Shown: positions 1 to 64,000 of the stretch, one piece after another
How the letters are laid out: the number at the start of each line of letters is the position of its first letter
Position numbering within the stretch: the stretch's first letter is position 1
Assembly: GCA_945883755.1 (NCBI GenBank)
Contig: CAMCXX010000002.1
Coordinates: 42,775 to 106,774, forward strand
DNA: 64,000 nt
Source: Bifidobacterium breve
GTDB lineage: Bacteria; Actinomycetota; Actinomycetes; Nanopelagicales; Nanopelagicaceae
Reading direction: 5' to 3'
Program-made: the position numbers and the translations under genes
The notes under the pieces: generated by a model
Database searches by the model: none
Told to the model about the DNA's origin: nothing
Seen by the model: the letters and a program-made list of their open reading frames with translations, nothing else

Positions 1-642
1 ATTTATGGTACACCTGGTGAATCTCTAGCTGATTGGCAATTAAGTATTGATGCTGCCTTAGCTCTTCCAATAAATCACATCAGTGCGTACGCCTTGATTG
101 TTGAAGAAGGCACCAAGCTGGCTAATGGGATTAAACGTGGTGAAATTGGAAATATCGATGATGATTTAACCGCTGAAAAGTATTTAATGGCTGATCGGGC
201 TTTTTCAAAGGCTGGATTTATTTGGTATGAGTTAAGTAATTGGAGTAAGGCAGGTGGAGAGAGCAGACATAACTCTGCTTACTGGTTAAATCACAATTGG
301 TGGGGAGTGGGCCCAGGCGCGCACTCACATATAGATGGAAAACGTTGGTGGAATGTTAAGCATCCAAATCTGTACAAAACAAAAATTTTAAATAATGAAT
401 CTCCAGTATTAGATCAAGAGATATTAGAGCCAATTCAAGTTGAGAGTGAGCGGTTAATGCTTTCAATTAGATTACCAAGTGGTGTGCCTAAAGATTCACT
501 TTCAACTGAGCAACTGAAGATCTTGCAGCCATATGTAGATAGTGGTGCATTAGATCTTAAGAATTGGGGCGCAGGAAGTGTGAGTTTGAGTTTAAGTGGG
601 CGCTTAATTGCAGATCGAATCGTGCGTGAAATACTTCTGTAG
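1..642 (+). CDS. hemW: Radical SAM heme chaperone HemW / HemN family, 5'-truncated by window edge
   Basis: Frame is open from base 1 (IYGTPGESLADW...HISAYALIVEEGT); motifs YELSNW, HNSAYW, GVGPGAHS; typical position upstream of hrcA. Confidence 0.9.
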   Translation: MYGTPGESLADWQLSIDAALALPINHISAYALIVEEGTKLANGIKRGEIGNIDDDLTAEKYLMADRAFSKAGFIWYELSNWSKAGGESRHNSAYWLNHNWWGVGPGAHSHIDGKRWWNVKHPNLYKTKILNNESPVLDQEILEPIQVESERLMLSIRLPSGVPKDSLSTEQLKILQPYVDSGALDLKNWGAGSVSLSLSGRLIADRIVREILL

Positions 643-654
643 TACCGTGGGCTT

Positions 655-993
655 ATGAGTTACAACATTATCTCTGGCGCCTTGGCCATGATCTTCCTAA
701 TTGCTGGCCTAAGCAAAATTTCTGGCAGCAATGCGGGCTTATCAGGGACTCGAGATTTAGGCATCAAGGATTTTGTCGCAAAATTAATTGGAGTCGTGGA
801 GGCTGTAGCGGCGATTGGTTTAATTTGGGGATTAAGGTATCCAGCAGATGCAATTGGTTGGTATGCCGCAGGAATATTATGGATCACGATGGGAGTTGCA
901 ATCTATGCCCACTTCAGAGCGGAGAAACTTAAAACTGCATTCCCAGCCTTTCTTCTATTCTTTTTAACAACTGTATTGATGGTAATCAAGTAA
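655..993 (+). CDS. DoxX-like small membrane protein
   Basis: About four hydrophobic segments; FLIAGLSK, IGVVE and AIYAH patterns typical of DoxX-like proteins. Confidence 0.7.
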   Translation: MSYNIISGALAMIFLIAGLSKISGSNAGLSGTRDLGIKDFVAKLIGVVEAVAAIGLIWGLRYPADAIGWYAAGILWITMGVAIYAHFRAEKLKTAFPAFLLFFLTTVLMVIK

Positions 994-995
994 GT

Positions 996-1997
996 ATGCA
1001 ACATAGGCAATTAGCAATTTTACGTGCGATTGTTGAGGATTACGTCGCGACTGAAGAGCCGGTAGGTTCTAAAACTTTAGCCGCTAAACATGGCTTGGGT
1101 GTATCGCCAGCAACTATTCGTAATGAGATGGCGGTCCTTGAAGAGGCTGGCTTAATCTCACAACCTCACACAAGTGCAGGTCGAATTCCCACCAATAAGG
1201 GTTATCGAGTATTTGTTGATAAGTTGGCAACAGTTAAACCATTATCTGGTGCAGAACGTAAAGCAATTGAAACCTTTTTAGATGGCGCAACCGATCTAGA
1301 TGATGTTATTTCCAGAACTGTCAGGTTATTGGCCCAAGTAACTAAGCAGGTAGCGGTAGTTCAGTACCCCGCCATGACTCGAGCCAAGGTTAGACACATC
1401 GAATTGGTATTACTTTCGCCAACTAGAGTGATGATGGTCTTAATTACTGATGCCGGTCGAGTAGAGCAGCGAATGATTGAATTACCATTTGATATTAGCG
1501 AAGCTGCACTATCTGACCTACATAAAAAACTTAACTCATTGATAGCAAATCAAGTTTTATCAAATGTGGCTAGCAAGATTGAGGGCTTAACCGCTAACTC
1601 CCGAGGCAATGCCCGTGCTAATGATGTAACAATTATGGCGACTTTAATTGAGATGGCGGTTGAACATCCAGAGGAGAGGGTGGTTTTAGCTGGTACCTCT
1701 AATTTAGCTAGGGCTAATCAGGATTTAAATAAGAGTATGCACCCAATTCTTGAAGCGCTAGAGGAGCAGGTTGTATTGCTGCGACTGTTATCTGATGCCG
1801 ATACATCGGTAAAGGTTTTAATCGGTGAGGAACAAAATGAGAAATCCTTGCGTTCAACTAGTTTGGTGAGTGTCGGGTATGGAGATCTAGGTGCGATGGG
1901 AATTATTGGACCAACTCGAATGGATTACACCGCCTCAATGAGTGCGGTAAATGCAGTTGCTAATTATGTTGGCAGATTTTTAGTGGAGAACAAGTAA
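996..1997 (+). CDS. hrcA: Heat-inducible transcription repressor HrcA
   Basis: [20 protein letters not shown] and GPTRMDY motifs. Confidence 0.97.
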
Positions 1998-3103
1998 TGG
2001 CTGATCTTTATCAATTACTGGGTGTTGATCGTGATGCTAGCTTTGATGAGATAAAAAAGGCGTACCGTCACTTGGCTCGTACATTACATCCAGATGTAAA
2101 TCCAGATCCGGCAATGGCGGATAAATTTAAAGAGATCACTGCAGCTTATGAGGTACTTAGTGATCCTGATAAGAGACAAAATTACGATATTGGTGGCAGC
2201 GGTTTTGGTGGGGGATTTGGCAATGCCAACTTTGGTTTTGGCGACATTATGGATGCATTTTTTGGCGGTGGCGGGCAACGTGGACCAAGGCCAAGAACTC
2301 GTGCTGGCCAAGATGCATTAATCAGAGTTGAGGTTGATTTAATGGAGGCAACCTTTGGCTGTGACCGTGATTTAAATATTGAAACCGCTATTGCTTGCTC
2401 AAAATGTAGTGGCACAGGATGTGCAAATAACAGCAAACCAAGTACCTGTGGGATCTGTAAGGGCCGTGGTGAAACACAACAGGTTGCTCGTTCAATTCTC
2501 GGTCAGGTTATGACATCTCGCCCATGTAATAACTGTGGTGGTTTTGGCTCTGTTATTACCGATCCGTGCAGTGAGTGTGCTGGTGATGGTCGAGTTAGAT
2601 CACGAAAGAGCATTCCAGTAAAGATTCCGGCAGGAGTTGAAACTGGAAATCGAATTCAATTATCTGGTCAAGGAGAGGTAGGTCCAGGTGGTGGCCCTTC
2701 CGGTGATCTATATGTTGAAATTGTCGAGCTACCTCATGAGTTTTTAGTACGAGAGCAGAGCAACTTACATATCTCAATTGCTATTCCATTTACATCTGCT
2801 GCAACTGGAACCAAGGTAAAAATTCCTACCTTAGATGGTGAACAAACTCTTGAAATTAAAGAGGGAACAAATAGCGGTGAGACGGTGATCTTAAAAGGTT
2901 TAGGTGTTACAAAGCTTCGCGGATCTGGGCGCGGTGATTTGATCGCTCATATTGAGGTTCAAACACCAAATAAGTTAAACAAAGAGCAATCTGAGTTGTT
3001 AAAGCGGTTTGCCCAGTTACGTGGAGATGCACCGGACAAGGTAATTGTTCACACTCATAAAGATGAGGGCTTCTTTGGGCGCGTGCGAAATGCATTTCGC
3101 TGA
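1997..3103 (+). CDS. dnaJ: Chaperone DnaJ (hrcA-linked DnaJ2 type)
   Basis: J-domain HPD, G/F-rich region, four CxxCxGxG repeats. Confidence 0.97.
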
Positions 3104-3819
3104 TGCTCTCACTCTTTTTTGTTGATCAACTTAGTACGGGAAGTACGCAGGAGTTAGAAGGAGATGAAGGACATCACGCAGTTAAGGTGATGCGTCTACA
3201 AATCGGTGAAGCGATCAAAATTGCTGATAAATCAGGTAATTGGGTTAGTGGCGCAATTACTGAAGTAGGTAAAAAAAGTTTAAAGATAGATATTTCCCAG
3301 CGTGGTAGTACTCAACACTTAAAGCCAGAGCTAATTGTTGTGCAAGCAGTTACTAAATCTGATCGCATCAAAGAGATGCTCGAGTTACTAACTGTTGCCG
3401 GAGCAGATCGGATAATTCCTTGGCAAGCAGAGCGCTGCATCAGCAAGTGGCAGAGTGATTCGGCAAGTAAATGGTCAATAGCGATTAAAGAGTCGGCAAA
3501 ACAAGCTCGGCGCGTGAAATTGCCAGTTTTAAATGAAGTGATAACAACAAATCAGCTACTTAATTTATTTGAAGCAGATGATCAGATAATCACTTTGCAT
3601 GAAGGTGCTAAATCAAATATCTCGCAGTTGAGGTTTTCCGCTGATACAAAGCGAATTTTCCTAGTGATCGGTCCTGAGGGTGGAATTTCTGATAATGAGA
3701 TTGATCAATTAATTGCAGCGAAAGCGGTTACAGTTCGAATGGGTGAGAATGTACTGCGATCGGCTCATGCTGGTTTTGCAGCCCTTTCAATTGTTCAAAC
3801 TTTGATTGGCCGGTGGTAG
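3103..3819 (+). CDS. rsmE: 16S rRNA m3U1498 methyltransferase
   Basis: HAVKVMRL, IGPEGG, LRSAHAG; synteny after dnaJ. Confidence 0.93.
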   Translation: MLSLFFVDQLSTGSTQELEGDEGHHAVKVMRLQIGEAIKIADKSGNWVSGAITEVGKKSLKIDISQRGSTQHLKPELIVVQAVTKSDRIKEMLELLTVAGADRIIPWQAERCISKWQSDSASKWSIAIKESAKQARRVKLPVLNEVITTNQLLNLFEADDQIITLHEGAKSNISQLRFSADTKRIFLVIGPEGGISDNEIDQLIAAKAVTVRMGENVLRSAHAGFAALSIVQTLIGRW

Positions 3820-3821
3820 AT

Positions 3822-4166
3822 ATGAGTGAACCAAGTTGCTTGTTTTGCAAAATAGTTGCTGGCGAAATTCCCGCATCTATTGTGGCAAAAACAGATCGTG
3901 TTACCGCCTTTCATGACATTACTCCACAAGCTCCAACCCACCTATTGATAATTCCAAATCAGCACTTTGCCACAATGGCTGAGGTAGCAGCGGCAGATCC
4001 AAAGTTGGTTGGTGAGATAGTTGCCCTGGCCGATCAGATTGCCAAAGAGATTGGGTTAGATAGTTATCGAAGTAATATCAATACCGGCGCCGGAGCGGGG
4101 CAATCAGTGTTTCACGCTCATTTACATCTATTGGGTGGGCGCGCTTTCGCTTGGCCACCTGGATAA
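3822..4166 (+). CDS. HIT family nucleotide-binding protein
   Basis: CLFCKI and HAHLHLLGG histidine triad; ATG at 3822 preferred over GTG at 3813. Confidence 0.92.
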   Translation: MSEPSCLFCKIVAGEIPASIVAKTDRVTAFHDITPQAPTHLLIIPNQHFATMAEVAAADPKLVGEIVALADQIAKEIGLDSYRSNINTGAGAGQSVFHAHLHLLGGRAFAWPPG

Positions 4167-4183
4167 ATATACAATTCACCACA

Positions 4184-5176
4184 ATGGACCCCAGAGTTAT
4201 TAAATTACCAGCTGCCTTTTCCATGGTGGCACTAGTAGGCCCAAATGATTCTTACTTTCGAATTTTAGAGAACCGTTTTCCAGATCTTGCCATCACCATT
4301 AGAGGCAATGAGATTTATGTCAAAGGTGAAAGCGATCAGGTTAAGCAATTTTCTGATCTGGTAGAAGAGTTAATTGCGATCTTGCGCGGTGGCCAAAATC
4401 TAAATGAGGATATGGTCATGCGATCTGTTTCAATGGTTAAGCAGGATCCGACGCAGCATCCAGCAGAGGTTTTAACCTTAAATATTTTAAGCAATCGCGG
4501 TAAAACAATTAGACCTAAAACTGTAAATCAGAAAAAGTATGTTGATGCCATTGATTTAAATACAATTACCTTTGGAATTGGCCCTGCTGGCTCTGGAAAA
4601 ACTTACTTGGCAATGGCAAAAGCGATTCAAGCACTGCAATCAAAACAGGTTAATCGAATAATTTTAACTAGGCCGGCAGTTGAAGCGGGAGAACATCTGG
4701 GCTTCTTGCCTGGATCATTAAATGAGAAAATTGATCCATATCTGCGTCCATTATTTGATGCCCTGCATGACATGATTGATCAAGATGCAATTCCAAGATT
4801 AATGAGCACCGGAGTAATTGAGGTAGCTCCACTTGCATACATGCGAGGCCGAACTTTGAATGATGCATTTATAATTTTAGATGAAGCTCAAAATACAACA
4901 CCAGAGCAGATGAAGATGTTTTTAACTAGATTGGGCTTTGGTTCAAAGATGATTATTACTGGGGATACTACGCAGGTAGATCTACCAAATCATGCAAAAT
5001 CTGGCTTAAAGGTGGTTCAAGATATTTTGATAGATATCCCAGATATCTCCTTTATTCACCTAACTGCAGAGGATGTAGTACGAAATAGATTAGTGGGTGA
5101 CATCGTCACCGCATACGGAGCATGGGATGAGAATTTAGCAAAAACCACCTTTCCAATTCGCAGTGAGAAGCGGTGA
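4184..5176 (+). CDS. phoH: PhoH family ATPase
   Basis: GPAGSGKT, LTRPAVEAGE, GFLPG, RGRTL, DEAQN; start assumed at ATG 4184. Confidence 0.95.
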   Translation: MDPRVIKLPAAFSMVALVGPNDSYFRILENRFPDLAITIRGNEIYVKGESDQVKQFSDLVEELIAILRGGQNLNEDMVMRSVSMVKQDPTQHPAEVLTLNILSNRGKTIRPKTVNQKKYVDAIDLNTITFGIGPAGSGKTYLAMAKAIQALQSKQVNRIILTRPAVEAGEHLGFLPGSLNEKIDPYLRPLFDALHDMIDQDAIPRLMSTGVIEVAPLAYMRGRTLNDAFIILDEAQNTTPEQMKMFLTRLGFGSKMIITGDTTQVDLPNHAKSGLKVVQDILIDIPDISFIHLTAEDVVRNRLVGDIVTAYGAWDENLAKTTFPIRSEKR

Positions 5177-5182
5177 TCGGTA

Positions 5183-5620
5183 ATAAAAATTGAATTAGAA
5201 AATATTTCTGATTACAAATGTGATGAATCGGGCTTAATTTCGGTGGCAGATTATGCGCTTTCGAATATGCAGGTTCATCCCGATTGTGAACTGAACATTC
5301 GCTTGGTATCTGAACCAGAGATTACCGAATTACATATTAAATGGATGGATCAACCAGGCCCAACCGATGTGCTTTCATTTCCGATGGATGAGATAAAACC
5401 AAACTCAAAATCCAACGGTCCAGGAATAGTTGGCGATATTGTCTTATGTCCGGCCTTTGCAGAACGCAATGAGAAGCAGAATTTAACTAAGGAGCTCGAG
5501 CTATTGACTGTACATGGCGTGCTTCATCTACTTGGTTTTGATCACGTCGAAGTAAAAGAGGAAGAATCAATGTTCAAGTTACAAGATGAGCTACTAGAAA
5601 AATGGAGAGCAACTCGATGA
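5183..5620 (+). CDS. ybeY: rRNA maturation endonuclease YbeY (start codon uncertain)
   Basis: PTDVLSFP and HGVLHLLGFDH motifs; YbeY-like N-terminus (IKIELEN) extends upstream of the first canonical start, GTG 5243. Confidence 0.92.
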   Translation: MKIELENISDYKCDESGLISVADYALSNMQVHPDCELNIRLVSEPEITELHIKWMDQPGPTDVLSFPMDEIKPNSKSNGPGIVGDIVLCPAFAERNEKQNLTKELELLTVHGVLHLLGFDHVEVKEEESMFKLQDELLEKWRATR

Positions 5621-6912
5621 CGATCACAAATCTATTTCTGATTATCAGCCTGCTGTTATTTGCTGGTTTCTTGGCTGGTAGCGAATCTGCATTAACCTCA
5701 TTATCCAGGCGATTGATTGAAGAGATTGTTGAGAGCAAACCTAGGTATGCCAAACCTTTTCAGAGGTTAATTGATAACCCATCTAGATATCTAAATGTTC
5801 TGCTCTTAGTAAGAAAAGGCTGTGAGTTGACAGCTACCGTCTTGGTTGCAGATTATGCGATTACTGGTGATGATAGTAATTTCCTGGTGTTGGCCTCTGT
5901 CGTCGTAATTATGTTGGCGATTTCATATGTTGTAGTAGGTGTTGGTCCGCGAACCTTAGGTAAGCAACATGCGGTTAAGTGGGCCAGACCTGCGGTCATA
6001 ACAGCTGATTTACTTGCAAAATTACTCGGACCATTAACCAATCTTTTAATAGCAATTGGAAATGCCTTAACGCCCGGACGCGGCTTTAAATCCGGTCCAT
6101 TTGCCAGCGAGGCGGAGTTTAGAGATTTAGTTGATCAAGCAAGTGAGAGTGGATTTGTTGAAGAGTCTGAGCGAGAGATGATTCACTCAGTATTTGATCT
6201 TGGTGAAACATTGGTGCGCGAGTTAATGGTGCCTCGTACTGAAATGGTATGGATTGAATCTGGTAAAACATTGCGTCAAGGGCTATCACTAGCGCTGCGA
6301 TCTGGATTTACCAGAATTCCAGTAATTTCTGAGAGCTTAGATAATGTAATTGGTATTGCATATGTTAAAGATTTAGCTAAGCGTGTTCATGAACACCACG
6401 AGGCAGAGCAAAATGAGAATGTTGAAGAGCACTTGCGTAAAGCGACCTTTGTGCCAGAGACAAAGACTGCAGCTGATCTATTAAAAGAGATGCAATCAGA
6501 TCAGATTCATATGGCAATTGTTGTTGATGAGTACGGTGGAACTGCGGGCTTAATTACAATTGAGGATATTTTAGAGGAGATCGTTGGCGAGATTGCCGAT
6601 GAGTATGATGATGATGAGACTGAAGAGATTGAATGGCTCTCTGAGGATCGTGCCCGAATCTCTACACGATTACATGTTGAGGATTTTACACAACAATTTA
6701 AATCTGAGTTTTCACCTGATGAGGTTTCAGATGTAGATACGATTGGTGGCTTAATCGCTAAACAACTTGGCCGCGTGCCAATTCCCGGAAGCACCATCAC
6801 CGTTCCAGGCTGGAAATTAACCGCTGAAAGACCTGCTGGCAGAAGACATCGAATCATTACAGTTCTAGCGGAGCGAGTAACAGAGGCAAGTGAAGTGATT
6901 GATCACTTATAG
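5617..6912 (+). CDS. Hemolysin-family / CNNM-CBS-CorC protein
   Basis: N-terminal TM helices, MVPRTEM, CBS pair, VVDEYGGTAGLITIEDILEEIVGEI, DTIGG; ATGA overlap with the ybeY stop. Confidence 0.93.
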   Translation: MTITNLFLIISLLLFAGFLAGSESALTSLSRRLIEEIVESKPRYAKPFQRLIDNPSRYLNVLLLVRKGCELTATVLVADYAITGDDSNFLVLASVVVIMLAISYVVVGVGPRTLGKQHAVKWARPAVITADLLAKLLGPLTNLLIAIGNALTPGRGFKSGPFASEAEFRDLVDQASESGFVEESEREMIHSVFDLGETLVRELMVPRTEMVWIESGKTLRQGLSLALRSGFTRIPVISESLDNVIGIAYVKDLAKRVHEHHEAEQNENVEEHLRKATFVPETKTAADLLKEMQSDQIHMAIVVDEYGGTAGLITIEDILEEIVGEIADEYDDDETEEIEWLSEDRARISTRLHVEDFTQQFKSEFSPDEVSDVDTIGGLIAKQLGRVPIPGSTITVPGWKLTAERPAGRRHRIITVLAERVTEASEVIDHL

Positions 6913-6921
6913 AATTACTGC

Positions 6922-7710
6922 ATGCGCATAGTTAGATTCTCTGCTCCTGCCGATCTTGGTGTTGGAAGTGATCCATTATTTGGCTTACTAAATGAGTCAG
7001 ATTCGATTTTAATTTTAAAGGGTGATCCAATCTATGCCGGGATTACGCCAATTGATAAGACGGTTAATTTGGCAAATGTTCGCCTATTAGCTCCGGTGAT
7101 TCCGCGCAGCAAGATTGTTTGTATTGGTAAAAATTACGCCGACCATGCAGCGGAGATGAATTCTGTGGTACCGGACGAGCCAATAATTTTTATTAAACCA
7201 AATACTGCAGTAATTGGTCCAAATGAGATTATTCAATGGCCAAGAATGAGTGAGCGGGTAGATTTTGAGGCAGAGCTAGCAATTGTGATTGGCAGAATTT
7301 GTAAAGAGGTGCCAGCAGCTAAAGCTAATGATGTGATCTTTGGCTACACCCTAGCTAATGATGTAACCGCACGAGATCTACAGAAAAAGGATGGTCAATG
7401 GAGTCGTGCCAAAGGCTTTGACACCTTTTGTCCATTGGGGCCGTGGATTGAAACGGAGTTTGTCCCAGCAAATCAAAAAATAACTGCAACCTTAAATGGC
7501 GAGATCAAGCAATCTGCTACCTTAGATTTGATGATCTTTAAGATTCCGCAGATTATTGAGTTTGTTACAAATGTCATGACCTTATTGCCTGGTGATGTAA
7601 TTCTTACTGGAACCCCTGCCGGAATTGCGCCTATGCCAGCAGGATCAACAATTACTGTGGCGATCGATGGTCTTGGTGCTTTAACCAATAAGGTTTCTAC
7701 TCGTGGCTGA
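6922..7710 (+). CDS. Fumarylacetoacetate hydrolase family protein
   Basis: KIVCIGKNYADH, DFEAEL, NDVTARD, KGFDTFCPLGP, GDVILTGTP. Confidence 0.93.
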   Translation: MRIVRFSAPADLGVGSDPLFGLLNESDSILILKGDPIYAGITPIDKTVNLANVRLLAPVIPRSKIVCIGKNYADHAAEMNSVVPDEPIIFIKPNTAVIGPNEIIQWPRMSERVDFEAELAIVIGRICKEVPAAKANDVIFGYTLANDVTARDLQKKDGQWSRAKGFDTFCPLGPWIETEFVPANQKITATLNGEIKQSATLDLMIFKIPQIIEFVTNVMTLLPGDVILTGTPAGIAPMPAGSTITVAIDGLGALTNKVSTRG

Positions 7711-9166
7711 TAAATCCCAAGTTAGAGTTAGATTTGCACCATCTCCAACTGGAGATTTACATGTTGGAAATATCCGAACCGCTTTATTTGATTGGGCGTA
7801 CGCCCGTCATACAAATGGAAAGTTAATCTTTAGAATTGAAGATACTGATCGAGAGCGTGTAACAGATGAGTACATTCAGGCGGCAATTGATACGCTGAAA
7901 TGGCTAGGTTTAAATTGGGATGAGGGTCCTGAGGTCGGTGGCGAGTACGGACCTTATTTACAATCTCAACGATTAGATATTTACGCCGAGTGGGCGCAAA
8001 AGTTTTTAGATAATGGTGATGCCTACCATTGTTACTGCAGTGGCGAGGAGCTAGAAGAGCGCCGGCAGTTACAGATGAAGAACAATCAAGCACCTGGCTA
8101 CGATGGTAAGTGTCGCGATCTTTCAAATACTCAAATTGATGAGTTTAAAGCTGCTGGTCGCAAAGCTGTAATTCGCATGAGAATGCCACAAGGGGAGACG
8201 GTATTTACAGATGCAATACGTGGTGAGGTTAAGTTTGAACACCTGTATGTTCCAGATTTTGTTTTAGCACGAGCTGATGGATCACCTTTGTATACATTGG
8301 CGGTTGCAGTTGATGATGTTTTAATGAAGATTACCCATGTGTTGCGTGGTGAGGATTTACTCTCATCGACGCCAAGACAGATTCGGGTATACCAAGCGAT
8401 GGGTGTACCAGAGAGTGAGTATCCAATTTTTGCTCACCTACCATTTGTGATGGGTCAAGATAATGCCAAGTTATCAAAGCGAAATGGCGAGGTCTCAATT
8501 GCCTGGTATCGCGAACATGGCTTTTTGCCAGAGGCGATCTGTAATTACTTAGCACTGCTGGGCTGGTCACCCGGCGATGATAAAGAAAATATCACAATGA
8601 AAGAGTTAGTTGAGTTGTTTACAGTAGAGCGAGTAAATAGCAGTCCAGCAAGATTTGATATGAAAAAGCTAGAGGCAATTAATGGCGACAAGATTAGAGC
8701 GCTAACTCAATCTGAATTTTTACAGTGGGCACTGCCATTTTTAACCCAGGCAAAGGTAATTTCTGGCACAACCGAGGAGATTGATTTAGTGAAGGCGGCA
8801 CTACCAATTATTCAAGAGCGAATTGTCACACTTAGCGAAATTCCGGCGATGCTTAACTTCTTATTTGTAAAACAATTTGCCGTCGATGCGCAGGAGCAGC
8901 CAAAGTTGCTCGAGGTTGGTGCTCAAGAGGTGCTTAAAGTAGCTCTGGCCCGGTGCAGCGAGCTAACGAATTGGGATCATCTCAGCATTGAAGAGGTATT
9001 GCGTAAGGCTTTAATTGTGGAGTTAGGGCTCAAGCCCCGGATTGCATTTAGCGCATTGCGTATTGCAGTAACTGGATCTCATATCTCACCACCATTGTTT
9101 GAGTCGATGCAATTACTCGGCAAGGAGCGCTCTCTAGCCAGAATTTCAAGCGCAATAACTTCCTAA
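7703..9166 (+). CDS. gltX: Glutamate--tRNA ligase
   Basis: RFAPSPTGDLHVGN (HIGH-like) and KLSKR; followed by tRNA-Gln and tRNA-Glu. Confidence 0.97.
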   Translation: MADKSQVRVRFAPSPTGDLHVGNIRTALFDWAYARHTNGKLIFRIEDTDRERVTDEYIQAAIDTLKWLGLNWDEGPEVGGEYGPYLQSQRLDIYAEWAQKFLDNGDAYHCYCSGEELEERRQLQMKNNQAPGYDGKCRDLSNTQIDEFKAAGRKAVIRMRMPQGETVFTDAIRGEVKFEHLYVPDFVLARADGSPLYTLAVAVDDVLMKITHVLRGEDLLSSTPRQIRVYQAMGVPESEYPIFAHLPFVMGQDNAKLSKRNGEVSIAWYREHGFLPEAICNYLALLGWSPGDDKENITMKELVELFTVERVNSSPARFDMKKLEAINGDKIRALTQSEFLQWALPFLTQAKVISGTTEEIDLVKAALPIIQERIVTLSEIPAMLNFLFVKQFAVDAQEQPKLLEVGAQEVLKVALARCSELTNWDHLSIEEVLRKALIVELGLKPRIAFSALRIAVTGSHISPPLFESMQLLGKERSLARISSAITS

Positions 9167-9239
9167 AGTTTTCACGCCTATAATTTCCAGTTAAATAGAT
9201 GGTCGGGTATTCTTACCCCCTCATAAGCTTTAAAATTTT

Positions 9240-9311
9240 TGGGGTATGGGGTAATTGGCAGCCCAGCTGATTCTGGTTCAGCTTGTCTAGGTTCGAGTCC
9301 TGGTACCCCAG
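9240..9311 (+). tRNA. tRNA-Gln(CTG), CCA not encoded
   Basis: TGGGGTA...TACCCCA acceptor stem, GCTGA-TTCTGGT-TCAGC anticodon arm, GTTCGAGTCC T-loop. Confidence 0.95.
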
Positions 9312-9336
9312 CGATTAGTAAAAACTTAATATGCAC

Positions 9337-9412
9337 GGCTCCGTCGTCTAGTGGCCTAGGACTCTGGCTTCTCAAGCCAGCTACGAGGGTTCGAATCCCT
9401 TCGGAGCTACCA
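9337..9412 (+). tRNA. tRNA-Glu(CTC), CCA encoded
   Basis: GGCTCCG...CGGAGCT acceptor stem, CTGGC-TTCTCAA-GCCAG anticodon arm, GTTCGAATCC, terminal CCA. Confidence 0.95.
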
Positions 9413-9446
9413 AAGTTATCCCGTGCTGTACTTTAATTTTATTAAA

Positions 9447-10163
9447 TTACTTTACAGCAAGTGCCTTTGATAATTTACTTGCCGTTGCAACAACAGCGGC
9501 CGCATGCATTCGACCAGGTTGGCGACTTAAACGTTCAATTGGACCGCTAATGCTCACTGCAGCAATTACCTTATTGTTTGGACCTCGAACTGGGGCAGAG
9601 ACTGATGCAACTCCCGCCTCCCGCTCACCAACTGATTGTGCCCAGCCACGTCGACGAACCGCTGCTAAATTTACTGCGTTAAATTTTGCGCCAACTAAAC
9701 CACGATGCAATTTATCGGGCTCCTCCCAAGCCATCAGGATTTGTGCACCTGAACCAGCCTGCATAGTTAGAGTGGTGCCAACTGGTACTGAATCTCGCAA
9801 TCCACTTAAACGTTCTGCAGTTGCAACACAAATTCGAGAGTCACCCTGACGACGATATAGCTGTGCACTTTCGCCCGTGGCATCCCTAAGTGAGATCAAG
9901 GCGGGAGCAGCCAAAATCAGTAATCGATCCTCACCAGCAGCTGTTGCTAACTCAGATGAGCGAGCACCTAAAATAAAACGGCCGGAAAAATCACGGCTAA
10001 CTAATCTATGAAACTCAAGTGCTACCGCCAATCGGTGGGCGGTAGGCCGAGCGATACCAGTTGCGGAGACTAACTCACTAAGTGATCTTGGTCCCGCCTC
10101 TAGCGCAGCCAAGATTGATAGCGCTTTATCTAATACGCCAACACCGCTACTCTTTCTGTCCAC
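9447..10163 (-). CDS. ndgR: IclR family regulator, NdgR/LtbR type, divergent from leuCD
   Basis: SSGVGVLDKA...ARPTAHRLAVALE HTH and the IclR C-terminal SVSAPV/SISGP motifs; GTG at 10163 preferred as start. Confidence 0.88.
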   Translation of the reverse strand: MDRKSSGVGVLDKALSILAALEAGPRSLSELVSATGIARPTAHRLAVALEFHRLVSRDFSGRFILGARSSELATAAGEDRLLILAAPALISLRDATGESAQLYRRQGDSRICVATAERLSGLRDSVPVGTTLTMQAGSGAQILMAWEEPDKLHRGLVGAKFNAVNLAAVRRRGWAQSVGEREAGVASVSAPVRGPNNKVIAAVSISGPIERLSRQPGRMHAAAVVATASKLSKALAVK

Positions 10164-10178
10164 ACTCTGATAATGCCA

Positions 10179-10193
10179 TCTCATTAAATGAGA
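10179..10193. promoter_or_regulatory. 15-bp palindrome TCTCAT-TAA-ATGAGA, probable NdgR operator
   Basis: Perfect 6-3-6 inverted repeat in the ndgR-leuC divergent spacer. Confidence 0.6.
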
Positions 10194-10250
10194 AGCAAAT
10201 TTTAAGAGTGTATTAAATGTAATTGATTTAGAAGGGAGTAAATTAGGTAA

Positions 10251-11648
10251 ATGGGAAAGACGCTAGCTGAAAAAATTTGGGCAGAGCATATTGTCTCCGC
10301 CACACCCAATGAACCTGATTTACTTTATATCGATCTTCATTTGATTCATGAAGTGACAAGTCCACAAGCCTTTGATGGTCTTCGTCTGGCTAATCGCAAG
10401 GTTCGACGTCCTGATTTAACAATTGCAACGGAAGATCACAATGTTCCGACATTAAATATTGATAAACCAATTGCAGATCCAGTCTCTAAATTGCAGGTAG
10501 ATACCTTAAGAAAAAACTGTGCTGAGTTCGGCGTGCGCTTGCACTCATTAGGCGATATTGACCAAGGTATTGTCCATGTAGTTGGTCCTCAGCTTGGAAT
10601 TACTCAACCTGGAATGACAATTGTTTGCGGTGACTCCCATACCTCAACCCATGGTGCATTTGGTGCCTTGGCCTTTGGTATTGGAACCAGCGAGGTAGAG
10701 CATGTACTAGCAACTCAAACCCTGCCATTAATTCGCCCAAAAACTATGGCGATTAATGTTGAAGGTACTTTAAAACCAGGAGTAACTAGCAAGGATATTA
10801 TTTTGGCAGTTATTGCAAAGATCGGTACCGGTGGTGGCCAAGGTTATATTTTAGAGTACCGTGGAAGTGCGATCCGCGCTTTATCGATGGAAGCACGAAT
10901 GACTATTTGTAATATGTCTATCGAGGCTGGCGCTCGTGCCGGTTTAATCGCGCCAGATCAAACCACCTTTGATTATGTGAAGGGCAAGGCACACGCACCA
11001 GAGGGTGCTGATTGGGATGCCGCCTTGGCATACTGGAAAACTTTAACAACGGATGCCGATGCAAAATTTGATGTAGAGGTTAATTTAAATGCAGATGAGT
11101 TAGCACCATTTGTAACTTGGGGAACCAATCCAGGACAAGGCCTGCCATTGACTGCATCTGTTCCAAATCCAGCAGATATTGCTAATGCTGAAGATCGCGG
11201 TGCGGCAGAGCGAGCACTTGAGTACATGGGATTGACCGCTGGTACCCCGCTTCGAGATATCAAAGTAGACACCGTATTTTTAGGCTCCTGTACCAATGGC
11301 CGAATTGAGGATCTGCGTTCTGCAGCCGATGTTTTAAAGGGCAAGAAAATTGCTAGCTCACTTAGATTATTAGTTGTTCCCGGCTCAGCTCGCGTTAGAT
11401 TACAAGCTGAAGCTGAAGGGTTGGATAAAGTCTTTTTAGATGCAGGAGCTGAGTGGCGTAGCGCTGGTTGTTCAATGTGTTTAGGAATGAATCCAGATCA
11501 ATTATCGGTAGGTGAGCGGGCAGCATCTACTAGCAATCGAAATTTTGAAGGTCGGCAAGGTAAGGGTGGCAGAACTCATTTAGTAAGTCCTTTAGTTGCA
11601 GCAGCCACTGCAATTAAGGGCACTCTAGCTTCGCCAGCGGATTTATAA
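10251..11648 (+). CDS. leuC: 3-isopropylmalate dehydratase large subunit
   Basis: [44 protein letters not shown]. Confidence 0.98.
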
Positions 11649-12245
11649 ATGGAAAAATTTGTAAAGCACAGCGGAAGTGCACTGCCGCTTCGACGCAGCA
11701 ATGTTGATACCGACCAGATTATTCCCGCCGTTTACCTAAAGCGGATCACAAAGAGTGGGTTTGAAGATGGACTTTTTGGTGCCTGGCGAAATGATCCAGA
11801 GTTTGTTTTAAATCAACCGCAATATAAGGGTGCAACTATCTTGGTAGCGGGCCCTGATTTCGGAACTGGCTCATCCCGCGAACATGCGGTTTGGGCGTTG
11901 CAAAATTATGGTTTTAAAGTTGTCCTATCAAGCCGCTTCGCCGATATCTTCCGAGGCAACTCCCAAAAGGCTGGGCTGCTAACTGTTATTTTGCCGCAAG
12001 AGGAGATTGAGAAGATTTGGCAGATCATTGAGAACAAGCCAGAAACGCAGATAAGTGCAGATCTTCAGAGCAAAACCATCGCTTATGAAGGTACAACTTT
12101 GAATTTTGAGATTGATGATTACACCCGTTGGCGGTTGATGGAGGGGCTAGATGACATCGGTCTGACCTTCACCAAGATTGATAAGGTTTCGGAGTTTGAG
12201 TTAAAAAGAGCGGTTTTTAAGCCTAAAACACTGCCAATCAAGTAG
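11649..12245 (+). CDS. leuD: 3-isopropylmalate dehydratase small subunit
   Basis: [28 protein letters not shown]. Confidence 0.98.
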
Positions 12246-12249
12246 AACG

Positions 12250-12328
12250 AACTCTAAAGTAATTATTTAGAGTTATTAAAAATAGGTAAGTATTTGCGCA
12301 AAACCAGTATTAATTAATGGTTTTGCGC
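12250..12328 (+). terminator. Two tandem hairpins after leuD (possible terminators)
   Basis: AACTCTAAA/TTTAGAGTT (12250-12274) and GCGCAAAACCA/TGGTTTTGCGC (12296-12328); no strong U-tract. Confidence 0.45.
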
Positions 12329-12453
12329 CTTAATTACTGAATATTTCTCATGCGACACACCGAATTGGATGACAACCAATTTTTTGCTCACCCCTTAGAT
12401 TAACCCTTAGTTAAGCAAACGCTTAATTTTTTACACGTAAATAAGGGGATTTA

Positions 12454-12864
12454 ATGAACAAGGCCCAGTTCATCGCTTACCTAGCACCACCATTTGGTGA
12501 CAGTAAGAAGGAAGCTGCACGTGCAGTTGAAGTTGTATTTGATGCGATCGTTCGCAACATCTCAAAAGGTGAAGATGTAATGATCAATGATTTCGGTAAG
12601 TTTAAGAAGGTTGACCGTCCAGCACGTAAAGGTCGCAACCCATTTACTGGCGAAACTATTCAAATCAAAGCAAGCAAGAAGGTTCGATTCCTTGCTGCAA
12701 AGGGTTTGAAGGATGTAATTTCTGGCGCAAAGAAGTTAGGTGCAGCACCAGTTGCTCCTGCAAAAGCTGCTCCAGCTAAAGCGGTTAAAGCTAAGAAAGC
12801 TAGCAAACCAAAGCGTGCTGTTAAGAAAGCAAAGCCTGCTAAAAAAGCAAAGAAGCGTCGATAA
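12454..12864 (+). CDS. hup: HU family DNA-binding protein with Lys/Ala-rich C-terminal tail (HupB/HupS-like)
   Basis: FGKF, ARKGRNPFTGETIQI; tail APAKAAPAKAVKAKK. Confidence 0.93.
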   Translation: MNKAQFIAYLAPPFGDSKKEAARAVEVVFDAIVRNISKGEDVMINDFGKFKKVDRPARKGRNPFTGETIQIKASKKVRFLAAKGLKDVISGAKKLGAAPVAPAKAAPAKAVKAKKASKPKRAVKKAKPAKKAKKRR

Positions 12865-12878
12865 AAAATAAGTAATTT

Positions 12879-12911
12879 AAACGGGGTCTCAAGATGAGGC
12901 CCCGTTTTTTT
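12879..12911 (+). terminator. Intrinsic terminator after hup
   Basis: AAACGGGGTCTC-AAGAT-GAGGCCCCGTTT stem followed by a T run. Confidence 0.85.
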
Positions 12912-12966
12912 ACGCTCAAAATCACCACTTTTATGATGATGTAAGTATCCGTCGTAGAATTTGATG

Positions 12967-13749
12967 GTGTCCACCGCAATGAAGATCTCCTATGATCCAC
13001 CAACTGGCAAACCACTTGGCGTGACTAGCTGGTTTAGATTTGGCGCAAATGTTGTGCGACCAATCCTTAATTTAATTGCAAAACGTGATTGGCGCGGTGC
13101 TGAGAATCTACCAAAGAGCGGGGCTGCGATCGCGGTTTGTAACCACATCTCCCATGTAGATCCATTGGTCTTTACCCACTTCCTATATAACAATGGCAGA
13201 GGGGTTAGGTATTTAGGTAAAGCTGCTGTATTCAAAGTGCCAATAATTGGTAGGGTTTTATTGGGTGCGGGGCAAATTCCGGTAGAGCGCGAGAGCGCAA
13301 GCGCCTCCGATGCACTTCAACATGCAATTGCTTTTTTAAAGGCGGGTCACTTACTTGGTGTTTATCCAGAAGGAACCTTAACTCGAGATCAAAATTATTG
13401 GCCAATGAAAGCAAAGACTGGCATTGCACGTTTAGCAATCATCTCTCAAGTGCCGGTAATTCCATGCGCCCAATGGGGAGCTCAGAAGATTTTGCCAGCT
13501 TATGGAAAGTTGCCTAAGTTATTTCCTCGTACCAAGGTAACGGTAGTTGCTGGAAAGCCACTTGATTTTTCAAAGTGGTATGGCAAAGAGAATGATCAAG
13601 CAGCTTTAGAGGAGGCAACCGCCTTTGTGATGGCGGCGATTACAAAATTACTCGAGGAGATTCGTGGCGAACGCGCGCCAGCAGAAATCTTTGATCCTAA
13701 AAAATCCAATCTGCCACGTATTGGAAATTTTAAAAAGGGTAAGCGATGA
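12967..13749 (+). CDS. Lysophospholipid acyltransferase (PlsC-like)
   Basis: NHISHVD (HxxxxD) and YPEGT; start uncertain between 12961 and 12979. Confidence 0.9.
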   Translation: MSTAMKISYDPPTGKPLGVTSWFRFGANVVRPILNLIAKRDWRGAENLPKSGAAIAVCNHISHVDPLVFTHFLYNNGRGVRYLGKAAVFKVPIIGRVLLGAGQIPVERESASASDALQHAIAFLKAGHLLGVYPEGTLTRDQNYWPMKAKTGIARLAIISQVPVIPCAQWGAQKILPAYGKLPKLFPRTKVTVVAGKPLDFSKWYGKENDQAALEEATAFVMAAITKLLEEIRGERAPAEIFDPKKSNLPRIGNFKKGKR

Positions 13750-14744
13750 AAAAGGTAGCAGTTCTAGGTTCTGGTGCATGGGGAACAACGCTTGGCCAGG
13801 TTATGTGCGATTCTGGTCAGCAGGTTTTAATTTGGGGAAGAAATAAAAAAGTTGTTCGTGAAATCAATCGCCGTAACTCAAACCGTAGATTTTTAAAGGG
13901 AATTGATCTACCACCACAGTTAAAGGCAACAACTGATATTAAAGCTGCACTTGAGTTTGCAGAGGTAATTATACTTGCTATTCCAGCACAAACTCTGCGC
14001 GAGAATCTTGTCGTATGGAAAAGCTTTTTTCCGGCAGATGTTCCGGTAATTAGTACCTTAAAAGGTATTGAGGTAGCGACTCAATTTAGAATGACTGAGG
14101 TTGTCCAAGAGGTTTTAGGAGTTGAAAAATCAAGGCTTGGTTTAATCACTGGACCAAATTTAGCAAATGAGATTATCGCCCGCCAACCAGCTGGCGCAGT
14201 TGCTGCATCTGAAAACCCACAATTAATCGCATTGATGGAGAAGTTATTTACAACAGAGTACTTCCGAATTTATCCATCAGCAGATCTAATCGGTTGCGAG
14301 TTTGCCGGAGCTGCAAAAAGTGTAATTGCATTAGCGGTTGGTATGGCGGTTGGTATGAATTACGGTGAGAACACCCAAGGATTAATGATTACGCGTGGAC
14401 TCTCTGAGGTTGCCAGATTAGGCGGTGCATACGGCGCTAATCCACTTACATTTTTAGGTCTTGCTGGAATCGGTGACTTAGTAGCAAGTGCACAATCACC
14501 ACTCTCTAGAAATCGAAGTTTTGGTGAAATTCTTGGTAAATCTGGATCGATGGCAAAGGCGAGACAACAGAGTGTGAAAACAGTTGAGGGTGTGCCATCC
14601 GCTGGCGCGATGCTCGAGTTAGCTCACCGGGTTGGAATCGAAGTTCCAATTATTGAAGCGGTCTCTGATGTTGTAGCTGGCACATTAACGCCAAAGGGAG
14701 CGATGAATCGCTTAATGACAATCTCTATCAAGGCGGAGATTTAA
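13746..14744 (+). CDS. gpsA: NAD(P)H-dependent glycerol-3-phosphate dehydrogenase
   Basis: GSGAWGT, KGIE, GPNLA, GLAGIGDL, SRNR. Confidence 0.96.
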   Translation: MKKVAVLGSGAWGTTLGQVMCDSGQQVLIWGRNKKVVREINRRNSNRRFLKGIDLPPQLKATTDIKAALEFAEVIILAIPAQTLRENLVVWKSFFPADVPVISTLKGIEVATQFRMTEVVQEVLGVEKSRLGLITGPNLANEIIARQPAGAVAASENPQLIALMEKLFTTEYFRIYPSADLIGCEFAGAAKSVIALAVGMAVGMNYGENTQGLMITRGLSEVARLGGAYGANPLTFLGLAGIGDLVASAQSPLSRNRSFGEILGKSGSMAKARQQSVKTVEGVPSAGAMLELAHRVGIEVPIIEAVSDVVAGTLTPKGAMNRLMTISIKAEI

Positions 14745-15787
14745 TGGCTAAGAAAAGGATTGCCATTATTTGTGGCGGAAAAAGCAGCGAACATGAAATC
14801 TCCTGCGTCTCAGCAGGCGGAGTTTTATCAGCGATCGATACAAGTAAGTTTGAGATTGTTTTAATCGGAATTACCAAAAGTGGAAAGTGGTTGTTGCTAC
14901 CAACCGATACTACCTTTGCAATTATTAATGGCGCCCTACCTCAAGTACCTGAAAGTGGCGTTGAGGTGCAGGTCAGCAATAACTCATTACAAGCAGGCGG
15001 CAAAGATCTCGCAATTGATGTGGTCTTTCCAGTTTTACACGGTCCTTATGGTGAAGATGGCACGATTCAAGGCTTGCTTGAAATGATCAATCTTCGTTAC
15101 GTTGGTTCGGGCGTTTTAGCAAGTGCAGTAAGCATGGATAAATCATTTGCAAAACCAATCTTTGCAGCTGCGGGCTTAAAGGTGGCACCAGGAATGGTGG
15201 TTACCTCAAATACCTTTACGCTGCCAAGCAATTTAACTTACCCATTATTTGTTAAGCCAGCACGAAGTGGATCAAGTCGTGGCACTACCAAGGCTAAAAA
15301 TGAGGCTGAGTTAAAAAATGCGGTGGCATTTGCCCTTGAGTTTGATACCAAAGTGATAATTGAATCAGCGATCATCGGACGAGAAATTGAGTGCGCAGTA
15401 TTACAGGCGGATGGTAAAACAATCGCATCACCAGTTGGTCAGATTGCAATCGATGCAAAGTATGAATTTTATGATTTCACCGCCAAGTATTTAGATAACT
15501 CAATGCAGTTGCTCTTTCCAACTGATTTACCAGATGGTGTTGAAGCAAAGATTCAAGCAGCTGCGATTGCAGCCTTTAATACGGCCGGGTGTGAAGGATT
15601 AGCTCGAGTTGATTTCTTCTACTCAAATACTGGCGAAATTATCATTAATGAGATCAACACTATGCCTGGCTTTACACCACTTTCGGTCTATCCAAAGTTG
15701 ATGCAAAAGTATGGAATCTCCTACCCAGAACTAATTACCAAGTTAATCAATACCGCTTTAACTCGTTCTGCAAATATCACCCGCTGA
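14744..15787 (+). CDS. ddl: D-alanine--D-alanine ligase
   Basis: GGKSSEHEIS, LHGPYGEDG, GSSRG, YDFTAKY, NEINTMPGFT. Confidence 0.96.
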   Translation: MAKKRIAIICGGKSSEHEISCVSAGGVLSAIDTSKFEIVLIGITKSGKWLLLPTDTTFAIINGALPQVPESGVEVQVSNNSLQAGGKDLAIDVVFPVLHGPYGEDGTIQGLLEMINLRYVGSGVLASAVSMDKSFAKPIFAAAGLKVAPGMVVTSNTFTLPSNLTYPLFVKPARSGSSRGTTKAKNEAELKNAVAFALEFDTKVIIESAIIGREIECAVLQADGKTIASPVGQIAIDAKYEFYDFTAKYLDNSMQLLFPTDLPDGVEAKIQAAAIAAFNTAGCEGLARVDFFYSNTGEIIINEINTMPGFTPLSVYPKLMQKYGISYPELITKLINTALTRSANITR

Positions 15788-15789
15788 TA

Positions 15790-16275
15790 ATGGATGGTGT
15801 CTTAGAAAAGGCAGCGGTAAAACGTGTTGCACAAGCATTAATTGATCATCAAATATCTGGCCAAATCAAGGTTCTAACTGATTCGGCAAGAAGTGCGGCA
15901 GAGGCAGCATCTGCTTTAGGTATTGAGGTAGGACAGATCGCATCATCAATTCTCTTTAAGATGCCAGATGATTCACCTTTGTTAGTTATAACTTCAGGCC
16001 GGCATCGAGTAAATACTGAATTAGTTGCCAAAAACCTAAATCTCTCAGAGCTTGGCCGGGTAGATGCTGATTATGTTAAGGAAAAATCTGGTTTCTCAAT
16101 TGGTGGGGTTGCGCCAATTGGTTGGTTAAATCCAGCGAAGATAATTATTGATGAAGCGTTAAATGATTACGAGGTTGTTTGGGCAGCGGCCGGACACCCA
16201 CACGCAGTCTTTCCAACTACTTACTCTGAACTTGCAAGGATTACAAAAGCCCAATCAATGGTGGTTGCAGAGTAA
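15790..16275 (+). CDS. YbaK/EbsC family aminoacyl-tRNA deacylase-like protein
   Basis: GFSIGGVAPIG, VWAAAGHPHAVF. Confidence 0.88.
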   Translation: MDGVLEKAAVKRVAQALIDHQISGQIKVLTDSARSAAEAASALGIEVGQIASSILFKMPDDSPLLVITSGRHRVNTELVAKNLNLSELGRVDADYVKEKSGFSIGGVAPIGWLNPAKIIIDEALNDYEVVWAAAGHPHAVFPTTYSELARITKAQSMVVAE

Positions 16276-16283
16276 GTAAGGGT

Positions 16284-16520
16284 TTAAAAAGTTGTAACTG
16301 GGCAGGTAAGAGTTCTGGTTATTCCAGCAACTGCTTGTACCTTTGCCAAAACTGTACGACCTAAATCCTCCATGCTTGGCGCTTCAGCGCGCATGATTAC
16401 ATCATATGGACCGGTAACGCCCTCAGCTAAGGTAACGCCGGCGATTGCAGAAACTGATTTAGCAACACTTGATGCCTTACCAACCTCAGTTTGAATAAGA
16501 ATGTATGCCTGTACTGACAT
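16284..16520 (-). CDS. Stand-alone Lrp/AsnC ligand-binding (RAM) domain protein
   Basis: VQAYILIQTEVGK, VTGPYDVI, ITRTLTCPV; 78 aa with no HTH; typical position divergent from thiL. Confidence 0.88.
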   Translation of the reverse strand: MSVQAYILIQTEVGKASSVAKSVSAIAGVTLAEGVTGPYDVIMRAEAPSMEDLGRTVLAKVQAVAGITRTLTCPVTTF

Positions 16521-16623
16521 TTCTTGCCTTTCCTTAATCTAAATTAGGTACTAACTAGGTTCATCGATGAACCAGTTACCTAATAAAGGGTAGCCTATAG
16601 CGAAGCAATTGGGGAGAGGTAAT

Positions 16624-17553
16624 TTGAGCGCATCAGAGGAGCAGATAATCGATCAACTAAAGCGATTATTTGCCAGCAATTTTCCAGCAGAGGTTGAGGT
16701 TGGTATTGGTGATGATGCTGCAGTTTTACTTGGCATAAAGAATAAGTTAGTCGCCACCACAGATATGGCGGTTGAAGATGTGCACTTTAATTTAAGTTGG
16801 TCGACCCCTTTTGAAATTGGCGCCAAACTAACCACTTCTAACCTGGCAGATCTCTTTGCGATGGGCGCTCTTCCTAAATACTTACTAGTTGCCGCTGGAT
16901 TACCACCTACTTCAAATGAGAGTTTTATTGCAGAGTTAGCTAATGGAATTAGATCGGTTGCAGATAAATTTAATGTAGCGGTAGTTGGCGGTGATCTCAG
17001 CAGATCAACAAAGGTAGTTTTAACCATCACCGCCTTTGGCGATCTAGCAGGTGCGGCAATCACCAGAGCTGGCGCACAGGTGGGAGATCAAATTTATGTA
17101 AGTGAGTTACCAGGATTATCTGCTGCAGGGTACGCCATCTTAAGTAGAGAGTTAGATCGCCCTAGATATGTAGTGCAGGCTCATCTAAATCCAAAGTTAG
17201 TTGCACCTAATAATTTGATTGCAAGCGCAACTGCGATGTGTGATATCAGTGATGGTATTTCAATAGATGGTTCGAACATCGCTAACGCCTCTAAGGTGAA
17301 TTTTTCATTAAGCAAAGAGTTGATCTCTGCTGCGCCTGGCTTTAGTGATTTGGCTGAGTTAGCTACTGAGTTAAATGAGGATGTTTTTGATTGGATATTA
17401 AATGGTGGAGAGGATCACTTCTTTTTGGCAACTGTTAACCCTAAAAAAAGTGCGGGTATGTCGGCGATAAAAATAGGTGAGGTTGTTGCCGGCGATGGAA
17501 AGGTCTTATTAGATGGTAAAGCGATTAAACGAGCTGGGTACCAGCACTTTTAA
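16624..17553 (+). CDS. thiL: Thiamine-monophosphate kinase
   Basis: GIGDDAA, NLADLFAMG, VGGD, DISDG, GGED, GYQHF; TTG 16624 follows GAGAGG. Confidence 0.94.
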   Translation: MSASEEQIIDQLKRLFASNFPAEVEVGIGDDAAVLLGIKNKLVATTDMAVEDVHFNLSWSTPFEIGAKLTTSNLADLFAMGALPKYLLVAAGLPPTSNESFIAELANGIRSVADKFNVAVVGGDLSRSTKVVLTITAFGDLAGAAITRAGAQVGDQIYVSELPGLSAAGYAILSRELDRPRYVVQAHLNPKLVAPNNLIASATAMCDISDGISIDGSNIANASKVNFSLSKELISAAPGFSDLAELATELNEDVFDWILNGGEDHFFLATVNPKKSAGMSAIKIGEVVAGDGKVLLDGKAIKRAGYQHF

Positions 17554-17559
17554 TATTTA

Positions 17560-17745
17560 TTAACGAACCGCTTTGCCAGCCTTCAAGCATGATGCGCAAA
17601 CATTTTGGCGACGTGATTGGCCATTGATAAAGGTGCGAATCTTTTGGATATTTGGATTCCAACGACGACGTGTTGCGCGCTTAGAGTGAGAGACATTGTT
17701 TCCAAAGCTCGGGCTTTTGCCACATAGATCGCAGATTGAAGACAC
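17560..17745 (-). CDS. rpmB: 50S ribosomal protein L28 (Zn-binding, Cys-containing form)
   Basis: CDLCGK, GNNVSHS, RRWNPNIQ, CASC. Confidence 0.96.
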   Translation of the reverse strand: MSSICDLCGKSPSFGNNVSHSKRATRRRWNPNIQKIRTFINGQSRRQNVCASCLKAGKAVR

Positions 17746-17869
17746 TTTTTCTTACTCCCTTAAAATTAAATCTTATTTGAAGGCGAAAGATTACCTTGCA
17801 GGCACATTAATTGGCTAATCGGGTGGGTATTTACGCAGGGATTACCTTGCTTCATTAGATACTTCCTCT

Positions 17870-20056
17870 ATGGCAACCCTGGAAACTCGAATCCTAAATA
17901 TCCTCGGGGATCGCACGGCTGCAGTTCTAGAAAAATCCTTTGGCATCACCACCGTAAATGAGTTACTGCGCCATTACCCAAGAAGGTATGAGGTACGTGG
18001 TGAGTTAACAGATATCTCAACCTTAATCGCTGATGATGAGGTAACTATTCTGGCGCAGATCGAGCGAGTTAGCCTGCGACGTGCAAATGGAAAAAATATT
18101 TTAGAGGTTATCGTTACTGATGGAAGTGCGAATTTATCACTAACCTTTTTTAATCAAGCTTGGCGCGAGAAGGAGTTGAAGGCTGGTCGAGTTGGCTTAT
18201 TTGCGGGCAAGGTTGGTGTTTTCAAGGGAAAGCGCCAACTATCACACCCGGATTATCAAATGGTGCCTGATGGTGATGATGTTGATGCAGCGGTAGCAGA
18301 GTTTGCCGGAAAGTTTTTACCGGTATATCCAGCAACAGCAAAGTTACCTTCCTGGAAGGTTATGCAGTGCATGAAGTTAGTAACTGACTCCTTAGATGAG
18401 ATAGCTGATTACCTGCCAAGTGAGTTAATTACCAAATATAAGTACCCCAGCCTAAAACAGGCGTTTATTGATATTCACCAACCTAAAGAGTTGATCAATG
18501 CAGAGCAGGCTAGATTGCGATTAACCTTTGATGAAGCGTTACTACTGCAACTGCTGTTAGGCCAGCGCCGCGCTGAAATTATTAAGTTAAGTACAAAACA
18601 TCGGACACCCAATACACCAGTCCTAGTTAAAGCCTTCGAAGATAGATTGCCATTTAAATATACCGATGGCCAGCAAATAGTAAATGAGGAGATAGCTAAG
18701 GATTTATCAAATAAGTATCCGATGCATCGATTGCTACAAGGTGAGGTAGGTTCAGGTAAAACCGTAGTTGCATTACGCGCTATGTTGTCAGTTGTTGATT
18801 CAGGTGGCCAAGCAGCTTTGCTTGCACCGACAGAGGTTTTAGCTCAACAACACTTTAGAACTATAAAGAAGTTGCTGGGAGAGTTAGCCGACTCCGGCAC
18901 ATTGCAAGCAGGTGAAATTTCAACCAGTGTTGAATTATTGACTGGATCAATGAGTGCAGCTACCAAACGAGCAATCCATGCCAGGTTAGCAAGTGGTGAA
19001 ATTGGAATTGTGATTGGCACACACGCTTTGATGTCAGATGGTGTTGAGTTTGAAGATCTAGGTTTAGTAGTAGTAGATGAGCAACATCGATTTGGTGTTG
19101 AACAACGAGATGCGCTTCGGATGAAGGCGAAGCAACCGCCTCATCTATTGGTAATGACAGCGACGCCAATTCCCAGAACTGTTGCTATGACAGTCTTCGG
19201 CGATTTAGATATTTCAACCTTGCGAGAGTTACCTGGCGGCAGATCTCCAATTCAAACTCATTTAATTCCCGTTTTGGAAAAACCACATTATCTAGATCGC
19301 GCATGGGAGAGAGTGCGAGAAGAGGTAGGTAAGGGGCATCAGGTTTACATAGTTGCACCTCGAATTGTTAATCCAGATAAGAAATTAACAGAACGTGAAA
19401 TGCATGCCGCACAAATGTTGGGCGAGGAGTTTCTAGATAATCAAAATATGACAGCGGTAGAGGAGTTAGCCCCTGAACTAGCTACGGGCGCACTAAAAGG
19501 ATTAAAGATTGCCATGTTGCATGGGCGTCAAAGCAGTGAAGAGAAGGATCAAACAATGATCGCCTTCGCCAGTGGCGAGATTGATGTTTTAGTTGCGACA
19601 ACAGTTATTGAGGTTGGTGTTGATGTACCAAATGCTTCGATGATGGTGATTATGGATGCAGAGCGGTTTGGTGTCTCACAATTACATCAATTACGTGGTC
19701 GAGTTGGAAGAGGTGGTGTGCCAGGACTTTGCTTACTTGTAACTGCAGCTGCAGAGCAAACGCAAAGCATGGAGCGGTTAATCGCGGTTTCTCAAACCCT
19801 AGATGGCTTTGAGTTAGCCAGAATAGATCTTGAGCAACGTAAAGAGGGAGATGTTCTTGGCTCCTCACAATCTGGCGGTAAATCTCATCTGCGATTACTA
19901 CGAGTTTTGCGGGATGAGGATTTAATCGAGAGCGCACGAGAGGATGCTTTAAACTTACTTAAATCAGATCCAACTCTGTCAATGCATGATCAATTACTGT
20001 TAGAGGTAGAGAAGTTAAAGGATCAAGAGTCATCAGCATTTATGGATAAATCATGA
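17870..20056 (+). CDS. recG: ATP-dependent DNA helicase RecG
   Basis: QGEVGSGKT, DEQHRFG, TATPIPRT, QLRGRVGRG. Confidence 0.97.
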   Translation: MATLETRILNILGDRTAAVLEKSFGITTVNELLRHYPRRYEVRGELTDISTLIADDEVTILAQIERVSLRRANGKNILEVIVTDGSANLSLTFFNQAWREKELKAGRVGLFAGKVGVFKGKRQLSHPDYQMVPDGDDVDAAVAEFAGKFLPVYPATAKLPSWKVMQCMKLVTDSLDEIADYLPSELITKYKYPSLKQAFIDIHQPKELINAEQARLRLTFDEALLLQLLLGQRRAEIIKLSTKHRTPNTPVLVKAFEDRLPFKYTDGQQIVNEEIAKDLSNKYPMHRLLQGEVGSGKTVVALRAMLSVVDSGGQAALLAPTEVLAQQHFRTIKKLLGELADSGTLQAGEISTSVELLTGSMSAATKRAIHARLASGEIGIVIGTHALMSDGVEFEDLGLVVVDEQHRFGVEQRDALRMKAKQPPHLLVMTATPIPRTVAMTVFGDLDISTLRELPGGRSPIQTHLIPVLEKPHYLDRAWERVREEVGKGHQVYIVAPRIVNPDKKLTEREMHAAQMLGEEFLDNQNMTAVEELAPELATGALKGLKIAMLHGRQSSEEKDQTMIAFASGEIDVLVATTVIEVGVDVPNASMMVIMDAERFGVSQLHQLRGRVGRGGVPGLCLLVTAAAEQTQSMERLIAVSQTLDGFELARIDLEQRKEGDVLGSSQSGGKSHLRLLRVLRDEDLIESAREDALNLLKSDPTLSMHDQLLLEVEKLKDQESSAFMDKS

Positions 20057-20628
20057 GCATGCGAATCATTGCCGGAGTTGGCAAAGGGCGTAAATTATTC
20101 TCACCACCTTCAATTACCAGACCAACCTCTGACCGAGCACGGGAGGGATTGTTTTCATCTCTTATCTCTACCTTTGGCACATTAGATGGTCTGCACTTCT
20201 TAGATTTATTTGCTGGCTCTGGTGCAGTCGGAGTCGAAGCTTTATCTAGGGGTGCTGGCTTAGTTGAATCAATTGAGAGCAACTCAGAGAGTGCACAGGT
20301 ATGTGAAAAAAACTTTGAATTACTATTAAATCAACCAAATCTGGGGAAGTTTAAAGTTCACCAAACAACTACATTTGAGTACATCAACCATTTAGCAAAT
20401 AAGCAGTTTGATATTATCTTTTTAGATCCACCATATGATGTGACAAATATTGAGATTGAAAAAATCTTAAAGAAAATACAAAGTAATAACTTGCTGGGAA
20501 AATTTGGCGTGATTGCAATAGAGCGAGATGCCAAAGGTGCTGCATTCATCTGGCCAATTGGGTTGCAAGAGGTGAAGGTACGTTCATATGGCCAAGGGGC
20601 GATTCACTACGGCTCCCATGCTGATTAA
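20053..20628 (+). CDS. rsmD: 16S rRNA m2G966 methyltransferase
   Basis: MRIIAG, TRPTSDR, LDLFAGSG, DPPY. Confidence 0.94.
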   Translation: MSMRIIAGVGKGRKLFSPPSITRPTSDRAREGLFSSLISTFGTLDGLHFLDLFAGSGAVGVEALSRGAGLVESIESNSESAQVCEKNFELLLNQPNLGKFKVHQTTTFEYINHLANKQFDIIFLDPPYDVTNIEIEKILKKIQSNNLLGKFGVIAIERDAKGAAFIWPIGLQEVKVRSYGQGAIHYGSHAD

Positions 20629-20686
20629 TATTTCAATTTCAGGTTAAGAATGGCTAACTGGCCATTTACTTGCTAGCGTTTTGCTT

Positions 20687-21169
20687 ATGAGACGAGTTGT
20701 ATGTCCCGGATCCTTTGATCCAATCACAAATGGTCACCTAGATATTATCAAGCGAGCCAGCTCCTTATTTGATGAGGTAGTTATTGCGGTCTTAGTAAAT
20801 CAAACTAAAAGCTCACTTTTCACAGTGGATGAGAGAATTGAGATGATTAAAGAGGTTACTGCGATTTACAAAAATGTTTCAGTGGATTCTTGGAGTGGCT
20901 TGTTAGTTGATTACTGCAAATCAAATCAGATCACCACAATCGTAAAGGGGTTGCGCGCCGTCAGCGATTTTGATTACGAGCTGCAGATGAGTCAAATTAA
21001 TCTGCAATTACAGGGCGTTGAAACCTTATTTATGGCCACCGCACCTTCAAACTCATTTTTATCTTCATCATTGGTGAAGGAGATTGCAAATCATGGCGGG
21101 GATGTTTCAGCCTATATGCCGGCGGCAATCGTAAGTAAGTTAAAATCTAGAGTTGCCAAAACAAGTTGA
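20687..21169 (+). CDS. coaD: Phosphopantetheine adenylyltransferase
   Basis: PGSFDPITNGH, KGLR, DFDYE, SSSLVKE. Confidence 0.97.
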   Translation: MRRVVCPGSFDPITNGHLDIIKRASSLFDEVVIAVLVNQTKSSLFTVDERIEMIKEVTAIYKNVSVDSWSGLLVDYCKSNQITTIVKGLRAVSDFDYELQMSQINLQLQGVETLFMATAPSNSFLSSSLVKEIANHGGDVSAYMPAAIVSKLKSRVAKTS

Positions 21170-21192
21170 TTAGCGAAAAAGGGGAGAAGTAA

Positions 21193-21672
21193 ATGGATGT
21201 AATTGAGAATATCGAGGCAGCGATCGCTGCAGTAGAAGAGGCCCGCTCAGTTCCACTATCTGCTTCCTGTGTAATCCATCGCGGCGAGATGTTAGAACTA
21301 TTAGAAAGTATTAAGTCATCATTTCCCAATGATCTAGCAAAAGCGATCACAATCTTGCGCCAACAATCAGAGATTATCGAAGGTGCAAATCAGCAATCAG
21401 ACTCAATAATCGCCCAAGCCCGAGATGAAGTTTCACGATTGGTAGAGCAAACTGCAATTGTTACCGCTGCGAAGAGAGAGTCTGCCAAAATAATTGCAGA
21501 TGCAACCGCAGAGGGTAAAAAAGATAAAGAGGAGATTGAAGCGTATATTGATTCACGCCTTGCTAATCTTGAGGTGATTTTGAATAAAACACTTGACGTA
21601 ATCAGCCGAGGTCGCGAAAAGCTCGCTGGTGCTGATCCAAAGCATGCGTTGTCTGATCTAAAAGATCGGTAA
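21193..21672 (+). CDS. Conserved actinobacterial coiled-coil protein between coaD and DUF177
   Basis: VEEARSVPLSASC motif, heptad-rich sequence, conserved position. Confidence 0.8.
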   Translation: MDVIENIEAAIAAVEEARSVPLSASCVIHRGEMLELLESIKSSFPNDLAKAITILRQQSEIIEGANQQSDSIIAQARDEVSRLVEQTAIVTAAKRESAKIIADATAEGKKDKEEIEAYIDSRLANLEVILNKTLDVISRGREKLAGADPKHALSDLKDR

Positions 21673-21676
21673 TTAA

Positions 21677-22264
21677 ATGGCTAGATCGGTCTTTATCTTT
21701 AACACCCACGATCTGCCACATCGGGCTGGTGAGATGCGTGAGTATCAATTATCTCTGCCAGTTAGCGAGGCGATCGGCGTTGATTTACTCTCCATCAAAC
21801 CTACGCAGATCATTTCGGTAGAGCTTCGCATTACCTCCGTTGATGAGGGAGTACTAGCAACTGGAGAGATATCCGCACTTGCAACTGGTGAATGTGGTCG
21901 ATGTCTTGATCCAATTAATTGGCCAATTGATGAGCCCTTTACCGAACTTTTTTACTATGAAACCGCTGCCAGCAGAGCGATGGAAAAGGGAAAGAAGGGC
22001 GGAAAAAACTTTGCCAAACGAGATGAGAAAAAAGATATTGATCTAGAGGCTGATGAATTAACATTTATGATTGGTGATGAAATTGATTTAGAGTTACCGA
22101 TTAGAGATGCTGTTATTTTAAATTTGCCGGTTAATCCCTTATGCAGTGAAGAGTGTCCGGGGTTGTGCCAAGGCTGTGGCGAAAAGTGGATTAACTTGCC
22201 AGCTGATCACGCCCACAACCCAGAGGATCCAAGATGGGCCGCACTCAAAGGTTTAAATCTCTAG
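21677..22264 (+). CDS. yceD: YceD / DUF177 family protein
   Basis: CGRCL, PLCSEECPGLCQGCG, DPRWAAL; upstream of rpmF. Confidence 0.92.
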   Translation: MARSVFIFNTHDLPHRAGEMREYQLSLPVSEAIGVDLLSIKPTQIISVELRITSVDEGVLATGEISALATGECGRCLDPINWPIDEPFTELFYYETAASRAMEKGKKGGKNFAKRDEKKDIDLEADELTFMIGDEIDLELPIRDAVILNLPVNPLCSEECPGLCQGCGEKWINLPADHAHNPEDPRWAALKGLNL

Positions 22265-22380
22265 ATTTACGCAGGACAAAGCGGGCGTTTTTACAAGATC
22301 GCATTTTTCCTAGATAATTCTCACCTGCTACTGGGAGTTTGAGTAGCTACTAAAAAAGATTATTTTAAGGAGTCCTGATC

Positions 22381-22554
22381 ATGCCAGTACCAAAGCGAAA
22401 AATGTCACGAGCACGCACTCGCTCTCGTCGAAGCATGTGGAAGACAACTCCAGCAAATTTAGCAACATGTGAACAATGCCAGTCACCAAAGTTGCAACAC
22501 ACTGCTTGCCCTACATGTGGAACATATAACCGCCGCCAAGTTCTAGAGGTTTAA
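22381..22554 (+). CDS. rpmF: 50S ribosomal protein L32 (not in the ORF track)
   Basis: Own translation: MPVPKRKMSRARTRSRRSMWKTTPANLATCEQCQSPKLQHTACPTCGTYNRRQVLEV; AAGGAG SD upstream. Confidence 0.96.
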   Translation: MPVPKRKMSRARTRSRRSMWKTTPANLATCEQCQSPKLQHTACPTCGTYNRRQVLEV

Positions 22555-22555
22555 T

Positions 22556-23236
22556 CTGTACTCTCGCCTTACTGAGCAACTCGGAATTGCGGTTAAGGAT
22601 GAGTTGCTACAACTTGCATTAACGCACCGCTCATTTTCATATGAAGCGGGTGGATTACCAACTAATGAACGCATGGAGTTTCTTGGCGATGCTGTACTCG
22701 GCTTAGTTGTTACAGATGAACTTTATAAAAAATTTCCAGATTTAGATGAAAGTCGTTTAAGTCCACTTCGTTCTGGTGTTGTAAATATGCGCGCCCTTGC
22801 TCAGATAGCCCGGGAAATTAACTTAGGTGAGTATTTACGAATTGGTAAAGGTGAAGAATCTACAAATGGTCGAGATAAGAACTCGATATTAGCTGACTCC
22901 TTAGAAGCACTTGTCGGCGCGATTTATTTAGAGCATGGATATAACAAATGCGCAGATGTAATTTTAAGATTGCTTGGCCCATTAATTGATGCAGCACAAA
23001 GCTCTGGCGCTGCTCTTGATGGTAAAACTGCGTTGCAAGAGTTGGCCGCTTCAATTGGTCTGACATCGCCAGAGTATGAGATTGGTGAGTCTGGGCCAGA
23101 TCATGACAAGAGTTTTACTGCAGTTGCGATTTTAAGTGGCGAACACTTCCCGCAAGGTATTGGAAAGAGCAAGCGAGAGGCAGAGCAGGCAGCGGCTAAA
23201 TTAGCTCATGAGGTGTTAGCAACCCGAAAAAGGTAA
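22556..23236 (+). CDS. rnc: Ribonuclease III (probable CTG start)
   Basis: ALTHRS, NERMEFLGDAVL, dsRBD (GPDHDK, SKREAEQAAA); frame is open from CTG 22556. Confidence 0.95.
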   Translation: MYSRLTEQLGIAVKDELLQLALTHRSFSYEAGGLPTNERMEFLGDAVLGLVVTDELYKKFPDLDESRLSPLRSGVVNMRALAQIAREINLGEYLRIGKGEESTNGRDKNSILADSLEALVGAIYLEHGYNKCADVILRLLGPLIDAAQSSGAALDGKTALQELAASIGLTSPEYEIGESGPDHDKSFTAVAILSGEHFPQGIGKSKREAEQAAAKLAHEVLATRKR

Positions 23237-23238
23237 AG

Positions 23239-24078
23239 ATGCCGGAGTTGCCAGAGGTTGAAACTGTACGAGCTGGACTTGCCAAGTATGTAATTGGCAA
23301 AAAGATTTTAAGTGCAGCAACCCTCCACTCCAGAGCACTTAAGCCAGCCTCAATTGCGCCAGTTTCTGCATTAATCGGTAGCAAAATCTTGGATGTAAAG
23401 CGAAGAGGAAAGTTTCTTTGGTTATCGCTAGATCGCCCAATCTGCCTAGTTGTACACCTTGGTATGAGTGGGCAGTTATTAGTGCAACCGAGCACAACCA
23501 GAGCTCATAAGCACCTGCGAGCAGAGTTTGGTTTATCAGCGAGTAGATTTGCCAAGCCAGGAGATCAACTTAGATTTGTTGATCAACGTACCTTTGGTTG
23601 GGTAAGTGTTGAAGAGTATGTAGGTGATGTACCAAGCTCTGTTTCGCATATTGCACTGGATCCATTTGAGGAAAATTTTGATCTATCGGCAGCAATTACA
23701 AGGATTAAAAAACGAAAATCTGCGATAAAACCAACCTTGTTAAATCAGGAGATTATTAGCGGGATTGGAAATATTTATGCCGATGAGGCGTTGTGGCGCA
23801 GCAAGATTCATCCAGAGATAATCTGCGAAGATTTAAGTAAAGCGGAGATAAAACGGATTATTAATAATGCGGTAGCGGTAATGCGGGAGGCGATTGATGC
23901 TGGTGGTACCTCATTTGATGAGCAGTATAAAAATGTAAATGGCGAGAGTGGGTACTTCGAAAGATCACTCGCCGTGTATGGCCAAGAGGGTGAGCCATGC
24001 CCCAGATGTGGCAGCGCAATCGCCAGAATCGCCTTTGCTAATCGCTCATCACACCTTTGCCAGCGTTGCCAGCGGTAG
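23239..24078 (+). CDS. mutM: Formamidopyrimidine-DNA glycosylase
   Basis: MPELPEVE, HLGMSG, GIGNIYADE, C-terminal CPRC...CQRC zinc finger. Confidence 0.97.
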   Translation: MPELPEVETVRAGLAKYVIGKKILSAATLHSRALKPASIAPVSALIGSKILDVKRRGKFLWLSLDRPICLVVHLGMSGQLLVQPSTTRAHKHLRAEFGLSASRFAKPGDQLRFVDQRTFGWVSVEEYVGDVPSSVSHIALDPFEENFDLSAAITRIKKRKSAIKPTLLNQEIISGIGNIYADEALWRSKIHPEIICEDLSKAEIKRIINNAVAVMREAIDAGGTSFDEQYKNVNGESGYFERSLAVYGQEGEPCPRCGSAIARIAFANRSSHLCQRCQR

Positions 24079-24118
24079 GTAGCGGTAATTTCGAGCAGTT
24101 TTTGGATAGGTTGCGCCT

Positions 24119-27100
24119 ATGTATTTGAAGAGTATGAATCTGAAGGGGTTTAAATCCTTCGCCTCTTCGACCACTCTAAATTTTGAACAGGGCATTACCT
24201 GTGTCGTCGGTCCAAATGGTTCTGGAAAATCAAATGTAGTTGATGCCCTCTCCTGGGTAATGGGAGAGCAAGGTGCCAAATCTTTGCGCGGTGGCAAGAT
24301 GGAGGATGTAATTTTCGCCGGCACAAGTGGACGTGCACCCCTTGGTCGGGCAGAGGTCTCGGTAACAATTGATAATACCGATGGTGTGCTACCAATTGAT
24401 TTTGCTGAAGTAACTATTACCCGTGTCTTGTTTAGAAATGGTGCATCTGAGTACCAGTTAAATGGCGAAACAACTCGTTTACTTGATATTCAAGAGTTGC
24501 TAAGTGATAGCGGTATTGGTCGAGAGATGCATGTAATTGTCGGACAAGGCCAGTTAGATGCAATTTTGCTGGCAAATCCAGAGGAGCGCAGAGCTTTTAT
24601 TGAGGAAGCGGCTGGTGTATTAAAGCATCGAAAGCGCAAAGAGAAGGCGATTAGAAAATTAGATTCAATGCAAACAAATTTGGCACGTATCCAGGATCTA
24701 ACTGTCGAATTACGGCGTCAATTAAAACCACTGGGCAAGCAAGCTGAGGTTGCTCGTAAAGCTTCGATCATTCAATCTGATGTACGTGATGCAAAGCTTC
24801 GCTTGTTAGCTGATGATCTAATTACCTTGAAAAATTCTTCAAGCGTGGAGGAGGCGGATGAAAACTCATTGCGCGCTCGCAAAGAGTTGGTTGAATCTGA
24901 GTTAGAAAGCATGCGCTTACGTGAGGAACAGCTGGATTTAAACTCAGCTACCGAAAATCCATTACTAGTAAAAGCGCAAGAAAATTTCTATCGATTAACA
25001 GCGCAACGTGAGAAGTTTCGCGGAATTCAAAATCTTGCATCAGAGCGCGCCCGATTTTTATCGGAAGAGGCGGAGGAGGCTCGATCTGCCGGTCGTGATC
25101 CAGATGCCCTCGATGCTGAAGCAAAGATTCTCCGTGGCGAACAACAAAGCTTTGAACGAGATTTAAATGCTGCGCAATCACAATTATTTATTGATACCAA
25201 TGCGCTAAAGGAGATTGAAGAGAAGTTATCACTCGAAGAGAGTTCAGTATCTGCCTCTCTTCGCGCAATTGCTGATCAACGAGAAGGAACCGCTCGACAA
25301 GAGGGTCACATCAACGGCTTAAAATCTAGAATTGATGCAACAAATGCAGAGGTAACTCGATTAACAACTGCCCTAAATGAAGCAAACTCAAGATTGAAGG
25401 GGTACCAAGAGGATTTTGCATTACTAGAAACTCAGATTGCAAGTGTTGGCGCAGCTGAGCCCGGGCTTGATTCGCAATTTGAAAATGCTAAGCGCGAGCT
25501 AGCAAGTGCGGAAAACCTTTTCGAGCAGGTTAAAGAGCGCCGCGATGCAGCTGAAAAATTACGTGCTGGTTCACTTGGTCGGTTATCTGCGTTTAAAGAG
25601 ATCGTAGATCTAGTTCGCACTTCAAATAATCCTGATTTAATCGCAAAGATTGATTCCTTGACCACAACCTCTGAGAGTGAGGTCGGTAAATTATCTGCAG
25701 ATTGTGATCGAATTAAATTTGAGATTACCTCAGCCCAGGATGTAATCGCTGCTACCCAATCAAATTATGATCAATTGTTAGCAAAATTAAATGAATCTGA
25801 TGCGCGAATGAATGGTTTAGCAGAACAGATGGCGGTAGCTGGACAGAATGTGAAGAGTGCACATGCAGAGATTGAACGTTTGGTTTTATCAATAACTGAG
25901 GCCACTGGCCAACGCACATCTGATGAACGTGATTTAACCGCTGCAATCTCACAATTTGAGTCACAATCTGAACCACGAGAGCCAGATTTAACTCATCTCG
26001 AGGATTTAAGAACTCAAGTATCCAATGCTCGCTCAAAAGAGGTTGAATCACGGTTGCACCTTCGAACAGTTGAAGAGCGGATCACCGCAATTTCACAACG
26101 TGCACAATCATTGGAGGATGCAGCTCAAGTAGAGCGCGATTCTGCGAGCAAAGCGATTTCAAGAAGAGATGCTCGTGCAAAGGCGGCAATCACCGCACAA
26201 CAAATAGCAGATGCTGCTTATGAAGCTTTAATTCAAATTGAATTATCTATCTCAAAAGCGGGTGCAGAGAGAGAACGATTAGAGCAATCTCGAACTCAAC
26301 GCGAAGGTGAAATTTTAAGTATTCGTGGTGCCAGCCGTGAGTTAGCAATTGAGCTTGAGCGATTGACCTCAAGTGTTCATAAAGATGAGATTGCTCGAGC
26401 CGAGCAACGACTACGAATCGAGCAGTTAGAGATCAAGACGGTAGAGGAGCTAGGTGTTGATGTTGCAACACTGATCGCTGAATACGGTCCTAATAATGAT
26501 GTACCAACATTTATCGAAAATGAAGAGGGTGAGTTTGTACCAGGAGATCTGATTCCATATCGCCGTGAACAACAAGAGAAGCGGTTAGCACAAGCAGAAC
26601 GCTCATTAACCTTGCTTGGAAAGATTAATCCACTTGCCTTAGAGGAGTACTCATCACTCGAGGAGAGACTTCGTTACCTAGCTGAGCAGTTAGAGGATTT
26701 AAAGAAAACTAAACGTGATCTGCTAGAGATAATTAAAGAGGTAGATGATCGAGTTCAAGAGATATTTACACAAGCCTATGAAGATACCGCTCGTGAGTTT
26801 GAGTTAGTTTTCGCCAGATTATTCCCAGGTGGCGATGGTCGTCTAATTTTGACCAATCCTTCAGATATGTTGACTTCAGGAGTTGATGTTGAAGCACGAC
26901 CACCAGGAAAACGAGTAAAACGTTTATCACTTCTATCAGGTGGTGAGCGATCACTTGTTGCGGTTGCCTTACTGATTGCGATTTTTAAAGCTCGTCCTTC
27001 ACCATTTTACGTAATGGATGAGGTCGAAGCAGCACTTGATGACACAAACCTAGGAAGGTTGCTCGGTGTTTTTGAAGAGCTTCGCGAAAAATCCCAGTTA

Positions 27101-27226
27101 ATTGTGATCACTCACCAGAAGCGAACAATGGAGATTGCCGATGCTTTGTACGGCGTAACGATGCGCGGTGATGGCGTATCCGAGGTTATCTCGCAACGTA
27201 TTCGCGAAGTTGATGCTGTCTCTTAA
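24119..27226 (+). CDS. smc: Chromosome segregation protein SMC, apparently lacking the hinge domain
   Basis: GFKSF, Walker A GPNGSGKS, LRGGKMEDVIF, Q-loop GQGQ, signature LSGGE, Walker B/D-loop MDEVEAALD, ITHQ; fpg-smc-ftsY synteny; only 1035 aa. Confidence 0.93.
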   Translation: MYLKSMNLKGFKSFASSTTLNFEQGITCVVGPNGSGKSNVVDALSWVMGEQGAKSLRGGKMEDVIFAGTSGRAPLGRAEVSVTIDNTDGVLPIDFAEVTITRVLFRNGASEYQLNGETTRLLDIQELLSDSGIGREMHVIVGQGQLDAILLANPEERRAFIEEAAGVLKHRKRKEKAIRKLDSMQTNLARIQDLTVELRRQLKPLGKQAEVARKASIIQSDVRDAKLRLLADDLITLKNSSSVEEADENSLRARKELVESELESMRLREEQLDLNSATENPLLVKAQENFYRLTAQREKFRGIQNLASERARFLSEEAEEARSAGRDPDALDAEAKILRGEQQSFERDLNAAQSQLFIDTNALKEIEEKLSLEESSVSASLRAIADQREGTARQEGHINGLKSRIDATNAEVTRLTTALNEANSRLKGYQEDFALLETQIASVGAAEPGLDSQFENAKRELASAENLFEQVKERRDAAEKLRAGSLGRLSAFKEIVDLVRTSNNPDLIAKIDSLTTTSESEVGKLSADCDRIKFEITSAQDVIAATQSNYDQLLAKLNESDARMNGLAEQMAVAGQNVKSAHAEIERLVLSITEATGQRTSDERDLTAAISQFESQSEPREPDLTHLEDLRTQVSNARSKEVESRLHLRTVEERITAISQRAQSLEDAAQVERDSASKAISRRDARAKAAITAQQIADAAYEALIQIELSISKAGAERERLEQSRTQREGEILSIRGASRELAIELERLTSSVHKDEIARAEQRLRIEQLEIKTVEELGVDVATLIAEYGPNNDVPTFIENEEGEFVPGDLIPYRREQQEKRLAQAERSLTLLGKINPLALEEYSSLEERLRYLAEQLEDLKKTKRDLLEIIKEVDDRVQEIFTQAYEDTAREFELVFARLFPGGDGRLILTNPSDMLTSGVDVEARPPGKRVKRLSLLSGGERSLVAVALLIAIFKARPSPFYVMDEVEAALDDTNLGRLLGVFEELREKSQLIVITHQKRTMEIADALYGVTMRGDGVSEVISQRIREVDAVS

Positions 27227-27236
27227 AGTTTAATTG

Positions 27237-28073
27237 ATGAGCTTGTTCAAGCGTTTACTTAACGCGGTTAAAAGTGGATCAACCACTGAATCTGAATGGA
27301 ATGAGATTAGAAGTAACTTAATTGATTCAGATCTTGGAGTTAATTTAGTTGATCAACTTATTGCAGTAGCGAAAAAGAGTAAGCCCAATGATGCACAGAG
27401 TGCGATTACAAATGAGATTACAAGTTGGCTCAGTACTAAATCCAGGGAGATTACTCCTGGCAATGCTGGGCTAAATCCAGTTTTACTCGTAGGAATTAAT
27501 GGAACTGGTAAAACAACTACAACTGCAAAGATCGCAAATTACCTGCAGCAAAGTAAATATAAAGTAATGCTGGCGGCGGCAGATACATTTCGCGCAGCAG
27601 CGGTTGAACAGCTGCAAAGCTGGGGGCAACGGTTAGATATTCCAGTTATTGTTGGTAAACCAAATAGCGATCCAGCAGCCCTGGCCTTTGAAGCGACTAA
27701 AGCAGCAATAGAATCAAATATTGATTATCTGTTAATTGATACCGCTGGCCGATTGCACACCAAAGTGGATTTGATGGATGAGCTTCAAAAGGTAGTTAGA
27801 GTGATTGAGAAACAGAGTCCGATCAAGGAGATTCTCTTAGTCATTGATGCCACCACGGGACAAAATGCAATTGCTCAAGCAAAGAGTTTTATTGCGCTGG
27901 CACAGATAACTGGATTTGTGATCACAAAATTAGATGGCAGTGCAAAGGGTGGAGTGGCGCTAGCTATCGAGCGGGAGAGTGGGTTACCGATCAAATTTAT
28001 TGGGGTAGGTGAGGCGGTAGGGGATTTGCAGCCATTTAATTCAGCGGATTACATAAGATCACTCCTCAATTAA
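27237..28073 (+). CDS. ftsY: SRP receptor FtsY (minimal NG form)
   Basis: GINGTGKTTT, DTFRAAA, DTAGR, TKLDGSAKGG; no N-terminal acidic or membrane extension. Confidence 0.95.
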   Translation: MSLFKRLLNAVKSGSTTESEWNEIRSNLIDSDLGVNLVDQLIAVAKKSKPNDAQSAITNEITSWLSTKSREITPGNAGLNPVLLVGINGTGKTTTTAKIANYLQQSKYKVMLAAADTFRAAAVEQLQSWGQRLDIPVIVGKPNSDPAALAFEATKAAIESNIDYLLIDTAGRLHTKVDLMDELQKVVRVIEKQSPIKEILLVIDATTGQNAIAQAKSFIALAQITGFVITKLDGSAKGGVALAIERESGLPIKFIGVGEAVGDLQPFNSADYIRSLLN

Positions 28074-28138
28074 CAAGGATTTAACACAACAGCGCTTTTT
28101 GTGATCTACCTGAAACCATATCGGTGAGCGCCTGTAAC
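28070..28138 (+). promoter_or_regulatory. Putative GlnR boxes upstream of amt
   Basis: TTAAC-n6-TTAAC (28070-85), GTGAT-n6-GAAAC (28101-16), and GTAAC (28134-38) in 11-bp phase with the latter; resembles the actinobacterial GlnR consensus gTnAc-n6-GaAAc. Confidence 0.6.
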
Positions 28139-28198
28139 CCTGCCAGGTAATGATCTGCCCTATCTCAACGAGGAGAAACTCCCAACAATCGGAGATTT

Positions 28199-29838
<1,640 letters not shown>

Positions 29839-29857
29839 TCTAAGTAAGATAGCAGTT

Positions 29858-31297
29858 ATGTTTGAAGCGCTAGGTCAGAGATTTACCAAGGTATTTTCTG
29901 GCCTACGCGGCAAGGTAAGTGAGTCAGATCTAAATACCTTTGCATCTGAGATTAAAACCGCATTACTAGAGTCTGATGTTGCTCAATCTGTTGCCGATAA
30001 TTTCGCTACGCAGATCTTAAAAATTGCGCAGGAGCGATCTGATGAGATTAACAAATCAACAAATCCAGCTCAGAAAATTTTTGAGATTGTTAATGCTCAA
30101 TTAACCCAAACTCTCGGTGGCTCAGCAAGAAGGTTGCGCCATGCTAAGACCGGCCCAACTGTAATTTTGTTAACTGGTTTACAGGGCGCAGGTAAAACCT
30201 CACTTGCTGGAAAGCTTGCCAAGTATTTAAAGGATCAAGGAAATACTCCGTTATTGGTGGCATCTGATTTACAACGCTTAAATGCGGTTACTCAACTGCA
30301 GGTAGTAGGCCAATCAATCTCAGTTCCAGTCTTTGCACCTGAACCAGGCAATGGTGTTGGCGATCCAGTAGCGGTTGCAAAAGCGGGTTTGCAATTTGCA
30401 AAGGATAAAGTTCATAACTTTGTGATAGTTGATACCGCAGGTCGATTGGGTGTTGACCAAGAGTTAATGCAACAAGCAATCAGGGTGCGCGATGCTGTTT
30501 CACCTGATGAAATCCTCTTTGTAGTTGATGCCATGATTGGTCAAGATGCAGTTGTAACCGCAAAAGCATTTGCCGATGGTGTGGGATTTGATGCGGTTGT
30601 TTTAACTAAATTAGATGGCGATGCCCGCGGCGGTGCTGCACTTTCTATTGTTGAGATAACTGGTAAGCCAATCATCTTTGCGGCAACTGGCGAGAAGGTG
30701 TCAGATTTTGATTTGTTTTATCCAGATCGTATGGCCTCTCGAATTTTGGGAATGGGAGATGTTGCATCATTAGCAGAACAAGCAAAACGATCAATGTCTA
30801 GTGATACTGCAGCAAAGCTAGAACAAAAGTTTGCCAGTGGGGATGATTTCACCTTTGCGGATTTCCTCTCTCAACTTGAAGCAATGAAAAGTATGGGCAG
30901 TATGAGCAAGTTAATGGGGTTGTTGCCTGGCTCTGGTGCGATGAAAAAACAGATGGAAAATTTTGATGAGAGTGAGTTGGTACGAACAAGAGCGATTATT
31001 GAGTCGATGACACCTCAAGAGCGAGCTGATCCAAAGGTATTAAATGGTTCAAGACGCGCCAGAATTTCTCGTGGAAGTGGCAGAGCAATTAGTGAAATTA
31101 ACTCATTGGTCGAGAGATTTTCTGGAGCACAAAAGATGATGAAGAAGATGAGAAATGGTGGTATGCCGGCAATTCCTGGAATGCCCGCAATGACTGGTTT
31201 GGGTGGCATGCCAAAAATTTCAAAAAATAATCCACCGCCAAAGAAGAAATCTAGATCTGGAAATCCAGCGAAGCGGGCGGCAGAAGAAGGTAGTTGA
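29858..31297 (+). CDS. ffh: Signal recognition particle protein
   Basis: GLQGAGKT, DTAGR, TKLDGDARGGAALS, Met-rich M domain; ATG 29858 taken as start. Confidence 0.97.
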   Translation: MFEALGQRFTKVFSGLRGKVSESDLNTFASEIKTALLESDVAQSVADNFATQILKIAQERSDEINKSTNPAQKIFEIVNAQLTQTLGGSARRLRHAKTGPTVILLTGLQGAGKTSLAGKLAKYLKDQGNTPLLVASDLQRLNAVTQLQVVGQSISVPVFAPEPGNGVGDPVAVAKAGLQFAKDKVHNFVIVDTAGRLGVDQELMQQAIRVRDAVSPDEILFVVDAMIGQDAVVTAKAFADGVGFDAVVLTKLDGDARGGAALSIVEITGKPIIFAATGEKVSDFDLFYPDRMASRILGMGDVASLAEQAKRSMSSDTAAKLEQKFASGDDFTFADFLSQLEAMKSMGSMSKLMGLLPGSGAMKKQMENFDESELVRTRAIIESMTPQERADPKVLNGSRRARISRGSGRAISEINSLVERFSGAQKMMKKMRNGGMPAIPGMPAMTGLGGMPKISKNNPPPKKKSRSGNPAKRAAEEGS

Positions 31298-31457
31298 GCC
31301 TGTAATTTTGGAATATTGGGTGGTGCTGGCAAGATTAGCCTCCTGCTAATGGGACCCTCTAACCCGTAGCAATATTTATCCGCAGGTCGTATTAATTTGT
31401 AAACGCCCCCGCTGTTTACATATAAATCACAACCGATTATTTTCTACAGGGAGCTTT

Positions 31458-32048
31458 GTGTCAGTAAAGATTAAATTGATGCGTCTTGGAAAGATTCGCA
31501 CACCGCATTACCGAATTGTGATTGCAGATTCACGTTCTGCCCGTAACTCAAAGGCGATCGAAGAGGTTGGTCGTTACTCACCCGCATCTGAGCCATCATT
31601 AATTGAGGTTAATTCTGATCGCATTCAGTACTGGATGGGTGTTGGTGCACAACCAACTGAGGCGGTAACTGCACTTCTAAAAATTACTGGCGATTACCAA
31701 AAGGCACATGATCTGCCAGGCAAAGAGGGAACACTAAAAGCTCTGCCAGTGCGAATTGATAAGCGTGTTGCTTATGAAGCTGCTGTGAAAGAGGCGATGA
31801 ATGAGCCAGCAGATGGCGCAACAACTCTAAAGAAAAAGGCTGCAGAAAAATTAGCGGCTAAAGCTGCACCTATTGTTGAAGCACCAGCAGAAGTTGCTGC
31901 AGAGACACCAGTTGCTGAAGCAGTAGCAGAGGTTCCAGCTCCAGTTGTGACTGAAGTGTCCGAGCCAGTAATTCAAAATGCTGAGGCAGAGGTTCCAGCT
32001 CCAGTAGTGAATGAAGAAGCTCCAACCGAAGAAAAAGCTGCTGAATAA
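31458..32048 (+). CDS. rpsP: 30S ribosomal protein S16 with long Ala/Glu/Pro-rich tail
   Basis: VKIKLMRLGK, YRIVIADSR, WMGVGAQPT. Confidence 0.96.
   Translation: MSVKIKLMRLGKIRTPHYRIVIADSRSARNSKAIEEVGRYSPASEPSLIEVNSDRIQYWMGVGAQPTEAVTALLKITGDYQKAHDLPGKEGTLKALPVRIDKRVAYEAAVKEAMNEPADGATTLKKKAAEKLAAKAAPIVEAPAEVAAETPVAEAVAEVPAPVVTEVSEPVIQNAEAEVPAPVVNEEAPTEEKAAE
31926..32005 (+). repeat. 20-bp direct repeat GCAGAGGTTCCAGCTCCAGT, 60 nt apart, inside the S16 tail
   Basis: Copies at 31926-31945 and 31986-32005 (AEVPAPVV twice). Confidence 0.85.
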
Positions 32049-32050
32049 TT

Positions 32051-32290
32051 ATGATTGATGAAGCGCTAGAGCATTTAGTTAAAGGGATTGTTGATAATCC
32101 ACAAGAGGTTGTAATTAGCGAGAAAAATCATCGTGGCGGTACAACTCTTGAGGTTCGTGTGCATCCAGAGGATATTGGCAAGGTAATTGGTCGCAATGGT
32201 CGTACCGCTCGTGCACTTCGCACAGTTGTAAGTGCAATCGCTGGAAGATCAGTTCGTGTTGACTTAATCGAGGCGGACGAGGGTCGTTAA
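32051..32290 (+). CDS. khpA: KH-domain RNA-binding protein KhpA
   Basis: DIGKVIGRNGRTARALR; between rpsP and rimM. Confidence 0.93.
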   Translation: MIDEALEHLVKGIVDNPQEVVISEKNHRGGTTLEVRVHPEDIGKVIGRNGRTARALRTVVSAIAGRSVRVDLIEADEGR

Positions 32291-32291
32291 T

Positions 32292-32792
32292 TTGCAACTT
32301 GTCGTAGGTCGAATTGGCCGCGCACATGGTGTTCAAGGTGAGGCCACAGTTGAGGTTAGAACAGATCAACCCGATCAAAGATTTGCAGTTGGTGCAACGG
32401 TAAGCACTGAGGATGGTCGCAACTTAATCATTACTGGAAGCCGCTGGCACAATAAAATTCTCCTTTTATCATTTGCCGGTATAACCGATCGAGATCAAGT
32501 AGAGCAGTTGCGAGATCAACTTGTATCAACTGAGGTTGATACTGAGGATCAAGAGCCGGGCGAGTACCACTTCCAACAATTAATTGGTTGCCAGGTAAAA
32601 TTAGAGAATTCAAAAGAAATCGGCGTAGTTCGCGAAATTATTCAACTTCCTGGTCAAGATTTACTGGGGATTGACACCCCTAATGGTGAAGTTTTAATCC
32701 CAATGGTTAAGCAGATTATTATCGCCATAGATATCAAGGCTAAATTAATTGTAGTAAACCCACCAGAAGGGTTGCTAGATGTTGAAAATTGA
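32292..32792 (+). CDS. rimM: Ribosome maturation factor RimM
   Basis: VGRIGRAHGVQGE, PGQDLL, LIPMV. Confidence 0.95.
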   Translation: MQLVVGRIGRAHGVQGEATVEVRTDQPDQRFAVGATVSTEDGRNLIITGSRWHNKILLLSFAGITDRDQVEQLRDQLVSTEVDTEDQEPGEYHFQQLIGCQVKLENSKEIGVVREIIQLPGQDLLGIDTPNGEVLIPMVKQIIIAIDIKAKLIVVNPPEGLLDVEN

Positions 32793-33477
32793 TATTGTCT
32801 CCATCTTTCCAGAGTATTTAAAACCACTTGAGCTCTCTCTGCTAGGTAAGGCGCAAGAAAAGGGTTTAATCTCAATTAAGATCCATGATTTGCGCAAGCA
32901 CACAACAGATCCTCATCACTCAGTTGATGACACACCTTACGGAGGCGGGGCCGGCATGGTCATGTCTGCCGAGCCATGGGGATTAACAATTGATGAAATT
33001 AGTGATAATACAACCCAGTTTGATTTAATAATTTTAACTCCAGCTGGAAAAAAGTTTGATCAGCAAATGGCGATAGAGTTTTCAAAAAAAGAGAATCTAA
33101 TCTTTGCTTGTGGCAGGTATGAGGGAATAGATGCCAGGGTCGGTAAGTATTATGCCGGTCAAAAAAACTTTAACGTGCATGAAGTTTCGATTGGCGATTA
33201 TGTATTAGGCGGTGGTGAGGTAGCAACTATGGTGATCGTAGAAGCAACCGCTAGATTAATTCCAGGAGTATTGGGTAATCCATTATCTTTAAAAGAGGAG
33301 AGCCACACACTTACAAATAAAGATGGATCATTAGTTGAGTATCCAAATTACACAAAGCCTGCGCTATGGCGAGGTCTTGAAGTTCCTGAGATTTTGTTAT
33401 CTGGCAATCATGGCGAGATAGCGAAATGGCGAATTGCACAGGCTGAGCGTCGAACACAGGAGTTAACAGAGGAATAA
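32779..33477 (+). CDS. trmD: tRNA (guanine37-N1)-methyltransferase
   Basis: VDDTPYGGGAGMVM, CGRYEGID, SIGDYVLGGGE, LLSGNH. Confidence 0.97.
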   Translation: MLKIDIVSIFPEYLKPLELSLLGKAQEKGLISIKIHDLRKHTTDPHHSVDDTPYGGGAGMVMSAEPWGLTIDEISDNTTQFDLIILTPAGKKFDQQMAIEFSKKENLIFACGRYEGIDARVGKYYAGQKNFNVHEVSIGDYVLGGGEVATMVIVEATARLIPGVLGNPLSLKEESHTLTNKDGSLVEYPNYTKPALWRGLEVPEILLSGNHGEIAKWRIAQAERRTQELTEE

Positions 33478-33591
33478 ATTCGACACGCCAGCGGTTAAGT
33501 AGGCAGTGAGCGTTTTTTAGGGGATTATCCGCCCAAGTCAGAGCATTACTTAATGCTCATTTAAAGATAGCGATTTAGAGGGAGGTGCAAG

Positions 33592-33888
33592 ATGGCAACC
33601 GATTACGACACCCCCAGAAAAACCGATGAAGAGTTACATGAAGAGTCCCTTGAAGAGCTAAAGGCTCGACGCGCAGATGCGCAATCAGGACAGGTTGATG
33701 TTGATGAAGAAGAGGCGGCAGAGAGCTTAGAGCTTCCTGGCGCAGATCTCTCCGGTGAAGAGTTGGCATTAAAGGTTGTACCAAGACAAGAGGATGAGTT
33801 CACTTGTAATAAATGTTTCTTAGTTAAGCATATAAATCAAAAAGCTCGCGGTGAAGGTGCAAAAGCAATCTGTAAGGATTGCGAGTAA
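33592..33888 (+). CDS. DUF4193 family acidic protein
   Basis: MATDYDTPR, ELPGADLSGEEL, DEFTCNKCFLVKH, CKDC; GGAGG SD. Confidence 0.88.
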   Translation: MATDYDTPRKTDEELHEESLEELKARRADAQSGQVDVDEEEAAESLELPGADLSGEELALKVVPRQEDEFTCNKCFLVKHINQKARGEGAKAICKDCE

Positions 33889-33892
33889 CCAT

Positions 33893-34354
33893 TTATTTTT
33901 GCGCTTTAGCGAGTGCTTTCACTAATCGCTTTGGATCCTTTGATGAGATCAACCAATAAGGTGTGGGATCCTTTTTATCCTTCAGTTCGACCTTAACTCC
34001 AGTTTTGCTCCAGAAGTTAATCGCTAAGAAAGCTGCTGGATCTGCATCAACTCCCGCCACTCTTTTAAATCCTTCAGCATCTAAAGCGGTCGCCGATTTA
34101 ACAAATTTAAGATCAATCTTCGCCTTATTGGCAATTAGCATCTGGCCGTCAATAGTGGTCGTAGTGCGCATCTTGATCGAGAGCGAATAAAAGCCAGCAA
34201 AACTTATTCCTGTTACAAGTAGGGCAGCTACATTTCCCAGCGGAGCCCAAACTGAGAGATATATGGATATACAGAGCATGGCGATAAAGGACCAGATCCA
34301 AATGCCCCAGGATAATTGCTCAAAGAATTTTATCGATTTTGATTTATCATTCAT
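33893..34354 (-). CDS. DUF3093 family membrane protein
   Basis: Two TM segments, DPAAFL, DPTPYWLISS. Confidence 0.85.
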   Translation of the reverse strand: MNDKSKSIKFFEQLSWGIWIWSFIAMLCISIYLSVWAPLGNVAALLVTGISFAGFYSLSIKMRTTTTIDGQMLIANKAKIDLKFVKSATALDAEGFKRVAGVDADPAAFLAINFWSKTGVKVELKDKKDPTPYWLISSKDPKRLVKALAKAQK

Positions 34355-34379
34355 CTTAGGGAAAGGATACGCTTACTTT

Positions 34380-34964
34380 ATGAGTCGAATTGCAAGCACT
34401 ATTCCACCCGCTGATGCAGTTATGCCGATTCGCCATCCAAAGGCGCCAGCGATCGGATCTCAAATCCCATCGCATTTTGGTCATTGCTACGGCTGTGGTG
34501 AATTACATAAAACTGGGTTGCACTTTACAGCGATCGCTGGGAAAGATTTAGATCTAACTGGCAGTTTCACAGTTACAGAGAATCATCAAGGAGCACCCGG
34601 ATTAGCACATGGTGGATTGCTCTCCCTAGCCTTTGATGAGGCAATGGGAAAGTTGATGTGGTTAATTAGAACCCCTGCTGTTACCGGAAGACTTGAGACA
34701 GATTTTTTAATGCCGGTGCCAATGGGTAGAACCCTCTTTATAAATGCGAAAATTACTGGGCAATCTGGGCGAAAAATTTATGTCGAAGCAGAGGGGCGAT
34801 TAGATTCAGTTACAGGTGAGCTTGCGGTCAAGGCGGCCGCAATATTTATTGCTGTTCCAATGCAGCATTTCATCAGTAACTTAACCGCAGAGTACAAAGA
34901 GCATTTGAAACAACATCCCGGATTACTAGCTTTTGTTGATCCAGATTTTGATATTAATCCATGA
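34380..34964 (+). CDS. PaaI family thioesterase
   Basis: CYGCG, HQGAPGLAHGG, FDE; ATG 34380 taken as start. Confidence 0.88.
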   Translation: MSRIASTIPPADAVMPIRHPKAPAIGSQIPSHFGHCYGCGELHKTGLHFTAIAGKDLDLTGSFTVTENHQGAPGLAHGGLLSLAFDEAMGKLMWLIRTPAVTGRLETDFLMPVPMGRTLFINAKITGQSGRKIYVEAEGRLDSVTGELAVKAAAIFIAVPMQHFISNLTAEYKEHLKQHPGLLAFVDPDFDINP

Positions 34965-35401
34965 GCAAATTACAGGTATTAGTAACGCGGCTTGATAAAT
35001 CTATGCCAACTCCTTCTTACGCTAAGGGCGGAGATGCCGGAGCAGATTTAAGTACCGCAATTGATTTTACGATAGCTCCTGGTGAGCGAAAATTAATTCC
35101 AACCGGCATTAGTATCGCCCTGCCAGATGGCTATGCAGCCTTTGTTCATCCTCGATCTGGATTAGCAATTAAGTACGGCGTATCGATGGTCAATACACCT
35201 GGAACTATTGATGCTGGATATCGAGGTGAGCTTCAAGTGATCTTAATTAATCATGATTTAACCCAATCAGCATCCTTTAAAAAAGGCGATCGAATTGCCC
35301 AATTAGTAATTCAAAGGGTGGAAAGAGCTGAGTTTGTTGAAGTTACTCAATTACCAGGATCGCAGCGAGCAACTGGTGGATTTGGATCAACCGGCTCATG
35401 A
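34961..35401 (+). CDS. dut: dUTP diphosphatase
   Basis: GDAGADL, PRSGLA, GTIDAGYRGE, RIAQL, GGFGSTG. Confidence 0.97.
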   Translation: MSKLQVLVTRLDKSMPTPSYAKGGDAGADLSTAIDFTIAPGERKLIPTGISIALPDGYAAFVHPRSGLAIKYGVSMVNTPGTIDAGYRGELQVILINHDLTQSASFKKGDRIAQLVIQRVERAEFVEVTQLPGSQRATGGFGSTGS

Positions 35402-36039
35402 GTTATGAAGGTCAAGCACAAGATAAAGATAAAGTCATCAACGCATTGGGTGGCAAGCGGGGTTTAATCGACTCTGGTTTGCCCGCTTTGGTATTTCTTG
35501 TTGTATTCAACCTATCTGATCAAAATATCAATACCGCCATTTGGGCGGCGTTAACCTTGTCCGCTACCTTAACTTTCTATCGTTTAATTAAACGAGAGAC
35601 ATTACAACATGCCTTTTCAGGGTTAATCGGAGTTGCAATTTGCGCCCTAATATCTCGGCGCAGTGGAAATGCGGCGGATTTTTACCTACCTGGGCTTTGG
35701 ATTAATGCTGCATATGGAGCTCTTTACGCATTTACCAATTTAATTAAATGGCCAATTTTGGGTGTTTTACTTGGACCAATTTTGGGCGAGAACTTCCTAT
35801 GGCGCAAGGATCCAAAACGGCTTCGTGCATATATAAATGCTGGTTGGTTGTGGGTTGGTTTATTTGCCTCTAGATTAATTGTTCAGTATCCACTTTACGA
35901 AAGTGGAAATATTAATGCGTTAGGAACCGCCAGATTATTAATGGGCTATCCATTATTTATATTAGCTGCTTGGGGCAGTTGGTTGATTTTAAAGAGAGTT
36001 CCTACAACGCCAGGGGCGCAGGATCAAAGTAAGAGTTAG
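35398..36039 (+). CDS. DUF3159 family membrane protein
   Basis: LGGKRGLIDSGLP, FYLPG, LVQYPLY-like and MGYPL motifs. Confidence 0.85.
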   Translation: MSYEGQAQDKDKVINALGGKRGLIDSGLPALVFLVVFNLSDQNINTAIWAALTLSATLTFYRLIKRETLQHAFSGLIGVAICALISRRSGNAADFYLPGLWINAAYGALYAFTNLIKWPILGVLLGPILGENFLWRKDPKRLRAYINAGWLWVGLFASRLIVQYPLYESGNINALGTARLLMGYPLFILAAWGSWLILKRVPTTPGAQDQSKS

Positions 36040-36695
36040 GCGCCAATAAAACAGGCTTTTAATTGATTCTCAGCCTTTGCCGAAGCTACAAAAAGTAATT
36101 CATCACCGGCAGCGAAAACATCATGCTCTTGTGGTGCAATCACTCTGCCATCTCGAACAATTGCAGCGAGTGAAGCATCCTCGGGCAGCTCTACCTCACC
36201 AACAGTTCGACCACAACACTTTGCTGAATCTGGCAGAGTAATCTCCACTAAATTCGCTTCACCTTTGCGGAAAGAGAATAGACGTACTACATCACCGACG
36301 GTAACCGCCTCTTCGACTAGGGCGGAGATAATTCTTGGTGTCGATACTGCAACATCAACTCCCCATGAAGAGTCAAACATCCACTCATTTTTTGGATGAT
36401 TAACACGCGCAACTACTCGAGGAACACCGTACTCAGTTTTTCCGAGGAGGGAGGCAACTAGATTTACCTTGTCATCACCAGTTGCAGCAACAAGCACTTG
36501 GCAGCCATCTAACTTTGCTAGATCAAGGGAGGTAATTTCACATGCATCAGCAAGTAACCATTCAGCTGCTGGTACCGAATCCATTTTTAATGCTTTTGGA
36601 TCTCGATCAATTAATAAAACTTGATGACCATTCTCAAGTAGTTCGCGAGCAATAGCGCGACCAACATTTCCAGCTCCGGCGATAGCAATTCTCAT
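36036..36695 (-). CDS. TrkA/KtrA family RCK protein (CeoC-like)
   Basis: IAGAGNVG, ATGDDKVNL, ARVNHPKNEW, WGVDVAVSTP; ATG at 36695. Confidence 0.9.
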   Translation of the reverse strand: MRIAIAGAGNVGRAIARELLENGHQVLLIDRDPKALKMDSVPAAEWLLADACEITSLDLAKLDGCQVLVAATGDDKVNLVASLLGKTEYGVPRVVARVNHPKNEWMFDSSWGVDVAVSTPRIISALVEEAVTVGDVVRLFSFRKGEANLVEITLPDSAKCCGRTVGEVELPEDASLAAIVRDGRVIAPQEHDVFAAGDELLFVASAKAENQLKACFIGA

Positions 36696-36696
36696 A

Positions 36697-37359
36697 TTAA
36701 TTTCCATCCGGTGATGCTGATAAAGTTTTTTCAATATTTGAGATCTCTTTTTCAGATGCAATCACATGCACTAAATCACCCTCTTGTAAAACAGTGTGCT
36801 CATCTGGAACAAGCGCCTCACCTAATCTGGTTATGAAGGCAACTCGAGCATCGGTATTTTTCTCAATCAGCGTTACCGCTTCACCATACCAATCACCATG
36901 CAGATGAACCTCAAGTAATTGCACAGTGCCAGTTGCATCTCGCCATTCAGATTTTGAACCAGATGGTGATAATCGGCGCATAATTTGATCGGTTGTCCAC
37001 AGCACAGTGGCTACAGTTGGAATTCCTAACCGTTGGTAAATTTCGGCTCGACCTGGATCATAAATTCTGGCAACAACATTGCTAACACCAAAAGTTTCAC
37101 GAGCAACACGAGCCGCCAAAATATTTGAGTTATCACCATTTGAAACGGCGGCAAAGGCATCGGCCTTTTCTATCCCGGCTTCAAGCAAGGTGTCTCGATC
37201 AAATCCAACACCGGCAATGGTTCGACCATTGAAATCTGCGCCTAGTCGGCGAAATGCTTCGCGGTTTTGATCGATTACAGCGACGGTATGTCCAGCTTTT
37301 TCTAAATCAACCGCCAAAGTAGATCCGACTCGACCGCAACCCATGATTACAACGTGCAC
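36697..37359 (-). CDS. TrkA/KtrA family RCK protein (CeoB-like)
   Basis: IMGCGRVG, GDNSNI, ARIYDP, RLGIPTVAT; GTG at 37359. Confidence 0.9.
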   Translation of the reverse strand: MHVVIMGCGRVGSTLAVDLEKAGHTVAVIDQNREAFRRLGADFNGRTIAGVGFDRDTLLEAGIEKADAFAAVSNGDNSNILAARVARETFGVSNVVARIYDPGRAEIYQRLGIPTVATVLWTTDQIMRRLSPSGSKSEWRDATGTVQLLEVHLHGDWYGEAVTLIEKNTDARVAFITRLGEALVPDEHTVLQEGDLVHVIASEKEISNIEKTLSASPDGN

Positions 37360-37391
37360 GGAGTACAACTTACACCCGTACTCTACGAGTT

Positions 37392-38594
37392 GTGGAATTA
37401 GACGCTGGCGAACGGTTAAAAGTAGGCGAAATTCTCGAGGTTGAAATCGGACCAATTGCTCATGGTGGACACTTTGTTGCCAGGCATAATGGCCAGGTAA
37501 TTTTTGTTAGACATGCGATTACTGGCGAAAGAGTAAAGATAAAGATTACGGCAGTTAATTCCAAGATCGCACATGCAGATCTTTTTGAGTTATTAATCTC
37601 AGCTCCAGAGCGGGTTTCTGCTCCATGTAAGTACGCCGGAATTTGTGGTGGTTGCGACTTTCAACATATTTCATTAAGCGCACAACTTAATTTCAAAAGA
37701 TCGATAATTTTGGAGCAGTTTTTAAGGATCGGCAAAATTGATTTGGTTACAGAAGGTTTTGATCTACCAATGCATCAATTATCGCCAACTGATGGTCTGC
37801 ACTGGCGAACCAGAATGGATTTTGCAGTCTCACCCCAAGGCAAAATTGGTTTCTTTGGCGCTCGAAGTAACTCTGTAATTGAGATTGATGATTGCTTAAT
37901 TGCTGATGAACGTATGAAGGTATCAGATTTGGTAAATCGAAGTTGGAAATCAGATGCCCGAGTAGAGGTTGCAGTTTCCAGCACATCCGAGATTTCGGTT
38001 ATGCGATCTGGTCGCAGTATTAGTGGGCCGACACAATTAACGGAGCAGGTAGATGGAAACTCATTTCGAATTTCGCCAGTTGCTTTTTGGCAAAGTCATC
38101 GAAATGCACCAACCACATTAGTAAAAGCCGCCCTTGCTCAACTTGCAGCTAAGCCTGGGGATTGGGTATGTGATCTCTATTCTGGAGTAGGTTTATTTGC
38201 AGCACAGATTTTGCATCAAGTTGGACGACAAGGTGAAGTGACCTTAATTGAGAGTGATAAAACTGCAGTGGCTGATGCGAGAAAGATATTTAGTAAATAT
38301 GAGAATGTAAGTATTTTTGCTGGATTAGTAGATCAACAGTTAGCCCAAGTAAAACGAGCAAACGCTATTTTGCTAGATCCACCTCGTACCGGAGCTGGTG
38401 AATCAGTGATCAAACAAATGGTGAAATTAAGACCGCGAAAAATTGTTTATGTAGCGTGTGATCCTGCTGCGCTGGCCAGAGATGCTAAATATTTAAAAGA
38501 GAGTGGTTATAAGTTAGATCACATAGAAGGGTTTGATTTGTTTCCAATGACTCAGCACATGGAATGCGTGGCTGGATTTTCACCAGCAAACTAG
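37392..38594 (+). CDS. TRAM-domain RNA m5U methyltransferase (RlmD/TrmA family)
   Basis: IAHGG TRAM domain, CGGCDFQH, DLYSGVGLF, DPPRTG, DLFPMTQHMEC. Confidence 0.92.
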   Translation: MELDAGERLKVGEILEVEIGPIAHGGHFVARHNGQVIFVRHAITGERVKIKITAVNSKIAHADLFELLISAPERVSAPCKYAGICGGCDFQHISLSAQLNFKRSIILEQFLRIGKIDLVTEGFDLPMHQLSPTDGLHWRTRMDFAVSPQGKIGFFGARSNSVIEIDDCLIADERMKVSDLVNRSWKSDARVEVAVSSTSEISVMRSGRSISGPTQLTEQVDGNSFRISPVAFWQSHRNAPTTLVKAALAQLAAKPGDWVCDLYSGVGLFAAQILHQVGRQGEVTLIESDKTAVADARKIFSKYENVSIFAGLVDQQLAQVKRANAILLDPPRTGAGESVIKQMVKLRPRKIVYVACDPAALARDAKYLKESGYKLDHIEGFDLFPMTQHMECVAGFSPAN

Positions 38595-38634
38595 TAAGAT
38601 TTAGATATTCCCATAGAAGAGTAGGTGGCCGGTT

Positions 38635-41292
38635 ATGAGTAAAAACTCCTTTAATGCCAAGACCACCCTACAAGTTTCTGGCAAAGAGTATGAGATCTTT
38701 GATATTACTAACTTTGCCCAAGCTAAGGATTTACCCTTCTCCCTAAAAATATTGTTAGAGAACTTATTGCGCACTGAGGATGGCGCAAATATCACCGCCG
38801 AACAGATAAAAGCTTTAGCCGCTTGGGACCCAGCTGCTGAACCTGATACCGAGATTCAATTTACGCCAGCTCGTGTGATTATGCAGGATTTCACCGGTGT
38901 TCCATGCATAGTAGATCTAGCAACTATGCGAGAAGCAATAGTTGAATTAGGAGGGGATCCGGCAAAGGTTAATCCACTCTCACCAGCTGAGTTAGTAATT
39001 GATCACTCAGTTATTGCCGATAAATTTGGAACACAAGATTCCTTTGAACAAAATACCGATATTGAGTATCAACGAAATCAAGAGCGTTACCGTTTTCTTC
39101 GCTGGGGACAAACCGCCTTTGACGAATTTAAAGTTGTTCCACCAGGAACTGGCATTGTCCACCAGGTGAATATTGAGTTCTTAGCTCGAGTAATTATGAC
39201 GCGCAATGTAGATGGAAAGTTAAGAGCTTATCCAGATACGGTAGTTGGCACCGATTCACACACCACCATGGTTAATGGTTTAGGCGTCCTGGGTTGGGGA
39301 GTAGGCGGCATCGAAGCAGAGGCGGCGCTATTAGGACAGCCTGTTTCAATGTTAATTCCAAAGGTGGTTGGCTTTAAGTTAAGTGGAGAGCTACCAACCG
39401 GAACAACTGCTACCGATCTAGTGTTAACAATTACCGAAATGCTGCGTAAACATGGTGTGGTTGGTAAGTTTGTCGAGTTTTATGGTCCTGGAGTTTCGGC
39501 ACTTCCAATGGCTAATCGAGTAACTATTGGAAATATGTCACCAGAGTACGGTTCTACAGTTGCTATCTTCCCAATTGATGAAGAGAGCATTCGCTATTTG
39601 AAATTTACTGGGCGCAGTGCAGAGCAGCTAGAGCTTGTTGAAACGTATGCCAAGGTAAATGGGTTGTGGCATGACCCAGCAGCCGAGCCTAGATTTTCAG
39701 AAAAATTACAGTTAAATCTAGCCACAATTGTTCCATCGATCGCCGGTCCAAAGCGACCACAGGATCGAATTGGTTTAGTCGATGCTAAATCCGCTTATGA
39801 AAAAATTGCACCAACATACTTCAGTGATAAAACCAATAAGAGCAAGATTGATATTAAGGTAAATGGGAAAGCAACAACTGTTACTAATGGAGATGTAGTA
39901 ATTGCATCCATTACTTCATGTACCAACACTTCAAACCCTTCTGTGATGATTGGCGCAGCACTTCTTGCAAAGAAGGCGGTTGAGAAAGGTTTAAGCTCTA
40001 AACCTTGGGTTAAAACCACATTGGCTCCTGGTTCAAAGGTGGTCACCGATTATTACGATCGATCTGGCCTGACTCCCTACATGGAGAAGTTAGGTTTTAA
40101 TTTAGTCGGCTACGGTTGTGTAACTTGTATTGGAAACTCAGGGCCACTGCCGATTGAGATCAGTAAGGCAATTAATGAGAATGATTTAGCTGTATCTGCA
40201 GTCTTATCTGGAAATAGAAACTTTGAGGGTCGAATCTCACCAGATGTGAAGATGAATTACCTAGCATCGCCTCCGCTTGTGGTGGCTTACGCTTTAACTG
40301 GATCAATGAATCATGATTTTGAGAGTGAACCAATTGGAAATGGCAGTGATGGTAAGCCTGTCTTTCTACGAGATATCTGGCCTACTCAATCTGAGATTCA
40401 GACCGTGATTGATTCATCAATCTCATCTGAAATGTTTACCAAGGATTACGCATCGGTTTTTGATGGCGATCACAGATGGAAATCCTTAGCAACTCCTACC
40501 GGAAAAATCTTTGAATGGGATGCAAAATCAACCTATGTTCGTAAACCACCATACTTTGAAAATATGCCACGGGATCCAAAGCCAGTCACCAATATTTCAG
40601 GCGCGAGAGTTTTAGCAATTCTGGGAGATTCAGTTACAACTGATCACATATCACCGGCTGGAAATATAAAGGCAGATTCACCCGCTGGAAAGTACTTAGC
40701 TGAGAATGGAATTGATCGCGCAGATTTCAACTCATACGGTTCCAGACGTGGAAATCATGAGGTAATGATTCGCGGAACTTTTGCCAATATACGTCTGAAA
40801 AATCTACTTCTTAATGGAGTTGAAGGTGGATTTACTAAGAACTTTTTAGCAAATGGCGAACAAGCCACAATTTATGATGCTTCCATGGCTTACCAAGCAG
40901 CGGGAATTCCGTTGGTGATCTTGGCAGGTAAAGAGTATGGCTCTGGCTCTTCCCGTGACTGGGCTGCCAAGGGAACTGCATTGCTCGGAGTTCGCGCTGT
41001 TATTGCTGAATCATTTGAAAGAATTCATCGATCAAACTTAATTGGTATGGGTGTACTTCCATTGCAATTCCAAGATGGTGAGAGCGCGGCCAAGCTAGGA
41101 ATTACTGGGGAAGAGAGCTTTGCAATAACTGGTGTAGAAGAGCTAAATAGTGGCCCAGCGCCAAAGTTGGTCACGGTAATCGGCGGTTCAAAGAGTTTTA
41201 AAGCCAAGCTTCGAATCGATACACCCGGTGAGGCAGATTACTATCGCCATGGCGGCATCATGCAGTTCGTATTACGCTCACTTTTAAAGTAA
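38635..41292 (+). CDS. acnA: Aconitate hydratase A
   Basis: [41 protein letters not shown]. Confidence 0.98.
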
Positions 41293-41328
41293 ATCGCTAA
41301 TTCAATAGTACGGGTTTAAACTTCTACC

Positions 41329-43257
41329 ATGCTGGAATCAATTAAATCACCCGCTGATCTACCGGGTTTAAGCGAGGATCAATTAACAGCTTTAGCGGAG
41401 GAGATCCGATCTTTTTTAATTGAAAAAGTTTCAAAATCCGGCGGACATCTTGGCCCAAATTTAGGTATTGTTGAATTAACAATTGCATTACATCGAAGCT
41501 TTCAATCCCCAAAGGATGTCATGATCTTTGATACCGGACATCAAACCTATGTTCATAAATTGTTAACTGGCAGAATGGCTGGCTTTGATAAGTTAAGACA
41601 ACGTGGTGGCCTGGCAGGTTACCCAAATAGAGTTGAAAGCGAACATGATGTAGTCGAGAACTCACATGCATCAACCGCTCTCTCCTGGAGCGATGGTATT
41701 GCCAAGGGTTTTATGTTGACCAAGCAATCTGATCGGACAGTTGTTTGCGTAGTAGGAGATGGTTCATTAACCGGCGGTATGGCCTGGGAAGCATTAAACA
41801 ACATCGCCTCAAGCACAAATGAGAAGTTGGTAATAGTTGTAAATGATAATGAACGTTCATATTCACCAACTATTGGTGGAGTTGCTACCTACCTCTCAAC
41901 ACTTAGAACTACAAAAGGATATGAAAAGTTTTTAGATTGGGGTAAAGGAGTTCTAGAGAAAACTCCAGTAGTTGGTCATCCTATCTACGAGACATTACAT
42001 GGAATGAAAAAAGGAATCAAAGATATTATTGCGCCGCAGGGAATGTTTGAAGATTTAGGTTTGAAGTACTTTGGCCCTATTGATGGCCATGATATTTTGG
42101 CGATGGAGAAAGCGTTAAAGATCGCAAAGGAGTTTGGCGGTCCAGTTTTAGTTCACGTGATAACTGAAAAAGGTAAAGGGCATGCACCCGCAATAAATGA
42201 TGAGGCGGAGAAGTTCCATGCAGTTGGAGTTGTTGATCCAGAGACTGGCGAGCCAGTAAATAAGTCGGTTAAAAGCTGGACCTCTGTTTTCTCCGACGAA
42301 TTAGTAAAGATAGGTAATGAGCGAAGTGATGTAGTTGCCATTACCGCTGCCATGATGGGACCTACTGGATTAGATAAGTTTGAGAAAAATTTCCCAGATC
42401 GCACCTTTGATGTTGGAATTGCAGAACAACATGCGACTACCGCTGCTGCTGGTATGGCTTACGCTGGACTGCATCCTGTTGTAGCGGTTTACAGCACCTT
42501 TTTAAATAGAGCTTTTGATCAATTACTACTAGATGTGGCACTACATAAAGCTGGCGTAACCTTTGTTTTAGATAGAGCCGGCGTCACAGGTGATGATGGT
42601 CCATCACATAATGGCATTTGGGATTTAGCTTTAACTGGAATTGTGCCAACTCTTCATGTTGCAGCTCCGCGAGATGGGGCTCGAGTTCGCGAAACATTAC
42701 GCGAAGCAATTGATATCACCGACGCACCAACTCTGCTTCGTTTTCCAAAGGGTGCGGTAAATGATGATATTCCAGCTTTTGAACGCCGAGATGGCATAGA
42801 TGTTTTGTATCGCGGCGAGAGTGCGGATATTTTGCTTGTAAGTATTGGTGCATTTGCTGCCATGGCAGTGGAGGCTGCTGGCCAGGCTTATCGTGAAGGT
42901 GTTGGTGTAACTGTGATTGATCCACGCTGGGTCAAACCTCTCCCAAAATCATTAATCACTATGGCTCAGCGATACAAGAGTGTTGTAGTTCTAGAAGATG
43001 GTATTAAACATGGCGGTATCGCCAGCACAATCAGTGAATTGTTTCGTGATGCTGGATTATCGGTACCAGTTCACTCAATCGGTGTACCGCTTGCATTTAT
43101 TGAACACTCAAAACGTGCCGAAGTTTTGCAAGATCTAGGCATCACAGTTCAAAACATCACTCGATCCTTAGTTACTTGGAGCGCAAGCGATTTATCGGTT
43201 AAGGAAGAGATGCAACTCCAGCGGGATGAAAACGCGCACCGCAAACCGCTTCACTAA
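41329..43257 (+). CDS. dxs: 1-deoxy-D-xylulose-5-phosphate synthase
   Basis: [24 protein letters not shown]...[15 protein letters not shown]. Confidence 0.97.
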
Positions 43258-45307
43258 CTCCTTCACGATCTAAGTAAGGCAGGATGCCACCTAGGTGCAT
43301 CGGCCAACCAGATCCAAGCAACATACAAATATCTATCTCAGCCGGCGTTGCAACAACACCCTCATCTAACATCATCTTTGCTTCGGTTGCGATCGCCTTT
43401 AATGCTCGATCACGAACTTGATCCGCAGTAGATGGAGATGAACCCTTTTCAACTAAAGCTAGCGCTGCTGGATTTACCTGGTTCACACCATTTTCATCCT
43501 TCACATAAAATGTTCTTACTCCCTCTTTTACAAAACGCTCCATAGTTGGTGAGATTTTGTATCGAGGTCCAAGATTTTTATTCAAAGTTTGTGCAACATG
43601 CAAAGCAACTCCAGGCCCAACCAAACCAAGTAATTCAAGTGAGCTCATTGGGAAACCTAGTGGCTTCATCGCTGCATCTGCTACCTCATAAGGTGTTCCC
43701 TCATCCATTGCATCAGTTACCTCACCCATAAATCGGGTTAATAATCGATTAACGACAAATGCTGGCGCATCCTTAACAATCACCATAGTCTTCTTTAACT
43801 CTTTTCCAATATTTATCGCAGTTGCTGTGGTTGCATCATCTGTTTTGGTAGTACGAGCAACCTCTAGTAGTGGCATTACTGCAACTGGATTGAAGAAGTG
43901 AAAACCAACTACCCGCTCAGGGTTAGCCAAGCCTTCCGCCATCGCCTCAACTGATAGTGATGAGGTATTTGTAGCCAGAATGCACTCGGGTGAGATAATT
44001 CTCTCGAGATCCTTAAATAATTTTTGCTTTAGCGATAACTCTTCAAAGATCGCTTCAAGTATGAAATCCGCATTAGCAAAAACTTTTTGATCAACTGAGC
44101 CAGAGATATTTCCAAGTAGGCGAGCGGCACCCTCTGGAGTTAAACGCTTCTTTTCAACTAATTTAGCAATCTCATTTTTTATCCAAGATAGACCCTTATC
44201 AACTCGTTCCTGATCTAGATCTGTGATTACCACCGGAACCTTTAAGTTGCGCAGCATTAAAAGGGCTAATTGAGATGCCATTAAGCCAGCTCCTACAACG
44301 CCAACCTTGGTAATTTTTCGAGCCAATGCTGGCTTTGGTGCACCTTCAACCTTTTTGCGCTTTTTCTGAATTAGATTAAATGAGTAGAGCGACGCACGTA
44401 ATGCATCGGTCATGACCAGTCCAGCTAGCGCTTGGTCTTCAGCATCAAAGCCCTGCGAATGAGTATTGGTTTGAGCAGCTTTGATCAATTCAAGTGCCTT
44501 TAAGGGAGCGGCGATCTCTGCGCCACCATACTTCTTTGCCACAGCGGCACGACCAGTTGCAATTGCTTTTGTAAATCCATCTGAATCCTTGCTGAAATCT
44601 GCTCGCTCAATTTTTTTAGATCCATTAATCACCTGAGCTGCAAACTTAATTGAGTTTTCTAGAAAGTCCGCTGGTTCATAAACAGCATCAACCACACCTA
44701 AGGCCAGCGCATCCTTTGCCTTCATCATTGTGTTGTTATTGAGCGCATTTAAAATAATTACTTGTACCGCTTTTTCTGGTCCAATTAACTTAGGCAAAAT
44801 TGTTGCGCCACCCCAGCCAGGTACCAAACCTAAGAAGCACTCTGGTAAGCCAGTAAATGCAGTGCTCGCCAAGCTTCGGTAATGACAGTGCAGGCCAACC
44901 TCCAGGCCACCGCCGAGCGCCAAGCCGTTGATAAATGCAAATGTTGGCTTTTTACTTTCGCCAAGCTTTCTAAATACATCATGGCCTAACTTTCCAATCG
45001 CAAGCGCCTGAGTTTTATCACTCAAAAATGAGATTCCAGATAGATCAGCACCCGCTGCAAAAATAAATGGCTTGCCAGTTACAGCAATAGCAACAGCATC
45101 AGATGATGCAGCAGCATCAATTGCAACGCTTAGGGATTCAAGTCCGGCTGGGCCAAAGGTATTTGGTCGGTTGTGGTCCATTCCATTATCTAGGGTAATC
45201 AACGCCAACTTTCCAGTTGCACCAAATGGTGCAAGTGAAACCTCGCGTAAAATACCTTTAGTTACAACCTCTTCTGGAGCGCCTTCCGGTAATTTGTTAT
45301 CACTCAT
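43199..45307 (-). CDS. fadB: Multifunctional enoyl-CoA hydratase / 3-hydroxyacyl-CoA dehydrogenase
   Basis: FAAGAD, ALGGGLE, PGWGG; GAGLMA, NTSSL, HFFNP. Confidence 0.93.
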
Positions 45308-46513
45308 TTACTTAGCTCCCTTAAAGTTTGGATTCTCCCAAATAATTGTGCCGCCCATTCCAAGACCGATACACATAGTGGTAATGCCATAGCGAACCTC
45401 TGGGTGCTCTTTAAAGCCATTAGCTAAGTTAAGAATTAATCGAACACCAGATGAGGCCAGGGGATGGCCAACTGCAATTGCACCACCATAAATATTTACT
45501 CGTTTATCATCATCGGCAATTCCAAAGTGATCTAAGAAGGATAAAACTTGGATTGCAAATGCTTCATTAACCTCAAATAAACCAATATCGGTAATATCTA
45601 ATCCAGCTTTAGCTAGCGCCTTGATTGTGCTTGGTACTGGGCCATATCCCATAATCTCTGGCTCTACACCAGCAAATGCAAATGAGACCAGCTTTGCCTT
45701 AATTGGCAGATTTAACTCTTTCGCCTTAGCTTCAGATGCCAAAATTGCAGCGGTCGCACCATCATTTAAGCCAGCAGCATTTCCAGCAGTAACTCGACCA
45801 CCAGCTCTAAATGGAGTTTTTAAAGCTTGCAACGCCTCTAATGTTGTTTGTGGACGTGGTGGTTCATCAACGGTGGCAACACCCCAACCAAGTTCATCGG
45901 TCCGGATTGCTACTGGGATTAAATCTGGCTGAATTTTATTTGCCGCATAAGCAGCAGCGGTTTTTTGTTGTGAAGCTAGTGCGTAATTGTCAGCACGCTC
46001 CTTTGTTAAGTGGGCGAACTTGTCATGCAAGCGTTCTGCAGTAGCACCCATTTGTAGTGCATCCATCTCAACAATTTTCTCTGCTAAGTACCTTGGATTT
46101 GGATCAATGCCATCACCCATTGGATGATTTCCCATATGCTCAACGCCACCAGCGATTGCTAAATCATAAGCACCCATATTGATTCCACCTGCAATTGTGG
46201 TTACTGCGGTTAAAGCACCTGCACACCAACGATCAATAGAGTAACCAGGAACAGTCTTTGGAATTCCAGCTAAAATTGAAACAGAGCGACCGATATTCAT
46301 TCCTTGATCACCAGTTTGAGTCGCAGCTGCGATTGCTACCTCATCAATTTGCGCAAGAGGTACATTTGGATTTCGCTCTAATAGACCACGGATGCAACGA
46401 ACCATGATGTCATCTGCGCGAGTTTGTGCGTAAAGAGAGCCGGCTTTACCAAACGGGGTTCGGACCGCATCTACTAGAACAACATTTGTTGAAGCCTTAG
46501 CATCTTTACTCAT
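45308..46513 (-). CDS. fadA: Acetyl-CoA acyltransferase (thiolase)
   Basis: RTPFGK, CAG, NEAFA, GHPL, CIGLGMG. Confidence 0.95.
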   Translation of the reverse strand: MSKDAKASTNVVLVDAVRTPFGKAGSLYAQTRADDIMVRCIRGLLERNPNVPLAQIDEVAIAAATQTGDQGMNIGRSVSILAGIPKTVPGYSIDRWCAGALTAVTTIAGGINMGAYDLAIAGGVEHMGNHPMGDGIDPNPRYLAEKIVEMDALQMGATAERLHDKFAHLTKERADNYALASQQKTAAAYAANKIQPDLIPVAIRTDELGWGVATVDEPPRPQTTLEALQALKTPFRAGGRVTAGNAAGLNDGATAAILASEAKAKELNLPIKAKLVSFAFAGVEPEIMGYGPVPSTIKALAKAGLDITDIGLFEVNEAFAIQVLSFLDHFGIADDDKRVNIYGGAIAVGHPLASSGVRLILNLANGFKEHPEVRYGITTMCIGLGMGGTIIWENPNFKGAK

Positions 46514-46631
46514 ACTTACTCCTAATTAATCTTAATTAAGCATCGAGCTGTTGCAGATGGGTTTTTCTGCAATCTCCCGCTTTTCCTAGGAATAGGTTAC
46601 TGGTCAGTAGCAAAAATAGGTAGTGTGGGAA

Positions 46632-47702
46632 TTAGAGATTTAGCTCTTGTGCCTCCGCGGCGATCCATCTAATCGGGCCTTTATGGGAGATAGAAACGGT
46701 ATCTCCTACACGATACTGGGATGGGCCGGTGATCCTGGCCCGGATAGATTGCAAACTTTGACCCACCTTTAACTCAAACAATGCATCATGACCGTAGTAA
46801 TTAATCTTGATGATCGTTGCAGTCACATCTCCCGCTGTAACCTGATTGTTGATCGAAATCTCTTCCGGTCTAATCAATATCTGACCCAGATTTGCAGCGG
46901 GTTGATTAGCTAAATTAAAGTTCACTTCATTCAACGCGGTTGAATATTGAGAGTTTGCTAATTTAATTGCAGGGATTACATCAATATCACCAGTGCTAAG
47001 TGCGACCTCTGCTGAGATAGGATTTAAATAAACTTGGGCAGGTGTACCAGATTGAACAACGGTACCGCCTCGCATTAAAGCGATTACATCGGCACTTACC
47101 AATGCATCCTCCCGATCATGAGTGACCATAATTGATGTAGTTCCACTTTTCTTTAGTAGCGCCACAACCTCTTCGCTGATATCTACACGTAAGGCTTGAT
47201 CAAGGGCGGCAAAGGGTTCATCAAGTAGAACCATGGCAGGTTTCATTGCTAGGGCTCTGGCAAGGGCAATTCGAGTTTGTTGCCCACCACTTAACTCCTG
47301 TGGCGAACGGTCATTGAAACCCTTCATTCCCACCAAATCGAGCATCTCATTAACTATTTGATTTCGCTCTTGATCAGAAATCTTTCGTGCTAATGAAAAG
47401 CTAACATTCTCGGCAACTGAGAGATGAGGGAATAATCCACCCTCTTGTGGAACATAACCAATATTTCTTTTGTGTGGCGGTAAGACAAGTGAGGAGACGC
47501 TAACCAACTGCTTTCCAAATCTAATTGCGCCACCACTTGGAGTGATTAATCCAGCGATACTCCTGAGCAAGGTGGTTTTACCACAGCCAGAGGGGCCGAG
47601 AATTGCGGCAAAGGAGCCACTTGGAATCTGCAGATATAAATTTTTAAGAACCCGACGTGAGTTCAAATCTACTGAGAGATCATTAATTTCAAGTGATGTC
47701 AT
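46632..47702 (-). CDS. Fe3+ ABC transporter ATP-binding subunit (FbpC/AfuC-like)
   Basis: GPSGCGKT, LSGGQQ, LLDEPF, VTHD. Confidence 0.88.
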   Translation of the reverse strand: MTSLEINDLSVDLNSRRVLKNLYLQIPSGSFAAILGPSGCGKTTLLRSIAGLITPSGGAIRFGKQLVSVSSLVLPPHKRNIGYVPQEGGLFPHLSVAENVSFSLARKISDQERNQIVNEMLDLVGMKGFNDRSPQELSGGQQTRIALARALAMKPAMVLLDEPFAALDQALRVDISEEVVALLKKSGTTSIMVTHDREDALVSADVIALMRGGTVVQSGTPAQVYLNPISAEVALSTGDIDVIPAIKLANSQYSTALNEVNFNLANQPAANLGQILIRPEEISINNQVTAGDVTATIIKINYYGHDALFELKVGQSLQSIRARITGPSQYRVGDTVSISHKGPIRWIAAEAQELNL

Positions 47703-49273
47703 GAGATGTTAACTCCTGATTCCTCACTCTTGTCTGGGCGATTAATTAAGAAGGCTGGGATAGCGGCTATTAGCACTAAGAGTAATGCGTATGGCGCCGC
47801 TTCATTAAATTGCAGGATTGCAGTTGCGCTCCACATCTCAGTGGCGAGCGTTTCAAAACCGGTCGGACGCAACATCAGCGTTGCTGGCAACTCTTTCATC
47901 GCTGATAAAAAGACCAGTAATGTTGCAGTGAATAATCCAGGAGTTGCTAATGGAATCATAACTCGACGGATACTTTGCGCCTTACTTTGATTAAGAGTTG
48001 CGGCGATCTCCATTAAATTTTTTGGCACCCGCAGAAAACTAGTTCTAACAAAGCCAACCGCCTTTGCCATAAACAAAAGTGCATATGAAAATGCAAGCAA
48101 AGCTACTGTTTGATAGACAATTGGAAGTTCAGAACCAAAGGCAACCAGTGATAAACCCATAACGATTCCAGGCAGTGCATGAACGATTAGTAAGCTTTTA
48201 TCGGTAAAGCTACCAATCCTTGAAGCCTGTGAAGATAACAAGCCAACTGGAAGCGCTAGCATCAAGGCGATGATTGATCCCAATAAGGATGCAAAGATAG
48301 TAGAAAGTGCTGTTTTAAACAGGTTGGCATAATCAATTCCGGGCAAAGCTGAGATAAATCTCAGCAGCAATTGCAGTAATGGAGCAATCAAAGCAAATAT
48401 TAGATAAAGACCAATTAAGAGTGATGCTAGAAATCTACTGCGCTGTGAATTTATCTCCGCACTGCTTGGCATTAATTTATTAGAACTGGAGATTACCTTT
48501 GAGCGCTGGCGGGTATTGGATTCAATTGTGATCAAAATTGCTGAGATCGCAACCAGCACAAGTGCCAATATTGCAGCAGCACTGCGATCGAAACTGCCAC
48601 GATATAGGTTCTCGATTGCTCGAGTAAAGGTATCTACACCCAGCAAGGAGACCGCACCGAAATCACTTAAGACATAAAGTGCAACCAGCAATGTGCCAGC
48701 AGAAACGGTATTTCGAATCTGTGGCCAAGTAATTAAATAGAAGGAGCGCCACTTATTTAAGCCAAGTGTTTGGGCAACCTCTAATTGGGCGCGATCACTT
48801 CTTCGGAGCGCAGATAGGGCAGCCAATGTTATGTATGGGGTAGTGGTCAGAATCAAGATAAAAACCGCCGCTGCAAAGCCTTGTAAATTGGGAATGATCG
48901 ACATCCAACTGTAGGTGTAGACATAACTGGGAATGGCAATTGGCAAAATTACGAGTGCGGCTAACAGCGAGTTTGATCTTAAATTCACATTATGCAAGCA
49001 CCACGCCAAACTAACACCCAGAAAGGTTGATATAACAGAGACACAACTCATCAAGGCGATAGTCGTCGCAAAAATCTCTAAGCTTTTCTCGCGTAACAAA
49101 ACAGTTTTAATTAAATCTAGCTCCCCAGAAAAAGCGCCTTTAATTAGGTAGAAAAAAGGGATAGCTGCAAAGGTCAATGCAAAAAAACTGAATAAAACAA
49201 GGAGTTTGCGCCCGCTGCTTCGTTGCTCAATTGAGTTTAGATGATTATTTCCGCTGAGAGTATCTGTCTTCAA
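47699..49273 (-). CDS. Fe3+ ABC transporter permease (FbpB/AfuB-like)
   Basis: AIPSYV, LSDFGAV, KELPATLMLRP, duplicated EAA-type loops. Confidence 0.9.
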   Translation of the reverse strand: MKTDTLSGNNHLNSIEQRSSGRKLLVLFSFFALTFAAIPFFYLIKGAFSGELDLIKTVLLREKSLEIFATTIALMSCVSVISTFLGVSLAWCLHNVNLRSNSLLAALVILPIAIPSYVYTYSWMSIIPNLQGFAAAVFILILTTTPYITLAALSALRRSDRAQLEVAQTLGLNKWRSFYLITWPQIRNTVSAGTLLVALYVLSDFGAVSLLGVDTFTRAIENLYRGSFDRSAAAILALVLVAISAILITIESNTRQRSKVISSSNKLMPSSAEINSQRSRFLASLLIGLYLIFALIAPLLQLLLRFISALPGIDYANLFKTALSTIFASLLGSIIALMLALPVGLLSSQASRIGSFTDKSLLIVHALPGIVMGLSLVAFGSELPIVYQTVALLAFSYALLFMAKAVGFVRTSFLRVPKNLMEIAATLNQSKAQSIRRVMIPLATPGLFTATLLVFLSAMKELPATLMLRPTGFETLATEMWSATAILQFNEAAPYALLLVLIAAIPAFLINRPDKSEESGVNIS

Positions 49274-49274
49274 A

Positions 49275-50288
49275 TTAAATCAAACCTAACTTAATCAATA
49301 GTTTTTGGGTTTGGCTAATATCGGAGAGCCTAGAGAGGTCGACAGATGGCGCCTTAATTTCTGCAAATGAAGGCAAGCCCTCTGGTCTGGCATCAACTAG
49401 AACCACTGAGTACTCATGAGTGTCAGCGACAAATTTTAGTTGCACTGAGTCAGATAATAGATACTCGATTAACTCACCTGCTGCCTCCTTATTTGTTGAT
49501 TGATTGAGGATCGCGGCACCAGAGATATTAATCAGATTTCCTAGATCACCAGCAGTAAAGAATCCATTTTTTACATTGATCTGGCGATTCAAACTTTCAC
49601 TTACCTCCCATAGGTAATAGTGATTAACTAATCCAAGATCGATCAGACCAGAATCAATAGCAGTAACAATCTGACTATTCTTCTCAAATAGCTTTACATT
49701 ATTCTCAACCATTTTTTGTAGCCACATTTCAGTAGTAGCCAACCCCTGATATTGAATTAAAGTTGTAACAAAGGCTTGAAAGGAGGCGTTGGTTGGCGCA
49801 ATACCAACCTTGCCGTTGTACTGATTTTCGATTAGTGATTGATATGAGGTTGGTAATTTACTTACTCGATCTGGTGCATAGGCGAATACTCTGGCTCTAC
49901 CAGTAAGACCTACCCAATCATCATTGCTAGATCTAAAATCACTTCCTACTCGATCCAATAATGAACTTTCTAACTTTGAAAAAACTCCGGTAACACTTAC
50001 TGCGCCGAGCGAGCCAGCATCTTGAGAGATAAATAGATCGGCTGGTGAGTTTTCACCCTCCTCTAGAATTTGAGCAGCTAGTGCGGAGGAGTCCCCGTAG
50101 CGGATATTTAATTCAATTCCAGTTTGTGCAGTGAACTCTTTAAAAAAGGGCGCGATAAAACTCTCACTTCGGCCCGAGTAGATAGTTAGAGATTGGCCTT
50201 GATCGGAAGCAGCGCAACTACTTAATGTGGAACCGAGCAGGATTCCGATAACGGTGGCCGCAAGACTCTTTTTAAAGCGCGTTGGCAC
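49275..50288 (-). CDS. Fe3+ ABC transporter substrate-binding lipoprotein (FbpA/FutA-like)
   Basis: Lipobox LSSC, LTIYSGR, SPADLF, GRAR, VNHYY (Fe-binding YY); GTG 50288 follows GGAG. Confidence 0.9.
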   Translation of the reverse strand: MPTRFKKSLAATVIGILLGSTLSSCAASDQGQSLTIYSGRSESFIAPFFKEFTAQTGIELNIRYGDSSALAAQILEEGENSPADLFISQDAGSLGAVSVTGVFSKLESSLLDRVGSDFRSSNDDWVGLTGRARVFAYAPDRVSKLPTSYQSLIENQYNGKVGIAPTNASFQAFVTTLIQYQGLATTEMWLQKMVENNVKLFEKNSQIVTAIDSGLIDLGLVNHYYLWEVSESLNRQINVKNGFFTAGDLGNLINISGAAILNQSTNKEAAGELIEYLLSDSVQLKFVADTHEYSVVLVDARPEGLPSFAEIKAPSVDLSRLSDISQTQKLLIKLGLI

Positions 50289-50345
50289 TATCGCATCTCC
50301 CATAGATCAAATAAAGGTTAATTACTTAAATCTATTACAGAGATC

Positions 50346-50377
50346 TGAATTACGCAACATTTATGTTGCGTAATTCA
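50346..50377. promoter_or_regulatory. Perfect 15-bp inverted repeat (terminator or operator) between rnd and the Fe3+ ABC operon
   Basis: TGAATTACGCAACAT-TT-ATGTTGCGTAATTCA. Confidence 0.55.
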
Positions 50378-50396
50378 AAACACAGCATTTGGCTGA

Positions 50397-51716
50397 TTAA
50401 CGCTCGATTTCTAACTCACTTTGGTTTTGAGGTGCTTGCGCCTCATTAGAATCCACGGAATCGGCCTCTACAACAACAGCCTCTGTTTGAGGCAATGCTT
50501 GCGCAAGTACCGGCGCAACCTGAGAAATCTGCCAATCTCTTGCACCCATTTGTTTTAGCTGTTCAGCCACATAGATTTCATAATCACTTTCCTTATTTCT
50601 TGGTAACTCCCAGCATAATTTTCTGACTAATTCAGGTGTTATTAAATTCTCTATCGGTAAATCCAATTGCAAAGCAAGGGTGGCGATGCCCGCACGAGCA
50701 TGAGAGAGTCTGGCGTAACCAAGCGGATTACGCTCTTTCCAAACCTTGATCGGTGGCAGGTTATTGGATTGAATGCGAAGTTCAACCTGTTGCTCAACTG
50801 GGGTTGCAAGTGAGTGACTTAACTGAGCTAGCCAACGATCATATGGTGGCGATTGTATTTTACTTCGCCAGCCAATTACCTTTGTTATGGCTTCAATTGT
50901 GCTTGGCTTTTTACTTGCAATCTCAATAATTGCTTCATCATTTAAAATTCGACCTGGAGCAATATCTAACTCTTGTGCAAGTTGATCACGATCTAGCCAG
51001 AGATCCCTAATTATGGTCATGGTTAGGCGGTCCCGCACCTTATGCATGCCGGAGGTTTTTCGCCAACGATCTACCTTTGGTTGATCATTTTGTTTTGATT
51101 TAAAGTTTAACAAAATTGCCGCAAAATCCTCTTTGGCCCAATTTAATTTATTTTTCTCAAGTAAAAGTTTTTCAACTTTTTCCCTAATATCTAGCAGGAC
51201 ATCAACATCTAAAGCTGCATAAGTTAACCACTCTGGTTTTAGTGGCCTAATTGACCAATCCACCGCCGAATGCTCCTTTGCAAGTTGTAACTCCAATAAA
51301 CTTTCAGCCAACGCACCAAGGCCGACGCGGGGTGAGCCAGCTATTCGAGCTCCGAGCTCAGTATCAAAGAGGGATTGTGGGTTAAGTCCGAGTTCGAGCA
51401 GGCAGGGTAAATCTTGCGTACTGGCATGAATAACCCACTCTAAATTTGCAAAGTTTTTATTAAACTCTTGCCAAAGAGATTTATTTTCAATGGCAATCGG
51501 GTCGATCAGATGCAAGCCACCGTTAGCTCGATAAAGCTGAATTAAATAAGCTCGTTGACTGTACTTGTAACCAGATGCGCGCTCTGCATCAATGGCGATC
51601 GGTCCAACTCCATTGAGTAAAGTTGCGATCATCTCCTCAAATGCAGATTCAGTTGTGATTACCGGCGGCACTCCAGCCCTGGGCAGAAGTAATGGCGTTA
51701 ACTCTGAGTTGGTCAT
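50397..51716 (-). CDS. rnd: Ribonuclease D (3'-5' exonuclease + HRDC)
   Basis: AIDAERASG, HASTQD, FDTELG, KEHSAVDWS, YAALDV. Confidence 0.93.
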   Translation of the reverse strand: MTNSELTPLLLPRAGVPPVITTESAFEEMIATLLNGVGPIAIDAERASGYKYSQRAYLIQLYRANGGLHLIDPIAIENKSLWQEFNKNFANLEWVIHASTQDLPCLLELGLNPQSLFDTELGARIAGSPRVGLGALAESLLELQLAKEHSAVDWSIRPLKPEWLTYAALDVDVLLDIREKVEKLLLEKNKLNWAKEDFAAILLNFKSKQNDQPKVDRWRKTSGMHKVRDRLTMTIIRDLWLDRDQLAQELDIAPGRILNDEAIIEIASKKPSTIEAITKVIGWRSKIQSPPYDRWLAQLSHSLATPVEQQVELRIQSNNLPPIKVWKERNPLGYARLSHARAGIATLALQLDLPIENLITPELVRKLCWELPRNKESDYEIYVAEQLKQMGARDWQISQVAPVLAQALPQTEAVVVEADSVDSNEAQAPQNQSELEIER

Positions 51717-51738
51717 ATGAATGTGATCTTAATTTAAA

Positions 51739-52278
51739 TTAATGAGTGCGTGAAATAGAGGTAACGCCCTCCGGAATTGGCGCTAAGCCAGCTGTGGTTG
51801 CAAGTAGTTCTATCCAAGCCTGTACATGTGAAAGTAAATCATCACCAGATGTTGGCGTCCAAGATGCACGGATCTCCATTTCAGAATCTTCATCCCGGCC
51901 AGCTAAGGAGCCAAAAGATGCGCTAGCTACTCTAGTTACTGTTCCACTTGGCGCAACAAAATTACAATTATTCTTCTTCAAAGACTCCATCAACCAAGCC
52001 CAGCCAATCTCTGGCAACAATGGATCATTTGCCATCTCTAGATCAATCGCAGCGCGGGCAAAAGTTACACATCTAAACTCACCTGACCAACCCTCCTGAC
52101 CTGCTGGATCATGCAATAAAACAAATCGACCAGTTGCTGCATCCTCCAAAACATCAGCGGTCATTGCTAAGGCGAAGGGTGCTAATTTTTGGGGGGCAGG
52201 GACCATCTCAAGCAAAATTTCACTTCGGGGCTTTAATGAATGTATGGGCGAAACCATTTGTTCAAAGTTGGGTTTCAT
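51739..52278 (-). CDS. DUF3000 family protein
   Basis: PAPQKLAP, ATGRFVLLHDP, DPLL, SGTVT, EIRASWTP. Confidence 0.88.
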   Translation of the reverse strand: MKPNFEQMVSPIHSLKPRSEILLEMVPAPQKLAPFALAMTADVLEDAATGRFVLLHDPAGQEGWSGEFRCVTFARAAIDLEMANDPLLPEIGWAWLMESLKKNNCNFVAPSGTVTRVASASFGSLAGRDEDSEMEIRASWTPTSGDDLLSHVQAWIELLATTAGLAPIPEGVTSISRTH

Positions 52279-52338
52279 AGGTTAAGGGTAAATTGCAAAA
52301 TGCTCATTGATCAGATGCCACGCATGTAGGCTTTCAGA

Positions 52339-53178
52339 ATGAGCGCCATCCTTGCCTTGCTTTCCAGTCTGCTGTGGGGTGTCGCGGATTTCCTCGGCGG
52401 AAATCTCACAAAAAAATATAAAGCGGTTGCAGTAACCGCTGCATCACAATCCTTTGGATTGTTAATTGGAATATTGGTAATTATCTTCACCTCCTCATGG
52501 CAGGCACCTACATTTGATTGGGCTGGCTATGTAATTCCTGGAGTACTTGCGGGCATGCTGGGATTTATTGGGTTAGTTGCGTTCTATGCTGGTTTAGCAA
52601 GTGGCAGAATGGGCGTTGTCTCACCAATAAGTGCATTAAGTGTTTTTATCCCACTCACAATCGCGATCATTACTGGTGAGCAACCAACCACATTGCAGTT
52701 TATTGGCATGGCGGTAGCGCTGGTTGGTGGATTTTGTGCCACTGGACCAGAGCTAAAGGGTGGCTCTTCAATTAGGCCAATTATTTATGCAGTGATTGCA
52801 GCATTTAGTTTTGGTGGTGCGGTCACCTTTATTGCAAAGGGCTCACAAGTAAGTCCCATTATGACTATGACTACCATGAGAGCTACCACATTTACATTTG
52901 CAGTTTTATTATTTATTAGGTTTAGAACTGCTGGTGGATTTAAAAAGAAGGATGTTCCAATATTGTTTGCAATTGGCGCTGCCGATTTCTTTGGTAATTT
53001 ATTTCTTGGAATTGCAACTACAAAAGGTTTGGTTTCACTTGCAGTCGTCCTTGGCTCATTATTTCCAATAGTGACATCCTTATTAGCATTCAAAATTTTG
53101 CGGGAGCGGTTACACAAAATTCAATATTTAGGAGTTGTTCTAGCGGTTATTGGTATTGCCCTAATATCAATTGGCTAG
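52339..53178 (+). CDS. EamA/DMT family transporter
   Basis: WGVADFLGG, GRMGVVSPI, LFPIVT, LRERL; about 10 TM segments. Confidence 0.88.
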   Translation: MSAILALLSSLLWGVADFLGGNLTKKYKAVAVTAASQSFGLLIGILVIIFTSSWQAPTFDWAGYVIPGVLAGMLGFIGLVAFYAGLASGRMGVVSPISALSVFIPLTIAIITGEQPTTLQFIGMAVALVGGFCATGPELKGGSSIRPIIYAVIAAFSFGGAVTFIAKGSQVSPIMTMTTMRATTFTFAVLLFIRFRTAGGFKKKDVPILFAIGAADFFGNLFLGIATTKGLVSLAVVLGSLFPIVTSLLAFKILRERLHKIQYLGVVLAVIGIALISIG

Positions 53179-53688
53179 TTGAAATATCTGGAACTCGCAC
53201 CCATCTTCGGCTCGAGTATCAATTAATTCATAGTCAGCGGTGAGTTGTTGCAGATCAATCTTATTCTCCCCATCCAGTGCGTGATTAATTGTTAAATACA
53301 ACTTATCAACCAGTTTTGTTTTGATCAGCTCTATTAATAATTTAGGCCCAGCTTCAATCAGAAGTTGTGCAGATGGTTGATCGGAGATCTCAGCTAAAAT
53401 AAAATTTAGCGCACTCAGTGGATCAAGGTTGAGCTGCTTGGCTAATTGGTTTTTTGGTTGCAGTCGAAGCTTTGAATGGGTAATTATGTAAAGTGGAATT
53501 GCAGTTTTTTTGTAAGGCTCTCTTCGGGCAGTGTTCCCACCAATGACAATGGCGGTAGATTGGCTGCGAAGTTGGTGAAAAAGCTTGCGATCGGCAGGGG
53601 TAGAAAGGCCGATGGAGGAGCCATTTTTAACAGTTGAGCCATCTGCGCCAACGATCAGGTTGGCAATGATCAAAGGGCGCTGGTTCAT
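53167..53688 (-). CDS. RibD C-terminal / DHFR-like reductase
   Basis: GADGS, DRKLFHQLR, IGGNTAR, LIEAGP, VDKLYLTI. Confidence 0.8.
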   Translation of the reverse strand: MNQRPLIIANLIVGADGSTVKNGSSIGLSTPADRKLFHQLRSQSTAIVIGGNTARREPYKKTAIPLYIITHSKLRLQPKNQLAKQLNLDPLSALNFILAEISDQPSAQLLIEAGPKLLIELIKTKLVDKLYLTINHALDGENKIDLQQLTADYELIDTRAEDGCEFQIFQLAN

Positions 53689-53734
53689 ATTCAAAGGTTA
53701 CGCGCTTGTCAGTGGCTTGCTTTACCTTTTAACC

Positions 53735-53911
53735 ATGATAATTGATTGCAATAAGTGCGTAATGCGCCAGATCAGCTGCGGTGATTGTGTTGTTACGGTG
53801 CTACTTAATTTAAGTGAGCAAGAGCCTACAAAACTCTCCAAGAAGCAGGAGAGTGCAATTACCAATCTCGCCAGCGCTGGCTTGGTGCCGCCCCTAAGAT
53901 TTGCCAAGTAG
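53735..53911 (+). CDS. Small CxxC...CxxC protein of the type found upstream of actinobacterial NlpC/P60 genes
   Basis: MIIDCNKCVMRQISCGDCVVTVLL...LASAGLVPPLRF; ATG 53735 preceded by TACCTT-n6. Confidence 0.8.
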   Translation: MIIDCNKCVMRQISCGDCVVTVLLNLSEQEPTKLSKKQESAITNLASAGLVPPLRFAK

Positions 53912-54049
53912 CTTAAATTTTTTTCAACCCCACGCTCAAATTGGCTAAATTTTTTTAAATTCTCAGGTAGCCATGCTCAATTGAGTTTGAGATTGCCATC
54001 ATGGCTTGGCTAACCTATCTCGATGTTCAGGTTAAGTTCAGCTGGAAAG

Positions 54050-55051
54050 GTGCGCACCACAACTTTTTTTATGTTGGCGGGCGCTTTAACCCTCTCACTT
54101 CTTGTGGCAACGCCAGCCAGTGCTGCACCCTCATTACTTGAGGTGCAAGCACGAGTACGGGATCTTGAGGAGCAGGCGACCACCGCTGCTGAAGGTGCAC
54201 AGGCGGCAAAGGTAGAGTTATCAAAGCTACAAAAGATGCTCTCAACTGTGCAACAACAAGCCACTCAACAAGGCGCCTCTGTCAACGCACTTTCAAACTC
54301 AATTGGTGCCATAGCTGCCCAGCAATACAAATCAGGTCCCCTAAGCCAAAGCCTTGAACTACTTTTCTCATCTGATCCATCTCTTTACCTATCAACAGCC
54401 GGCTCACTCGAATCAGTTACCCGTAAGAAAAGTGCCGATCTACGAAAGTTTTCAGTTGCAACTCAACGGCTAACTGCCACCTCCTTAACTGTTAATGACA
54501 AATTAGCCTTAGTAAAAGCGGCGCAGGCTCGGTTCACAAAACAGTTAGCTATTGCAAATAGTAAATTACAAGAGGCAGAGGCGTTATTGGCAAAATTAAC
54601 AGTTGCCGAGCGCCAACGATTAGCAAAATTAAATGATGATGAAGAGAATGCTGATCAAGCGAAATCCTTAGCTGATGCCTCAAAATACAATGCGGTATCA
54701 GGCAGAGGCGGTACTGCGATCAAGTACGCCCTTCAACAAATTGGTGATAGGTATGTCTTTGGTGCTGCCGGCTTAACAACTTGGGATTGTTCTGGTTTGA
54801 CTATGCGTGCTTTCCGAACAGCTGGAGTGTCATTACCCCATTCATCTAGAGCGCAATACAACTATGGAAAAGCTGTAGATCGCAAAAACCTACAACCAGG
54901 AGATTTAGTATTTTTTGGAAGACCGATCTCCCATGTTGCTATCTATTTGGGTGGAGACCGAATGCTGCATGCTCCAAGAAAGGGTAGCCGTGTAAAAATA
55001 GCTGCTTTCACACTTGGTAAGAAGCCATATATCGGAGCCCGTAGACTTTAG
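54050..55051 (+). CDS. Secreted NlpC/P60 peptidoglycan endopeptidase with coiled-coil N-terminus
   Basis: Signal peptide (ATPASA-AP), WDCSGL, LPHSS, PGDLVFF, SHVAIY; start is 54023 or 54050. Confidence 0.92.
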   Translation: MRTTTFFMLAGALTLSLLVATPASAAPSLLEVQARVRDLEEQATTAAEGAQAAKVELSKLQKMLSTVQQQATQQGASVNALSNSIGAIAAQQYKSGPLSQSLELLFSSDPSLYLSTAGSLESVTRKKSADLRKFSVATQRLTATSLTVNDKLALVKAAQARFTKQLAIANSKLQEAEALLAKLTVAERQRLAKLNDDEENADQAKSLADASKYNAVSGRGGTAIKYALQQIGDRYVFGAAGLTTWDCSGLTMRAFRTAGVSLPHSSRAQYNYGKAVDRKNLQPGDLVFFGRPISHVAIYLGGDRMLHAPRKGSRVKIAAFTLGKKPYIGARRL

Positions 55052-55054
55052 TTA

Positions 55055-56200
55055 ATGAGTAATCAAAAAGCCAAGATTTTGTTGATTACAAATGATCTTG
55101 GTCCAAGAGCTGGCGGTATTGAAAGCTTTATCTTGGGATTACTAAAGCGGTTGCCACCTAATTCGGTAGTTGTGTTTACATCATCCCAACCTCACTCAGA
55201 GAGCTTTGATAAAGATTTACTTGATGAGTTCGGAGTGGTTGTTATTCGAGATCGCTCAAAAATTCTGCTACCTACTCCTCGAATTACTCGCCGAGCAATT
55301 AAATTAATGAATGAGTTTGATGCGAAGTTAATCTGGTTTGGTGCAGCAGCCCCATTAGCCTTAATGGCAGCGACCTTACGCAAAAAAGGTGCAATTCGCA
55401 TAATTGCATTAACACATGGTCATGAGGTTTGGTGGGCAAAGCTTCCGATCTTCCGCCAGCTATTAAGCAAAATTGCCAATGATGTTGATGTCCTTACCTA
55501 CTTAGGTGAGTACACAAAAAATGCAATAAAGCGGGTAGTTTCCGATCAGAAAAAGTTGATCAAGATCGCACCTGGAATTGATATTGATCATTTTCATCCA
55601 TCTGAAAAATCACTCGAGTTGATTAATAAGTTAAATGTAAATGATCGCCCAGTAATTGTCAGCGTAGGGCGATTGGTCCACCGAAAGGGCCAAGATAAAT
55701 TAATTGTTGCGATGTCACAGGTGGTAAAGCTCTATCCAAAAGCGGTTCTGCTTATCGTGGGTGAAGGTCCAATCAAATACATGTTACAGAAATTAGTGCA
55801 GCATCACTCGCTAGAGAAAAATGTAATTTTTGCTGGTCGAATTCAACTCAATGATCTTCCTAGCTATATTCAGATTGGTGATATTTTTGCGATGCCAGCC
55901 AGAGATAGATTTTTTGGACTAGAGGTGGAAGGGTTAGGAATTGTTTATCTAGAAGCAAGTGCCTGTGGCCTTCCAGTAATTGTTGGTAACTCTGGCGGAG
56001 CACCAGATGCAGTGATTTCAGAGAAAACCGGATTAATCGTTGATGGTAACTTCCCCGATCAGATTGCACAATCCATTAAATCTTTACTACAACAACCGGA
56101 GTTGGCCAAAAGATATGGCACCAGCGGACGTGATTGGGTAGTAAATGAATGGCGATGGGAGATTTGGTCAGAAAGATTTAATTCACTACTTCTGAATTAA
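55055..56200 (+). CDS. GT4 glycosyltransferase (PimB'-like mannosyltransferase)
   Basis: PRAGGIE, WFGAAAPL, THGHEVWW, GRLVHRKGQD, EGLGIVYLEASA. Confidence 0.9.
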   Translation: MSNQKAKILLITNDLGPRAGGIESFILGLLKRLPPNSVVVFTSSQPHSESFDKDLLDEFGVVVIRDRSKILLPTPRITRRAIKLMNEFDAKLIWFGAAAPLALMAATLRKKGAIRIIALTHGHEVWWAKLPIFRQLLSKIANDVDVLTYLGEYTKNAIKRVVSDQKKLIKIAPGIDIDHFHPSEKSLELINKLNVNDRPVIVSVGRLVHRKGQDKLIVAMSQVVKLYPKAVLLIVGEGPIKYMLQKLVQHHSLEKNVIFAGRIQLNDLPSYIQIGDIFAMPARDRFFGLEVEGLGIVYLEASACGLPVIVGNSGGAPDAVISEKTGLIVDGNFPDQIAQSIKSLLQQPELAKRYGTSGRDWVVNEWRWEIWSERFNSLLLN

Positions 56201-56797
56201 ATTGTTCTCAAAGGCAATACTTAAAGCTTGGCTTCGATTACTCGCACCTAATTTACGATAGATCGCAGATAGGTGAGTTTTAATGGTGGCCTCCGTTAAG
56301 AATAAACGTTGACCCATTACTGCTGCGGTAATGCCGGCTCCGAGCAACTGCAAGATCTCGATCTCGCGCTTAGTTAATTCAAAGTTTTTAGAGATTTTTC
56401 TTGGCATTATCCGGCCAGCTATCTGAAAACCGGAGGTGGTTTTACTCAGTTCAGATAAACAATTGATTAAAGTATCGATCGGTGTGCTCTTGAGAATATA
56501 TGCATCCGCACCGGAAGTTTTGGCTTTTTGCAAAGTGAGATCATCATCATCCATTGTTAAAACAATAAATTTTGTCGGTAAATCTCGCTTTTTAAGTTCG
56601 CAGATCAAATCCGACCCCAAACCATCTCCTAGATTTAAATCGACAATGCAAAAATCAGGGGAGAGTGAGTTAAGAAGAGCTAATCCTTCAGATTTAGATG
56701 CTGCTTGGCCGATTACTGAGTACTCAGATTTTGGCAGCGCATCAGTAATTCCTGCCCTAATAAATGTGTGATCATCAATTACAACGACACTTTTCAC
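56186..56797 (-). CDS. NarL/LuxR family response regulator
   Basis: VIDDH, IVDLNL phospho-acceptor Asp, YILK, LTKREIEIL...TIKTHLSAIYRKLG HTH. Confidence 0.92.
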   Translation of the reverse strand: MKSVVVIDDHTFIRAGITDALPKSEYSVIGQAASKSEGLALLNSLSPDFCIVDLNLGDGLGSDLICELKKRDLPTKFIVLTMDDDDLTLQKAKTSGADAYILKSTPIDTLINCLSELSKTTSGFQIAGRIMPRKISKNFELTKREIEILQLLGAGITAAVMGQRLFLTEATIKTHLSAIYRKLGASNRSQALSIAFENNLIQK

Positions 56798-56812
56798 TAC
56801 AGCGTCTCATTA

Positions 56813-57382
56813 CTAAAAAAAGATTTCATAAGTTGAATCTCTTTTGATAAGAGTGGCATCTATCTTGGCTAATCTCTCCGATACTCCTAATAATCCATAA
56901 GAGTTACGTTTTGGATTTGCACCATCTTCTTGGGCGAAAGTGCCATTATCTTGATAAGTAATTGATGCCTCATTTAGATCAATTAAAATCTTGGTGCAAC
57001 CTGAGTGATTCCTAGAGTTAATGGTTAATTCACGTAAACAGCGAGATACCTCATAATGTTTATCTCTTGGAATCTGGCATTGCCCAGTGATTTCTAAGGT
57101 AATTTCCGTATCAAGTAAAATGCCGCTTAATTGATTTTCAAGCTCTTTATCTAGATTCTGCCCAGCCTCACTTCGCAGATTGTAAATCTCATTTCGTACT
57201 TGATCAGTTACACCCGATAGCGTGAAGCGAAGTTTTCGAAGATTCTCGCGAACAGATTGAGTGATTGTGACATCACCAATTAAGGAGTCAATTCGGTAAC
57301 CAATTGCTGATAAATCCTGAGCCAATCCATCATGCAGCTCTCGTGCGAGACGAGAGCGTTCAGAGTTAGGCGAAGAGTTCAT
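56813..57382 (-). CDS. Sensor-less HisKA_3 histidine kinase
   Basis: ERSRLARELHDGLAQ H-box, INSRNHS N-box, DNG, GLLGVSER; ATG 57382 lies inside the fadD 3' end. Confidence 0.8.
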   Translation of the reverse strand: MNSSPNSERSRLARELHDGLAQDLSAIGYRIDSLIGDVTITQSVRENLRKLRFTLSGVTDQVRNEIYNLRSEAGQNLDKELENQLSGILLDTEITLEITGQCQIPRDKHYEVSRCLRELTINSRNHSGCTKILIDLNEASITYQDNGTFAQEDGANPKRNSYGLLGVSERLAKIDATLIKRDSTYEIFF

Positions 57383-59150
57383 CAATCTCGCGAGCGAACT
57401 GCTGTCCAACAACATGTCGCTTTACGGATAGTTTGGCAGTTAATTGGCCACCAGCAATTGTGAAATCCACTGGCAGGATTGTGAATTTTCTAATTGATTC
57501 AGCGCGACTTACCGCTTTATTTGTCTCATCTACTGCACTTTGAATTACAGATAGAAGCGCTGGATCCTTTGCTAATTCGGCAATAGTTGCACCCTCTTTT
57601 TTATTTGCAACCATCCAAGGCTTAATTGAATCTGGATCGAGGGTAATTAAGGCTGCAATAAATGGTTTGTTATCGCCAACCACCATACATTGGGAAATTA
57701 ATGGATGTGAGCGAAGCCGATCTTCGAGTACAGCAGGTGCAACATTTTTTCCACCTGCGGTAACAATCAACTCTTTTTTACGGCCAACTATGTATAGGAA
57801 GCCAGCATCATCTAATCTTCCTAAATCTCCAGTTTTAAAGAATCGATCTGATGTGAAGACCTCAGCATTTGCCGCATCATTTTGCCAATAACCTCTCATG
57901 ACAATTGGCCCCTTGATTAATACTTCGCCATCTTCTGCAATCTTGATGGTGTTTCCTGGAATAGGTTTTCCAACAGAGCCAACCTCATGTGCCCAAGTTA
58001 AGTTCAAGGTTGCACCAGCTGTTGTTTCCGTTAAGCCGTAGCCCTCTAGTACGCGAATTCCCGCTCCTCGGTAAAAGTGACCTAGACGCTCACCTAGAGG
58101 TGCACCACCAGAGATAGCAGCTTCAACTCTTCCGCCCATACCTGCTCTGATCTTTGAATAAACCAACTTATCAAATAAGCCATGTTGAATTCGAAGCATC
58201 GGTGAAATCTTTTTTGAATCTAAGCCTTGGCTGTATGCGATTGCAACCGCCGCAGCCTTTGCAAAAATTTTGCCCTTGCCTGCTGCCTCCGCCTTTGCTT
58301 CGCCACCATTGTAAATTTTTTCAAATATACGTGGCACCGCCAATACGAAGGTTGGCTTAAAGCTTGCCAGATCTGCGGGCAATCTTGTGATGTCTCCACA
58401 GTGAGCCAAGTGAAGTCCAGCAGTAATTGCACCAATCTGCACCATACGTCCAAAAACGTGAGCTACTGGAAGGAATAACAATGTAGAACCGCCAGGCTTT
58501 AAGAAGAGATCGCTGGCGCCATTAACCACATTGCCACACTCAGCTAGGAAGTTGCCATGTGTTAACTGAACACCTTTTGGCTTACCAGTAGTACCAGATG
58601 TGTAAATCAAGGTAGCTAAGGAGTCTGGAGTTAGCGAGTTTCGACGTGCCGTCACCTGGTCATCTGAAACTGATTTTCCAGCTTCAGTTAAAATTGAAAG
58701 TGCATTGTCGGTGATGCTCCAAAGATTCTTACATGTGGCTGGCATAACTGGCTTAACAACCTCAGCTAGAACAGAGGTTTCAACAATAATTGCAACTGAG
58801 CCAGAATCACTTAATATCCAATCAACCTGCTCAGCACTTGATGTTTCATAAATTGGTACTGGAACCGCACCGGCGTACCAGATTGCGAAATCTAAAATCG
58901 TCCACTCATATCGAGTTTTTGCCATGATTGCTACCCGATCGCCACCATTAATTCCAGATGCGATTAGCCCCTTAGCGACAGCGCGAATTTCATCCTCAAA
59001 CTCCTTCGCTGTTACTGGCTGCCAACTATCTCCAAATGGGCGGGATGCCACGATGCGCTCTGGTTCAAACCATGCACGCTCTGAAATTAAATTAGTTAAA
59101 TTACCATCCGCCGCTGGCGGAATAATTGCTGGGATTGATATCTCATTCAT
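57366..59150 (-). CDS. fadD: Long-chain fatty-acid--CoA ligase (FadD15-like)
   Basis: YTSGTTGKPKG, EGYGLTET, TGDLG, GRKKELIVTAGGKN. Confidence 0.93.
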   Translation of the reverse strand: MNEISIPAIIPPAADGNLTNLISERAWFEPERIVASRPFGDSWQPVTAKEFEDEIRAVAKGLIASGINGGDRVAIMAKTRYEWTILDFAIWYAGAVPVPIYETSSAEQVDWILSDSGSVAIIVETSVLAEVVKPVMPATCKNLWSITDNALSILTEAGKSVSDDQVTARRNSLTPDSLATLIYTSGTTGKPKGVQLTHGNFLAECGNVVNGASDLFLKPGGSTLLFLPVAHVFGRMVQIGAITAGLHLAHCGDITRLPADLASFKPTFVLAVPRIFEKIYNGGEAKAEAAGKGKIFAKAAAVAIAYSQGLDSKKISPMLRIQHGLFDKLVYSKIRAGMGGRVEAAISGGAPLGERLGHFYRGAGIRVLEGYGLTETTAGATLNLTWAHEVGSVGKPIPGNTIKIAEDGEVLIKGPIVMRGYWQNDAANAEVFTSDRFFKTGDLGRLDDAGFLYIVGRKKELIVTAGGKNVAPAVLEDRLRSHPLISQCMVVGDNKPFIAALITLDPDSIKPWMVANKKEGATIAELAKDPALLSVIQSAVDETNKAVSRAESIRKFTILPVDFTIAGGQLTAKLSVKRHVVGQQFAREIDELFA

Positions 59151-59234
59151 AACCCCTACGCTATCGCCTAATAGGCCAGAATGACTAGAGCCCCTGTGTA
59201 ACGGTTTTGCATACTAGGCGGTAACCTTCTCCGC

Positions 59235-59672
59235 ATGTCTGATATATCAACCTCCACCGTCACGATCCAAGCAAGCGCTACTGAGATTCAGGAAGTTCTC
59301 GCCAACCTCCCTGGTTACCCAAGCTGGTCAACCACTATTAAATCTGTCAATGTAATTGCAACCGATGATCAAGGTCGGGCAACACAGGTCCAGGTATCTG
59401 TAGATGCTGGAGCCTTAAAAGATAAACCAACTTTAAATTATGACTGGAGCAAGGCACCAACTCGTCTTGAGTTTTCACTTGAAGATGCTGACTTATTAAC
59501 TGAGATGAGCGGGGCTTACATAATTAAGGATAATGGCGATGACACCACAGATGTCACCTATGAATTAACAGTTGGTTTATCAATGCCAGTTCCACCGGTA
59601 ATGCGTCAAAAAGCTGAAAAATCAACAATTGATTTAACCTTAAAACAATTAAAGGAAAAACTGGAAAATTAA
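59235..59672 (+). CDS. SRPBCC / polyketide cyclase family protein
   Basis: YPSW, DDQGRA, VTYEL pattern; divergent from fadD as in other actinobacteria. Confidence 0.82.
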   Translation: MSDISTSTVTIQASATEIQEVLANLPGYPSWSTTIKSVNVIATDDQGRATQVQVSVDAGALKDKPTLNYDWSKAPTRLEFSLEDADLLTEMSGAYIIKDNGDDTTDVTYELTVGLSMPVPPVMRQKAEKSTIDLTLKQLKEKLEN

Positions 59673-60638
59673 TTGAATTACCCAAAACCGGTAAGTGGTT
59701 TAACTGTTGGTATTGATATTGGCGGCACCAAGGTTCTTGGGGGAGTCGTTGATACAAGTGGCAATATTTTAGAAAGTCTTCGCAAGGACACACCTAAAAC
59801 TGGTGGTCAAGATTTAATCAATGTGGTTATTGAGATAGTCAAAACACTTCAAGCAAATCACAAGATTGTTGGCATCGGTGTAAGTAATGCTGGAATTGTC
59901 TCTGCAGATCGCAGAACTGTAGTTGCAGCAGGAAATATCTCTAATTGGAATAATGTGGCGCTCGCTGATGCATTGCAATCTGAGTTTGATCTGCCGGTAG
60001 TTGTAGAAAATGATGCTAATGCTGCAATCTGGGCTGAGTATAGATTTGGAAATGCTAAGGGTTTAAATCCAGTCATGTTTTTTATTATCGGTACCGGAAT
60101 GGGTGGCGGGTTAATTGTTGATGGCAAGTTATATCGTGGTGCAAATGGAATTGGTGCTGAGTTTGGACACATGATGGTGAAGTTAGATGGCGAAAGGTGT
60201 GGCTGCGGTGCAATTGGTTGTATTGAAACTTACGCATCCGGTAGCGCGTTAATGCGTTATGCACATGAAGCAATTAAGGCAGATGCGCAAGGCGCCAAAT
60301 CTTTACTTGATTTTGGGGATGGCACAATCAATGGATTTACTGGAAAAGATTTAACTAAAGCAGCCCAAGCAGGAAATGCCATGGCCTTGTCAGCCTTTGC
60401 CAAGCAATCTGATTGGGTTGGTTCAGCTATCGCCTCCTACACAATGTTGCTAGATCCAGAGGCGATCATCATTGGTGGGGGAGTTATAGATGCTGGCGAT
60501 TTATTTTTGAAGCCAGCTATTACCGCTGCTGAAAAATACATGCCATTTGCTGATAAACACCCACTACCTAAAATCATTGCAGCCAAATTTGGTAATGATG
60601 CCGGCTTAATTGGAGCGGGCGATTTAGTTAGAGAGTAG
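59673..60638 (+). CDS. glk: ROK family glucokinase
   Basis: GIDIGGTK, ENDANAA, GTGMGGG, EFGH, CGCG...CIE, NDAGLIGA. Confidence 0.9.
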   Translation: MNYPKPVSGLTVGIDIGGTKVLGGVVDTSGNILESLRKDTPKTGGQDLINVVIEIVKTLQANHKIVGIGVSNAGIVSADRRTVVAAGNISNWNNVALADALQSEFDLPVVVENDANAAIWAEYRFGNAKGLNPVMFFIIGTGMGGGLIVDGKLYRGANGIGAEFGHMMVKLDGERCGCGAIGCIETYASGSALMRYAHEAIKADAQGAKSLLDFGDGTINGFTGKDLTKAAQAGNAMALSAFAKQSDWVGSAIASYTMLLDPEAIIIGGGVIDAGDLFLKPAITAAEKYMPFADKHPLPKIIAAKFGNDAGLIGAGDLVRE

Positions 60639-61752
60639 CTCCATCATCAAACTCATCATCATTTCTGGCAGTACGCCAGATTAAGATGGCAACGCCTACG
60701 CAAATCATTACAACTGCTGGCCAAATACCGGCGATATCTATCGGTGTAAACCGATTAATAATTAGATAAGCAAACCCGGAACCAATTGCGATAAATCCGG
60801 TACGTTGAGTTTGATCAAATACCGGCCATTTTGGATTTGGTGGTGAGAACTGCTCCGTATTTGCTCTTCTATCCAACTCATCTAAGTAGGTAGTAGGTGG
60901 TGTTTCATCAAGTGAGAGTCCTGAAACAATTGAATCAAATTCAGCATCAATTAACTCTCGCTCGTTGTAATCATCCCCACGATTTATCTCTCCACTTAAG
61001 ACCTCGTGAATAAATAATTGTGACTGTTCATTTAGTAAGTCAGAGTCATAATCGAGCGAAACGTTGTGAAAGGATCTTTCAAAAATTACCTCACGAATAT
61101 CAGCTGAGTAGATGCTTTCAATAATTCTCTCTGAATTAGCTGGATCTACCACATGATCATTAATTGAGTAACCAATCATCACCGGAAGATCAATAAGGTA
61201 GAGATCTCGCTGAACTAATCGCCATAACTTTCGTAACGAATCCAGTGCCTTTAGGGGAGTTCGGCCGTAACTATGTTTTGGTGGGTTTGCCATAGCAACA
61301 TCGGTAACTCGTCGACCCTTAATAGATGGCACAAAGAATTTAATTAAAGGTGTTAATTTTATAATTAACCGATTGTCAGATATTGAGGGGTTAAGTAAAA
61401 GCAGCCCTTCAATCTCATCTCCTCTAATCTGACAAAGTTTTAATGCCAGCGCCCCACCCATTGAAAAGCCAGCGATAAAAACCCGATCACATTTACTTTT
61501 TAGGTCGAGGTAGGAATCCTCCACACATTTGTACCAATCCTGCCAAGTTGTCTCATTCATCTCCTGCCAAGTTGTTCCATGACCAGGTAAGCGCGGTGCA
61601 TGAACTGTGTACCCTTGTTGATTTAAATACTTGGCCCATGGCGCAATTGAAAGTGGCGAACCGGTAAATCCGTGAATTACCAGGACGCCGATCCGACCGC
61701 CGATTTGTGCGCCAGGAAGGACCAAACCCTCTGAGTTTGGAATGGTATTCAC
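60628..61752 (-). CDS. Alpha/beta hydrolase (carboxylesterase / monoacylglycerol lipase-like) with C-terminal membrane extension
   Basis: HGFTGSP, LPGHG, GFSMGG, DHVV, SFH; about 120 extra residues with 2 TM segments. Confidence 0.88.
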   Translation of the reverse strand: MNTIPNSEGLVLPGAQIGGRIGVLVIHGFTGSPLSIAPWAKYLNQQGYTVHAPRLPGHGTTWQEMNETTWQDWYKCVEDSYLDLKSKCDRVFIAGFSMGGALALKLCQIRGDEIEGLLLLNPSISDNRLIIKLTPLIKFFVPSIKGRRVTDVAMANPPKHSYGRTPLKALDSLRKLWRLVQRDLYLIDLPVMIGYSINDHVVDPANSERIIESIYSADIREVIFERSFHNVSLDYDSDLLNEQSQLFIHEVLSGEINRGDDYNERELIDAEFDSIVSGLSLDETPPTTYLDELDRRANTEQFSPPNPKWPVFDQTQRTGFIAIGSGFAYLIINRFTPIDIAGIWPAVVMICVGVAILIWRTARNDDEFDDGATL

Positions 61753-61796
61753 GCTCAGATGGTGGCATAGATTGCCGGAAGCCCTAAATTACTCCC

Positions 61797-62498
61797 GTGG
61801 CTTATCGAATCTTAAAATCATTCTTAGTACCGTTATTGATGCTGCTCTTTCGACCAAAGGTAAGTGGATTGCGCCATGTTCCAACAACCGGTCCTGTAAT
61901 AATTGCATCAAACCACCTCTCATTTAGTGATTCAATTTTTATGCCACTCGTAGTTCCCCGCAAAGTAACCTTTTTGGCAAAGAGTGAGTACTTCACCTCT
62001 CCTGGATTAAAGGGCTTTATTAAAAAGTTAACATTTATTGCATTGGGCCAGGTACCGGTTGATCGCTCTGGCGGTAAGCGAAGTGAAGCTGCGTTGATTA
62101 CCGGCTTACGGGTTTTAAATGAGGGTAGTTGTATTGGCATCTATCCCGAGGGCACAAGATCACCTGATGGCCGGCTTTATAAGGGCAGAACTGGAATTGC
62201 TCGAATGGCGATTGAATCTGGGGCAGCTGTTGTACCAGTTGCCATGTTTAATACCGCTGAAATACAACCCACAGGTCAGATAGTTCCAAATTTACGAAGA
62301 GTAAAAATGATCTTTGCAGAGCCAATGTACTTCACTGGTGATTCCACAGACCAAGCGGTACTTCGCGAAGCTACCAACAAAATTATGGATGTAATTGCGG
62401 CAATCTCGGGACAGGTTTACGTTCCAAATATGTACGCCTCAGAGGCGAAGGATGCCATTATGAAGAGCAAGGCGGAGAATGCGGGAGATTTTGAGTAG
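61797..62498 (+). CDS. plsC: 1-acyl-sn-glycerol-3-phosphate acyltransferase
   Basis: NHLSFSD, FLAKSEYF, YPEGTRSPDGRLYKG. Confidence 0.92.
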   Translation: MAYRILKSFLVPLLMLLFRPKVSGLRHVPTTGPVIIASNHLSFSDSIFMPLVVPRKVTFLAKSEYFTSPGLKGFIKKLTFIALGQVPVDRSGGKRSEAALITGLRVLNEGSCIGIYPEGTRSPDGRLYKGRTGIARMAIESGAAVVPVAMFNTAEIQPTGQIVPNLRRVKMIFAEPMYFTGDSTDQAVLREATNKIMDVIAAISGQVYVPNMYASEAKDAIMKSKAENAGDFE

Positions 62499-62501
62499 CG
62501 C

Positions 62502-63194
62502 TTACTCGGCGCCAACAAACTCTTTTCTTGATTGTAGATAATTACACATATCGCAGACCGGTTTTGCAACTGGCATCTTTGCATCGACTACGGTTATAAA
62601 ATCTGTTAATCGCTCCTGTAACGCTTGCGGATTTCGCTCAATTGGCCGCCATGTGTGTTTTAACTTTAAGCCAAAGCCCTTTGTAACATCGCCTGCTGGT
62701 TCAAGTAATGACCAAACAAGCAATCCCATAAGGGAGACCTTTCTTGCTTCACCAGTTGCTGGATTCTCTAAGGCAAAGGCGTACGCCTCGAGTTGTGGTT
62801 GATAGAGATCGGTTTTATCGGAGTCCTTTGCTTGAAACTTACAATCAATAATGCCAAATGTGCCATCTGCAAACTCAATTAAAAGATCATATTTGCCGCG
62901 AATTGCATACTTTGATGGTGAGCCATTAACTGGAATTAATGATGATTTAACCCAGCCACCAAGATCTAATACCTTGCCCGCTGGAAGTACTGGTGCAATA
63001 TCAGAGGTAGTTTTGCCGGCAAAGTAATTTTCCTGCATGGTTGCTAAATCTCCAACCAGTGGCATAAAGCCGGGAGTTCTTAGGCCATGGTTGTAGCTGA
63101 GCCAGAGACAGCGATGACACCCACCCCAAGAGAAGGTTAAATCTGATGGAGAGATAAATTCGCGTGCTTTTCCTACTGCAGTTGATGAGGCCAT
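62502..63194 (-). CDS. PD-(D/E)XK nuclease family protein (solo Cas4/AddB-like)
   Basis: ISPS, CHRC, GKYDLL, IIDCK, QLEAYA, CDMC. Confidence 0.8.
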   Translation of the reverse strand: MASSTAVGKAREFISPSDLTFSWGGCHRCLWLSYNHGLRTPGFMPLVGDLATMQENYFAGKTTSDIAPVLPAGKVLDLGGWVKSSLIPVNGSPSKYAIRGKYDLLIEFADGTFGIIDCKFQAKDSDKTDLYQPQLEAYAFALENPATGEARKVSLMGLLVWSLLEPAGDVTKGFGLKLKHTWRPIERNPQALQERLTDFITVVDAKMPVAKPVCDMCNYLQSRKEFVGAE

Positions 63195-63251
63195 TTGCGA
63201 ATTCTGCCGATCATCACTGACAATGAGTGGTTACGCCACGCAATTATTGTG

Positions 63252-63905
63252 TTAAAGCAGGTAGATTGAAGCGATCGTAAAAATACCAAGCGCGACCATA
63301 ACCATGCCACCAAAGCGGCGCATCACAATCAGCCTTTTGATATCACCAGCAAACCACTCACGAGCAGTACCGGCCAATAAGCCATAAGTGCTATCTGAAA
63401 TAAATGCGATGATGCAGAAAATAAAACCAAGTAAAATTAATTGTGCAGTGAGATTACTGCTTTCCTGATCCACAAATGCAGGCAGAATCGCAGCGAAGAA
63501 GACAATAGTTTTTGGGTTCAAGGCTCCGACCCAGAATCCATTTTTTGCAGAGGCTAATAAAGTTGGCTTTGCGCCATCACCTTTTTGTAGCTCAGAGGCG
63601 ACTAACTTGCTCGCTTTAATTGCTTGAAACCCAAGGTAGATCAGGTAAAGCCCGCCAGCCCATTGAATTCCGTTGTAAAAGAGGGTTGATCTTTGCAGCA
63701 ATGGGCCAAGGCCAACTGCGACCAGTAGTGAGATCATTAAAACGCCCACCGTATTTCCTGCAACGGTAGCGATTGCGCTCGCCCTACCCCAAGCGATAGC
63801 CCGGGCGATGATAAAGAGCACTGAAGGGCCAGGAGCCAAAACAATCAAAATCGTCGCTATTAGGTACTCCCAAAGGCGTGTAGGGAGTAAATCTGTAGTC
63901 AACAC
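63252..63905 (-). CDS. LysE/RhtB family amino-acid exporter
   Basis: APGPS, GGLYLIYLG, LNPKTIVFF. Confidence 0.92.
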   Translation of the reverse strand: MLTTDLLPTRLWEYLIATILIVLAPGPSVLFIIARAIAWGRASAIATVAGNTVGVLMISLLVAVGLGPLLQRSTLFYNGIQWAGGLYLIYLGFQAIKASKLVASELQKGDGAKPTLLASAKNGFWVGALNPKTIVFFAAILPAFVDQESSNLTAQLILLGFIFCIIAFISDSTYGLLAGTAREWFAGDIKRLIVMRRFGGMVMVALGIFTIASIYLL

Positions 63906-64000
63906 GCCTAGATCCTACCTGTGGCCATTGTTGCAATGGGGCTTCGGTTCTGCCTATTATCCTGTCATTCGATAGTATCGATTCGATATATCTAATGGAT

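Follow-up and report, generated by a model that had tools for sequence, protein, structure and literature searches.

A chromosomal Smc without a hinge in a Nanopelagicus-type actinobacterium, and a candidate dimer contact at its arm tip

The smc gene and its hinge-less product

The window (the whole stretch of 64,000 nucleotides analyzed here) belongs to the genome of a freshwater Nanopelagicus-type (acI) actinobacterium and carries the gene for the Smc of that organism's Smc-ScpAB condensin (Table 1). The gene sits between two open reading frames which we take, from their sequences, to be fpg/mutM-like and ftsY-like, in agreement with the fpg-smc-ftsY locus recognized in an earlier sequence-only reading of this DNA. 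The same reading had described an intact ATPase head in a protein of 1035 aa, and this is borne out: the length is confirmed, Walker A, the Q-loop, LSGGE and DEVEAALD were all located, an H-switch lies at residue 999, and a motif search finds the head motifs in 28-29 of 29 hinge-less Smc proteins. Bacterial Smc is usually about 1150-1200 aa long and dimerises through a hinge of about 150 aa that closes the ring.

Table 1. Positions in the window of smc, its neighbours and the features of its product
Feature	Position	Strand	Basis or remark
Upstream neighbour of smc, presumably fpg/mutM-like	23239..24078	+	context only; name judged from sequence
smc gene, encoding hinge-less Smc (1035 aa) of Smc-ScpAB condensin	24119..27226	+	ORF translation, Pfam, TIGR02168
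Walker A, residues 31-38	24209..24232	+	in 29/29 hinge-less proteins
Q-loop, Gln143	24542..24550	+	motif search
Ascending N-terminal coiled-coil strand, residues 168-502	24620..25624	+	model and alignment; full length vs hinged sisters
Conserved tip patch, residues 479-495 (EKLRAGSLGRLSAFKEI)	25553..25603	+	predicted Smc-Smc contact; conservation and dimer model
Predicted two-residue turn, Asn503-Asn504, site of 145-residue deletion	25625..25630	+	model and alignment
Descending C-terminal coiled-coil strand, residues 505-833	25631..26617	+	model and alignment
Start of descending helix, residues 505-518	25631..25672	+	Leu507, Lys510, Ile511, Leu514 conserved, in predicted dimer interface
ABC signature LSGGE, residues 939-943	26933..26947	+	in 29/29 hinge-less proteins
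Walker B and D-loop DEVEAALD, residues 967-974	27017..27040	+	in 29/29 hinge-less proteins
Downstream neighbour of smc, presumably ftsY-like	27234..28073	+	context only; name judged from sequence

Pfam matches SMC_N in the protein, and TIGR02168 scores 772 bits (curated cut-off 567), the match falling in two stretches; SMC_hinge (PF06470), which scores 63.7 bits on a sister protein used as positive control, gives no match even at E 10. The protein is classed as a variant Smc without the canonical central hinge although it exceeds the TIGR02168 cut-off. The hinge motif GX6GX3GG is absent, as had been claimed, but its absence is uninformative as a hinge test since it is missing from 28/28 hinge-bearing sisters as well; a local motif, GD-x7/8-GG, is present in 28/28 hinged and 0/29 hinge-less proteins. 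The claimed lack of a Rad50/SbcC-type CxxC zinc hook also holds, both in this protein and in all 29 hinge-less Smc proteins, and a zinc hook is therefore rejected as the tip joint. The protein has two cysteines, Cys28 and Cys529. A disulfide clasp through Cys529 is rejected because this residue is conserved in hinged sisters too, and one through position 518 because that position is Cys in 14 of 19 relatives, Ser in four and Ala in one.

Alignment with hinged sisters shows that the hinge was lost by one clean in-frame deletion of 145 residues: compared with four hinged sisters the ascending arm aligns without gaps up to residue 489-497 and the descending arm from residue 510-511 on, and by alignment and model both arms have the canonical length of the antiparallel coiled coil. 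An AlphaFold2 model has a helix from 328 to 502, a turn at 503-504, a helix from 505 to 612, and no strand between residues 142 and 790; it thus predicts a simple hairpin of helices at the arm tip. The hinge absence that the sequence-only reading drew from a peptide mapping to residues 475-525 (nt 25541-25693) is consistent with both the Pfam search and this model. Its choice of Pro505 as the turn residue did not survive, as the position varies among 19 relatives and is Ala, Ser or Thr in most of them; Asn504 is kept in 17 of the 19. A Foldseek search of the PDB returned SMC-family chains, with a whole-length RMSD too high to inform on the tip.

Distribution, descent and selection

SMC_hinge is found in 0/38 genomes of the genus and 0/2 of a second genus, and in 129/132 genomes of 15 sister genera, where Smc is about 1180 aa long and at most 76% identical to the hinge-less protein. 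The loss is lineage-wide and not confined to one strain: length (1035 aa) and junction are identical in 29/29 full-length copies from two genera, and no full-length hinge occurs in alleles of the same genus or of the second one. Among 24 same-genus genomes the junction is present in one frame in 22 (21 full-length copies and one N-terminal piece, three of the genomes being single contigs), while in the remaining two smc is either split over pieces or has no match. The turn is also crossed without gaps by contigs of 4/4 sequencing runs from four studies, one of which may be the source sample.

In a tree from which the deletion region was excluded (a quick method, with SH-aLRT support only), nine hinge-less proteins form one clade (SH-aLRT 99) nested among hinged relatives. 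This topology, with which the locus agrees, argues for a single origin of the hinge loss by vertical descent from a hinged Smc. Another hinge-less actinobacterial family, of 1018-1028 aa, is 37-40% identical and forms a separate clade, so that acquisition of the tip from that family is unlikely.

The median dN/dS of hinge-less Smc is 0.024 (19 unsaturated of 406 pairs) and that of hinged Smc is 0.021 (6 usable of 378 pairs), values which point to strong purifying selection that is not relaxed with respect to hinged sisters; over the whole tip (470-540) dN/dS is higher than in the arms (0.091 vs 0.035). ScpA, ScpB and ParB exceed their cut-offs in the source genome and in 3/3 closed genomes of the genus, and ScpA is present in 2/2 genomes of the second genus; thus neither scpAB loss nor relaxed selection was found, and a decaying gene is rejected. 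A pair of parS-like sites, separated by about 630 bp, lies by parA in 5/5 closed genomes searched and in the source genome; hinged sisters share this pair, which can therefore be at most permissive for hinge loss. A search for back-up condensins with a single family, the SbcC/MksB/JetC-type Walker B family PF13558, gave nothing over cut-off in 5/5 genomes. The core of the sequence-only reading, a real and functional chromosomal Smc that lacks a hinge, is supported by these results.

The arm tip and closure of the ring

Residues 479-495 are a conserved patch near the tip. Pairwise identity among hinge-less proteins is 0.92 there vs 0.49 and 0.59 in the flanks, and dN/dS is 0.023 vs 0.072 and 0.155; in hinged sisters identity of the same patch is 0.70 vs 0.42 and 0.47 in the flanks, and 0.81 within one genus. 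The excess conservation of the patch is 0.23 (mean 0.06, SD 0.08), and that of arm window 346-370 is higher, at 0.33. Residues 480-486 hold 4 of 16 lineage-specific fixed changes (hypergeometric P 3e-4), whereas window 346-370 holds only one (residue 355).

A dimer model of residues 400-607 scored 0.55 in three runs, as compared to 0.00 for the best of three controls, on a scale where solved homopairs attain the mark in 20 of 30 cases and single chains in 1 of 23; coiled coils are often placed side by side in such models, solved SMC rods could guide the prediction, and the model was fed an alignment made by us, so that conservation and interface are not independent. The runs share at least 73% of contacts, pLDDT is at least 83, and confident contacts occur only at 476-518 and 561 of the 208-residue fragment. 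The predicted two-fold contact centres on Ala483, Gly484, Gly487, Arg488 and Ala491, aided by Leu507, Ile511 and Leu514. The PDB holds no sequence closely resembling the fragment, the best match being a phage coiled coil at E 0.005. Among the three options offered by the sequence-only reading for holding the dimer together, apex-to-apex coiled-coil contact is favoured by the patch and the dimer model, reliance on heads and kleisin only is less likely, and the searches turned up no gene for a separate hinge.

Smc was kept with ScpA, ScpB and ParB, and its hinge was removed by one in-frame deletion; it is probable that the ring is closed by packing of patch 479-495 on the patch of the partner. 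The two arms would thus meet through identical small-residue helix patches. We infer that the patch descends from a contact between the arms beside the hinge, one that hinged sisters also conserve, and that it may have been remodelled into the only tip joint by the changes of Leu485 to Ser, of a polar or acidic residue 486 to Leu, and of a variable, mostly polar residue 481 to Leu. Loading at the parS pair by way of ParB, and loop extrusion, would continue; the hinge gate for passing obstacles tethered by ssDNA or RNA would be lost and bypass is likely gone, a loss that a cell whose 1.2-Mb chromosome has a single loading locus may tolerate. Passages of earlier work bear on this scheme: in B. 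subtilis Smc the hinge fold is replaceable by a zinc hook and loss of dimerisation leaves the protein non-functional (PMC5344682), contacts between the arms help hinge-less Smc to dimerise (PMC5526789), a Wadjet core without hinge extrudes only while disulfide-closed, and a single parS suppresses the defects of hinge-substituted Smc (both PMC12647877). Deletion of smc in Corynebacterium is described as causing no growth defect (passages of PMC7083940), and a weakened complex could therefore persist.

The dimer could instead be held by heads, kleisin bridge and many weak arm-rod contacts, with no dedicated tip joint and a tip that opens in each ATPase cycle. Seven arm contact regions aid dimerisation of hinge-less B. 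subtilis Smc in the account given in parts of PMC5526789, the conservation of 479-495 predates hinge loss, and window 346-370 gained equal or greater conservation; however, the confident model contacts are limited to the tip and residue 561, the lineage-specific changes cluster at 480-486, and both the unclosed Wadjet ring and the dimerisation-dead B. subtilis Smc failed in the experiments cited above, so that we regard such an arrangement as unlikely. A changed job, in which the complex extrudes no long loops and is selected for a narrower role near the origin, either as a clamp loaded by ParB or as a compactor acting over short distances, would fit the growth of Corynebacterium without smc, and a different function for hinge-less SMCs was raised in a passage of a 2025 paper (PMC12153180). 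Such a change is nevertheless quite improbable given a dN/dS equal to that of hinged sisters and an exactly retained arm length, which matters for a post-loading step according to passages of PMC5344682.

A separately encoded protein might also cap both tips in place of the hinge, since the conserved patch on the surface might equally serve to bind another protein and the source genome is only 81% complete; but SMC_hinge as a separate gene is absent from 38/38 genus genomes (three of them closed), tblastn with a sister hinge against the source genome gives a best E of 7.5 (both searches address hinge-like folds), and nothing extra is encoded between fpg, smc and ftsY, which makes a cap very improbable. 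An assembly error, a strain lesion or a decaying gene is scarcely credible in view of the shared length and junction, the contigs from four studies that span the latter, and pairwise dN/dS values of 0.011-0.069.

Relation to known systems and significance

The protein resembles the Smc of Smc-ScpAB systems (B. subtilis, Corynebacterium glutamicum) in its TIGR02168 match, head motifs and arm length, and its setting resembles theirs in the fpg-smc-ftsY locus, ScpA, ScpB, ParB and parS-like sites. It differs in that SMC_hinge is missing, the predicted reversal of the arm takes only two residues, and there is no hinge channel and so no gate. Rad50/SbcC and RecN are likewise SMC-like ATPases whose coiled coil forms a hairpin without an SMC hinge, and RecN dimerises tip to tip; unlike Rad50/SbcC the present protein has no CxxC hook and reaches only 37-45 bits with Rad50 models (cut-offs 700-1087), and unlike RecN it is 1035 aa long (RecN ~560 aa) and scores 57.8 bits with TIGR00634 (cut-off 407.85). 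A separate weak match in the source genome, on contig C26, is probably RecN.

Hinge-less SMCs as a type were already published in 2025, for marine Actinomycetes (Environ Microbiome, PMC12153180), and the novelty of the present protein is accordingly lower than the sequence-only reading implied. The marine cluster, as described in passages of that paper, is similarly actinobacterial, lacks hinge and CxxC, and replaces the normal SMC; it lies far from cultured organisms, with a branching point close to the base of the actinobacterial SMCs, whereas the Nanopelagicus-type Smc is freshwater and nested inside its own family beside hinged sisters. That nesting (SH-aLRT 99-100) argues for a loss separate from that of the marine clade, which is known here by description. 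The term 'Nanopelagic' has no occurrence in the main text of PMC12153180, and the passages at hand contain no partner-gene, selection or dimer-interface analysis; a literature search that was not exhaustive turned up no report of this lineage's hinge loss or of the candidate tip interface. Zinc-hook B. subtilis Smc (PMC5344682) and the Wadjet core closed by a disulfide (PMC12647877) show that an SMC can do without the hinge fold if its far end is closed; those engineered SMCs use a foreign dimerisation device, whereas here the arm's own helices are predicted to serve.

More tentatively, and at somewhat less than an even chance, this is a natural minimal condensin with a self-made Ala/Gly-rich helical clasp at the arm tip, derived from the old hinge-proximal contact. 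On that proposal the design would have been reached at least twice in Actinomycetota (here at 1035 aa and in the unrelated family of 1018-1028 aa) with a near-identical breakpoint and full arms. Hinge loss would then be a route that can be taken repeatedly, by which cells with a single parS locus gain a smaller motor and give up obstacle bypass.

Two domains define SMC proteins, and for one of them, the hinge, debate continues over whether it serves to close the ring, to gate DNA or to let obstacles pass. Engineered complexes can dispense with the hinge fold only when another device closes the ring. Hinge-less Smc and its hinged sisters, at most 76% identical and with identical arm lengths, form a natural matched pair, set apart by one deletion and a few substitutions pointing to a specific replacement contact; they offer a natural test of hinge function, namely whether the ring must close at the tip, whether arm helices can suffice, and what goes when there is no gate.

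The smc gene and its deletion

The smc gene is an open reading frame flanked by what we take, from their sequences, to be fpg-like and ftsY-like genes. Its 1035-aa product matches the Smc equivalog TIGR02168 in two stretches (772 bits; cut-off 567) and scores far under the cut-offs of the RecN and Rad50 models. The sequence-only reading, that the ATPase heads are intact and the hinge is gone, stands: all head motifs are found and Pfam detects SMC_N, and SMC_hinge gives no Pfam match even at E up to 10 (the Smc of a sister genus, as positive control, scores 63.7 bits). An AlphaFold2 model (57-row alignment; mean pLDDT 79) predicts a hairpin tip, with a helix at residues 328–502, a two-residue turn at Asn503–Asn504 and a helix at 505–612, local pLDDT of 80–92 in the turn region and no mid-protein strands. 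That reading was also right that there is no Rad50/SbcC zinc hook, as the protein contains no CxxC. Its proposal of Pro505 as turn residue fails because the position is not conserved, and the missing GX6GX3GG motif loses its value as evidence of hinge loss because it is likewise missing in 28/28 hinged sisters (Smc from other genera in this family); the form that this family carries, GD-x7/8-GG, occurs in 28/28 hinged versus 0/29 hinge-less proteins.

Pairwise alignments with four hinged sisters are gap-free up to residue 489–497 and again from 510–511, for a net loss of 144–149 residues (145 relative to a 1180-aa sister), and both coiled-coil arms are full length. In a tree built without residues 441–570 (quick method, 28 rows picked from extracted loci, SH-aLRT only, no bootstrap) the nine sampled hinge-less proteins form one clade (SH-aLRT 99) with a hinged sister group; a head-only tree leaves this node open, yet nests them within the family. 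The simplest reading of these sequences is a single deletion in a common ancestor of the sampled hinge-less proteins.

The source genome (1.0 Mb, 81% complete) is termed Nanopelagicus-type (acI) because close proteins carry the source names Candidatus Nanopelagicus and acIB-AMD-7. SMC_hinge is found in none of 38 genomes of its genus (only five at least 90% complete, three single-contig); among 150 genomes drawn from the family it occurs in 0/16 of this genus, 0/2 of a second hinge-less genus and 129/132 in the other 15 genera. Among extracted copies, the 29 full-length ones of the two genera without hinge all measure exactly 1035 aa, and the 39 of nine other genera of the family all measure 1176–1184 aa. 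The junction is further borne out by contigs from four of four sequencing runs, which cross the turn gap-free; one run (X1) possibly represents the source sample, and contigs from the other three, from other studies, differ by 5–10 substitutions.

Downstream of smc lie, in order, genes presumed from their sequences to be ftsY-like, ammonium transporter-like, P-II-like and ffh-like, with no uridylyltransferase-sized ORF between the last two; the FtsY-like protein has only 279 aa.

Selection, partners and parS-like sites

Outside the tip (the far end of the arms, around the turn) median dN/dS is 0.024 for hinge-less Smc (range 0.011–0.069; 19 unsaturated of 406 pairs) and hinged sisters give 0.021 (6 of 378 pairs), from Nei-Gojobori counts on pairs that are not independent. 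The scpA, scpB and parB genes, whose presence bore on the sequence-only reading, are in place: ScpA, ScpB and ParB score above cut-off in the source genome, in 3/3 closed genomes of the genus and in a hinged control, and ScpA is found in both genomes of the second hinge-less genus. Searches of the source and genus genomes found no free-standing hinge, and the SbcC/MksB/JetC-type Walker B family, the one back-up family searched, is above cut-off in 0/5 genomes; from these searches, hinge-less Smc-ScpAB thus looks like the only condensin of the genome.

With a parS consensus as search pattern, two parS-like palindromes ~630 bp apart adjoin parA in the source genome and in 5/5 closed genomes (three hinge-less, two hinged); extra two-mismatch matches number 0–2 per genome versus 0–1 with a control pattern. 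In some Nanopelagicus genomes the central bases of the site overlapping the parA start are changed, and the core of the other site is kept in these same genomes. In hinged as well as hinge-less genomes, scpA is adjoined by a ParA/Soj-like ATPase gene, additional to the parA beside parB.

Coordinates of features (G, genome, G000 being the source; C, contig; L, extracted locus; f, other Actinomycetota families)
Feature	Location	Remark
smc	window 24119-27226 (+)	1035 aa
Genes downstream of smc	window 27234-31297	
Arm window, residues 346-370	window 25154-25228	
parS-like sites	G001:C1:1158805; G006:C1:1220048; G000:C7:8446 and 9074	
scpA-adjoining ParA/Soj-like gene	L052-L056; G000:C3:188-1135	
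f25 hinge-less Smc	L112-L116 (G285, G242, G197, G212, G271)	1018-1028 aa; five genomes
f44 hinge-less Smc	L092:2026-4680 (G207)	885 aa; no Pfam hinge
f36 hinge-less Smc	L093:2211-4526 (G222)	772 aa; no Pfam hinge
Extra hinge frame and match, genus g30	G053:C65:25324-25689; G067:C151:8985-9350	

The conserved tip patch and predicted dimer

Among 19 non-redundant hinge-less proteins residues 479–495 are near-invariant and both flanks variable (pairwise identity 0.92 versus 0.49 and 0.59; dN/dS 0.023 versus 0.072 and 0.155). Sixteen positions are fixed in the hinge-less group and differ from the 28 hinged sisters, four of them at 480, 481, 485 and 486; the changes include leucines at 481 and 486 and serine at 485, adjoining Ala483, Gly484, Gly487 and Ala491. 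A fragment of residues 400–607, which has no close sequence in the PDB, is predicted to dimerize with a score of 0.55 in three runs (best of three controls 0.00), a mark attained by 20/30 solved homopairs and 1/23 single chains; the runs share at least 73% of contacts, with pLDDT of at least 83. The confident predicted interface comprises residues 476–518 plus 561, the nearest pairs being Gly484–Gly487', Ala483–Ala483', Gly487–Gly487' and Ala491–Ala491'. Highly conserved residues make up 19/27 of this interface versus 23/99 of others nearby, and lineage-specific fixed positions fall in it with P 3e-4. Several points weigh against the patch as hinge replacement: patch conservation and modelled interface are not independent, because the model was given the same alignment; known SMC rod structures may have steered the prediction; hinged sisters, too, conserve the patch locally (0.70 versus 0.42–0.47 in the flanks); and an arm window has gained more conservation than the patch. 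The fair reading is that an ancestral hinge-proximal arm contact was remodelled, rather than a new domain acquired. The largest conservation excess of hinge-less over hinged proteins (0.33) exceeds that of the patch and lies at residues 346–370, outside the modelled fragment; this window, in which Gln355 is fixed in hinge-less Smc, may serve as a further arm contact or bind a partner.

Other hinge-less Smc proteins and functional meaning

A phylum draw found SMC_hinge in 235/301 genomes, with 0/21 in f25, 0/22 in f36 and 0/2 in f44. The f25 proteins, from an unrelated family and counted in the five tabulated genomes (G227 not included), nearly coincide with the 1035-aa Smc in breakpoint and in arm length; alignment of their tips to its tip leaves a gap of two residues, and a comparable run of small residues precedes the turn. 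The two scanned contain no Pfam hinge, ScpA is kept in 3/3 genomes tested, and in the head-only tree they group apart, as a clade of their own (SH-aLRT 100) that falls outside the class of the source genome. G053, a genome of genus g30, carries two frames with a hinge, of 1220 and 1182 aa; the additional one and a match in G067, of the same genus, score far above the hinge usual in the family of the source genome, which suggests a second, foreign smc or contamination.

PMC5344682 describes normal growth of B. subtilis with a Rad50 zinc hook in place of the Smc hinge, loss of function when dimerization is lost, and constrained arm length; DNA binding by the hinge is described as dispensable (10.1101/495820), and arm contacts as aiding hinge-less dimerization (PMC5526789). 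PMC12647877 reports that extrusion by a Wadjet core lacking the hinge depends on a disulfide that holds the tip, that such a core cannot bypass obstacles, that B. subtilis hinge-channel mutants are sick only without ParB, and that a single parS eases the defects of hinge-substituted Smc. From these zinc-hook, Wadjet and hinge-mutant data, a hinge-less Smc would require tip closure of some kind and would benefit from ParB and a single loading locus, and the Nanopelagicus-type genome fits this pattern. With the predicted tip dimer, the ring would close in the cell and loops would be extruded, with obstacle bypass lost. Corynebacterium Smc-ScpAB is reported (PMC7083940) to align chromosome arms yet not to be needed for growth; such dispensability may lower the barrier to hinge loss in actinobacteria.

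A natural hinge-less SMC was already reported in 2025 from a divergent marine Actinomycetes cluster (PMC12153180), and a non-exhaustive literature search found no report of one in the Nanopelagicus lineage. We regard the Nanopelagicus-type protein as a new variant of Smc-ScpAB and a probably independent case of this recently described type, the value of which lies in its close hinged sisters and in a concrete, testable predicted tip interface.
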